Of a DNA stretch of 18,502 nucleotides, positions 1 through 18,502 are shown one piece after another. This stretch comes from a virus, in IMG/VR virus record IMGVR_UViG_3300045988_059421, positions 1 through 18,502 of that record; one strand, given 5' to 3'. A program made the translations under genes and the position numbers. How positions within the stretch are numbered: position 1 is the first letter of the stretch; every line of letters begins with the position of its first letter. The notes beneath the pieces are model-generated. The model ran no database searches. It was given only the letters and a program-made list of their open reading frames with translations, and was not told the DNA's origin.

Positions 1-35
1 AGCAGTGGTAAGAACGAGCGTAAGTCACAACTAAC
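1..35. repeat. Left inverted terminal repeat (35 bp, perfect)
   Basis: Bases 1-35 (AGCAGTGGTAAGAACGAGCGTAAGTCACAACTAAC) are the exact reverse complement of 18468-18502, checked base by base. Identity stops at position 36 (C, where the right end would give T). Confidence 0.95.
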
Positions 36-149
36 CCCACTTTAATACATTAAAGCATGAAAGTATTCTTGTTCATATTTAATTCATAATTTATTAATAT
101 ATCGTTTACAATTTATTCACAGTTTGTTAACACATTTTCCGGCGCTGGG

Positions 150-158
150 TGGTATAAT
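150..158 (+). promoter_or_regulatory. Extended -10 promoter element for the left-arm operon
   Basis: TGgTATAAT (TG at 150-151, TATAAT at 153-158) lies 33 nt upstream of the first ORF. It shares the 10-mer GTGGTATAAT with the promoters at 13230 and 17205. The nearest -35-like hexamer (TTGTTA, 124-129) is 23 nt away, so there is no properly spaced -35. Confidence 0.5.
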
Positions 159-191
159 ATAGACAGAAAAAAGGAAAGAGAGGTAAAGCAA

Positions 192-359
192 ATGAAAACA
201 AGAATCCATGAATACCCGTACAGCGAACGCGAAAACTACATAACGGGTAAAGAGTTGTTAGAAATATCCGGTGCTAAAATTTGGGCAGAAACTGAAAGCG
301 AAACAATATATACAATGGATGACGCAATATATATTATAGAATGGAGGAAAGCAAAATGA
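192..359 (+). CDS. Hypothetical small protein (55 aa)
   Basis: Hand-translated because it is below the ORF-track cutoff: MKTRIHEYPYSERENYITGKELLEISGAKIWAETESETIYTMDDAIYIIEWRKAK. GAGAGG lies upstream of the ATG. The stop TGA overlaps the next ATG (ATGA). Confidence 0.5.
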   Translation: MKTRIHEYPYSERENYITGKELLEISGAKIWAETESETIYTMDDAIYIIEWRKAK

Positions 360-517
360 GGGATAACATGAACATTTTTATAAATGCTTATATAGCATTG
401 TACGGGGGCACAAAAGGCAATGCGTGCAAAATATGGCGCGCCACTGATAAAGAATATCATGATTTAATTATTGATTCATTCAAGCAAAACGCGCATGCAG
501 CATTTTACAATGATTAA
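356..517 (+). CDS. Hypothetical small protein (53 aa)
   Basis: Hand-translated: MRDNMNIFINAYIALYGGTKGNACKIWRATDKEYHDLIIDSFKQNAHAAFYND. Strong RBS context GGAGGAAAGCAAAATG. ATGA coupling to the upstream ORF. Confidence 0.5.
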   Translation: MRDNMNIFINAYIALYGGTKGNACKIWRATDKEYHDLIIDSFKQNAHAAFYND

Positions 518-599
518 ACGGCGTTGTGTATGGAACAAATTTTGAAAACATCCTAAAAGCGTATGAAAATAATTAATTGACTAACAGGAGGAAAGCAAA

Positions 600-842
600 A
601 TGAAAAAGCGTGAATATTGCGAGAGCCACGAAACCATAGCATATTATAGCGGACTGAACGGACTGGAAATAAGGGGCATTGAACACGGCATGGAAGATTA
701 TGTATACTGTGTTTCGGGCGCTTGGGGCGGCAGCAAAGGTTTTCACCGTTGTAAAGTTTACTATTCCGTAAACGAAAGCCCATTCTTTAAGGTGCACGGC
801 TATAAAGTGCCACTTGATGAGTGCATTAGAACGGGGGTATAA
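600..842 (+). CDS. Hypothetical protein (80 aa)
   Basis: ORF-track ORF preceded by AGGAGGAAAGCAAAATG, the same initiation cassette as at 341-358. No recognisable motif. Confidence 0.7.
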   Translation: MKKREYCESHETIAYYSGLNGLEIRGIEHGMEDYVYCVSGAWGGSKGFHRCKVYYSVNESPFFKVHGYKVPLDECIRTGV

Positions 843-844
843 AT

Positions 845-1024
845 ATGATTGCAGTAACATACATAGAGCGCAGATTTATAGATCGTTTTACATGTATAGA
901 CACGGAACAAACTATAAAAGCATTATCATCATTTATTCAAGGCGATTTGACCTATTTTAGAATGAACCGTTTTAATTATAAAGTGATTGAAACTGATCTT
1001 ATAAAGTCAATAAAGGAAGTATAA
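845..1024 (+). CDS. Hypothetical small protein (59 aa)
   Basis: Hand-translated: MIAVTYIERRFIDRFTCIDTEQTIKALSSFIQGDLTYFRMNRFNYKVIETDLIKSIKEV. It starts 2 nt after the previous stop, has a weak GGGGT RBS and fills an otherwise empty gap. Confidence 0.45.
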   Translation: MIAVTYIERRFIDRFTCIDTEQTIKALSSFIQGDLTYFRMNRFNYKVIETDLIKSIKEV

Positions 1025-1091
1025 ACAGTCGAAACGGGCACAGACGCCCGTCTGCAACGGTCGGCGGCGTTGCACTGATGATGACACGCCA

Positions 1092-1115
1092 GAAAGGAAA
1101 ATGCAAAATGAAAAC
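1092..1115 (+). repeat. 24-nt initiation cassette, copy 1
   Basis: GAAAGGAAAATGCAAAATGAAAAC is identical to 1559-1582. It spans the RBS and the first three codons (MKT) of an unrelated ORF. Confidence 0.9.
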
Positions 1116-1497
1116 ACAGACAACGAAAAGAGCAATTATGAACGCATATCGCAACGTCATTAGAGTCGGCTACTGCGACTTGCAAGACGCTTTAAAATGG
1201 CGTGAACCAAATTTCTACACTGCGGGTGTGTACGGCTGGAATTCCGACGTTTACGTTATTGATGCCGATACCGTAATCGTAACCGGCTACAGACCGTTCG
1301 GAAACATGCAACTTCCGTGGGAAGTCATTGACGCGCTTAACGAATGCGCGGAAAGCATAACGCGTCATTTTGACTACGACATGGCGAAAATCTCTTTACG
1401 CAACAACCTTGACGAGTTAGCCAGCGGAATAGAATATGATTTAGATAGTTACGTTTTCGCAAGCGCGGACGAAAAGTTTGAAATCAAAAGAAAGTGA
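1108..1497 (+). CDS. Hypothetical protein (129 aa)
   Basis: The ORF-track ORF runs 1078-1497. The start was moved to the ATG at 1108 (MKTQTTKRAIMNAY...), which is preceded by GAAAGGAAAATGCAAAATG. The same 24-mer precedes the ORF at 1575. Contains GYCDLQ...GVYGWNSDVY...TGYRPFG, which I recall loosely from hypothetical proteins of Firmicutes mobile elements. Confidence 0.7.
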   Translation: MKTQTTKRAIMNAYRNVIRVGYCDLQDALKWREPNFYTAGVYGWNSDVYVIDADTVIVTGYRPFGNMQLPWEVIDALNECAESITRHFDYDMAKISLRNNLDELASGIEYDLDSYVFASADEKFEIKRK

Positions 1498-1558
1498 AAA
1501 TGTTCACAAATCGTTCATACGGTCTTCACAAACATAAAGTATACTATAATCATAAAAG

Positions 1559-1582
1559 GAAAGGAAAATGCAAAATGAAAAC
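1559..1582 (+). repeat. 24-nt initiation cassette, copy 2
   Basis: Identical to 1092-1115. Confidence 0.9.
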
Positions 1583-1751
1583 CATCAAAGACTACAACGG
1601 AAACAAGATTGACTTTGAAGCAGCTGTAATGCTTATGGATGATGAAATCAGAGAGCAGCTTCACGCCATGGGAATTGAAGACGAGCAGGAGTTTTACAAC
1701 GCGTATTGCGAAAAGCATTACGAGAAGTATAACGAAGAATTTGAAATCTAA
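1575..1751 (+). CDS. Small acidic hypothetical protein (58 aa)
   Basis: The ORF-track ORF runs 1494-1751. The likely true start is the ATG at 1575 (MKTIKDYNGNKIDFEAAVMLMDDEIREQLH...), behind the shared 24-mer RBS cassette. Very rich in D and E. Confidence 0.65.
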   Translation: MKTIKDYNGNKIDFEAAVMLMDDEIREQLHAMGIEDEQEFYNAYCEKHYEKYNEEFEI

Positions 1752-1844
1752 GCCGAAACGGGCGTAGGCTGTCTACGCGTCATAACTAGACGAGGGAGAC
1801 GAAAATTTTATTATGCAAGTGCTTTATAAAAGGAGTTATCTTGA

Positions 1845-2081
1845 ATGAAAATTATAAAGGAAAAGGCTACAGGTTGTTACAGTGTGTGGAACAGTGAAAA
1901 TCTTTATGCGATAATAGGCAAGCCAGAAGATCTTGCTAAAAGAAAGCTTATTAGCCCAGAAACGGCGATAATCAATGTCGGAAAATGGATAGCTGTTCTT
2001 GCGGAATTAGATAGCGGAATAATCGTGTTTGACAAACTTATGGACGCAAAGAGACATTATTGCAAACTTAAAGAGTGGTAA
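1845..2081 (+). CDS. Hypothetical protein (78 aa)
   Basis: ORF-track ORF with AAGGAG 9 nt upstream of the ATG. Confidence 0.7.
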   Translation: MKIIKEKATGCYSVWNSENLYAIIGKPEDLAKRKLISPETAIINVGKWIAVLAELDSGIIVFDKLMDAKRHYCKLKEW

Positions 2082-2086
2082 AAACC

Positions 2087-2287
2087 ATGAATCCAAACTG
2101 GGCAGACCTATTCAAAGCAAACCTTGTAAAACCCGCATGGGCGGATAACACCAAGGAAACCGAAATACCATTTGTAGTACACGCAATAGACAGTTGTATA
2201 GGCACAAACTGGAGAAAGGACGAAAACAACAATGAACAGTTATTTAGTAACAGTAACCGTAACAGACCCGGACAAAGGCAAGTATAG
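2087..2287 (+). CDS. Hypothetical protein (66 aa)
   Basis: The ORF-track ORF runs 2075-2287. The start at M5 (MNPNWADLFK...) avoids overlap with the previous gene. Its last 56 nt overlap the next ORF. Confidence 0.4.
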   Translation: MNPNWADLFKANLVKPAWADNTKETEIPFVVHAIDSCIGTNWRKDENNNEQLFSNSNRNRPGQRQV

Positions 2288-2417
2288 CATTGAAATACCC
2301 GTACAGGCAAAGACAGCGGCACACGCAAAACGCATAGCGCACAAAGCCGCAAGACAGATGGGCGCTTGCTATATCACAGATTTAACAGCAGAAAGGCGGT
2401 ACGAAAATGAAAATTGA
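2232..2417 (+). CDS. Hypothetical protein (61 aa)
   Basis: ORF-track ORF MNSYLVTVTVTDPDKGKYSIEIPVQAKTAAHAKRIAHKAARQ..., with GGAGAAAGGA upstream. Confidence 0.55.
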   Translation: MNSYLVTVTVTDPDKGKYSIEIPVQAKTAAHAKRIAHKAARQMGACYITDLTAERRYENEN

Positions 2418-2622
2418 GCGAAACCGAGATGTAGAACGCGACATTGCGTATTTGTTAAAGACGTTAGACACCGTGTACGAGACATGTTGTGAGAAATACG
2501 GTGGAAACTGCTATGAATGCCCGTTAGGCTGTTTAGGTGTGCTTGAAACGCAAACATGCTATGAAATTTCCAAACTGAAAAGCCGTTTGGAGTTAGTTTA
2601 TAAGGTGGTGGAAACAATATGA
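2407..2622 (+). CDS. Small Cys-rich protein, paralog 1 (71 aa)
   Basis: Contains VYETCCEKYGGNCYECPLGC...C. The C-x6-C-x2-CPL[GA] pattern is shared with the ORF at 3665. The YET motif is shared with the frame after the TGA at 2948. Confidence 0.65.
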   Translation: MKIERNRDVERDIAYLLKTLDTVYETCCEKYGGNCYECPLGCLGVLETQTCYEISKLKSRLELVYKVVETI

Positions 2623-2753
2623 TTATCGTTTTGTGTTTGAGCATTATAGCAGGAACGCTACTTTGCGGCCTTGCGCAGCTGCTCGAATGGATTGACCGTA
2701 CATACAACGATCACAAGTTGCTTAAAACATTAGGAAGGTGGATGAACTTATGA
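2619..2753 (+). CDS. Small single-pass membrane protein (44 aa)
   Basis: Hand-translated: MIIVLCLSIIAGTLLCGLAQLLEWIDRTYNDHKLLKTLGRWMNL. It has a hydrophobic N-terminal stretch of about 20 aa. ATGA overlaps occur at both ends. GGTGG lies upstream. Confidence 0.45.
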   Translation: MIIVLCLSIIAGTLLCGLAQLLEWIDRTYNDHKLLKTLGRWMNL

Positions 2754-2950
2754 GCCAAAACAAGCAAAAGGAACACGCTAATCATTATTTCGACCCGCGT
2801 GTTTTGGAGAATTATTGTCGGAATGACGTATTGCTTACGTTTGAGCTTGCAGGTCGTCAAGCGGGTAAACTCATAGCTAACGGAGAATTAGAGATGAAAC
2901 AAAATGAACTACAAGCAATGCTGCATGACGCAAACCAACTAATAAAGTGA
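2750..2950 (+). CDS. Hypothetical protein (66 aa) ending at an in-frame TGA; N-terminal part of Cys-rich paralog 2
   Basis: The ORF-track ORF runs 2738-2950. The ATG at 2750 is coupled (ATGA) to the previous stop and follows AGGAAGGTGG. The ATG at 2738 is an alternative start. The frame stays open for 50 more codons after the TGA. Confidence 0.6.
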   Translation: MSQNKQKEHANHYFDPRVLENYCRNDVLLTFELAGRQAGKLIANGELEMKQNELQAMLHDANQLIK

Positions 2951-3103
2951 ATATATGAAACGCAGGAATGTCAGAAGTCTGGGTGTGATGCACGGTGTCG
3001 TTATAACGCTATTTGTGAAGCGGCACATATGACATACAAACTAATAAAGCGTCAAGTTGACCTGTACAACATAAAAAGGAGCGTTAAATATGATAACAAT
3101 TAG
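2951..3103 (+). other. Open in-frame extension after TGA 2948-2950, encoding the Cys-rich module of paralog 2
   Basis: Hand-translated in the frame of the upstream ORF: IYETQECQKSGCDARCRYNAICEAAHMTYKLIKRQVDLYNIKRSVKYDNN*. No ATG, GTG or TTG lies upstream of the Cys motif. It aligns with IFDSPECKQHTDCTTDCKAYAIC of the ORF at 3090. Confidence 0.45.
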
Positions 3104-3311
3104 CACCCGATGCTATACCACTGAACAACTGAAATACCTTTTAGAGGGTTTGTCTTACTCGGCAGATAGAATATTTGACAGCCCAGAATGTAAACAACAT
3201 ACAGATTGCACGACGGACTGTAAAGCCTACGCAATATGTCATGACTTAGATAGTACAAGAGAATATATCTGGAAAAAGATAAAGGAGCGTGAAGCACTTG
3301 AATTACATTGA
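3090..3311 (+). CDS. Small Cys-rich protein, paralog 3 (73 aa)
   Basis: AAGGAG lies 8 nt upstream of the ATG. Contains ECKQHTDCTTDCKAYAIC (C-x5-C-x3-C-x5-C). Confidence 0.7.
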   Translation: MITISTRCYTTEQLKYLLEGLSYSADRIFDSPECKQHTDCTTDCKAYAICHDLDSTREYIWKKIKEREALELH

Positions 3312-3681
3312 GATACGCAAGAAAGTAAATGAAACCACCCCGCGCGGTGCATACAGAAGCGCCGTAAAGCTATACGCAATAGACATTTTAAACCGATTAG
3401 GCGACGCAGAAGCGCCGGACACGTTATCCGAGCTACATACCGAACTGCTCGACGGTTGTCTAAACTGGGTTGAATATAGCTATTGCGGCAAGGCGCTTGC
3501 AGACAGTTACAGCATAGCAGGACGCACTTGCAGCCCTACTACCTTAAAGCGTTTGCACGCCGGTGCAAAGCAGCCCGTAGGCTTTGGCACGTGGCTTGAT
3601 TATCAAGCAAGCGCGTTAAAACAAGCCGAAAAGCTTATCATACAAAAATATTGCGAGGTTAAAAATGAACATAGAGGATGA
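3289..3681 (+). CDS. Hypothetical protein (about 127-130 aa)
   Basis: The ORF track starts it at GTG 3289, which lies only 1 nt after AGGAG (3283-3287). TTG 3298 has better spacing. The motifs AYRSAVKLYAIDILN...LLDGCLNWVEYSYCG recall, from memory only, hypothetical proteins of Firmicutes conjugative elements. Confidence 0.7.
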   Translation: MKHLNYIEIRKKVNETTPRGAYRSAVKLYAIDILNRLGDAEAPDTLSELHTELLDGCLNWVEYSYCGKALADSYSIAGRTCSPTTLKRLHAGAKQPVGFGTWLDYQASALKQAEKLIIQKYCEVKNEHRG

Positions 3682-3880
3682 AGAACACAAAATTACATTT
3701 ACGTTTAAAAACGCAGAAGAACATAAGCGTTTTGTACAAGTTTTAAAACAAACAAGAGACTCTATTTGTGGCAGAAGCATTCTGCTTTGTAATGCTTGCC
3801 CCTTAGCAAAAATACATACAAAATCAGGTTCGGATTTGTGCGATGCTATAGACAAAATGTTTATATATTTGTCTATATAA
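3665..3880 (+). CDS. Small Cys-rich protein, paralog 4 (71 aa)
   Basis: GAGGT lies 5 nt upstream of the ATG. Contains CGRSILLCNACPLA...CDAIDKM, matching the C-x6-C-x2-CPL[GA]...C-x-x-I-x-K pattern of the ORF at 2407. Confidence 0.65.
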   Translation: MNIEDEEHKITFTFKNAEEHKRFVQVLKQTRDSICGRSILLCNACPLAKIHTKSGSDLCDAIDKMFIYLSI

Positions 3881-3888
3881 TAAACAAA

Positions 3889-3917
3889 GGCTCGAATACC
3901 ATTACGGTACTCGAGCC
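3889..3917. terminator. Bidirectional stem-loop terminator between the convergent left arm and late operon
   Basis: GGCTCGAATACC (3889-3900) pairs with GGTACTCGAGCC (3906-3917), giving a 12-bp stem with one mismatch and a 5-nt loop. T-rich flanks occur on both strands. It sits between the stop codons at 3880 (+) and 3936 (-). Confidence 0.6.
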
Positions 3918-3935
3918 ATTGCTATTTCAGATTAT

Positions 3936-5075
3936 TTACAACGTCCACTCACCAGAGTTTGTAGCCCATGCAGGCGGGTTAACCTGCTGCGTAGCAATAG
4001 CGGAGAACAACATGGAGTTATCAGACACGAAACCTACTGAACCGTTGTTTTTGAAAAACAGCTGTGCATTGAGAACAGCATCACCTGTTCCGGGTCCGGG
4101 AATCCAAAGCAAACCCGAAATGAGTTTGTCATTGGTAGGCGCGCCGTTATTTGCATCACCGGCAGCGGAAACGTAGGACGTTCGCGGCATTAACTCAAAC
4201 TTAAGGCAGTTTTGAGTAGTAGCTCCAAGCAGGGAAGAAATTTGGCGCTTTGCATCCAGCGACATAGTAAACCGTTCGCGCCAGTTACCCGACACGGAAA
4301 CGGAATTATCCTGTCCAAACACACGACACACGCCATAACAGATAATAGCGCTGTCACCCGCAGAGGGGAACGAAAGCATGTCCAGAATAACCTTTTTGTA
4401 ATACTTCGTTCCTGTCATGGTGAACGACTTATAGTTAAATTCCGGGTACTTCTTAATCATGTTCTCGAGCGCGGCTACACGTTTAGTCAAAGAACTGATA
4501 TTGGAGTTTATGCTGCTAATCTGTCCGTTAACTTCGTCTTTCCACTGGTTATACTGGTTTGTAAAATCAGTTTTCCACGTGTTGAACTCATTATTCGTAC
4601 TCGAGGTGTACGTGTTGAACATCTGATCAATGCGCGTGTTAGCATTGTTTACAAAATCGTTAAACTTTTTGTTTAAATTATTTGTAGTGTTTGTAGCGTA
4701 GTCGTTAAACCACTGCTGTAAGGTAGTGTTTGTATTATTTTTATACTCTTCGAACCTGTTCCAAAGCTCCTGCGTAAGGTCGTCGAAGTGCTGTTCCATG
4801 TGCGCTTCAAACCTTGCGATTTCCGCGTTAACCCAGTCTTGCAGGTCTTTATAGGCTTTGTGTAAAGCGTCGATGTTATCCTGCATCTTTTCGAGTTCCT
4901 CAACCATTTTGTTAAGGAACGCCGCAAGCTTGCACAGCACTTCATAATAACTCAAACTCTGGTCATAGACAGCGGGAAGAACTTTCTGACACCAAAAGCG
5001 CAGATAAGGAATGCCGTCATACTTTTTTAAAATCGGGTCAAAGTTAGCGGGTGTGAAATTGTTGTCGTTCGGCAT
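3936..5075 (-). CDS. Tail fibre / receptor-binding protein (379 aa), in the phi29 gp12 appendage position
   Basis: Last gene of the late operon, after the lower collar gene. The N-terminus carries the YDQSLSYYEVLCKL motif typical of Firmicutes phage fibre anchor domains. It is followed by a long Asn-rich coiled-coil-like repeat region and then a distinct C-terminal domain. RBS AAAGGTGG. Confidence 0.65.
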   Translation of the reverse strand: MPNDNNFTPANFDPILKKYDGIPYLRFWCQKVLPAVYDQSLSYYEVLCKLAAFLNKMVEELEKMQDNIDALHKAYKDLQDWVNAEIARFEAHMEQHFDDLTQELWNRFEEYKNNTNTTLQQWFNDYATNTTNNLNKKFNDFVNNANTRIDQMFNTYTSSTNNEFNTWKTDFTNQYNQWKDEVNGQISSINSNISSLTKRVAALENMIKKYPEFNYKSFTMTGTKYYKKVILDMLSFPSAGDSAIICYGVCRVFGQDNSVSVSGNWRERFTMSLDAKRQISSLLGATTQNCLKFELMPRTSYVSAAGDANNGAPTNDKLISGLLWIPGPGTGDAVLNAQLFFKNNGSVGFVSDNSMLFSAIATQQVNPPAWATNSGEWTL

Positions 5076-5091
5076 ACTTTACCACCTTTCT

Positions 5092-5781
5092 TTATTCCCA
5101 CAAACCGAAAAACAAATCTTCCAGTTCGTGTAATACCATGTTGTCAACACTTTCATAATTTTTATACATCTTCGTCATTTCGGAGTAATACGCGTCTCCG
5201 CTGCTACGACCTGTATAAGTATACTCCGTGTTGCGTTTACCGTCCTGTGTGCTCTGTGCTGTGCCGTCGGTTGAAGCTTCGCTTGTTGTCTTTGTCGCGT
5301 TTGTCAGATACTTATCAGTGTCTAACCCCTCAATACCACCTTGCGGCGTTTCATTGAACTTATTCCAGCCTGTACTCTGACTTTCGCCGTGTGACGTGCC
5401 GTTGTCGGAAGTGTGCGTAGTATCTTCGCCCACTGTGGTATGTTTGATATTATCAAATGGGTTAGCAAGTTCCTCTTGCTTATACAGCAGGTTGTACTTC
5501 GGCATAATCGCGACAAGCCGTTCACGCAAGTGGAGTTTCCATAGCGCATAAGTTTCATACGCTATTTCACGCGTGTAATAGTGGAGCAGGATAAGTTTGC
5601 AAAGGTGTTCACGATAACTTTCTTTCCAGATAGGAAATTCAAAATCGAAAATGTGTTCGTACCCTGCTTGCAAAGCTTTCTCTACGTCACCATAGCCGCT
5701 GTGTTCGTACTCTCCTTGCCAGTTCAATTCAGGAACAAAACTTTCGCAAATCCAACGGACTTCTGTTGTATATTTACTCAT
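5092..5781 (-). CDS. Lower collar protein (phi29 gp11-like, 229 aa)
   Basis: Immediately downstream of the portal gene, with an 8-nt overlap. The stretch FDFEFPIWKESYREHLCKLILLHYYTREIAYET...IMPKYNLLY resembles the conserved core of lower collar proteins as I recall it. Confidence 0.65.
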   Translation of the reverse strand: MSKYTTEVRWICESFVPELNWQGEYEHSGYGDVEKALQAGYEHIFDFEFPIWKESYREHLCKLILLHYYTREIAYETYALWKLHLRERLVAIMPKYNLLYKQEELANPFDNIKHTTVGEDTTHTSDNGTSHGESQSTGWNKFNETPQGGIEGLDTDKYLTNATKTTSEASTDGTAQSTQDGKRNTEYTYTGRSSGDAYYSEMTKMYKNYESVDNMVLHELEDLFFGLWE

Positions 5782-6715
5782 TGTTTTCTTCCTTTCTTTC
5801 CTTTTCTTTGATTTGTTTCTGATACATTACGTCGTCTGTATCTTCCAAAATCAAACGGTCGTCATAATCTTCCTTGTATTCGCACCAAACATCCAAACCA
5901 AACAATTTGTTGATTTTTTCGCAAGCCTTTTGCCGTTCATTCAAACGGTTGTACCGCGCCGCGATAGTACCGCCCATGTTGCGCGACACTTCGTCTGTAA
6001 TCAAGCGTTCTTTCTTCTGCAACGACGTGTTTGAAATGCCAAGGTATGTCAAAGCTTCGTTGAAAATCTGTGTTTTGATTTCGTACAGTTTGTCTGCAAC
6101 ATACGGCGCGTCTGTCTTTAAAACCGTAAAGTCATTGATAGATAAATTCTTGTCACCGAAAATAAACGGCTGATTTCCGTCATACTTCATGTACAAGTTT
6201 TTCATCGTCAATCGTTTGCTTTCATCTGCCAAAATCAAAATCGGTGTTTTCTGGGCATTGATATTTATATCTATGATTTCATCAATCTTTCCAAGCCTGT
6301 CCGCAAATGATACTAACTGCATCAGGGACGGTGTGCGGAGATAATTGTTATAAATCATCACGCCCGTTTCTTGCGTCAAGGGGTATCTGTAATTATTATA
6401 CATGCTACGCGCCGTAAACTGTAACGGCTGTCCGTACACGTCGTAGCCGCTTGTGCTGACGTTTACGGGCAATGTCATGTACATGTCGAGCGCGTCGTCC
6501 TTGAAGAACACTGCACGTCCGTTAGCCAGTAACGCAAGTTCGAGTGTCCGCACATCACATGTTTCTGGTAGTCCCGTCCAGTCAAACATGGACGCGGAAA
6601 GTTCAACAAGCCTTGCAAGGTACAAGTCGTTGTTAAGTCGGTTTTCAAAAGCCGTACTCCAGAACATGCGGTCTTGCGTGCCGCCGTAATGCTTTGCCCT
6701 CAAACTACTTGCCAT
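5774..6715 (-). CDS. Portal / upper collar connector protein (phi29 gp10-like, 313 aa)
   Basis: It shares motifs with phi29 gp10 as recalled: VMIYNN, NAQKTPILI, KTDAPYVADKL, LGISNTSLQKKERLITDEVS and ACEKINKLFGLDV. Its size matches gp10 (309 aa). RBS AAGAGGTG. Confidence 0.9.
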   Translation of the reverse strand: MASSLRAKHYGGTQDRMFWSTAFENRLNNDLYLARLVELSASMFDWTGLPETCDVRTLELALLANGRAVFFKDDALDMYMTLPVNVSTSGYDVYGQPLQFTARSMYNNYRYPLTQETGVMIYNNYLRTPSLMQLVSFADRLGKIDEIIDININAQKTPILILADESKRLTMKNLYMKYDGNQPFIFGDKNLSINDFTVLKTDAPYVADKLYEIKTQIFNEALTYLGISNTSLQKKERLITDEVSRNMGGTIAARYNRLNERQKACEKINKLFGLDVWCEYKEDYDDRLILEDTDDVMYQKQIKEKERKEENNE

Positions 6716-6730
6716 GTTATATCACCTCTT

Positions 6731-8404
6731 TTAAATTGAATTGTCAAGCGTATAGTCCCCGACTTCATCACCGTTTTTCCAGAATGTAATTCCGTTATCA
6801 TAAATTTTGCAAATCATATCCTCATCATCTCCGGGGCAGTTTGCATTGATTGTACAGGCGTTAGTACGGGTATATGTCCAGTGTGGGCGAACATTTCGGT
6901 TCGGAATTTTGACTTCGTTGCACTTATACCCCCATCTGTCAAAGTAGCCGTCAATGATTTTAGCATACTCGGCTTTACAACACATGCTGTAAAAGGTGGG
7001 TCGCAAATTATCTGTAGCCGCTGTAACGCTTGTCGCATTACTTAATCCGTATGCTGTATCAGGGACTTCTGCCAAGTCCGCTTGCTTTGCTAACTGTTCC
7101 GCTTCAATTTGCATACTATCTATAGTTGCAGTTACGCCTGTTCCCAAAACAGAAGTCGCACCCGACAAAGCTAATGCAACGTTACCTGTAGCGATACCCG
7201 CCGCCGCGTTTGTCACACCGCCCACAGCACCTTTAACAGCATTGTAAATAGGTGTTGAGCGCTGATACGCTAAGCTGTTAGAGTTTAAAGCCAAATACGC
7301 GGAAAGAGCGTCACCCAAATATGGGAGCATTGGATATCCTGATATTGTAATAGCTTCATCAAAAAATTCGTCCTTGAATTTATATTTTTGGGGCACAATA
7401 ACTACTTGCGGGTTATTAAAGCCCGTGCCGTATGCCTTAAAAGCAACACTGTTTGCAAGTTTATCGGCGTCACTCTGTTGAAAGTCTTCAAATCGGTAAT
7501 CCTGTACAGCGCCGCTTTGATTGGATAACCTTAAAAAATTGTAGGGGTAACAGAAAAGTTTTTTGTTTCTTGGTGTATAACCGTTTAAATCGCTTGTGTT
7601 CCTCAAAACGTGCATTTCGAGTTCAGCGGGTTCTTTTGGCGGCTGTCCACCATTTACACTAATTGTGATATTTGTATCACACATAAACACAGGTAAAGTA
7701 TAAACAGATTGTAGGGCAGACTGTTTTCCCGATGCAAGATAATAAGAAAGATCGTTCATCACACCAATATTATCAACACCCGTAACTTCACCATTTGTTT
7801 TAACCTGTTTGCTACACCCAATATACATATTACAAGGAACGCCATAAGCTTTAGTTTGTGCTTTCGTTTCGCTTCCAAGCGCGCTTGACGGTTCAGAAGC
7901 CGTATAGATAACGCCTTTAGGTGAAAATAAAACGTTGTCTTCCCACTGTACCCCATTTACAATAGGTTCACCATAACCGATATTTTCGGGGACAGTGTGG
8001 GTAAAAATTGTATCATCTGCAACATGTTCACGGTCAACAAAACACGCTTGCAGCGTGTAATCAAAAAACCACGTCTGCATAACATCAAGCGTAAATGTGA
8101 CTTCGCAAGTGACGTTGTTTACATACTCAACGCTTTCAATAAACGCATAAAACCACTTGTTATTATACGCGGTGTTTTGATACATCAGATAGTTGCAGTT
8201 ATACAATTCGTCTGCTGAACACTCTACACGCATCCACCCACGTTTTTCACGCTGATATGAAACACCCGTAAACGTCTTTTTGACGTGCTTTCGAAAATAC
8301 GCATACTGCGCGTCAGCGTCGTCAAAATAAATAGTATGCTGATAGTTATTGTTGATTGGAATACCGCTTAAAATATATACTTTGCTGTTTGGAACGATAT
8401 ACAT
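6731..8404 (-). CDS. Tail knob protein (phi29 gp9-like, 557 aa)
   Basis: Motifs shared with phi29 gp9 as recalled: NKWFYAF, DVMQTWFFD, DREHV, LSAYLALNSNSL, AKQADLAEVP and a C-terminal GYKCNEVKIPN...DNGITFW. Its position between the capsid and portal genes matches phi29. Confidence 0.85.
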   Translation of the reverse strand: MYIVPNSKVYILSGIPINNNYQHTIYFDDADAQYAYFRKHVKKTFTGVSYQREKRGWMRVECSADELYNCNYLMYQNTAYNNKWFYAFIESVEYVNNVTCEVTFTLDVMQTWFFDYTLQACFVDREHVADDTIFTHTVPENIGYGEPIVNGVQWEDNVLFSPKGVIYTASEPSSALGSETKAQTKAYGVPCNMYIGCSKQVKTNGEVTGVDNIGVMNDLSYYLASGKQSALQSVYTLPVFMCDTNITISVNGGQPPKEPAELEMHVLRNTSDLNGYTPRNKKLFCYPYNFLRLSNQSGAVQDYRFEDFQQSDADKLANSVAFKAYGTGFNNPQVVIVPQKYKFKDEFFDEAITISGYPMLPYLGDALSAYLALNSNSLAYQRSTPIYNAVKGAVGGVTNAAAGIATGNVALALSGATSVLGTGVTATIDSMQIEAEQLAKQADLAEVPDTAYGLSNATSVTAATDNLRPTFYSMCCKAEYAKIIDGYFDRWGYKCNEVKIPNRNVRPHWTYTRTNACTINANCPGDDEDMICKIYDNGITFWKNGDEVGDYTLDNSI

Positions 8405-8432
8405 AATATTGTATACTCCTTTAATAAGTCTT

Positions 8433-8454
8433 AACCCTCCATTGCTGGAGGGTT
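8433..8454 (-). other. Stem-loop between the capsid and tail knob genes
   Basis: AACCCTCC (8433-8440) pairs with GGAGGGTT (8447-8454), giving an 8-bp GC-rich stem and a 6-nt loop. No U-tract follows on the minus strand. It may act as a partial terminator or an mRNA stabiliser. Confidence 0.35.
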
Positions 8455-8473
8455 TGACTTACATTGAATTAGT

Positions 8474-9823
8474 TTACTGCACGGTAATCACACAAGTGCC
8501 GCTCTTTGTGGTATCGAACTTAGACGTTGCTTTAATGTTTGCCGTGCCGCTTGCAGTCGGGTCAACCTTAACAACGCCGGACGCAGACACCGTAACGAGC
8601 GGATTATCGCTCGACCATGTAACGGCCTGCGGTGCAAAGTTGGTTGTTGCAACATTTGCAGTAATGGTAAGCACCTGACCTTTGGAAACGGTTGCCTGTT
8701 CCGGGGACACCGTAACGCCTGTAACGGTCGGAGTTCCGGGGATAAACGCGATAGCATTCGCGAACGGGGAAACGCTGAACAGCTTCCACACATGAAGATA
8801 ATGGTTCCAGTAAAGACCCTGTACGTTCTCAAGGTCGCGGAACTGCTGGAGCTTATCGTAAATCACGAAATAGTCACGGTCAACGAGGATAGCAGGAATT
8901 TCGTTGAGAGCTTCCAGTTCGTCCTGACTGTACTCGTAATAGTTCGGGTCGTCCTTAAAGAGTTCACCAAGACGCTTTACGTCCAGCTTTCCGAAACCAT
9001 CGACAAGCACAGTATGACCGAGAAGTTCGGCTTCGCTCATGTTGAATGCACGGGCGAGGTTCTTAACGCTCTGGGTTGCATCGAAAGCAGTATTGATAAT
9101 GATATACTGGTCATCGCGCAGGGTATGCGTGGTAACGCCCGCAAGGTTATACTCGTTCGACATAAACAGCAGGTCGTTGGACGCTTTACGCATTGCAACG
9201 GTTGCATCATCGATATTGCTTGTGTTGATCGTCTGAACGCTGATCTGACCACGGGAGAGGTTACGCGCCAGCATATACTTCATGACCTGAAATTCGTCGT
9301 TTTCCATGGCGGTATACAGCTGTTCCGTAATCTTCGAAACGAGGTTATACACGCCGTCTTCGGACATAAACGCAAGACGCAAATCCTGTTCTTCTGTCGT
9401 AGTCTTGTAGAACTTCTGGAAGTTCATCACGTGGAACGCGGACTGTACGTCCGGGATTTCACGCTTAAAGAGTTCTTTTTCTGCAACCGCCGGGTCATAC
9501 TGGAACGGTCGCGCCATAGCTACGAATACTTCTTCAACCGTTTCGCCAAAGTCCAAAAATCCCTTTTTGAACATTGCCCACGGGTTGGAGTAGGACTTTG
9601 AAGTGATAATGACCTTACCGATACGGTTTACGAGCGCGGACAGGAACTCATTCTGAAGCGCGGGCATGTCCATGATGATTGCGCCGATTTCACGAATGCT
9701 GTCTGCATCCGGGGTCACAACCGGGACATAGTTACGGTAATTTACAGACGCCGAATTTCGGATTGCATTCAACACGTCTGCGGAACTGTTTGTAAGGGTT
9801 CTTACTTTCGGCTTAGTTGCCAT
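8474..9823 (-). CDS. Major capsid protein with a C-terminal Big_2 Ig-like domain (449 aa)
   Basis: Its size (phi29 gp8 is 448 aa) and its position after the scaffold gene match phi29. The C-terminal ~85 aa, TVTGVTVSPEQATVSKGQVLTITANV...AVTWSSDNPLVTVSASGVVKV...GTANIKATS, form a classic bacterial Ig-like group 2 domain, as in phi29 gp8. Confidence 0.9.
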   Translation of the reverse strand: MATKPKVRTLTNSSADVLNAIRNSASVNYRNYVPVVTPDADSIREIGAIIMDMPALQNEFLSALVNRIGKVIITSKSYSNPWAMFKKGFLDFGETVEEVFVAMARPFQYDPAVAEKELFKREIPDVQSAFHVMNFQKFYKTTTEEQDLRLAFMSEDGVYNLVSKITEQLYTAMENDEFQVMKYMLARNLSRGQISVQTINTSNIDDATVAMRKASNDLLFMSNEYNLAGVTTHTLRDDQYIIINTAFDATQSVKNLARAFNMSEAELLGHTVLVDGFGKLDVKRLGELFKDDPNYYEYSQDELEALNEIPAILVDRDYFVIYDKLQQFRDLENVQGLYWNHYLHVWKLFSVSPFANAIAFIPGTPTVTGVTVSPEQATVSKGQVLTITANVATTNFAPQAVTWSSDNPLVTVSASGVVKVDPTASGTANIKATSKFDTTKSGTCVITVQ

Positions 9824-9839
9824 TGAAAATCATCCTTTC

Positions 9840-10121
9840 TTATTTGAATAAATCGTTGAACGTGATATGTTCTGCACGTTCGGTTGCATCTTCGGGTTCG
9901 TCGGGTTTACTGGTTTCCGGCTTGCCCTCAAAGAAACGGCTTGTATATTTTTCACGCCATTCTTTATCTTTCTTCGCTGTTGCTTCTTCCGCCGCAGACA
10001 GTCTGGTGCTAAAATCATTAAACGTGTCCGCAACGTCTTCGGCAATTTCTAACATTCTATCAGGTGTAAAGTCACCTGACGCAAACATTTCCTTAAACTG
10101 TTCAAGATTTTTTACTGCCAT
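9840..10121 (-). CDS. Scaffolding protein (phi29 gp7-like, 93 aa)
   Basis: Small, acidic and predicted helical, lying directly upstream of the capsid gene. The C-terminal ...ERAEHITFNDLFK resembles the phi29 gp7 tail ...ETITIEDLEAK, recalled from memory. Confidence 0.7.
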   Translation of the reverse strand: MAVKNLEQFKEMFASGDFTPDRMLEIAEDVADTFNDFSTRLSAAEEATAKKDKEWREKYTSRFFEGKPETSKPDEPEDATERAEHITFNDLFK

Positions 10122-11276
10122 TTAAATCATTCTCTTTCTGTAGCCAAGACACATCATCCATATAGGCATGGATTTTCTGCCCGGTGTTGGTGGTTCTGGT
10201 GGTTCTGGTGGTGTAGGCGGGGTATCAGGGTCATATTTTACAAGGTAGTTATACCAATATCTCGCAGCCTTTTCACGGTCTGCGCGGGTTTCTTCGGGGT
10301 AGGCCGGGCGCTCGTATGTGTCCAAAAATACACTCGCAAGGTATTCGGGACTTTCCGTCGATGCCTTAAATTCGGCATAACTCATGTTGTACGGACTAAC
10401 AGGATACCACAGGTTTGTAGCGTTACTCAAAAAATAGCATTGCGCTGTACCATCGTCGGGGCTGCCTTGCACGTCGCTAAAGTGTGGTGCGTACCCGGGG
10501 GACGATTTTGCAATATCTGCGTCAATATATTTTTGAGGTGGAGTAAACTGTACCAAACCATAACCAATGTCGTCCTTTCTATAATCCGTCGACGGTAGGG
10601 GTTCATCCCAACCCCACCGCCACGGATTGTACCCGCTCTCCCATTCCATGTTGCCAAGGACAGCAGAGACGGCGTTTAATGTCCACCCGAGCGACTGCAC
10701 TAAAGCCTTGTAAATCATAATCGCATTGTCTTGCGCTTCAGAACTCTCACGGGAGTAACCGTAAAGGTTTTTTGCGTGCCATTTCGCGTCGGGTAAAGGT
10801 GGTTTCGGTTGCGGTGTGTTTGCGTCCCACGTAACATTATACGTGCCTACACCATTCGGTATACGCAAGATAGAGGACGGGTCTTTTCTGTAGGCGATTG
10901 TTTGTCCGCCGTCCCAGTATTCCCAGTGGGTGTGTACGCCGGTTACGTTACCTGTTTCGCCTTGCGTGCCGATAAACTGCCCTTTTGCAATGGTATCACC
11001 CTCAGACCAAATCTGTGACGCAAAGTGCGCGGCAAGCCAATACTTGTTTGGTTCAAACTCTACAAGTATCATGTTGCCCCACGACATATTGCCCGTTATG
11101 GTGCTGCCGTCCCACACCTGCGCCCATACAACCTTTCCGGCTAAAGGTGCATATGCCTTGTGATTGTCATGCACGGTATCAATACCGCCATGCTCACCGC
11201 CGCCGTCGTAGTACGGGTAGCCCGCACTTTCATAGATTGTCTTTTGGTCTGTAATACATTGCTTATAGGTTGCCAT
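10122..11276 (-). CDS. Tail-associated peptidoglycan hydrolase: N-terminal M23 peptidase plus C-terminal phage-tail lysozyme-like domain (384 aa)
   Basis: M23 motifs are present: HGGID (HxxxD) and GVHTHWE (HxH). The C-terminal half carries LGNMEWESGYNP...GYGLVQFTP, typical of the phage tail lysozyme family. It ends with a Pro-rich PDTPPTPPEPPEPPTPG stretch and a short hydrophobic/basic tail. It is the functional analogue of phi29 gp13. Confidence 0.85.
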   Translation of the reverse strand: MATYKQCITDQKTIYESAGYPYYDGGGEHGGIDTVHDNHKAYAPLAGKVVWAQVWDGSTITGNMSWGNMILVEFEPNKYWLAAHFASQIWSEGDTIAKGQFIGTQGETGNVTGVHTHWEYWDGGQTIAYRKDPSSILRIPNGVGTYNVTWDANTPQPKPPLPDAKWHAKNLYGYSRESSEAQDNAIMIYKALVQSLGWTLNAVSAVLGNMEWESGYNPWRWGWDEPLPSTDYRKDDIGYGLVQFTPPQKYIDADIAKSSPGYAPHFSDVQGSPDDGTAQCYFLSNATNLWYPVSPYNMSYAEFKASTESPEYLASVFLDTYERPAYPEETRADREKAARYWYNYLVKYDPDTPPTPPEPPEPPTPGRKSMPIWMMCLGYRKRMI

Positions 11277-11277
11277 G

Positions 11278-11997
11278 TTAAATCAAGCTTTCAATTTCGT
11301 TTGCAAGGACTTCAATCTGTTCGAGTTTCGTTCGGATTAAATCCTTGTTGTCACTTTTCTTGCTGTAGCCGTTCAAGCCCTTAGCTTTAATCTGGGACGG
11401 ATAATCATAATACGCGTAGTCTGCGTCCACTTTACCCGAGACACCGTTTACGGTATGACTGTTTGTATACTGCCAGATACCCGCGTTTTCGTATTGGCAA
11501 ACGTCGTTCCACTGTGCACACCATACGGCGTAGCGGGATAGTTTCGACATGTCGAGCATGTTTGAGAGGTAATACAAAGACGCGTAGATTCCTACCCAGT
11601 AACCGTTGCTCTCCACTGTGCTAACGATTTTAGCCGCGATGCTGCTATATTTTGCTTTACCGAGGCGTTTTGCTATTTCGTCTTCCTCAAGGTCGATATA
11701 CACCGGGTAATCAAACTGTTTACCCTTTAAGGCTTTGATAAAGCTTGCGGCTTCGTCTGTCGCCATGTCTAAGTTTTCGGCGTAGCTGTACCAATATGCA
11801 CCCACGCCAAGCCCTGCGGCTTTCGCTTTTTTGTAGTATTCCTCAAACCTTGCGTCGTACTGTTCCGGGTAACGGTTTGCACTGCCGTAACCGGCGCGGA
11901 GTAAAACAAAGTCAATGCCCGAGGATTTTAGCTTGTTAAAGTCAACTGTTCCCTGATGTTCGGATAGGTCGATGCCTTTTGAAAAGATTTTTGTCAT
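11278..11997 (-). CDS. GH25 muramidase endolysin (239 aa from ATG 11997)
   Basis: KGIDLSEHQGTVDFNKLKSSGIDFVLLRAGYG is the canonical GH25 N-terminus. The ORF track extends it to 12021, but the ATG at 11997 follows AGGTG by 8 nt and avoids overlap with the upstream gene. No recognisable cell-wall-binding domain; the tail is short and coiled-coil-like. Confidence 0.85.
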   Translation of the reverse strand: MTKIFSKGIDLSEHQGTVDFNKLKSSGIDFVLLRAGYGSANRYPEQYDARFEEYYKKAKAAGLGVGAYWYSYAENLDMATDEAASFIKALKGKQFDYPVYIDLEEDEIAKRLGKAKYSSIAAKIVSTVESNGYWVGIYASLYYLSNMLDMSKLSRYAVWCAQWNDVCQYENAGIWQYTNSHTVNGVSGKVDADYAYYDYPSQIKAKGLNGYSKKSDNKDLIRTKLEQIEVLANEIESLI

Positions 11998-12001
11998 GTT
12001 A

Positions 12002-12946
12002 TCACACCTGCGGTAGTACATTCGGTTTAAAATAATAGTTGTAATTTATAAGCCCTGATGTAGTGTCGCCGTAAATAGACGCTTTATTCAACGCTGTTAT
12101 TACATGATCTTCGTGCTTGCACGGAAATGAAGCCATAAACGGCGAGCCGGTCCTATCCGAAACGACTATTAACATTCCCTTGTCTATATCGATTATAACG
12201 GTATTATCACCATCAGCGATATGCAATCCTAACACATCATTACCTTTCGAGTTGTCTGCTGTGCGGTAAGTAAACTCTAATTCCAATACTGCTTTTGCCC
12301 CAGTTTTATTCTTAACCCTAAACTTTATCATGCTCAAGCTGCGGTTTTCAGGTATAGGGCTGGAAGTCATTGGAAAGACACTATTCTGAACTTGCATTTT
12401 GTATAACCCGTACTGCAAGTTTTCAAAAGCTGTTGAAACAATGCTGCGAAAGTCCGAAATATCTTTGTGGTTTTTGTTTACACCATACGAAAGATAACCA
12501 AATAACGCGTTATCATAGTTATACGGCGGGGGCATAATACCGAATGTAAAATTGTGCTGGACTTCTTTCCCGGTAGCTTTGTCGATAATCTTGCACGATT
12601 TAACACCTGTAGCACCTCGAGGTAACACTAACACATATCTAAAGGACGTATATGGATTATCTAACGGGTTCGACGAACCAGAGTATATCTTTATGGGTAG
12701 TACGGTTACGCCCTCGTTCGTCTCAAACGTCAATTTAAATTCATCTAAAAATTTTCCTGCTAACTCTATGCATGGAATAATTTTCGAGAATTTGTCTGAA
12801 TATACAACTGCTTTCATATCCGTCAATGGTTCAATCGTCGGAATATCTATTCGCTGTTCGCACGTTAAAATTTGCTTTTTAAACTTAGATACGGGTTTAA
12901 TAATGTATGTCTGCTGGATGCTGTAAATCAACTTATTTTCGCTCAT
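12002..12946 (-). CDS. Hypothetical protein (314 aa), orphan between the holin-like and endolysin genes
   Basis: Long clean ORF. GAGGGTG RBS. TAATG overlap with the upstream stop. No motif I recognise. Confidence 0.75.
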   Translation of the reverse strand: MSENKLIYSIQQTYIIKPVSKFKKQILTCEQRIDIPTIEPLTDMKAVVYSDKFSKIIPCIELAGKFLDEFKLTFETNEGVTVLPIKIYSGSSNPLDNPYTSFRYVLVLPRGATGVKSCKIIDKATGKEVQHNFTFGIMPPPYNYDNALFGYLSYGVNKNHKDISDFRSIVSTAFENLQYGLYKMQVQNSVFPMTSSPIPENRSLSMIKFRVKNKTGAKAVLELEFTYRTADNSKGNDVLGLHIADGDNTVIIDIDKGMLIVVSDRTGSPFMASFPCKHEDHVITALNKASIYGDTTSGLINYNYYFKPNVLPQV

Positions 12947-13158
12947 TACTCTTCACCCTCTTTCTCCACACCCATCTTATCGCAAAGCTTTTGCATAATG
13001 AGCGTGTTATTGTTAAGTGCATCTGTTAGCTTCTGCACTTCATTTCGGTGTGTCTCTTCGAGCTTGTTAATATACCAAAAGCATATCAAACAAACCGCAA
13101 TGGGGAAGCCTAAAGAAGAAATAACCTGCACAATAGCGGTTACGTCCATAAGTATCAC
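12946..13158 (-). CDS. BhlA/UviB-family holin-like protein (70 aa)
   Basis: One N-terminal transmembrane segment (VISSLGFPIAVCLICFWYI) is followed by a charged coiled-coil tail, which is the architecture of BhlA/UviB proteins. First gene of the late operon. AGGAG lies 8 nt upstream. Confidence 0.6.
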   Translation of the reverse strand: MILMDVTAIVQVISSLGFPIAVCLICFWYINKLEETHRNEVQKLTDALNNNTLIMQKLCDKMGVEKEGEE

Positions 13159-13193
13159 TCCTATCTGTTATATTGACCACCTTTTATACTAAT

Positions 13194-13222
13194 AGTATAG
13201 CACAAGGGTGTTGACTTGTCAA
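13194..13222 (-). promoter_or_regulatory. Late-operon promoter (minus strand)
   Basis: Read on the minus strand it is TTGACA, a 17-nt spacer, then TATACT with an upstream TGc (TGTGCTATACT). On plus-strand coordinates the -35 is at 13217-13222 and the -10 at 13194-13199. It lies about 30 nt upstream of the holin-like gene. Confidence 0.7.
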
Positions 13223-13239
13223 TATACTTGTGGTATAAT
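13211..13239 (+). promoter_or_regulatory. Promoter of the packaging ATPase gene
   Basis: TTGACT (13211-13216), a 17-nt spacer, then TATAAT (13234-13239) preceded by TGg (TTGTGGTATAAT). It lies 33 nt upstream of ATG 13273. Confidence 0.75.
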
Positions 13240-13272
13240 TTAGATAGAAATAATACACGGAGTTGAAATATA

Positions 13273-14313
13273 ATGCCAAAATCGAATTATTACGACGGAA
13301 CAAAACTATTGTCATTAAAGGATATAAACGGAAAGACACCCGAGGTGTTCATGTGCACCTCTAACCGTAGCGCGGGTAAAACAACCTATTTTAATAGGCT
13401 TGTGGTAAACAGGTTTATTAAACGTGGTGCAAAGTTCGCGTTACTGTATCGATTTAACTATGAGTTAGACGGCTGTGACGAAAAGTTCTTTAAAGATATA
13501 AAAGAATTATTCTTTCCTGAATATGAAATGACCGCCGCAAAAAAGATGAAGGGCATATATCAAGAGTTATATTTGAATGAAGAACCATGCGGCTATGCAA
13601 TTTCTATAAATTCTGCTGACCAATTAAAGCGCAATTCACATTTATTCAGTGATATCGATAACATTATATTCGATGAATTCCAGTCCGAGCAGAACCACTA
13701 CTGTGACAAAGAGGTTGAAAAGTTCATATCTATTCATAATTCTATTGCACGTGGACGTAGCAAACAATCCCGCTACGTACCCGTATATATGATTTCTAAC
13801 CCTGTAACGATACTCAACCCGTATTACGTTGCAATGGATATTTCAACCCGACTTCAAAAAGATACGCATTTCTTGCGTGGTGACGGCTTTGTCCTTGAAC
13901 AGGGTTACAACGAAACGGCGGCGAAAGCGTTAAAGTCAAGCGCTTTTAACCGAGCGTTTGGTTCGAGTGATTATATCGCGTACAGCGCCGAGGGAGTGTA
14001 TTTACAGGATGATTTATCATTTGTCGATACGCCAACAGGGCGCGGAAAATATGTGGCAACAATACGCTATGCGGGTATTGACTATGGCGTTCGAGAATAT
14101 CCCGAATTGGGTATAGTGTTCTGTGACAAAAGCGTCGATTATCAATATCCGCTTAAAATCACAGTGGACACAGCAGACCATAAATTAAATTATGTTATGG
14201 TATCAAGTAACTTTATCCTTATTCAAAAGCTTCGGTATTATTTTGAACACGGTTGTATGCGGTTCAAAGACCTGCAAGCGAAAGAAGCAATACTAAAAGC
14301 ACTTTCATTCTAA
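13273..14313 (+). CDS. DNA encapsidation ATPase (phi29 gp16-like, 346 aa)
   Basis: Walker A is NRSAGKTT and Walker B is NIIFDEF. VVNRFIKRGAKFALLYR matches phi29 gp16 INRFIKYGEQFIYVRR as recalled. SNPVTILNPYY and a C-terminal GCMRF match gp16 SNAVSVVNPYF and GYLRF. Confidence 0.9.
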   Translation: MPKSNYYDGTKLLSLKDINGKTPEVFMCTSNRSAGKTTYFNRLVVNRFIKRGAKFALLYRFNYELDGCDEKFFKDIKELFFPEYEMTAAKKMKGIYQELYLNEEPCGYAISINSADQLKRNSHLFSDIDNIIFDEFQSEQNHYCDKEVEKFISIHNSIARGRSKQSRYVPVYMISNPVTILNPYYVAMDISTRLQKDTHFLRGDGFVLEQGYNETAAKALKSSAFNRAFGSSDYIAYSAEGVYLQDDLSFVDTPTGRGKYVATIRYAGIDYGVREYPELGIVFCDKSVDYQYPLKITVDTADHKLNYVMVSSNFILIQKLRYYFEHGCMRFKDLQAKEAILKALSF

Positions 14314-14431
14314 TTTGTATTCTGCGTTCGTTCTGCACATCGACCTGCACGGGTGACACGGTTGAAATATGCCGCCGTGACAAGGCTATGAACGGTCAAT
14401 TCCTTTGTGTAGACGTGCGTTTAAGAATAAC

Positions 14432-14467
14432 AAAATCCCTTAGAGTTTTCACGCTCTAAGGGATTTT
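14432..14467. terminator. Bidirectional intrinsic terminator between the ATPase and polymerase genes
   Basis: AAAATCCCTTAGAG (14432-14445) pairs with CTCTAAGGGATTTT (14454-14467), giving a 14-bp perfect stem and an 8-nt loop. The A and T runs serve both strands. It lies 4 nt from the polymerase stop. Confidence 0.8.
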
Positions 14468-14471
14468 ACTT

Positions 14472-16454
14472 TCAGTGCATTTCAAATGTCGTATCAGCTA
14501 AGATAACACCACCTTTAATGCGCTTTTGTGAAAGCTTGCCCGGTATCATAATGCCGGGTACAAAGTCGGATATGCTACGAGGTTCACGGATAAATTCAAG
14601 TTCTTCGGGTGTGTAATTTTCTGGGTTCTTCTCTGTGTCGTAGTCCTGCTCTACGGAATGTATAAACAGTTGTTTAACGGTTTTATTTGCACCTGCGCAT
14701 GTTACATTGTAATATGGTTTTTCAATCGGTTCGCCGTCCTCATGTGTAACGTGCTCAATATAGGTTTTCTGACGCGTGAAAAATCCAACGTCCCAGTTTG
14801 TTTCATTCTTCCAGCAACAGTAATTACGGGGATGCAGCTGCACACCTTTTATCTTGTCTAATGGTAAGTCAAGATGCAAGCTGTCAGTATCTGCATATAT
14901 AAAGCCGGGGTTATCAACACCGTAGTAATTCTGTTGTGCGGCGGTAATTGTAAAGTTACGTGCGTAACTGGTAATCGCCGCTCCACATGCAATGTAGCCC
15001 GGTGTTTTTTCGTTTTCCGCGACAGTGAAGAAACCGACTACGCCGTTAGGTTTTAGCATAGCAACCTTGTACGAACTTATTGTAGATGCCGCTTGTTTTC
15101 CGTATAGGTTATTGCTGTATAATTTTGCCACTGTTCTAATGCCCTTGTTTGGAGCATTGATTTTCATTTCACGATATTTGTTTAAGTATTTGTCGTAGAT
15201 GCCTTGTTGTGCTTCAAAATAACAGCCGTCCAAAATTTCGGGGTCAATTATAATGTAATGCTTTTTAAACAGTTCGTAGTCTGTCATGGTCATTGTCATG
15301 GTCACGTATGTGTCGTGCTTCTTGCCGCATTGGTCTACCCATTCGGACACGTAGCGCTTCTGGTTTTCGTCCCATACGTCAGAAGTAGTTAAGCTTTCGT
15401 TTTGTCTGTAATGCAGATTTTTCTTTAGCTGAATAAAAGGTAGATACCCGACCTTTAACCTAAAACGACAACGCAGACGCACGTAGTAATACAGACCAAC
15501 TAAAGGGTTATGTAACTTTAATCGTTCCTGTCTTTCCGCTTCAACTGCCTTTAAGCCCTCTTCGCCGCTAAAAAATTCAGGCTTTCCAACAGGGTAATAA
15601 TTTCCACTATCACTGTGCATCATGGACGGGTATAGGGAGTTTACATCCAGCGTCAAACCGTTTTTATAAACCTTGCATTGTTTGCCTTGCACGACATGAC
15701 ACCACCCGCCACGGTATGCCTTGCGTATATATTCATCTGCATTTGTAGCGCCGTAACGTTCGGGATCAAGCGGAATGTCGTAGAGGTTCGGGAACAAGTC
15801 TTCGTAAACATGACGATTATATCCGGACTTAAATTCACTCATGCAGCACGCGCCGATTGTAAGTTTTTTGTGACCGTCCGCAAACATAAATTCAATAGCT
15901 TCTTTAACAACAAGAACATCATTTTTGATATAGTGTTCTTCTTCTGGGGTAATGTTGTACCCAGCATGGCGTTCGCCTTTGTATTCAATCGTGCTCTTTC
16001 TGTGTTTGGTGTTAAAGCTTTTGCCCATGTCTGCTACGGAGAGGGGGATAAGCTTATAACTGTCGCGGAACTCTATAAGACTTCTTTGGGTTTTAACAGT
16101 CATCGTATACCATTGTCCCATATCGGATATGCTGTACTTAAACGTGTTAGGCTTCATATCATTTGTTTCGAAAAACATAGTGTGTTCAACTTTGCCATCG
16201 GGTGTGTAGGTTGCTTGTGCGTAGTCATCGCGCTTCAATAGGTAATCGAGAATGTAAGAAAAGTCAAAAGCGCCATTATGAAAGTATACAATATTTTTAC
16301 CTTTTAACTGTTCTACCCAGTCCCAGTATTTATCTATTGAATTTACAACAAGCACATCTTCTGTATGTATTTTAACACATGCCGCCGCCCAGACTTCCGT
16401 TTCGGTTTGCCCGTCGTATACGCTTGTCTCAAAATCACATACGTAATAATTCAT
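14472..16454 (-). CDS. Protein-primed family B DNA polymerase (660 aa)
   Basis: Exonuclease motifs: ExoI CDFETS, ExoII HNGAFDFSYIL, ExoIII YIKNDVLVV. Polymerase motifs: LDVNSLYPS (motif A), KLYSNNLYGK (motif B), YADTDS (motif C) and QKTY (KxY). The 4-nt ATGA overlap with the upstream terminal protein gene matches phi29 genes 3 and 2. Confidence 0.95.
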   Translation of the reverse strand: MNYYVCDFETSVYDGQTETEVWAAACVKIHTEDVLVVNSIDKYWDWVEQLKGKNIVYFHNGAFDFSYILDYLLKRDDYAQATYTPDGKVEHTMFFETNDMKPNTFKYSISDMGQWYTMTVKTQRSLIEFRDSYKLIPLSVADMGKSFNTKHRKSTIEYKGERHAGYNITPEEEHYIKNDVLVVKEAIEFMFADGHKKLTIGACCMSEFKSGYNRHVYEDLFPNLYDIPLDPERYGATNADEYIRKAYRGGWCHVVQGKQCKVYKNGLTLDVNSLYPSMMHSDSGNYYPVGKPEFFSGEEGLKAVEAERQERLKLHNPLVGLYYYVRLRCRFRLKVGYLPFIQLKKNLHYRQNESLTTSDVWDENQKRYVSEWVDQCGKKHDTYVTMTMTMTDYELFKKHYIIIDPEILDGCYFEAQQGIYDKYLNKYREMKINAPNKGIRTVAKLYSNNLYGKQAASTISSYKVAMLKPNGVVGFFTVAENEKTPGYIACGAAITSYARNFTITAAQQNYYGVDNPGFIYADTDSLHLDLPLDKIKGVQLHPRNYCCWKNETNWDVGFFTRQKTYIEHVTHEDGEPIEKPYYNVTCAGANKTVKQLFIHSVEQDYDTEKNPENYTPEELEFIREPRSISDFVPGIMIPGKLSQKRIKGGVILADTTFEMH

Positions 16455-17167
16455 GCTTGCACGTCTCCAAACGCTTCATTTAGTTTCATCATTTCTTCGA
16501 CACCGGATTTCCTATGCTTATAAAAATCAGAAAGCCAGCGCCCCGCCGCAGTTGTGTCGTTTGCTTCTTGAGATGTTAAAGTACCTGCTACAACACCGAT
16601 TTCATTTAGCATGTACGCGAATACTGTGTCACCTTCATTTTTGCCATAAAGGTTTTGTAGGTTGTAGCGTTCTTCGCGTAATTTTTTTATAATGTATTCC
16701 ATACCCGCATGCCTCTTTTCATCCGTTGCCCAACACGCATTAGCTTTTATAAAATTCGAAAACGCAAGGGACGCTTCGTTTATATCCGCTAAGGGTGCAT
16801 TGTTAAGTGCAAGAGTTATGTTGCTTTCAACACCTGTTGAACTTGTAACCGTAAATTGCGTAAAGCCTAACTTGTTAAACTGCGCTCTTGCAGCTTTGGG
16901 TATGTCTGCAAACGGAATAGCTTCACCATTCTGTGCTTCTGCATATAACGCGCTGTCCGTAATGTCTTTAAGTTCTTGCTTTAATTTATCAAGCATTTTC
17001 TTTGTTATTCTTTCGGGACGTTCAAAAGCGCTGAATAAATCTTTAGCCGTATATTGCGATTTGTAACCCTTTTTCAAGTATCGGTTATAGCGCTGTCTTG
17101 CGTTTTTAATCAAGCGTCCAAATTCTGCTTGATTAGGAGTCAATTTTTTCGATGATTTTTTAGCCAT
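16451..17167 (-). CDS. Terminal protein (phi29 gp3-like, 238 aa)
   Basis: It lies directly upstream of the polymerase gene and is translationally coupled to it. The N-terminus MAKKSSKKLTPNQAEFGRLIKNARQRYNRYLKKGY parallels phi29 TP MARSPRIRIKDNDKAEYARLVKNTKAKISRTKKKYG, recalled from memory. The RAQFNK motif is shared. Confidence 0.75.
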   Translation of the reverse strand: MAKKSSKKLTPNQAEFGRLIKNARQRYNRYLKKGYKSQYTAKDLFSAFERPERITKKMLDKLKQELKDITDSALYAEAQNGEAIPFADIPKAARAQFNKLGFTQFTVTSSTGVESNITLALNNAPLADINEASLAFSNFIKANACWATDEKRHAGMEYIIKKLREERYNLQNLYGKNEGDTVFAYMLNEIGVVAGTLTSQEANDTTAAGRWLSDFYKHRKSGVEEMMKLNEAFGDVQA

Positions 17168-17185
17168 GTTTTAACCTCTTTTCTA

Positions 17186-17214
17186 TTGACAAAATATTAC
17201 CGTTGTGGTATAAT
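17186..17214 (+). promoter_or_regulatory. Orphan consensus sigma-A-type promoter pointing rightward, antisense to the replication operon
   Basis: TTGACA (17186-17191), a 17-nt spacer, then TATAAT (17209-17214) preceded by TGg (TTGTGGTATAAT). This is a 12/12 consensus match. No plus-strand ORF lies downstream. Confidence 0.6.
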
Positions 17215-17227
17215 AAAGTGTAAAGAT

Positions 17228-17268
17228 AAAAAGAACCGATGACGAATTTTTTTTTTCGTCATCGGTTC
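17228..17268 (-). terminator. Intrinsic terminator inside the replication operon (minus strand)
   Basis: GAACCGATGACGAA (17233-17246) pairs with TTCGTCATCGGTTC (17255-17268), giving a 14-bp stem and an 8-nt loop. On the minus strand it is followed by TTTTT (plus-strand A run 17228-17232). It lies 57 nt after the stop at 17325. Confidence 0.75.
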
Positions 17269-17324
17269 AATCGGGAGGTTTACCGCCGTGTTGCGGCAGT
17301 TAAGGAAAGGAGAAATCTTATTGT

Positions 17325-17588
17325 TTATTTGATACTGTCAACGAGTTCCGCGTATTCGATAAAGTCGCTGATGGACATTTCGTAGCGGTTTTCTTCAATG
17401 GATTCGATATTGACCAGCGTAACGACACGCCCCGTGTCTTTGTTGTCGTGTTCTCGATGCAGCTTTTTGGTAAGCGCGTAAAGAGTAGGAGCGCCCTCAC
17501 ACATTTCCGTAAAGTGATAGTCAACACCGTTTTCGTTTACGGTGTATGTATATGTCGTTGTCTGAATGGTTTTACGGATATACTTCAT
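17325..17588 (-). CDS. Hypothetical protein (87 aa), in the phi29 gene 4 position
   Basis: The ORF track starts it at GTG 17597. The ATG at 17588 (MKYIRKTIQ...) follows GGCGGGTG by 6 nt and lies 1 nt after the upstream stop. No motif recognised. Confidence 0.6.
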   Translation of the reverse strand: MKYIRKTIQTTTYTYTVNENGVDYHFTEMCEGAPTLYALTKKLHREHDNKDTGRVVTLVNIESIEENRYEMSISDFIEYAELVDSIK

Positions 17589-17589
17589 G

Positions 17590-17979
17590 TTAGTCACCCG
17601 CCTTTGCTACAGGGCGGCAGCCGAGGAAGTTGCGACCCTTGTAGTTCTGGGACGGTTTTGCAAAGCACTCGATCTCCATGCCGTCGGTCTCGTCGAACGT
17701 CTCTACAATGTCGAGGAAAGACTGAATGAACGACTGGGAGCCGGTGTGATACAGAACGCCGTCTGCGATAACGACAAGCTTATCGTATTCCTTATCCTGA
17801 CCGGGTTTCGGGTTGTCGTTCACAGTGTGAACCATTGCCCATGCATCCGGATAGGAGAGAACGAGTTTACCGAATTCTTCGATAGCCTTTTCAAGGTTCT
17901 CACCGTTGGAATAGTTCATTACGTTGTACTTGTCCATTTTGCTGAGGTCTGTAGATTTGATGATAGTGTTAGTAAGCAT
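17590..17979 (-). CDS. Probable ssDNA-binding protein (phi29 p5-like, 129 aa)
   Basis: First gene of the replication operon. MLTNTIIKST... and ...VVIADGVLYHTGSQSF...DIVETF...KGRNF parallel phi29 p5 MENTNIVKAT... and ...TIFAADGSLYSAISKT...DLIDLV...KGNVFF, recalled from memory. The size is similar (p5 is 124 aa). Confidence 0.55.
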   Translation of the reverse strand: MLTNTIIKSTDLSKMDKYNVMNYSNGENLEKAIEEFGKLVLSYPDAWAMVHTVNDNPKPGQDKEYDKLVVIADGVLYHTGSQSFIQSFLDIVETFDETDGMEIECFAKPSQNYKGRNFLGCRPVAKAGD

Positions 17980-17987
17980 AGTTTTGT

Positions 17988-18016
17988 TTGTCCTTTCAAA
18001 TAGTATTTGTTATAAT
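17988..18016 (+). promoter_or_regulatory. Possible rightward promoter at the start of the right non-coding end
   Basis: TTGTCC (17988-17993), a 17-nt spacer, then TATAAT (18011-18016) with an upstream TGt. The region is AT-rich, so a chance match is possible. Confidence 0.35.
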
Positions 18017-18145
18017 GAAGAATAGAGTAGAGTATGGAAACTGACAATGAAATTACGCAGAAAGGAGCTTTTATCCTTTCTTAAATATTCTTTTGTAATC
18101 ATCTGAAACTTCGTTGCAACTTGCGTTCTTCTTGATTACGTATAT

Positions 18146-18174
18146 ATCTTAACACATGTGGGAAGAAATGTCAA
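18146..18174 (-). promoter_or_regulatory. Promoter of the replication (early) operon
   Basis: Read on the minus strand it is TTGACA, a 17-nt spacer, then TAAGAT preceded by TGt (TGTGTTAAGAT). On plus-strand coordinates the -35 is at 18169-18174 and the -10 at 18146-18151. It lies about 160 nt upstream of ATG 17979. Confidence 0.6.
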
Positions 18175-18236
18175 TAGGTTTTTTCAAAGTTTTTGAAAAT
18201 ATTTTTCGGTGTGCTTTATCGCTTTAGTTTATGATA

Positions 18237-18260
18237 AAAAATGACGGTTAGTCATTTTGT
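18237..18260. repeat. Subterminal palindromic repeat R1
   Basis: AAAATGAC-GGTTA-GTCATTTTGT. The 8-nt arms AAAATGAC and GTCATTTT are exact reverse complements around a 5-nt core. Confidence 0.85.
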
Positions 18261-18391
18261 ATGCATGGCATGTCAATCCTTGGTCGTGCGTTCGCCTGAT
18301 TCCGTCGACAGAGAGCACGTGTTCCGGCGGGGTTACGTATTGCACCGTGTCCCGTCCGCAGAGCGGAGCAGAGCGACGCGGACGGCGGGTG
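18261..18391. other. GC-rich structured non-coding island between repeats R1 and R2
   Basis: By my count 61 of the 90 bases in 18301-18390 are G or C, in a genome that is otherwise AT-leaning. It contains an 8-bp GC stem: CCGTCCGC (18352-18359) pairs with GCGGACGG (18378-18385). It also contains degenerate direct units beginning CCGTC..CAGAG at 18302 and 18352. Confidence 0.6.
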
Positions 18392-18414
18392 AAAACTGAC
18401 TGTTAGTCATTTTG
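18392..18414. repeat. Subterminal palindromic repeat R2
   Basis: AAAACTGAC-TGTTA-GTCATTTTG. It differs from R3 only at the first core base. The left arm carries one extra C relative to R1. Confidence 0.85.
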
Positions 18415-18427
18415 TGCGCGACATGGT

Positions 18428-18450
18428 AAAACTGACCGTTAGTCATTTTG
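18428..18450. repeat. Subterminal palindromic repeat R3
   Basis: AAAACTGAC-CGTTA-GTCATTTTG. It lies 36 bp (start to start) from R2 and ends 17 bp before the right ITR. Confidence 0.85.
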
Positions 18451-18467
18451 CGCTCGCGCTGATGCCA

Positions 18468-18502
18468 GTTAGTTGTGACTTACGCTCGTTCTTACCACTG
18501 CT
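18468..18502. repeat. Right inverted terminal repeat (35 bp, perfect)
   Basis: Exact reverse complement of 1-35. Confidence 0.95.

Follow-up and report, generated by a model that had tools for sequence, protein, structure and literature searches.

Left-end operon of the phage genome

Four Cys-rich frames, A to D, lie on the + strand in the left-end operon of the window (Table 1), by which we mean the whole 18,502-nt (18.5-kb) stretch of DNA that was analysed. This operon converges on the late operon and is closed by a strong terminator; the hairpin listed in Table 1 is probably a bidirectional terminator that ends it. The operon is called putatively early from its position and orientation only, by analogy with phi29. 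The sequence-only reading of this DNA had placed four Cys-rich frames here, and all four were confirmed, A, C and D being conserved genes with near-invariant Cys. However, the interpretation that was put on them is only partly borne out.

Table 1. Mini-protein genes and the terminator at the left end of the window
Feature	Position	Strand	Description
Gene A	2407..2622	+	71-aa Cys4 protein, predicted hairpin; A/D/E 'CxxCPL' family
Gene B, N-terminal 66 codons	2750..2950	+	Stops at premature TGA (2948-2950)
Gene B, C-terminal Cys4 module	2951..3103	+	C-x4-C-x3-C-x5-C; separated off by the nonsense codon
Gene C	3090..3311	+	73-aa Cys4 protein, predicted hairpin; tandem B paralogue
Gene D	3665..3880	+	71-aa Cys4 protein; distant A paralogue; final gene of the putative early + strand operon
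Hairpin, 13-bp stem	3889..3917	.	Terminator scan; between the stop codons of D and of the converging tail-fibre gene

The ends of the window are perfect 35-nt ITRs, and the genome encodes pol B, a dsDNA-binding protein and an SSB-like protein; it is a complete protein-primed podophage of the phi29-like kind and comes from the human gut. Its closest cultured relatives are Clostridium phages CS229P1-3 (49% identity in the polymerase and 57% in the MCP), whose host is Clostridium symbiosum. From this kinship and from the sample, a gut metagenome, we infer that the hosts are anaerobic gut Clostridia. Bacterial and archaeal genomes scanned with ORF 3289 and the C family gave no match, which left no direct way to assign a host. 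Among GenBank phages, no match was found by megablast with the whole genome or by tblastn with A and C.

Two pairs of paralogues

The RBS GAAAGG lies upstream of gene A, and the tetrad C28-x6-C35-x2-C38-x12-C51 of its product is intact in 64 of 65 full-length homologues (n=67 homologues, 60–87% identity, length 71 aa), among which two further cysteines of the window protein, C27 and C42, are variable. The tetrad of D, C35-x6-C42-x2-C45-x13-C59, is intact in 87 of 94 full-length homologues (n=100, many of them 73–97% identical). Compared by hhalign, A and D match with a probability of 95% and an E-value of 2.7e-8. Such scores were set against Cys-fixed decoys, in which the Cys columns were kept and the remaining columns were shuffled (100 for each of the pairs A-D and B-C). 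The A-D score is 42.8, compared with 11.7±2.8 for its decoys (maximum 20.4), and none of the 100 scored as high. Subtype E, which is found in relatives, matches the A+D profile with an E-value of 3.8e-5. Members of the A/D/E family are thus joined by homology beyond Cys spacing, and the tetrad that defines the family, C-x(5-7)-C-x2-C-x(12-13)-C, is the one kept by the A and D homologues. In A and D, P-L stands directly after C-x6-C-x2-C, and E carries C-x2-C-P-L-x3-C. The slot of gene D is filled in relatives by a D, E or F subtype, or is empty.

Gene C has a strong RBS (AAAGGAG), and its tetrad C34-x5-C40-x3-C44-x5-C50 is intact in 120 of the 120 matches listed, of 506. B and C are aligned by hhalign along 52 columns in which their Cys coincide (probability 89%, E 2.3e-6); the score is 34.6, compared with 12.4±3.2 for the decoys (maximum 23.4; 0 of 100 as high). 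The B/C family is defined by this profile homology together with the tetrad C-x(3-5)-C-x(2-4)-C-x5-C, and the terminal Cys spacing is C-x2-C-x5-C in B, E and F and C-x3-C-x5-C in C. By the E-values and the Cys-fixed decoys, both motif pairs that were first noticed by eye, A/D and B/C, are real homologies.

A nonsense mutation in gene B

Gene B as a whole spans 2750-3103 and codes for ~117 aa. The frame after the TGA is its C-terminal Cys module, which lacks its own start codon and RBS and ends at a TAG (3101-3103) overlapping the start of gene C. Two relatives (L020 and L057) contain the unbroken ~117-aa ORF with CGA (Arg) at this codon, and the TGA is therefore a nonsense mutation, not recoding. 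Besides, the genes for the polymerase and the terminal protein, with others in the window, end at TGA as their ordinary stop. A readthrough product had been suggested, but the stop is not conserved in relatives and TGA is not reassigned in this genome. Selenocysteine was rejected as well, because the relatives carry Arg and not Cys at the codon.

Given the nonsense mutation, the Cys module of the window B is probably not made. No record matched the truncated B in an exact-protein look-up, and the only other assembly with the TGA allele is the same genome (100% identical). The window module is 93% identical to the module of L020, and none of the four Cys varies in the B alignment. Relatives also contain stand-alone B-type ORFs of 60–72 aa.

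Copy number, selection and origin

A survey of copy number in related genomes, proposed in the sequence-only reading, did find variation: 1 to 6 intact copies are present in each genome, along with further subtypes (E and F) and decayed copies, B among them, and many sister genomes are without given mini-proteins. Over the whole gene, dN/dS comes to 0.36 in A and 0.23 in C, compared with 0.04–0.21 for flanking genes. The dN of A and C is 5–20 times that of the flanking genes, although dN/dS is still below 1. A and C are under purifying selection, weaker than that on the flanks, and gene-wide positive selection is not seen, contrary to the diversifying selection that had been proposed. Since dS lies far above the flanks, it suggests that old alleles have been exchanged, and not that positive selection acts locally. 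The families are already separate across the whole clade, which indicates that the duplications are old and not particular to the window genome.

Between the pairs, hhalign of A/D against B/C gave E-values of 0.033 and 0.077 with a probability of at most 1.5%, i.e. no detectable homology, and the cross-pair score of 16, judged against the decoy ranges of the A-D and B-C controls, lies within what Cys-only decoys reach. The link between A and B that was drawn from the 'YET' motif finds no support in this result. By sequence comparison, the four frames are not four paralogs from a fourfold duplication, but two families of two with a common design only, and subtype F, compared with both, could be assigned to neither A/D nor B/C. 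A single family, raised by fourfold duplication under diversifying selection and with a TGA copy that is read through, would agree with the helix / C4 loop / helix design common to all four, with the adjacent positions of B and C, and with the chain of weak similarities by which subtypes E and F link the families. Nevertheless, we consider it quite unlikely in view of the cross-pair scores, the age of the duplications, the dN/dS values below 1, and the fact that TGA is a normal stop here and is CGA in the intact relatives. A distant common origin of A/D and B/C may be compatible with their shared predicted topology.

Restriction to one phage lineage

In Pfam, no family was reached at the gathering threshold by the window proteins or 54 family members, zf-dskA_traR included; one B/C member has a subthreshold match to Cas4. 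The sole recurrent match in PHROGs is the unannotated phrog_9264, found by 14 of 37 A/D members (best E 8.2e-5), and its E-value with a window protein is 0.0019, below the safe threshold. The phrog_9264 family has no annotated function and is without a tblastn match in GenBank phages. Profile searches of the PDB gave noise only (IL-2, TGF-beta receptor ectodomain, MutY), in which the sole match that does not look random is that of the A/D profile to residues 178-206 of E. coli MutY (E 0.74). Foldseek, run on the PDB with the models of A and C and on BFVD with that of C, retrieved only generic helical hairpins (E>0.4), the best being an uncharacterised 64-aa protein of 'Myoviridae sp.' (E 0.42, TM 0.73).

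Searched exhaustively with HMMER, 1.84e9 representative proteins yielded only 15 matches of 47–73 aa, which are of the same kind and all in the phage clade, and in the cultured relatives CS229P1-3 the mini-proteins are absent altogether. The A/D and B/C families are real, unannotated and limited to one phage lineage. It had been claimed that no equivalent exists, and this holds for annotated families and for cultured phi29-like phages; profile searches, named beforehand as a check that could refute the claim, placed the proteins in no unrelated known family.

Predicted fold and candidate metal site

The AF2 models of A (pLDDT 83, helices 7-27 and 50-70) and C (pLDDT 88, helices 11-29 and 47-72, Cys loop 30-46) are alpha-hairpins that carry the four Cys at their apex, as judged by secondary structure, in agreement with the helix / Cys cluster / helix layout of small Cys4 proteins described at first sight. 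Short ORFs and motifs are easily over-read, and the Cys patterns might be chance in spurious or non-coding ORFs. The probability of this is practically negligible, considering that homologues of conserved length and with an invariant Cys tetrad number in the hundreds (45–90% identity), that dN/dS is well below 1, that the RBSs are correctly spaced and that the AF2 models are confident; for A, C and D this reading is refuted, and the module of the window B is expected to be unexpressed. A secreted or disulfide-rich peptide is also unlikely, since by eye A, C and D have no signal peptide or TM segment and the operon is probably early.

The four Cys would hold one structural metal ion, most likely Zn2+. 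Alternatively, the Cys4 site could bind [4Fe-4S] (or [2Fe-2S]) instead of zinc, which would make these proteins minimal Fe-S proteins of a strict-anaerobe phage, and we regard this as possible but doubtful. The cluster motif of MutY/EndoIII is Cys-X6-Cys-X2-Cys-X5-Cys (PMC12631127). A and D resemble it in how the first three ligands are spaced, C-x6-C-x2-C, here followed by P-L, and the C-x2-C-P-L-x3-C of subtype E is similar to the Fe-S loop of the same enzymes. The match of the A/D profile falls on MutY residues 178-206, which we take to span its cluster-ligand cysteines. The Cys endings of B, E and F and of C, the B/C member with a subthreshold Cas4 match, and the presumed hosts, anaerobic gut Clostridia, are also in favour of Fe-S. 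However, every match is non-significant and motif-driven; the fourth Cys of A/D is 12–13 residues off, not 5, so that the spacing agrees in part; and many members have F, M, S or Y in place of Pro. In addition, C4 sites of small proteins are more often zinc. EndoIII/MutY differ further in their HhH-GPD glycosylase domain, which is absent from the 70-aa stand-alone hairpins.

Comparison with known small Cys4 proteins

WhiB-like (Wbl) proteins of Actinobacteria and actinophages are small and helical, with four Cys ending in C-x2-C-x5-C; some lineages of them are encoded by phages, and they act by binding a host protein, the sigma factor. This ending is common to subtypes B, E and F. However, in Wbl proteins the first Cys is 14–27 residues upstream, and they have a four-helix bundle, a G[V/I]WGG turn and a basic tail. 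They are limited to Actinobacteria, and the phage mini-proteins are without a Pfam match. It is unlikely, though conceivable, that the mini-proteins are the smallest stand-alone phage [4Fe-4S] hairpins so far seen (~70 aa), with an EndoIII/MutY-like C-x6-C-x2-C-P-L loop, and would serve a phi29-like phage of strictly anaerobic gut Clostridia in several interchangeable copies as redox- or oxygen-sensitive binders of host factors, a Firmicutes-phage counterpart of the actinophage WhiB-like proteins.

Another comparison is with the C4 zinc fingers of the TraR/DksA type (F-plasmid TraR, phage lambda Orf73; ~70 aa, PF01258), which belong to mobile elements, consist of helices and one four-Cys metal site, and bind host RNA polymerase. 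The likeness lies in the size of ~70 aa, the helices and the four Cys. TraR/DksA proteins are distinguished by C-x2-C-x17-C-x2-C, with two knuckles in a globular finger, whereas the phage mini-proteins have a single CxxC or CxxxC and two lone Cys at the apex of the hairpin. The absence of a Pfam match and the inferred host phylum set them apart as well.

Metal-stabilised small DNA binders are common in general, and the mini-proteins might be DNA-binding regulators of the early/late switch, analogous to p4 of phi29 and not directed at the host. The putatively early operon adjoins the convergent late operon, the C-terminal helix of the B module is basic, and full-length B has a pI of 8.6. Nonetheless, A, C and D range from acidic to neutral; the mildly acidic pI of A (5.1) and C (5.5) is a weak argument against DNA binding, from which nothing positive follows. 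No HTH or other DNA-binding family was matched in Pfam, and CS229P1-3 are without these proteins. Genes that occur in 1 to 6 copies, are missing from many sisters and become pseudogenes are unlike a core regulator, and on balance we find this role very improbable.

Proposed role and implications

The reading that we favour, with a probability of about 0.5, is that these proteins are lineage-specific metal-capped hairpins, dispensable early accessory factors that are swapped as cassettes. The left-end + strand operon, putatively early, carries mini-proteins of ~60–80 aa from the A/D(+E) and B/C families. Each would form an antiparallel alpha-helical hairpin, with Cys on the end of helix 1, in the loop and at the start of helix 2, and a single metal ion, likely Zn2+ (or [4Fe-4S]), would lock it through the four Cys. 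The mini-proteins may bind host or phage macromolecules and so act in host takeover or counter-defence, and the phages would gain, lose, swap and inactivate their genes as cassettes. In the window genome, A, C and D are intact and B has been disabled by a CGA-to-TGA change.

Phages keep host-takeover and anti-defence tools among their small early ORFans, and to our knowledge almost none of those in gut-Clostridia phages has been characterised. If the mini-proteins are ordinary zinc-stabilised binders, the result is a useful annotation and no surprise; if Fe-S is true, they would join the viral 'zinc' proteins that have lately been re-assigned to Fe-S. In either case, two compact, readily synthesised protein families are defined, with the hypothesis of a metal-locked alpha-hairpin, and their hundreds of natural variants, natural knock-outs and copy-number variation make them a good system for phage targets in gut anaerobes.

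Two families of Cys-rich mini-proteins

Judged from sequence, the four Cys-rich genes A, B, C and D are two families of two (A/D and B/C) with one common design. In hhalign comparison, A matches D with a probability of 95% (E = 2.7e-8), and B matches C with a probability of 89% (E = 2.3e-6) over 52 columns, with the four Cys all in register. Because conserved cysteines inflate hhalign scores, we also used decoys in which the Cys columns were fixed and the remaining columns shuffled. The score is 42.8 for A versus D (decoys 11.7±2.8, maximum 20.4) and 34.6 for B versus C (decoys 12.4±3.2, maximum 23.4), so the similarity within each pair exceeds Cys spacing. The sequence-only reading described the anatomy of the four frames accurately, and the motif pairs it noticed (2407/3665 and 3090/2951) are real. 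Across the pairs, no homology was detected by hhalign (A/D versus B/C; E = 0.033 and 0.077); with a score of 16, the comparison is at decoy level. The “YET” motif proposed to link A with B is thus no evidence of homology, and the proposed fourfold duplication is not supported. Subtype E of related genomes (C-x-C-x8-C-x2-C-P-L-x3-C) is homologous to A/D (E = 3.8e-5), while subtype F, found at the D position, was placed in neither family.

Databases contain 67 homologues of A (60–87% identity, nearly all 70–71 aa) and 100 of D, and the B/C profile retrieves 506 proteins; the 120 among the matches listed are all of C type. The tetrad of A (C-x6-C-x2-C-x12-C) is kept in 64 of 65 full-length homologues, that of D (C-x6/7-C-x2-C-x13-C) in 87 of 94, and that of C (C-x5-C-x3-C-x5-C) in all 120 homologues among the matches listed. 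Outside the four essentially invariant Cys the sequence varies in every family, and additional Cys in the window copies (C27 and C42 of A, C8 of C) are not conserved.

Genomic setting

The window is bounded by perfect 35-nt inverted terminal repeats (1–35 and 18468–18502), which indicate a complete, linear, protein-primed genome. It codes for a type-B DNA polymerase, a packaging ATPase, a capsid protein and tail genes; an ORF without family match occupies the terminal-protein position directly upstream of the polymerase gene, and the right end gives weak matches to phi29-type dsDNA-binding protein and SSB. The closest cultured phages are Clostridium phages CS229P1-3 (polymerase 49%, capsid protein 57% identical), whose host is Clostridium_Q symbiosum, and assembly ERR260173, a human gut metagenome, contains the same genome. 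From its position, we infer that the operon holding the Cys4 genes may be equivalent to the phi29 right early operon; the hairpin at its end is probably a bidirectional terminator.

Cys4 genes and their operon in the window
Feature	Coordinates	Strand	Description
Gene A	2407–2622	+	Conserved ORF with good ribosome-binding site
Gene C	3090–3311	+	Conserved ORF with good ribosome-binding site
Gene D	3665–3880	+	Conserved ORF with good ribosome-binding site
Operon holding Cys4 genes	~190–3880	+	Converges on − strand late genes
GC-rich hairpin, 13-bp stem	3889–3917		Between + strand operon and converging tail-fibre gene; ends operon

Two kinds of repeats were also observed. Upstream of the − strand early operon, the right end is non-coding and contains three copies (18237–18265, 18392–18420 and 18428–18456) of a 29-nt repeat built around a palindromic core (AAAACTGACnGTTAGTCATTTTG); these copies are possible binding sites for operator or replication-organiser function. 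ORFs 1078–1497 and 1494–1751 receive an identical RBS and start region from a direct repeat of 24 nt without mismatch (GAAAGGAAAATGCAAAATGAAAAC; 1092–1115 and 1559–1582). Since the leader KGKCKMKT is common to both ORFs as listed, translation probably begins at the ATGs at 1108 and 1575. The 139-aa gene is present twice in the relative L001.

A nonsense mutation in gene B

The sequence-only reading spoke of a readthrough product across a TGA, which lies at 2948–2950. The frame after this TGA has neither a start codon nor an RBS of its own. An IMG/VR locus (L020) and a metagenome contig (L057) contain an uninterrupted gene of ~117 aa matching 2750–3103, with CGA (Arg) at this position, and TGA is the ordinary stop of the polymerase, terminal protein and other window genes. 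Therefore B carries a C-to-T nonsense mutation, an allele known from this one genome alone, and recoding or programmed readthrough is not supported. Decay of B also occurs in L002 and L003, through a frameshift and a stop within the Cys motif; in both (L003 2196–2591) the 5' part of C is missing, which looks like a deletion between the paralogues B and C.

The stop of C (3309–3311) is a second TGA that matches CGA in 22 relatives, in which C is longer by 7 residues (RDTQESK). This TGA is common to the window, L004 and L032, and the C/T change is silent in the frame of ORF 3289–3681, which overlaps here.

Copy number and selection

Copy number does vary in the related genomes, as the sequence-only reading had proposed to survey: 1 to 6 intact Cys4 ORFs per genome (median 3; ~30 genomes). 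B-type genes are single, doubled (L006, L029) or located elsewhere (L001, 771–944), and the position following the 130-aa conserved gene is filled by D, E, F or two of these, or is empty.

Pairwise dN is 0.45 for A and 0.33 for C, which is 5–20 times that of flanking genes (0.02–0.07). The dS of both is far above the flanks and saturated, so the dN/dS of 0.36 (A) and 0.23 (C) are rough. The pattern does not fit gene-wide positive selection, and the diversifying selection suggested earlier is not borne out; it agrees with purifying selection acting on old alleles that are exchangeable within a recombination hotspot.

ORF 3289–3681 (130 aa, no family match), with hypervariable Cys genes on either side, is clearly strongly constrained: its dN/dS is 0.04, and it is 84–98% identical across related IMG/VR genomes (91% or more in all except one). 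The conserved ORF 2619–2753 (44 aa), whose start overlaps the stop of A (ATGA), has an N-terminal hydrophobic stretch, a putative membrane helix, and is kept even in relatives without A.

Predicted structure, metal binding and role

Structures were predicted by AlphaFold2 with family alignments, and the geometry of the Cys site was deduced, not taken from coordinates. The models are confident and contain helices 7–27 and 50–70 with short turns in between for A (pLDDT 83), and helices 11–29 and 47–72 with a loop at 30–46 for C (pLDDT 88). In both, one Cys comes directly behind helix 1, the loop holds the next two, and helix 2 begins with the last; A and C are thus predicted to be alpha-hairpins with a C4 apex. 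The four thiols would hold one metal, locking a minimal alpha-hairpin whose exposed helices would serve as binding surface.

Zinc would be the default metal, and an iron-sulfur cluster is a real alternative. The MutY/EndoIII motif is Cys-X6-Cys-X2-Cys-X5-Cys (PMC12631127); A and D share its C-x6-C-x2-C, subtype E contains C-x2-C-P-L-x3-C, and B, E and F end in C-x2-C-x5-C. The sole suggestive PDB match of the A/D profile is to MutY residues 178–206 (E = 0.74, non-significant), and the likely hosts are strict anaerobes. Motif, match and hosts do not discriminate between the metals.

No Pfam family reached threshold for the window proteins or 54 family members, and PDB profile searches and Foldseek gave noise or generic helical hairpins only. 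The only PHROGs match is phrog_9264, a family of unknown function, which the A/D group hits weakly but recurrently (14 of 37 members, best E = 8.2e-5). An exhaustive HMMER search of 1.84 billion representative proteins with the A+D profile found 15, all of the same type and 47–73 aa. These Cys4 proteins were not found in GenBank phages, including the CS229P phages, or in representative bacterial and archaeal genomes, and every IMG/VR relative lies on a ~15–18 kb contig of the same clade.

A role as core DNA-binding regulators is argued against by the mildly acidic pI of A and C and by the dispensability of the Cys4 proteins, which would instead be dispensable early accessory factors in host takeover or counter-defence. 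The two mini-protein families are genuine, previously unannotated and lineage-restricted; their design is unusual but simple, and they belong to a familiar kind, the small Cys4 accessory proteins of phages.

Follow-up and report, generated by a model that had tools for sequence, protein, structure and literature searches.

Stop codons inside otherwise open reading frames are known from several phage and bacterial systems. The classical 'sus' nonsense mutants of the phi29 family and the in-frame stops that occur naturally in prokaryotic genes share one form: a one-base change from a sense codon to a stop codon, followed by a clean downstream frame (PMC7918605). Belinky et al. (2021) found phage and mobilome genes to be over-represented among such natural in-frame stops, and, because a substantial fraction of the in-frame stops in databases may be artefacts, analysed only those common to two or more species (PMC7918605). 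A UGA that interrupts a frame need not terminate every ribosome, since in bacteria readthrough of UGA ranges from less than 1% to several per cent, and is higher under stress (PMC11126739).

Two further systems place a stop codon ahead of, or within, a conserved coding region by other means. In phage Q-beta, the UGA at the end of the coat gene precedes the open in-frame extension that makes up the A1 readthrough protein; this UGA is conserved, and infectivity depends on the extension. Stop-codon recoding occurs in some gut phages, in which TGA may be read as Trp or Gly and TAG as Gln; in recoded genomes in-frame stops are numerous, genes are not terminated by the recoded codon and suppressor tRNAs are often encoded. 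Phages may also carry arrays of small, shuffled early genes, many of them serving in anti-defence or host takeover, with variable gene content and chimeras at gene junctions.

Here we examine an in-frame TGA in an early gene of a gut phage (IMG/VR record IMGVR_UViG_3300045988_059421; the whole stretch of DNA analysed, 18,502 bp long, is called the window below). The locus resembles the 'sus' mutants and the natural in-frame stops in its one-base change and clean downstream frame; whereas the 'sus' mutants were selected in the laboratory and lie in essential genes, this stop is a natural one, in a small, probably accessory gene, and whereas the stops of Belinky et al. are common to at least two species, this one is a singleton (PMC7918605). 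As in the Q-beta coat gene, an open and homologous extension continues the frame past the UGA, and decoding by near-cognate tRNA-Trp would give a longer, minor product; unlike the conserved Q-beta stop, however, this one occurs in no relative examined, and the 'extension' normally belongs to an uninterrupted ORF or forms a gene of its own. It also resembles the reassigned stops of gut phages, in that it falls inside a conserved coding region, but none of the hallmarks of recoded genomes listed above holds in the window. The surrounding operon compares well with a shuffled early-gene array, having variable content, junction chimeras and an AcrIC5-family homologue, although the protein family affected here matches no Pfam, PHROG or PADLOC family and lacks a structural neighbour.

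Genome context

The window ends in an exact 35-bp inverted terminal repeat (positions 1-35 and 18468-18502; AGCAGTGGTAAGAACGAGCGTAAGTCACAACTAAC), which gives it the appearance of a complete linear genome of the protein-primed kind. In the syntenic relative L012, Pfam recognises Phage_connector, phi29_gp9_C, Phi29_MCP/Big_2, Peptidase_M23, Glyco_hydro_25 and Podovirus_Gp16, and ORFs of the window match these genes in size and order; a weak match to Phi29_Phage_SSB was found in the window itself. Two ORFs of 660 and 238 amino acids (14472-17167) were read, from size and position only, as a putative protein-primed polymerase and a putative terminal protein, the latter returning no Pfam match. The relatives originate from human gut metagenomes, and the window appears to be the complete, ∼18.5-kb genome of a phi29-like gut podophage. 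The interrupted ORF sits in its left-hand early operon (about 190-3880, plus strand), a string of small ORFs.

One of these, a 59-aa ORF at 1572-1751 (plus strand), matches the Pfam anti-CRISPR family AcrIC5 (PF22147; 71.2 bits against a cut-off of 27, E = 7.6e-20), which also occurs in the same operon of relatives.

An in-frame TGA interrupts an early-operon gene

Translation of positions 2750-3103 (plus strand) reads MSQNK...LHDANQLIK*IYETQECQKSGCDARCRYNAICEAAH...KYDNN*: the frame meets a TGA at 2948-2950, stays open for 50 more codons and is closed by a TAG at 3101-3103. The parts into which the stop divides the locus are as follows.

2750..2950, plus strand: present ORF of 66 amino acids, comprising an N-terminal module (N-module, residues 1-48) and the first 18 residues of helix 1 of a cysteine-containing module (Cys module)
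2948..2950, plus strand: premature TGA stop, differing from the CGA (Arg67) of relatives by C to T at 2948
2951..3103, plus strand: presumed untranslated remnant of 50 intact codons and the TAG, containing all family-invariant residues
3090..3311, plus strand: neighbouring Cys-module paralogue of 73 amino acids, whose Shine-Dalgarno (SD) sequence AGGAG (3076-3080) and ATG fall within the last part of the interrupted ORF

By itself, a run of 50 open codons is unremarkable (P ∼0.08, estimated from the window's own stop-to-stop intervals), and its length is not decisive; the interruption was judged real because homology crosses the stop. The stop-spanning stretch aligned with one relative at 88% amino-acid identity (tblastn, E = 1e-40), and an intact ORF of 117 amino acids is present in relatives. 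The TGA at 2948-2950 interrupts an ORF with homology on both sides.

A first-pass annotation, made from the sequence alone, had described the TGA with its 50 open codons and had stated that no ATG, GTG or TTG precedes the downstream cysteine motif; the translation bears out both points, in that the six in-frame codons between the TGA and the first Cys are ATA TAT GAA ACG CAG GAA, none of them a start codon of these three kinds. The earliest in-frame ATG past the stop is codon 94, 3' of the motif, and an ATG at 2955 lies in a different frame that runs for only 25 codons. Reinitiation past the TGA was rejected, there being no in-frame start ahead of the cysteine motif. The same annotation had aligned the downstream piece, across the stop, with the next gene (3090-3311), and this homology was recovered by BLASTP (E = 1e-5) and hhalign (probability 92.8%, E = 3.9e-7, residues 5-54 against 13-63), with the stop position opposite the Arg of ...ADRIF... 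in the paralogue. A further proposed alignment, with YLLKTLDT in the gene at 2407-2622, failed to reappear (no BLASTP match; hhalign probability 0.2%). Paralogy of the Cys module with 2407-2622 and with 3665-3880 was undetectable by BLASTP and hhalign, and these two genes match each other weakly (hhalign probability 37%).

Codon 67 in relatives

We compared the DNA of codon 67 in 13 relatives (L001 and L003-L014). The codon is CGA in every one of them, and TGA in the window alone. Protein relatives were collected by a profile search of a protein collection, which returned 50 proteins, none of which ends at ...NQLIK. Among the aligned cluster representatives, the stop position is Arg in 37 of 39 and Ile in the remaining two, which represent a divergent allele; the 37 read ...KRIY/F/H..., five of them being standalone or N-terminally shortened proteins. 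When only the representatives of 94-117 amino acids that span both modules are counted (n = 34), 32 contain ...NQLIKRIYET... and two have Ile. An orthologous stop at codon 67 is thus absent from the 13 relatives with DNA and from the 37 close cluster representatives. The ancestral CGA is one mutational step from TGA and the stop is confined to a single lineage; with CGA in 13 of 13 relatives and TGA in the window only, one C-to-T transition at 2948 accounts for the difference. The comparison of related genomes at this codon had been proposed in the first-pass annotation, and its outcome fits two of the explanations offered there, a very recent nonsense mutation and an assembly or population variant.

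No second genome or assembly of the same strain carrying the T was found in exact-protein look-ups, IMG/VR scans or GenBank phage records. Exact-protein look-ups for five ORFs of the window returned no match, and no protein identical to the 66-aa truncated product is on record in the assembly collection. The exact pattern around the stop had no match in IMG/VR; a looser pattern gave seven, of which one was genuine, an already-known relative. Close DNA relatives were absent from GenBank phage records (blastn at distant sensitivity, query 2300-4000), and a scan of species-representative genomes had no match for the same strain or the same stop. A metagenome scan gave at least one relative among the matches listed, with its ORF intact.

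The T at 2948 might then be an error in the consensus or the assembly, or a minority allele, in which case the true gene would be the intact 117-aa ORF. The change is a single-base substitution seen once, the truncated protein is on record in no other assembly and the downstream frame is flawless; moreover, many in-frame stops in databases may be artefacts (Belinky et al. 2021, PMC7918605), although phage and mobilome genes commonly carry genuine nonsense polymorphisms (PMC7918605). The assembly gives no impression of being error-prone, because all large genes of the window are intact, which, together with the exactness of the 35-bp terminal repeats, argues mildly against an error. In a consensus of reasonable depth, substitution errors are rare. 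We consider an erroneous or minority base unlikely, while giving it real weight. It is probable, in our view, that the TGA is a recent nonsense substitution (CGA Arg67 to TGA) in a dispensable accessory gene. A premature stop of this sort, found in one genome and lying in an accessory gene, is a kind of polymorphism common in phage genomes.

The downstream frame and its selective history

The 50 codons past the stop are free of indels and of further stops and retain all four Cys codons. Changes unique to the window are few in this gene; 3' of the stop they are limited to codon 75, a hypervariable position (G, A, R or W in relatives), and two synonymous sites. Comparison of the window with each relative gave Nei-Gojobori dN/dS values of 0.11-0.29 over codons 68-112 and of 0.08-0.29 over the N-module; as the relatives are free of the stop, the values for the remnant reflect the history before the mutation, with ∼4 lineage-specific changes in 150 nt. 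Since the remnant is undamaged and its dN/dS lies in the range of the N-module, the stop is either very recent or a consensus or population variant. Purifying selection seems to have been in force while nearly all of the divergence arose, and the stop is probably young relative to the window-relative pS of 0.15-0.33. With ∼4 lineage-specific changes in 150 nt, a very recent stop and a frame still under selection are inseparable by this measure, and leaky readthrough would look alike.

The interrupted ORF appears to join two modules

An exhaustive profile search, covering 1.84 billion representatives, found relatives of either half of the 117-aa ORF as proteins of their own. Distant standalone relatives of ∼68 amino acids align with profile positions 49-117, beginning at their own first residue, and standalone proteins of ∼50 amino acids match positions 1-48 (P0133, P0135 and P0140, each of 51-52 amino acids, belong here, P0133 matching only positions 1-37). 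In relatives L015 (498-707) and L016 (2266-2484), standalone Cys modules of 69 and 72 amino acids occupy the same genomic slot, directly after a gene for a 44-aa membrane protein, the N-module having been deleted. The reciprocal arrangement is found in P0041-P0049, in which the N-module stands alone (∼50 amino acids) or is joined to unrelated C-termini; in P0047, a natural chimera, the N-module is joined to the C-terminal part of the gene that follows the interrupted ORF (3090-3311). Because both modules occur as separate genes in relatives, the 117-aa ORF is best read as an in-frame fusion of a ∼48-aa N-module and a ∼69-aa four-cysteine module.

2750..2893, plus strand: N-module, codons 1-48, MSQNK...KGELE; in relatives also found alone, as an ORF of ∼50 amino acids, or joined to other C-termini
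2882..2896, plus strand: SD-like GGAG (2882-2885), 8-nt spacer and ATG of Met49 (2894-2896), read from sequence; corresponds to the start of the module where this is a separate gene
2894..3103, plus strand: equivalent of a Cys-module gene, 69 codons, broken at its own codon 19 by the TGA; compare the standalone ∼68-aa relatives
2969..3016, plus strand: motif C-x4-C-x3-C-x5-C (Cys74, 79, 83 and 89), at the predicted hairpin turn

The first-pass annotation had seen the stop as interrupting one domain architecture. The interruption holds, but the ORF appears to be a fusion of two modules, and the unit that is broken would be the ∼69-aa Cys module starting at Met49 (2894). The SD-like GGAG ahead of Met49 is kept in 7 of the 12 relatives listed, the other 5 having AGAG; as the motif is only partly conserved, use of the internal Met49 start in the fused form is advanced here as a hypothesis.

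The four-cysteine module and the predicted effect of its truncation

Among close relatives, Cys74, Cys79 and Cys89 are invariant and Cys83 is nearly so. In the wider family, invariance is limited to the columns of the four Cys and one Ile, all of them 3' of the stop in the window; the position of the stop itself is occupied by varying residues (Q, I, V, T, S or L). An AlphaFold model of the standalone Cys module (pLDDT 90.4, pTM 0.73) contains a helix at residues 3-21, a short helix at 24-29, a loop and a helix at 38-67. The model of the full 117-aa protein was of low confidence (pLDDT 65) and was used for secondary structure only; both models place the Cys motif in the connection between two long helices. 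We suspect, from the conservation pattern, that the four invariant cysteines form a zinc site.

The module gave no significant match to Pfam, PHROG or PADLOC and no match to the PDB by sequence, and a Foldseek search of the PDB returned generic helical hairpins only (E of at least 2.6). The context gained is thus that of an uncharacterised and highly shuffled family of ∼68-aa proteins, predicted to form four-cysteine helical hairpins, in the early operon of gut phi29-like phages. A role in anti-defence or host takeover would be a guess, made because the AcrIC5-family homologue shares the operon; if these small proteins are anti-defence factors, natural knockouts could help to show which of them are dispensable.

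In the models, the stop falls at the end of helix 1, so that whichever start is used the product is predicted to be without the Cys loop and the second helix. If the TGA is indeed a recent nonsense substitution, the course of events would be short. A single, lineage-specific and very recent C-to-T transition at 2948, real in the phage as opposed to a consensus error, would leave the mutant genome making a 66-aa product, consisting of the N-module and 18 helix residues; the four-cysteine helical-hairpin module would no longer be made, whether from Met1 or from the internal Met49; and the UGA would be misread as Trp by a small fraction of ribosomes at most. Such a loss of the Cys module would have to be tolerated, which is plausible because a paralogue adjoins the interrupted gene and because members of the array vary among relatives by presence, absence and frameshift. 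Deletions of the N-module, ORFs made up of the N-module only, the frameshifted protein P0072 (described next) and the adjoining paralogue plausibly point to the gene being dispensable.

In P0072, a 93-aa protein from ENA contigs, a frameshift just after the second Cys leads into the +1 frame (...SGCVHGAVITLFAKRHI). P0072 appears to represent an independent natural disruption of the same Cys module.

Readthrough, reassignment and selenocysteine

A stop followed by an intact and conserved frame also raises the question of whether the TGA is decoded. Folding of the 81 nt from 2940 to 3020 gave -11.2 kcal/mol against a mean of -13.3 for shuffled sequences (z = +0.86), so that no RNA structure beyond chance follows the stop, and no Rfam element was found in the stop region. 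The base that follows the stop is A (UGA-A). ARAGORN detected no tRNA or tmRNA genes in the window. Both in the orthologues and in the paralogue at 3090-3311, the stop aligns with Arg, as opposed to Trp, Gly or Cys. A readthrough-stimulating structure and a SECIS element were rejected on the folding result, which is no better than that of shuffled sequence. Programmed UGA readthrough yielding a short and a long isoform, the first possibility raised in the first-pass annotation, finds no support in these results, there being no relative with the stop, no favourable fold and no suppressor tRNA.

A less elaborate form of readthrough would be a leaky UGA kept by selection, giving mostly the 66-aa product and a few per cent of a full-length protein with Trp67, and thereby attenuating expression. 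UGA is the leakiest bacterial stop and is mostly read as Trp (PMC11126739), which the variable residue at this position in the wider family suggests might be tolerated; past the stop the frame is undamaged and its dN/dS low, and in bacteria, in-frame stops followed by sequence under purifying selection have been reported to be common (PMC7918605). Low dN/dS is, however, explained by the history before the mutation, a stimulatory structure is absent, and with the stop in none of the 13 relatives with DNA and none of the 37 close representatives there is no sign of maintenance; in relatives the two modules are expressed from a single uninterrupted ORF or from a gene each, and never across a stop. 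Being in no relative, the stop also falls outside the sharing rule of Belinky et al. (PMC7918605), and a leaky terminator is a reading without positive support, to which we assign little probability. Very improbable, too, is a newly arisen switch of the Q-beta type in a DNA phage, in which the UGA would set the ratio of an abundant N-module to a scarce full-length Trp67 protein.

Decoding of the TGA as a regular event, through reassignment (code 4 or 25, or recoding of late genes) or as selenocysteine, could be suggested by the recoding known in some gut phages and by the Cys-rich character of the interrupted protein. TGA nevertheless closes 11 of the 29 listed genes, several times within ATGA start-stop overlaps, and TAA closes the other 18, in keeping with the first-pass statements that the other genes end normally, several of them at TGA, and that the genome as a whole is not recoded. 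The in-frame TGA is the single case in the genome, and it stands at an Arg position. Reassignment is contradicted by the 11 TGA terminators, this single in-frame TGA opposite Arg and the lack of a tRNA gene; selenocysteine was rejected in view of the alignment of the UGA with Arg, the lack of a significant hairpin and the lack of an Rfam match in the region. Programmed readthrough, codon reassignment and selenocysteine insertion are thus not supported, and the latter two are effectively ruled out. With a recent nonsense substitution as the probable explanation, 2750-3103 should be annotated as a disrupted gene, or base 2948 be checked, and the locus should not be taken as an example of recoding.

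A shuffled array of small early genes

The array that holds the interrupted ORF consists of tandem ORFs of ∼45-130 amino acids with overlapping start and stop signals, and the presence or absence of its members varies between close relatives. The gene at 2407-2622, for example, is missing from L001, and the slot of the paralogue at 3090 contains no called gene in L012.

Many of the small genes of the array end in the peptide ...KGELKDDNN (2750-3311; P0033, P0047, P0050, P0133 and P0134-P0153). At junctions of the P0050 type, the DNA for KGELKDDNN seems, as judged by back-translation only, to encode the SD sequence and ATG of the next gene as well. Numerous chimeras and deletions break at or near these junctions, which may serve as recombination cassettes that shuffle the array. 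P0050 itself (73 amino acids) is a chimera of an N-terminal part with the PP-loop motif SGGKDS and the second half of the N-module, its N-terminus matching the PAPS-reductase family phrog_424 of PHROG weakly (E = 0.0012).

Other elements of the early operon

A type II hammerhead ribozyme (RF02276) was found at 1027-1093 (plus strand), in an intergenic gap of the early operon, as a full-length match scoring 38.5 bits against a gathering threshold of 37. Relatives carry one to three copies, likewise between small early genes: L005 at 514-579, 1176-1241 and 1864-1929, L001 at 349-414 and 605-670, and L016 at 777-841. We know of no earlier mention of this arrangement in phi29-like phages. It is of a known kind, since Perreault et al. 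(2011; PMC3088659) described phage transcripts in which hammerheads flank single genes.

The 24-nt sequence GAAAGGAAAATGCAAAATGAAAAC is repeated exactly and in direct orientation at 1092-1115 and 1559-1582, where it contains an SD-like motif and the start codon of two different ORFs; its first copy (1092-1115) starts at the 3' edge of the hammerhead. At the far end of the operon, between the convergent early (plus-strand) and late (minus-strand) blocks, a hairpin at 3889-3917 with a 13-bp GC-rich stem and a T-rich tail is likely to be a transcription terminator shared by the two.

Follow-up and report, generated by a model that had tools for sequence, protein, structure and literature searches.

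In the right arm of an uncultured phi29-like phage, a plus-strand promoter (P_as) lies in an unusual position, directly behind a terminator inside the early operon, and points back against the genes that precede it. We take P_as to be a genuine host sigma-A (sigma-70-type) promoter that is selectively maintained, as indicated by the pattern of selection across relatives, by the decay of a weaker control site, and by a motif (GTGGTATAAT) that it has in common with operon promoters of the same genome. There is about an even chance that its product is a non-coding countertranscript, and that P_as acts as a convergent-promoter brake on the early operon and on the read-through into the genes for the terminal protein (TP) and the DNA polymerase. 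The firing of P_as in vivo, its regulatory effect and the sign of this effect are all things that we infer from sequence.

The window, that is, the whole stretch of DNA that was analysed, is a phi29-like genome, linear and complete at 18,502 bp, whose inverted terminal repeats are perfect over 35 nt. Its phi29-like gene set includes a type-B DNA polymerase (16454..14472, minus strand; Pfam DNA_pol_B_2, E 5e-48), a gp16-type packaging ATPase (13273..14313, plus strand), a phi29-type major capsid protein, the tail knob protein gp9 and an M23 peptidase / tail lysozyme protein. The closest sequences overall are uncultured contigs from human faeces, and the nearest cultured relatives are the Clostridium symbiosum phages CS229P1-3, whose polymerase is 49% identical.

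Read along the minus strand, the right arm begins with the sense early promoter P_E and a 160-nt leader, followed by an SSB-like gene (17979..17590), an 87-aa gene (p87, 17588..17325) and 56 nt of non-coding sequence. A strong hairpin comes next, then 54 nt, a 238-aa gene in the TP position (17167..16451) and the polymerase gene. The SSB-like protein has a weak match to Pfam Phi29_SSB. The p87 protein matches PHROG 6370 ‘dsDNA binding protein’ (E 5e-5), and its AlphaFold model (pLDDT 90.8) has phi29 p6 (8pw4_A) as its top Foldseek match (probability 1.0, TM 0.55). Together, the model and the PHROG match identify p87 as a predicted phi29 p6-like dsDNA-binding protein (DBP). In both early genes, which the antisense RNA would cross (17325..17979, minus strand), substitutions follow the three-base periodicity expected of real minus-strand genes. 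The placement of the 238-aa gene is that of phi29 gene 3 (terminal protein); it lies directly upstream of the polymerase gene with a 4-nt overlap, and the order is the same in phi29. Its start codon is at 17167..17165 and its Shine-Dalgarno (SD) sequence, AGAGGT, at 17179..17174. The putative TP-polymerase block (14472..17167, minus strand) is thus placed behind both the terminator and P_as.

P_as combines a TTGACA -35 box (17186..17191, found by promoter scan), a 17-nt spacer (AAATATTACCGTTGTGG, 17192..17208) and a TATAAT -10 box (17209..17214). The 3' end of the spacer, TGTGg (17204-17208), forms a TRTG, or extended -10, element. Hexamers, a spacing within 16-18 nt and the extended -10 TG are all as in sigma-A / sigma-70-type promoters. 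An initial annotation, made from the letters of the window, had read this element as a rightward TTGACA-17-TGgTATAAT and had called it the best promoter match in the genome. The reading of the element is confirmed, and the ranking holds within the window, where P_as is the sole 12/12 site among 55 promoter-like matches. Beyond the window the ranking fails, as P_E, which is conserved in relatives, itself reaches 12/12 in two of them (L034 and L040). A 12/12 site appeared in 52 of 3000 dinucleotide-preserving shuffles of the window, and one that also carried the TG in 3 of 3000 (~0.1%). The motif GTGGTATAAT at the -10 box recurs at two other plus-strand promoters (family D6), at 149-158, the left-end operon promoter, and at 13230-13239, the promoter serving gp16.

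The geometry around P_as is tight. Its -35 box begins 19 nt upstream of the TP ATG, so that, along the sense strand, the terminator (17268..17222) is followed by P_as (17214..17186) and then by the TP SD (17179..17174). From the usual distance of 6-8 nt to the -10 box, the antisense RNA is predicted to start at 17220..17222 on the plus strand, which coincides with the last base, at the distal end, of the sense terminator's U-tract. At the other side of the early genes, P_E (18146..18174, minus strand) reads TTGACA-17-TGtTAAGAT. P_as (17186-17214, plus) and P_E (18174-18146, minus) are both conserved and face each other across ~920 bp, and their transcription units overlap.

The conservation of P_as was followed in 34 distinct versions of the locus, drawn from 32 IMG/VR contigs, Logan/ENA contigs with diverged TPs, and eight metagenome contigs. 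The DNA pattern used to scan the metagenomes had an N{45,60} gap and retrieved only eight common-type loci; versions whose gap is 44 nt, among them that of the window, lie outside this pattern. The TATAAT box is invariant (34/34), as is the spacer length of 17 nt (34/34), and the TG is kept in 31 of the 34 versions. The -35 box is TTGACA in 31 versions and TTTACA in one; L034 has TTGGCT, and the L136/L040 type TTGACT. These two lineages have lost nearly all of the majority spacer sequence: of its 12 upstream bases, one still matches in L034 and two in L136/L040. Both lineages retain the two hexamers, TRTG and the 17-nt length. The spacer sequence thus varies, and hexamers and spacer length are conserved. 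Because the two turned-over spacers resemble each other, they represent one or two independent events. As an internal control, a weaker plus-strand site ~800 nt away (17988-18016, 10/12 with TG) loses its -10 box in most relatives.

This conservation has to be read against a conserved background. The intergenic region as a whole is 97-99% conserved, compared with 85-95% for the flanking coding sequences, and this holds even where TP is only 44-52% identical. P_as appears to be restricted to one genus-level clade of uncultured human-gut phi29-like phages, and this clade is narrow: no p87 homologue is less than 71% identical, and there are about five lineages. Protein searches with p87 and TP returned no distant homologues, which confines the comparison to these five or so lineages. 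Under these circumstances, P_as could be a fortuitous or vestigial promoter, with its blocks kept for reasons that concern the minus strand (the TP 5'UTR or the terminator tail), or in a clade too young for decay. Besides the narrow clade and the conservation of the whole intergenic region, the overlap of TATAAT-AAAGTGTAAAGA with the U-rich tail of the terminator speaks for such a reading. It is difficult to reconcile, however, with the spacers of L034 and L136/L040, which turned over while hexamers, TG and 17-nt length survived, with the decay of the weaker site 800 nt away over the same time span, and with the rarity of a 12/12 site plus TG among the shuffles (about 0.1%). We consider a vestigial origin very unlikely and retain P_as as a selected promoter.

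No protein gene is conserved downstream of P_as, in agreement with the initial annotation, which had found none for it to serve. The annotation had singled out a 14-codon GTG frame behind GGGAGG as the only candidate. This frame is present on the plus strand (17288..17332), with GGGAGG (17273-17278) 9 nt before the GTG, and we judge that it is not a gene. Most relatives have a 1-nt insertion that shifts the frame, and L012, L031 and L033 have no start codon. At the GTG position most relatives carry an ATG that is one base out of frame and opens an unrelated 32-codon peptide. A 3-codon frame (TTG-TTT-ATT) behind AAAGGAG is conserved neither in frame nor in start codon. Longer antisense frames (17448-17729 and 17566-18003 in the window, 103-131 codons in relatives) are interrupted by stops in several relatives. 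Frames antisense to p87 and SSB are often open, with stops in L005, L007, L015, L016, L018, L031 and L032.

A translated product, be it one of the two micro-ORFs or a longer antisense ORF, is thus highly improbable. The SD-like motifs are well placed for one, 9 nt before GTG and 8 nt before TTG, as is the ATG at the same place in most relatives, and the open antisense frames over p87 and SSB would give room for a longer protein. Against this, the frame behind GGGAGG varies by lineage between 13-14 and 32 codons that encode unrelated peptides, its start is absent from L012/L031/L033, and the long frames carry stops. The transcript of P_as is more readily seen as non-coding.

The most prominent structure that this transcript would contain is the hairpin at 17233-17268, with a stem of 14 bp and a loop of 8 nt. 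The initial annotation had assigned it to the antisense RNA. The hairpin exists, and as RNA it is stable on either strand (-22.8 kcal/mol for plus, -21.9 kcal/mol for minus). However, a U-tract follows it on the minus strand only, where the sequence reads GGTTC-TTTTTATCTTT; the plus-strand stem is followed by AAUCGGGAGG. Because of this U-tract, the terminator scan lists the hairpin among the minus-strand intrinsic terminators, and it ranks first of all terminator-like matches in the window. The mid-stem covaries among lineages through five forms (CGAT/ATCG, CAAT/ATTG, CAGT/ACTG, CACC/GGTG and CAC/GTG), and three stem pairs show double changes across lineages, together with an apical stem and an 8-nt A/U loop (A8/U8) that are invariant. 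The hairpin is thus predicted to be primarily the intrinsic terminator of the sense SSB-DBP mRNA (17222..17268, minus strand), formed by the 14-bp stem at 17268..17233 and the U-tract UUUUUAUCUUU at 17232..17222. The same DNA also encodes the 5'-proximal hairpin of the antisense RNA.

The 56 nt beyond the hairpin (17269..17324) are non-coding and 97-99% conserved, above the flanking coding sequences. On the plus strand they carry the motifs GGGAGG and AAGGAAAGGAG (17302-17312), which on the sense RNA read as CU-rich, anti-SD-like motifs. They also hold a second hairpin (17282..17300, minus strand; ACUGCCG-CAACA-CGGCGGU), located in the 3'UTR of the sense mRNA. One of its pairs is a U.G on the minus RNA and turns into a C.A mismatch when read as plus RNA, and the hairpin is more stable on the minus RNA in all 34 of 34 versions (mean ddG -2.6 kcal/mol). 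It covaries on the minus strand, and in L136 its loop is GAAA on the sense strand. The best explanation assigns both the 14-bp hairpin and the 56-nt stretch to the sense mRNA, as its terminator and structured 3'UTR, and the antisense RNA carries their complement.

Structures belonging to the antisense RNA itself were sought as well. No conserved plus-strand terminator, and no defined 3' end of the antisense RNA, was found among the relatives aligned. A terminator-like plus-strand hairpin at 17424-17438 lies inside the p87 coding sequence and is broken in L003, L031, L033 and L034. A third plus-strand hairpin proposed by RNAalifold (AAAGGA-GAAA-UCUU..., rich in A/U and G.U pairs) is broken in both diverged lineages. 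The weaker site at 17988-18016, taken as a second antisense promoter that together with a hairpin at 18060-18085 would give a small RNA directed against the 5'UTR, was discarded as its -10 box is not conserved. Since the conserved structures belong to the minus strand, the plus transcript is best described as a plain countertranscript, whose one conserved structural feature is the complement of the sense terminator.

These observations bear on whether P_as might produce a stable small RNA that acts in trans. Packaging of the phi29 type requires a packaging RNA (pRNA) that binds both the connector and the gp16 ATPase, and the initial annotation had put the P_as transcript forward as a candidate for such a role. 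The transcript from 17221 onward does not fit it: the conserved structure sits on the other strand, there is no conserved plus-strand terminator, and a pRNA-type closing helix around a multi-way junction is not conserved for the plus transcript. The covariance model RF00044 (pRNA) has no match at E<=5 anywhere in the window. A far better candidate for the packaging RNA of this phage group lies elsewhere, in the 120 nt immediately 3' of the stop codon of gp16 (14314-14435, plus strand). This segment is 99-100% conserved, has a fold z of -4.9, and its 5' and 3' ends form a long helix with a 3-nt bulge. The same architecture, in a different sequence, recurs after gp16 of L034, MT835814, MT835854 and CS229P2, and the polymerase identity of phages with this recurring helix is 48-49%. 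The 5' side of the closing helix reads UAUUCUGCGU, UAUCUUCUCAUGU, UAUCUCCAUAUG or UAUCAUCUACUG, each with a matching 3' partner. Double changes affect 17 of the 23 inner pairs, an apparent covariation that was read from single-sequence folds.

A trans-acting RNA of another kind could still be imagined, for example one that binds ribosomes or proteins through GGGAGG and AAGGAAAGGAG, or a small RNA against a host target. P_as is a promoter of the strongest type, and a hairpin lies near the 5' end of its transcript. In addition, by analogy with STAB-SD, the two SD-like motifs here could lend stability to an untranslated RNA in Firmicutes. An RNAfold prediction for 17220-17340 encloses three hairpins in a weak A/U closing helix, yet this helix is seen in a single minimum free energy (MFE) fold; neither the centroid nor the alignment fold contains it. 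Hairpin 2 belongs to the minus strand, a conserved 3' end is lacking, no Rfam pRNA match was obtained at E<=5, and the RNA directly after gp16 is more pRNA-like. A stable small RNA, whether for packaging or otherwise, has in our view only a slim chance of being the product of P_as.

For a countertranscript, the targets are given by position. The path traced by the initial annotation is borne out by the coordinates: beyond the hairpin, the RNA would cross the 56 non-coding nt (17269-17324) and then run antisense to the 87-aa and the SSB-like genes. P_as lies downstream of its target genes and its RNA is complementary to the mRNA 3' end, the geometry of a 3' overlap. Of the roles that the annotation had offered alongside the packaging RNA, an antisense or convergent-transcription switch and a countertranscript for TP and polymerase both fit this anatomy.

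A scan of the window returned no minus-strand promoter-like site between 17168 and 17232. The only conceivable promoter for TP between terminator and ribosome-binding site (RBS), TTTACA-19-TAATAT, was rejected, being kept neither in L034 nor in L136. As this gap holds no promoter-like site, expression of TP and polymerase would depend on read-through of the terminator and on passage over P_as.

We propose that P_as launches a non-coding RNA whose first base is the last U of the SSB/DBP mRNA terminator, and which would run, with no conserved terminator, against the DBP and SSB genes toward P_E. A polymerase sitting at P_as, or firing from it, would occupy the 54 bp between the terminator and the TP RBS, and polymerases from P_as would collide head-on with those from P_E. 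The antisense RNA would be able to pair without a mismatch with the 3' end of the SSB-DBP mRNA, and likewise with any transcript that reads through the terminator. Collision and pairing could then set both the amount of transcription that reaches TP and polymerase and the lifetime of the SSB-DBP message, most likely as a brake and insulator that lowers the former and shortens the latter. The effect would become stronger in the course of replication, since more genome copies mean more countertranscript. Two constitutive promoters of this strength, firing toward each other, look wasteful unless one of them is regulated, and no operator was found.

A more specific version of this proposal, to which we give a rather low probability, is that the countertranscript, with a concentration that follows the number of genomes, is a copy-number sensor that acts on the terminator before TP and polymerase, either enforcing or relieving termination. 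If true, it would amount to plasmid-style antisense control of replication proteins in a lytic, protein-primed phi29-like phage. A convincing antiterminator or preemptor fold was not found in the sense RNA; the full fold contains hairpin 2 and the terminator only. When the 3' arm of the terminator is taken away, the only partner of the 5' arm lies ~135 nt upstream, in the translated coding sequence of p87, and this pairing is inconsistent between lineages. A pairing of the sense linker AACCUC with the TP SD (GAGGUU), present in both MFE and centroid folds, is specific to the window, as relatives have GAGGGU, with only ~4 bp.

Relief of termination is nevertheless a serious rival to the brake. 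Here the control would be positive: the countertranscript would be an antiterminator that raises read-through into TP and polymerase as the RNA accumulates. Pairing could be nucleated on the single-stranded C-rich linker (AAACCUCCCGAUU) or through an A8/U8 loop-loop contact, and then invade the 5' arm of the nascent terminator. Relief would be attractive since TP and polymerase have no promoter of their own and a terminator of about -22 kcal/mol precedes them. With its start downstream of this terminator, the RNA includes the full complement of it, the linker is G/C-rich and unpaired on both RNAs, and the apical stem and A8/U8 loop are invariant while the rest of the stem covaries. On the other hand, the hairpin of the antisense RNA, just as stable at -22.8 kcal/mol, would itself need to unfold, and a polymerase on P_as should physically block read-through. 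We know of no well-established precedent for antitermination with this geometry. Positive control of this kind seems unlikely to us.

Another rival places the function in the DNA. P_as would be a polymerase-binding roadblock, an insulator or a sink between SSB-DBP and TP-polymerase, with the RNA as a by-product. By its geometry, the footprint of an open complex would cover the U-tract, the proximal arm of the terminator and the TP RBS, and a by-product RNA would need neither a plus-strand terminator, which was not found, nor conserved structure beyond the hairpin. Yet a stronger terminator would be a cheaper insulation, and the 56 nt past the hairpin are also highly conserved, though a function on the sense strand may explain this. 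We regard such a DNA-level element as similarly unlikely, and continue to favour a brake that combines collision and pairing.

Gene control in phi29-like phages is known almost entirely from phi29, where p4 and p6 act on the divergent promoters A2b/A2c/A3. The annotation of the phi29 early operon holds no antisense promoter, and the literature that we searched contained nothing on antisense promoters in phi29-like phages. The Clostridium phage CS229P2 and MT835814 (polymerase 48-49% identical) have a hairpin before TP and no antisense promoter. As these relatives outside the clade do without it, P_as is not essential to the phi29-like way of life. Within the clade, it would represent an RNA- or collision-based setting of the ratio between SSB/DBP and replication enzymes in uncultured human-gut phages. 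The element is non-coding and only ~50 bp long, and thus easy to test. For annotation, the lesson is that the hairpin and the conserved 56 nt are most probably parts of the sense mRNA, and that the candidate for the packaging RNA is found elsewhere.

The closest known systems include short antisense RNAs that overlap the 3' end of their target and end at their own terminators, such as OOP of lambda (on cII) and, in Bacillus subtilis, SR4/bsrG and RatA/txpA. In the OOP type, the target is destabilised in an RNase III-dependent manner. As in these cases, a constitutive promoter sits immediately behind the target gene and directs transcription back over its 3' end. The RNA, a predicted one in the case of P_as, encodes no protein and is the full complement of the mRNA's 3' part. 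Unlike them, the P_as RNA has no conserved terminator of its own, and it covers an intra-operon terminator that gates replication genes.

A second parallel comes from a Firmicute, in the prgQ/prgX region of the Enterococcus plasmid pCF10. There, the convergent promoters PQ and PX are 223 nt apart, and the antisense RNA is processed to a defined species, Anti-Q, which acts at the IRS1 terminator and enforces termination through an alternative fold. Face-to-face promoters, overlapping transcripts and a sense terminator that gates a downstream operon are common to both, and in both collision and pairing are plausible. The overlap in the phage is ~920 nt, however, no alternative fold was found, and P_as is located downstream of the terminator and not upstream.

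In the plasmids pT181 (RNAI) and pIP501 (RNAIII), countertranscripts drive the attenuation of replication genes, and in such classical attenuation the countertranscript pairs upstream of the attenuator. The phage resembles them in having an antisense promoter upstream of a replication gene and a terminator just before the RBS of that gene, and the same dosage-proportional logic of negative feedback would apply. The resemblance ends with the layout. No preemptor or antiterminator was found in the phage, and the P_as RNA, which is not a short, terminated stem-loop RNA, contains the complement of the terminator itself. As no switchable antiterminator fold was found, a defining feature of these systems is missing. 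The replicon also differs, being a lytic, protein-primed linear phage.

Phages offer two further points of comparison. The promoters pR and pL of coliphage 186 lie 62 bp apart and form a lysis-lysogeny switch together with a repressor. As in 186, a strong phage promoter fires head-on into the unit of another, and no RNA function is needed for an effect; unlike 186, the present phage is lytic and no operator was found. In phi29 itself, A1 and the pRNA gene provide a strong early promoter with no protein gene behind it, as P_as does. The pRNA is a discrete molecule, 120-174 nt long, that forms an A-helix, paired loops and a three-way junction; the P_as transcript has none of these features. The pRNA is also transcribed at the genome end in the direction of the early operon, whereas the P_as RNA is antisense to the early genes. 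In kind, P_as joins the known cis-antisense and convergent-promoter controls of phages and plasmids, and among phi29-like phages it is new.

Directly 3′ of the stop codon of gp16, the packaging ATPase gene, the plus strand specifies a structured RNA (about 115 nt; 14314–14435), delimited at its 3′ side by a bidirectional terminator (14436–14466). The predicted fold has an MFE z of −4.9, and the region is 99–100% conserved. Its 5′ and 3′ ends pair as a long helix with a 3-nt bulge, which encloses hairpins, one of them with UGAAA as its conserved loop. This architecture, with covarying sequence, was found again behind gp16 in the relative L034 and in the more distant phages MT835814, MT835854 and Clostridium phage CS229P2. 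A comparison with Rfam RF00044, the phi29-type packaging RNA (pRNA), gave no match. This RNA appears to be a pRNA counterpart outside the Bacillus phages.

The gp16 gene is served by one of two overlapping, divergent near-consensus promoters (13194–13239, both strands), which have a palindromic −35 region, TTGACTTGTCAA, in common. The plus-strand promoter (TTGACT-17-TATAAT) faces gp16, and the minus-strand promoter (TTGACA-17-TATACT) faces the late structural operon. An equivalent overlapping arrangement is present in CS229P2.

The left-end plus-strand operon carries, in an intergenic position (1027–1093, plus strand), a type II hammerhead ribozyme that matches RF02276 with 38.5 bits against a gathering score of 37. 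In each of the 17 relatives retrieved, the ribozyme sits at the equivalent place (35.8–42.4 bits), and in nine of them a further copy follows about 750 nt downstream. The same operon contains two exact direct repeats, one of 24 nt (1092–1115 and 1559–1582) and one of 17 nt (343–359 and 587–603). Both extend over ribosome-binding sites and the start codons of small genes that follow one another, which suggests that gene starts were duplicated.

The putative terminal protein (TP; 16451–17167, minus strand) is hypervariable among otherwise close relatives, with 44–92% amino-acid identity, as compared with 85–97% for the SSB, 93–99% for gp16 and 92–98% for the capsid protein. The intergenic region adjoining the TP gene remains near-identical. 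Such a pattern of a variable gene among conserved neighbors suggests that the TP has undergone mosaic exchange or is under diversifying selection. At the right terminus, which is poorly conserved among relatives, 290 nt of non-coding sequence hold three copies of a palindromic 21–29-nt repeat, AAAATGAC-N5-GTCATTTT (18237–18265, 18392–18420 and 18428–18456), which flank a G+C-rich island (18280–18390) and may form a protein-binding or origin-associated array.

The early mRNA has a conserved hairpin in its 5′ leader, AGAAAGGAGC-UUUUAU-CCUUUCU (18060–18085), with one Shine-Dalgarno-like and one anti-Shine-Dalgarno-like arm. On the plus strand a U-rich tail follows the hairpin, and the hairpin's counterpart in the relative L040 scored as terminator-like in the terminator scan. 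The predicted plus-strand antisense transcript could end here. The early message encodes the SSB and an 87-aa protein (17325–17588, minus strand). The 87-aa protein, whose family is confined to the clade of this phage with at least 71% identity across all members, is a phi29 p6-like dsDNA-binding protein, as indicated by a profile match to PHROG 6370 and a fold match to 8pw4_A. Downstream of its gene, the sense 3′UTR of the SSB-DBP mRNA (17269–17324, minus strand) presents, in order, a CU-rich motif, hairpin 2, a C-rich motif and the terminator; the motifs, CUCCUUUCC and AAACCUCCC, are anti-Shine-Dalgarno-like. This 3′UTR could act as an independent 3′UTR-derived regulator, and its layout is similar to that of a Firmicute sRNA.

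Follow-up and report, generated by a model that had tools for sequence, protein, structure and literature searches.

A phi29-like gut phage carries operator-like palindromes of a bacterial TetR family near its right terminal repeat, candidate landing sites for a host repressor

Three 23-bp imperfect palindromes (R1, R2 and R3) near the right end of a phi29-like podophage genome match the candidate operator of a bacterial TetR-MMPL transporter operon as well as the bacterial sites match it themselves. Judged from the sequences, a TetR-family protein of the host probably binds all three. The best overall explanation, which we hold with moderate confidence, is that the repeats are landing sites through which a host repressor would act on the right replication origin or the early promoter, comparable to the Spo0A boxes of phi29.

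The window, the whole stretch of 18,502 bp that we analyzed, is a complete linear genome of the protein-primed type. It encodes a protein-primed DNA polymerase (PHROG 1907, 3e-121), connector, collar, tail and major head proteins, a phi29-type packaging ATPase, a GH25 endolysin and a holin; no tRNA genes were detected in the window. A repeat search of the window identified an exact 35-nt inverted terminal repeat (ITR). We assigned the genome to the phi29-like podophages based on the polymerase, the structural, packaging and lysis genes, the exact ITR and weak matches to SSB and p6-like proteins (Table 1). Immediately upstream of the polymerase, a 238-aa ORF without any database match is designated the putative terminal protein solely for its position. 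A whole-window search for near-identical GenBank phages returned no match. The proteins of the phage fall into clusters of ~560-1,900 metagenomic sequences, and the lineage is very common in gut metagenomes. Among named cellular homologues of the endolysin, the nearest comes from Ruminococcus sp.

All three repeats are in a 464-bp non-coding stretch (18004-18467), between the right ITR and a predicted early promoter for the SSB-like, p6-like, putative terminal-protein and DNA-polymerase genes; this promoter is kept in all close relatives. The repeats share one orientation and are spaced by 155 and 36. R1 forms a perfect dyad of 8 bp around a 5-nt center, and R2 and R3 have one extra C in the left arm. 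The core is better written as TGACT-N3-AGTCA with A-rich left and T-rich right flanks, a form present in all three repeats and perfect (5+3+5) in R2. A search of the window with the consensus, allowing up to three mismatches, recovered exactly R1, R2 and R3 (expected number 0.00), and three such matches were reached in none of 200 dinucleotide shuffles. The center of R1 is ~109 nt upstream of the predicted early transcript start and 255 bp from the genome end. The centers of R2 and R3 are ~100 bp and ~64 bp from the right end, and together these two sites span 52-111 bp from it. Neither a scan nor inspection by eye revealed a promoter that overlaps R1-R3 on either strand.

The original prediction, made from the same DNA, had described the repeat sequences, coordinates, spacings and confinement to the right end as we find them, and neither the consensus nor the bacterial matrix described below adds a further site. 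Its proposal that the repeats are dyads of the type read by a dimeric protein is supported. It had also argued that the two ends are asymmetric. The repeats are indeed restricted to the right end, but the left end is not featureless: a palindrome of another kind (CTTTAATACATTAAAG) is located at 41-56. The suggested resemblance between the inner end of the ITR and the repeat core did not hold up: the two have the hexamer GTTAGT in common and nothing more, and the ITR sequence is unchanged in relatives without R2 and R3, so nothing ties the ITR to the repeats.

Table 1. Features of the terminal regions of the 18,502-bp phage genome.
Feature	Position	Strand	Details
Left ITR	1..35		no adjacent TetR-type site
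SSB-like and p6-like gene block	17325..17979	-	downstream of early promoter
p6-like dsDNA-binding gene	17325-17597	-	PHROG 6370, 5e-5; weak
SSB-like gene	17590-17979	-	first after early promoter; PHROG 6243, 0.005; Pfam Phi29_Phage_SSB, 0.005; both weak
Predicted early promoter	18146..18174	-	sigma-A type, TTGACA-17 nt-TAAGAT with TG extension; reads leftward into SSB-like/p6-like genes
R1, TetR-operator-like palindrome	18237-18259	+	AAAAATGACGGTTAGTCATTTTG = AAAAATGAC-GGTTA-GTCATTTTG; 26.8 bits with bacterial-site matrix
GC-rich insert	18260..18391		closes with stem-loop 18352-18360 : 18377-18385, 16-nt loop
R2, TetR-operator-like palindrome	18392-18414	+	AAAACTGACTGTTAGTCATTTTG; core TGACT-GTT-AGTCA; 31.4 bits, best in window
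R3, TetR-operator-like palindrome	18428-18450	+	AAAACTGACCGTTAGTCATTTTG; 29.8 bits
R3-ITR spacer	18451..18467		17 nt; length conserved, sequence variable
Right ITR	18468..18502		origin of protein-primed replication by phi29 analogy; pairs with 1-35

We scanned 185,579 bacterial genomes (596 Gb) for exact occurrences of the phage motif pattern. Ten matches were found, which is near the random expectation, and a scan of metagenomes gave nine, four of them from relatives of this phage. Given that the bacterial count is near chance, the argument rests on the context of the matches rather than on their number. Among the exact matches are sites in intergenic bacterial DNA that adjoin TetR genes and have a second copy close by. 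In a Clostridia MAG (L078), two sites 43 bp apart are directly upstream of a gene for a TetR_N protein (7e-15), followed by one for an MMPL transporter (3e-65), and one of the sites covers the -35 element and spacer of a TTGACT-17-TATAAT promoter. In a Saccharibacteria locus (L080), two sites are located between divergent TetR and MMPL genes. In two other loci, one from Balneolaceae (L077) and L097, a site adjoins the start of the TetR gene, and L097 has a second, perfect palindrome ahead of the next gene. The 23-mer of R2 occurs identically in a gut Ruminococcaceae MAG (L079; same region as L096), and R2 is similar to the native site 1, including the flank TTTTGTGC.

As an independent test, we selected homologues of the L078 TetR by protein similarity alone, without using the phage pattern. 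There were 1,310 homologues at E-values up to 1e-20, named as Candidatus Fimenecus, Ruminococcus sp. and Clostridia MAGs. Six of them (79, 66, 64, 58, 55 and 54% identity) were looked up. All six head TetR-MMPL operons in which a ~560-aa gene comes after the TetR-MMPL pair, and all six have TGACT-N3-RGTCA at the promoter, five of them with the two-site architecture. The motif was present at the promoter in every one of the nine TetR-MMPL loci examined, and operons of this kind occur in gut Clostridia and in other phyla. A matrix built from eight bacterial sites, from which the phage sequences were excluded, gave the phage repeats 26.8-31.4 bits, compared with 27-31 for its own training sites. 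The fourth-best position in the window scored 1.1 bits, and the maximum over 200 shuffles was 13.4. By comparative logic (autoregulation, promoter overlap and conservation among orthologues), we assign the motif as the probable operator of the TetR protein of these operons. The PDB and NCBIfam matches of the bacterial TetR proteins are generic (TetR/AcrR/FadR-like only) and far under the equivalog cut-offs, and their HTH is of a common type.

The phage sites and the native promoters have in common the A/T-flanked TGACT-N3-AGTCA dyad, with equal matrix scores, and the pairing of sites ~36-46 bp apart. They differ in their surroundings. In the bacteria, site 1 is over the -35 element and spacer, and site 2 is downstream of the transcript start, beside the TetR gene. 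The phage lacks the TetR gene, the MMPL gene and any promoter overlap, and its sites adjoin a replication origin. R1-R3 are therefore operator-like by sequence, and by context they are not members of the TetR-MMPL regulon.

The original prediction had named, beforehand, absence of the repeats from related genomes, together with the lack of any phage or host protein that binds them, as grounds for abandoning it. The repeats proved to be conserved, and the prediction is not refuted on this point. A query with the polymerase retrieved 70 related viral contigs, comprising 32 at 95-98% identity, one (L070) at 72% and a clade near 50%; a query with the connector supplied the remaining half of the close relatives, and 33 full contigs were rebuilt. 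Of these 33 close relatives, 30 have one or more sites that reach 15 bits with the bacterial matrix. All such sites are in one 300-bp region within the right-end non-coding stretch, and none was detected elsewhere in those genomes. The bacterial matrix identified no site in the distant clade with ~50% polymerase identity.

The right ends of the relatives are modular. In order, they comprise the promoter, usually an R1-type site, ~42-nt GC-rich units, a conserved GC stem-loop, a cassette and the ITR. The R1-type site in relatives reads AAATGAC-TGTTA-GTCAGTTT and occupies the same place in most genomes with either of two cassette types. The type A cassette, found in the window and ~12 relatives, has two or three copies of AAAACTGACNGTTAGTCATTTTG. 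In ~11 relatives (about one third), R2 and R3 are replaced by an unrelated type B cassette, which consists of AATCACGTGATT and GTGAACT...AGTTCAC. In the contig with 72% polymerase identity, a single type A core site comes after a type B cassette. A subgroup of the relatives lacks R1. Given this absence and the replacement of R2/R3 in about a third of the relatives, no single site is essential, and site copy number varies from one to four. We considered whether the type B cassette represents Rex boxes and rejected this, as three mismatches of 14 is chance level (3.5 such matches per shuffled genome). The type B palindromes TAATCACGTGATTA and TGTGAACTAGTTCACT were found at 50 and 5 loci in viral contigs, these phages among them; by a rough estimate for patterns this short, those counts are not above chance.

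Where type A sites are present, they are preserved while the DNA around them changes. At least 13 relatives share the exact 23-mer of R3 despite differing flanks. The R2-R3 spacing ranges from 35 to 39 nt, and the sequence of that spacer also differs. In eight of nine type A genomes, 22 nt separate the end of the site core from the ITR, across five spacer sequences. Overall, the sites are intact while the neighboring spacers diverge by ~35%, and from this comparison of sequences they look to be under selection. The region is also a recombination hot spot, as shown by the cassette exchange and the variable repeats.

Which protein reads the sites? Pfam detected no TetR_N domain in 20 phage ORFs, and an HMM of the TetR N-terminal domain found nothing at E-values below 1 among 16,478 ORFs from 81 related phage contigs, in a search that recovered all four positive controls (1e-22 to 1e-37). 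We searched with tblastn for a gene specific to genomes with R2 and R3 (30 window genes versus the 33 rebuilt relatives) and found none. The mosaic tail-protein type does not track the cassette type. In combination, the operator match and the lack of a phage TetR make a host protein the likeliest reader. The original prediction had instead proposed an 87-aa protein, the SSB-like protein and small proteins of the left arm as readers, and the same two results point away from these phage proteins and toward the host. In terms of host range the proposal is plausible, with TetR homologues named Candidatus Fimenecus, Ruminococcus sp. and Clostridia MAGs, and the nearest named cellular endolysin homologue from Ruminococcus sp.

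It is conceivable that a dimeric protein encoded by the phage, serving as early regulator or origin organizer, reads the sites and that their likeness to TetR operators is convergent or coincidental. The sites are palindromic, conserved and close to both the origin and the early promoter; the phage has many small ORFs without an assigned function; and, as R1-type sites occur in type A and type B genomes alike, R1 could be read by a protein that all of these genomes share. However, no ORF has a TetR-like or other recognizable sequence-specific HTH, no gene tracks the presence of R2 and R3, and proteins of the p6-like class bind without sequence specificity according to the phi29 literature. Convergence would also not be expected to yield a full-strength operator match over 23 positions that include the flanks. 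We therefore regard a phage-encoded reader as unlikely.

The phages of the ~50% polymerase clade have a different motif, TTGTTAAATTTTTAACAA, at the corresponding place of the right end. It corresponds to the consensus of the clostridial redox-responsive repressor Rex, TTGTTAANNNNTTAACAA (PMC8457756, PMC9600882). The clade has perfect Rex boxes (TTGTTAA-N4-TTAACAA), singly or in tandem: most members have one copy with zero or one mismatch, and four contigs (L045, L049, L051 and L064) have two or three tandem copies. A perfect 14-of-14 match is expected ~1e-4 times per genome. In another contig (L041), the early transcript that corresponds to the one in the window starts ~105 nt downstream of the Rex box. 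Like the candidate operators R1-R3, the motif is that of a metabolite-sensing host repressor, near the same end and in a matching place ahead of the early replication operon; the factor and the motif are different ones, and the window has no Rex motif. A swappable sensor cassette would be expected to look like this, with unrelated host-repressor motifs in one and the same position in the two clades. A broader reading would be that abundant gut phi29-like phages have an exchangeable cassette of operators for small-molecule-sensing host repressors, located between the right ITR and the early promoter and swapped by recombination to retune what is sensed, which makes replication or early transcription conditional on the metabolic state of the host; we regard this reading as rather doubtful. 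Within it, this lineage would have the TetR-MMPL operator, the sister clade the Rex boxes, and others palindromes that are as yet unassigned.

Host factors at the ends of phages of this type have a precedent. In phi29, the host protein Spo0A binds a ~40-bp region 30 bp from both genome ends and blocks both the p6 complex and initiation, and the number of boxes differs between phage groups: the phi29-related Nf has fewer and escapes Spo0A control (PMC2731898). The window resembles phi29 in several ways. Both are protein-primed phages with terminal-protein-linked ends, the factor is not encoded by the phage, and a cluster of host-factor motifs is located tens of bp from the end (52-111 bp here), with site number and position that vary between close phage groups. 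The differences are that Spo0A is a response regulator with 7-bp boxes, whereas the candidate here is of the TetR family with palindromic sites, and that the phi29 boxes are at both ends and at early and late promoters, whereas here they are at the right end only and overlap no promoter. The comparison suggests that the kind of element is already known, namely host-factor sites at phi29-type ends; a TetR-family factor in this role would be new.

A possible mechanism can be outlined. The reader would be the autoregulator of a TetR-MMPL transporter operon widespread in gut Clostridia, copies of whose operator the phage would carry without the protein. In the ligand-free state, a dimer of this host repressor would occupy R2 and R3, 50-110 bp by the right ITR, as well as R1. 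The bound repressor would interfere with the assembly, at the right origin, of an initiation complex made up of the p6-like protein, the putative terminal protein and the polymerase, and might also keep the early promoter from firing. A ligand of the host would then free the repressor from the right end, and replication from this end would thereby be coupled to the physiological state of the host, as with the Spo0A boxes of phi29. We advance such negative gating, whether it acts on the right origin or on the early promoter, only tentatively, as a possible consequence of binding. Several observations speak against the landing-site explanation. About a third of the close relatives have an unrelated cassette in place of R2 and R3, and a subgroup is without R1; no recognizable promoter is overlapped, so that the classical mode of TetR repression is absent; R1, at ~-109, is in an unusual position for a repressor; the sites are at one end, versus both ends for the Spo0A boxes; and what the phage would gain from sensing this particular regulator is not obvious.

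The opposite effect is seen in adenovirus, where sites for NFI and Oct-1 beside the core origin, inside the ITR at both ends, stimulate initiation; NFI reads a dyad with a 5-nt center. Adenovirus likewise combines protein-primed replication with host-transcription-factor sites (here candidate ones) by a terminal core origin. Its sites are within the ITR and at both ends, whereas those of the window are just outside the ITR and at one end. By this analogy, R1-R3 may instead have a stimulatory role. Of the three roles named by the original prediction, control close to the origin and operator function both stay candidates, and the evidence speaks neither for nor against a packaging-end mark. A third parallel, drawn by the original prediction, was with the phi29 regulator p4, and there is a likeness in the A/T-rich inverted-repeat arms, including AAAATG. 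The p4 sites, however, have arms ~15 nt apart and are located between the central early and late promoters, whereas the arms here are 5 nt apart and the sites are at the genome end. Searches of the phage ORFs against PHROG and Pfam found neither a p4-like protein nor any other sequence-specific regulator, and we set the p4 analogy aside.

Strictly lytic phi29-type phages of Bacillus sense the state of the host via Spo0A and Spo0J sites. To our knowledge, it is not established whether such sensing extends past sporulation control or beyond Bacillus. If R1-R3 are host-repressor landing sites, a very common lineage of gut phages appears to have brought a host repressor that responds to a ligand into play next to one of its origins, and a sister clade appears to have done so with the redox sensor Rex. 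Signals related to diet, bile or redox would then have a route by which to modulate the replication of lytic gut phages, and the asymmetry between the two origins would be explained. In addition, operator motifs carried by phages could be matched to bacterial regulons as a handle for host prediction, and an operator would have been identified for an uncharacterized and widespread TetR-MMPL system.

The same operators could serve the phage in a different way. Replicating phage DNA would present hundreds of decoy operators, strip the repressor from the host promoter and de-repress the TetR-MMPL operon; in other clades the Rex regulon would be affected in this way, and the altered host physiology would favor the phage. 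The evidence for operator identity is the same for titration as for the landing-site explanation, and a variable number of sites (one to four per relative) that overlap no phage promoter is compatible with it. De-repression of fermentation genes by the Rex boxes of the other clade would be a plausible benefit. However, the gain from inducing an MMPL exporter is unclear, and autoregulated TetR genes would compensate, as more repressor would be made. Titration also needs no fixed position, yet in 30 genomes the sites are in one 300-bp region at a conserved distance from the ITR, and this conserved position is a mild argument against pure titration. A search of the literature for phage-borne decoy or TetR sites returned nothing relevant. 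We consider titration improbable.

The repeats could alternatively function as hairpins in single-stranded DNA or RNA, acting as terminators, as structures of the displaced strand during replication or as a signal for the packaging end. Each repeat can be folded, R1 with -6.2 kcal/mol as ssDNA (z = -6.4), and compensatory changes in the adjacent GC-rich stem-loop indicate that single-strand structure matters somewhere in the region. Yet R2 and R3 fold weakly (-3.5 to -3.8 kcal/mol), the TGAC/GTCA arms are invariant with no compensatory changes seen, and the asymmetric extra base (C or G, in the left or right arm) is uncompensated. No promoter that feeds the repeats was found, and each is followed by only four T. 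Intrinsic terminators specifically were rejected, as the stems are A/T-rich with -3.5 to -6.2 kcal/mol and a terminator scan called none of the three repeats. Rfam covariance models, pRNA included, gave no match at 18000-18502 at E-values up to 1. A role as hairpins is thus very unlikely. An origin of the sites as remnants without function, left from host promoter DNA acquired through recombination, would fit the hot spot at the right end, with its cassette exchange and variable repeats, and the likeness of R2 to native site 1 even in the flank, but is highly improbable given that the sites are intact against ~35% spacer divergence, occur in multiple copies with conserved placement, include one kept at 72% polymerase identity and are flanked by no further host sequence.

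Between R1 and R2 is an insert with a GC content of 0.54-0.64, versus ~0.3 in the flanks. In the relatives it consists of a variable number of ~42-nt units, each ending in TTCCGTCCGCGG. Three of the nine pairs in its terminal stem show compensatory changes, which was matched in none of 500 shuffles, and covariation within the insert is confined to this stem-loop. We also considered the whole insert as a pRNA-like structured RNA and rejected this, given that its fold energy equals that of shuffled sequences on both strands (z of -0.4 and -0.1). The Rfam search over the window identified a hammerhead, which is located away from the right end.

The TetR-operator-like sites R2 and R3, which lie beside the right ITR in the window, are not a fixed feature of its relatives. 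An unrelated palindrome cassette (type B, GGTAATCACGTGATTATGTGAACTGTTTCTGAATTAGTTCAC) takes their place in the viral contigs L004, L006, L007, L012, L015, L017, L020, L021, L025 and L026, which are 95-98% identical apart from the cassette. In L070, the relative at 72% polymerase identity, the type B element (GTGAACTAGTTCAC) is a perfect 14-bp palindrome. Two proteins vary in mosaic fashion among relatives that otherwise share 95-99% identity: the 557-aa tail protein (window 6731-8404), with 37-95% identity, and a 314-aa unknown protein (window 12002-12946, minus strand), with 30-62% identity. Both are likely host-range determinants, and no correlation was found among the relatives between their types and the right-end cassette. 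Seven public contigs (L004, L006, L008, L013, L022, L024 and L028) have ends with sequencing adapters, ITR fold-back copies or duplicated right-end segments. These are assembly artefacts from the terminal repeats, and the combination of R2/R3-type (type A) and type B cassettes in L013 and L022 (“A plus B” architecture) may thus be chimeric.

The exact R2 23-mer also occurs in bacterial sequence, at 7425-7447 of L079 (the gut Ruminococcaceae MAG MGYG-HGUT-00517) and at 4516-4538 of L096, a metagenome contig matching L079. This copy is solitary, with a terminator on one side and the ATP synthase operon promoter on the other, and no TetR gene was found nearby. The site may belong to the regulon as an extra member and give a clue to the host lineage, or it may be a chance match.

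Between R1 and R2 lies a GC-rich insert (see table), which in relatives is built of 1-5 copies of a ~42-nt unit, each closed by TTCCGTCCGCGG. The units are followed by a 9-bp stem. At three of its nine pairs, independent lineages (L070 among them) carry compensatory changes, a level reached by none of 500 shuffles. This covariation suggests that 18352-18385 forms a structure, either single-stranded or cruciform. The fold of the GC-rich region as a whole was no better than that of shuffled sequences.

Features of the window outside the R1-R3 sites, with coordinates
Feature	Window position	Strand	Remarks
Left-end palindrome	41-56		CTTTAATACATTAAAG; 5 nt inside the ITR
Type II hammerhead ribozyme	1027-1093	+	Match to Rfam RF02276, E 8e-5; 38.5 bits (gathering score 37)
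Exact 24-nt direct repeat, two copies	1092-1115 and 1559-1582		GAAAGGAAAATGCAAAATGAAAAC; repeat search
85-aa AcrIC5-like ORF	1494-1751	+	Pfam AcrIC5 match, 2e-19
Perfect rightward promoter	17186-17214	+	TTGACA, 17 nt, TATAAT, with TG; promoter scan
14-bp-stem hairpin	17233-17268		Immediately after the rightward promoter; reads as a leftward-transcript terminator
A/T palindrome	18181-18199		TTTTCAAAG-TTTTTGAAAA; directly upstream of the early promoter -35
GC-rich insert	18260-18391		Between R1 and R2
9-bp stem	18352-18360 paired with 18377-18385		After the ~42-nt units; loop of 16 nt, purine-rich, conserved, GAGCGGAGCAGAGCGA

All close relatives, as well as L070, retain the A/T palindrome next to the predicted early promoter. 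This palindrome may be a UP element or an additional protein site. The rightward promoter faces the SSB-like and p6-like genes in antisense orientation. Together with its hairpin (17186-17268), it may produce an antisense RNA or form a regulatory arrangement between the early genes and those for the putative terminal protein and the polymerase.

At the opposite end of the genome, the left-end palindrome is kept in relatives. The version in L070 (CTTTAGCATGCTAAAG) has two pairs altered on both sides, which preserves the dyad. TTTGTT(A/C)A repeats follow the palindrome at ~95-135.

Other sites occur in more distant relatives. In the clade at ~50% polymerase identity, clostridial Rex boxes (TTGTTAAATTTTTAACAA), perfect or with one mismatch, lie upstream of the replication operon (L039, L041, L045, L049, L051, L055, L058, L064 and most of L035-L069), and several contigs carry tandem copies at the contig end. 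Adjoining the Rex box of L041 are three direct repeats of TGTTGAAA (1980-2010), and the last ~80 nt of the L070 right end, in window orientation, hold two copies of the form TGTTGAAAGTTTTCCACA. In phage Nf, TGTtGAA was described as an imperfect Spo0A box (PMC2731898). Judged by their sequence, the L041 and L070 repeats could be candidate Spo0A-type boxes.

The hammerhead match forms a GC-rich island within the left early region and lies just upstream of the ORF at 1078-1497. AcrIC5 is an anti-CRISPR that acts on type I-C systems, and the match in the 85-aa ORF suggests that the host has CRISPR-Cas of this type. In relatives, this ORF is either absent or no more than 37-49% identical. The first copy of the 24-nt direct repeat overlaps the start of the ORF at 1078-1497, and the second is within the AcrIC5-like ORF.
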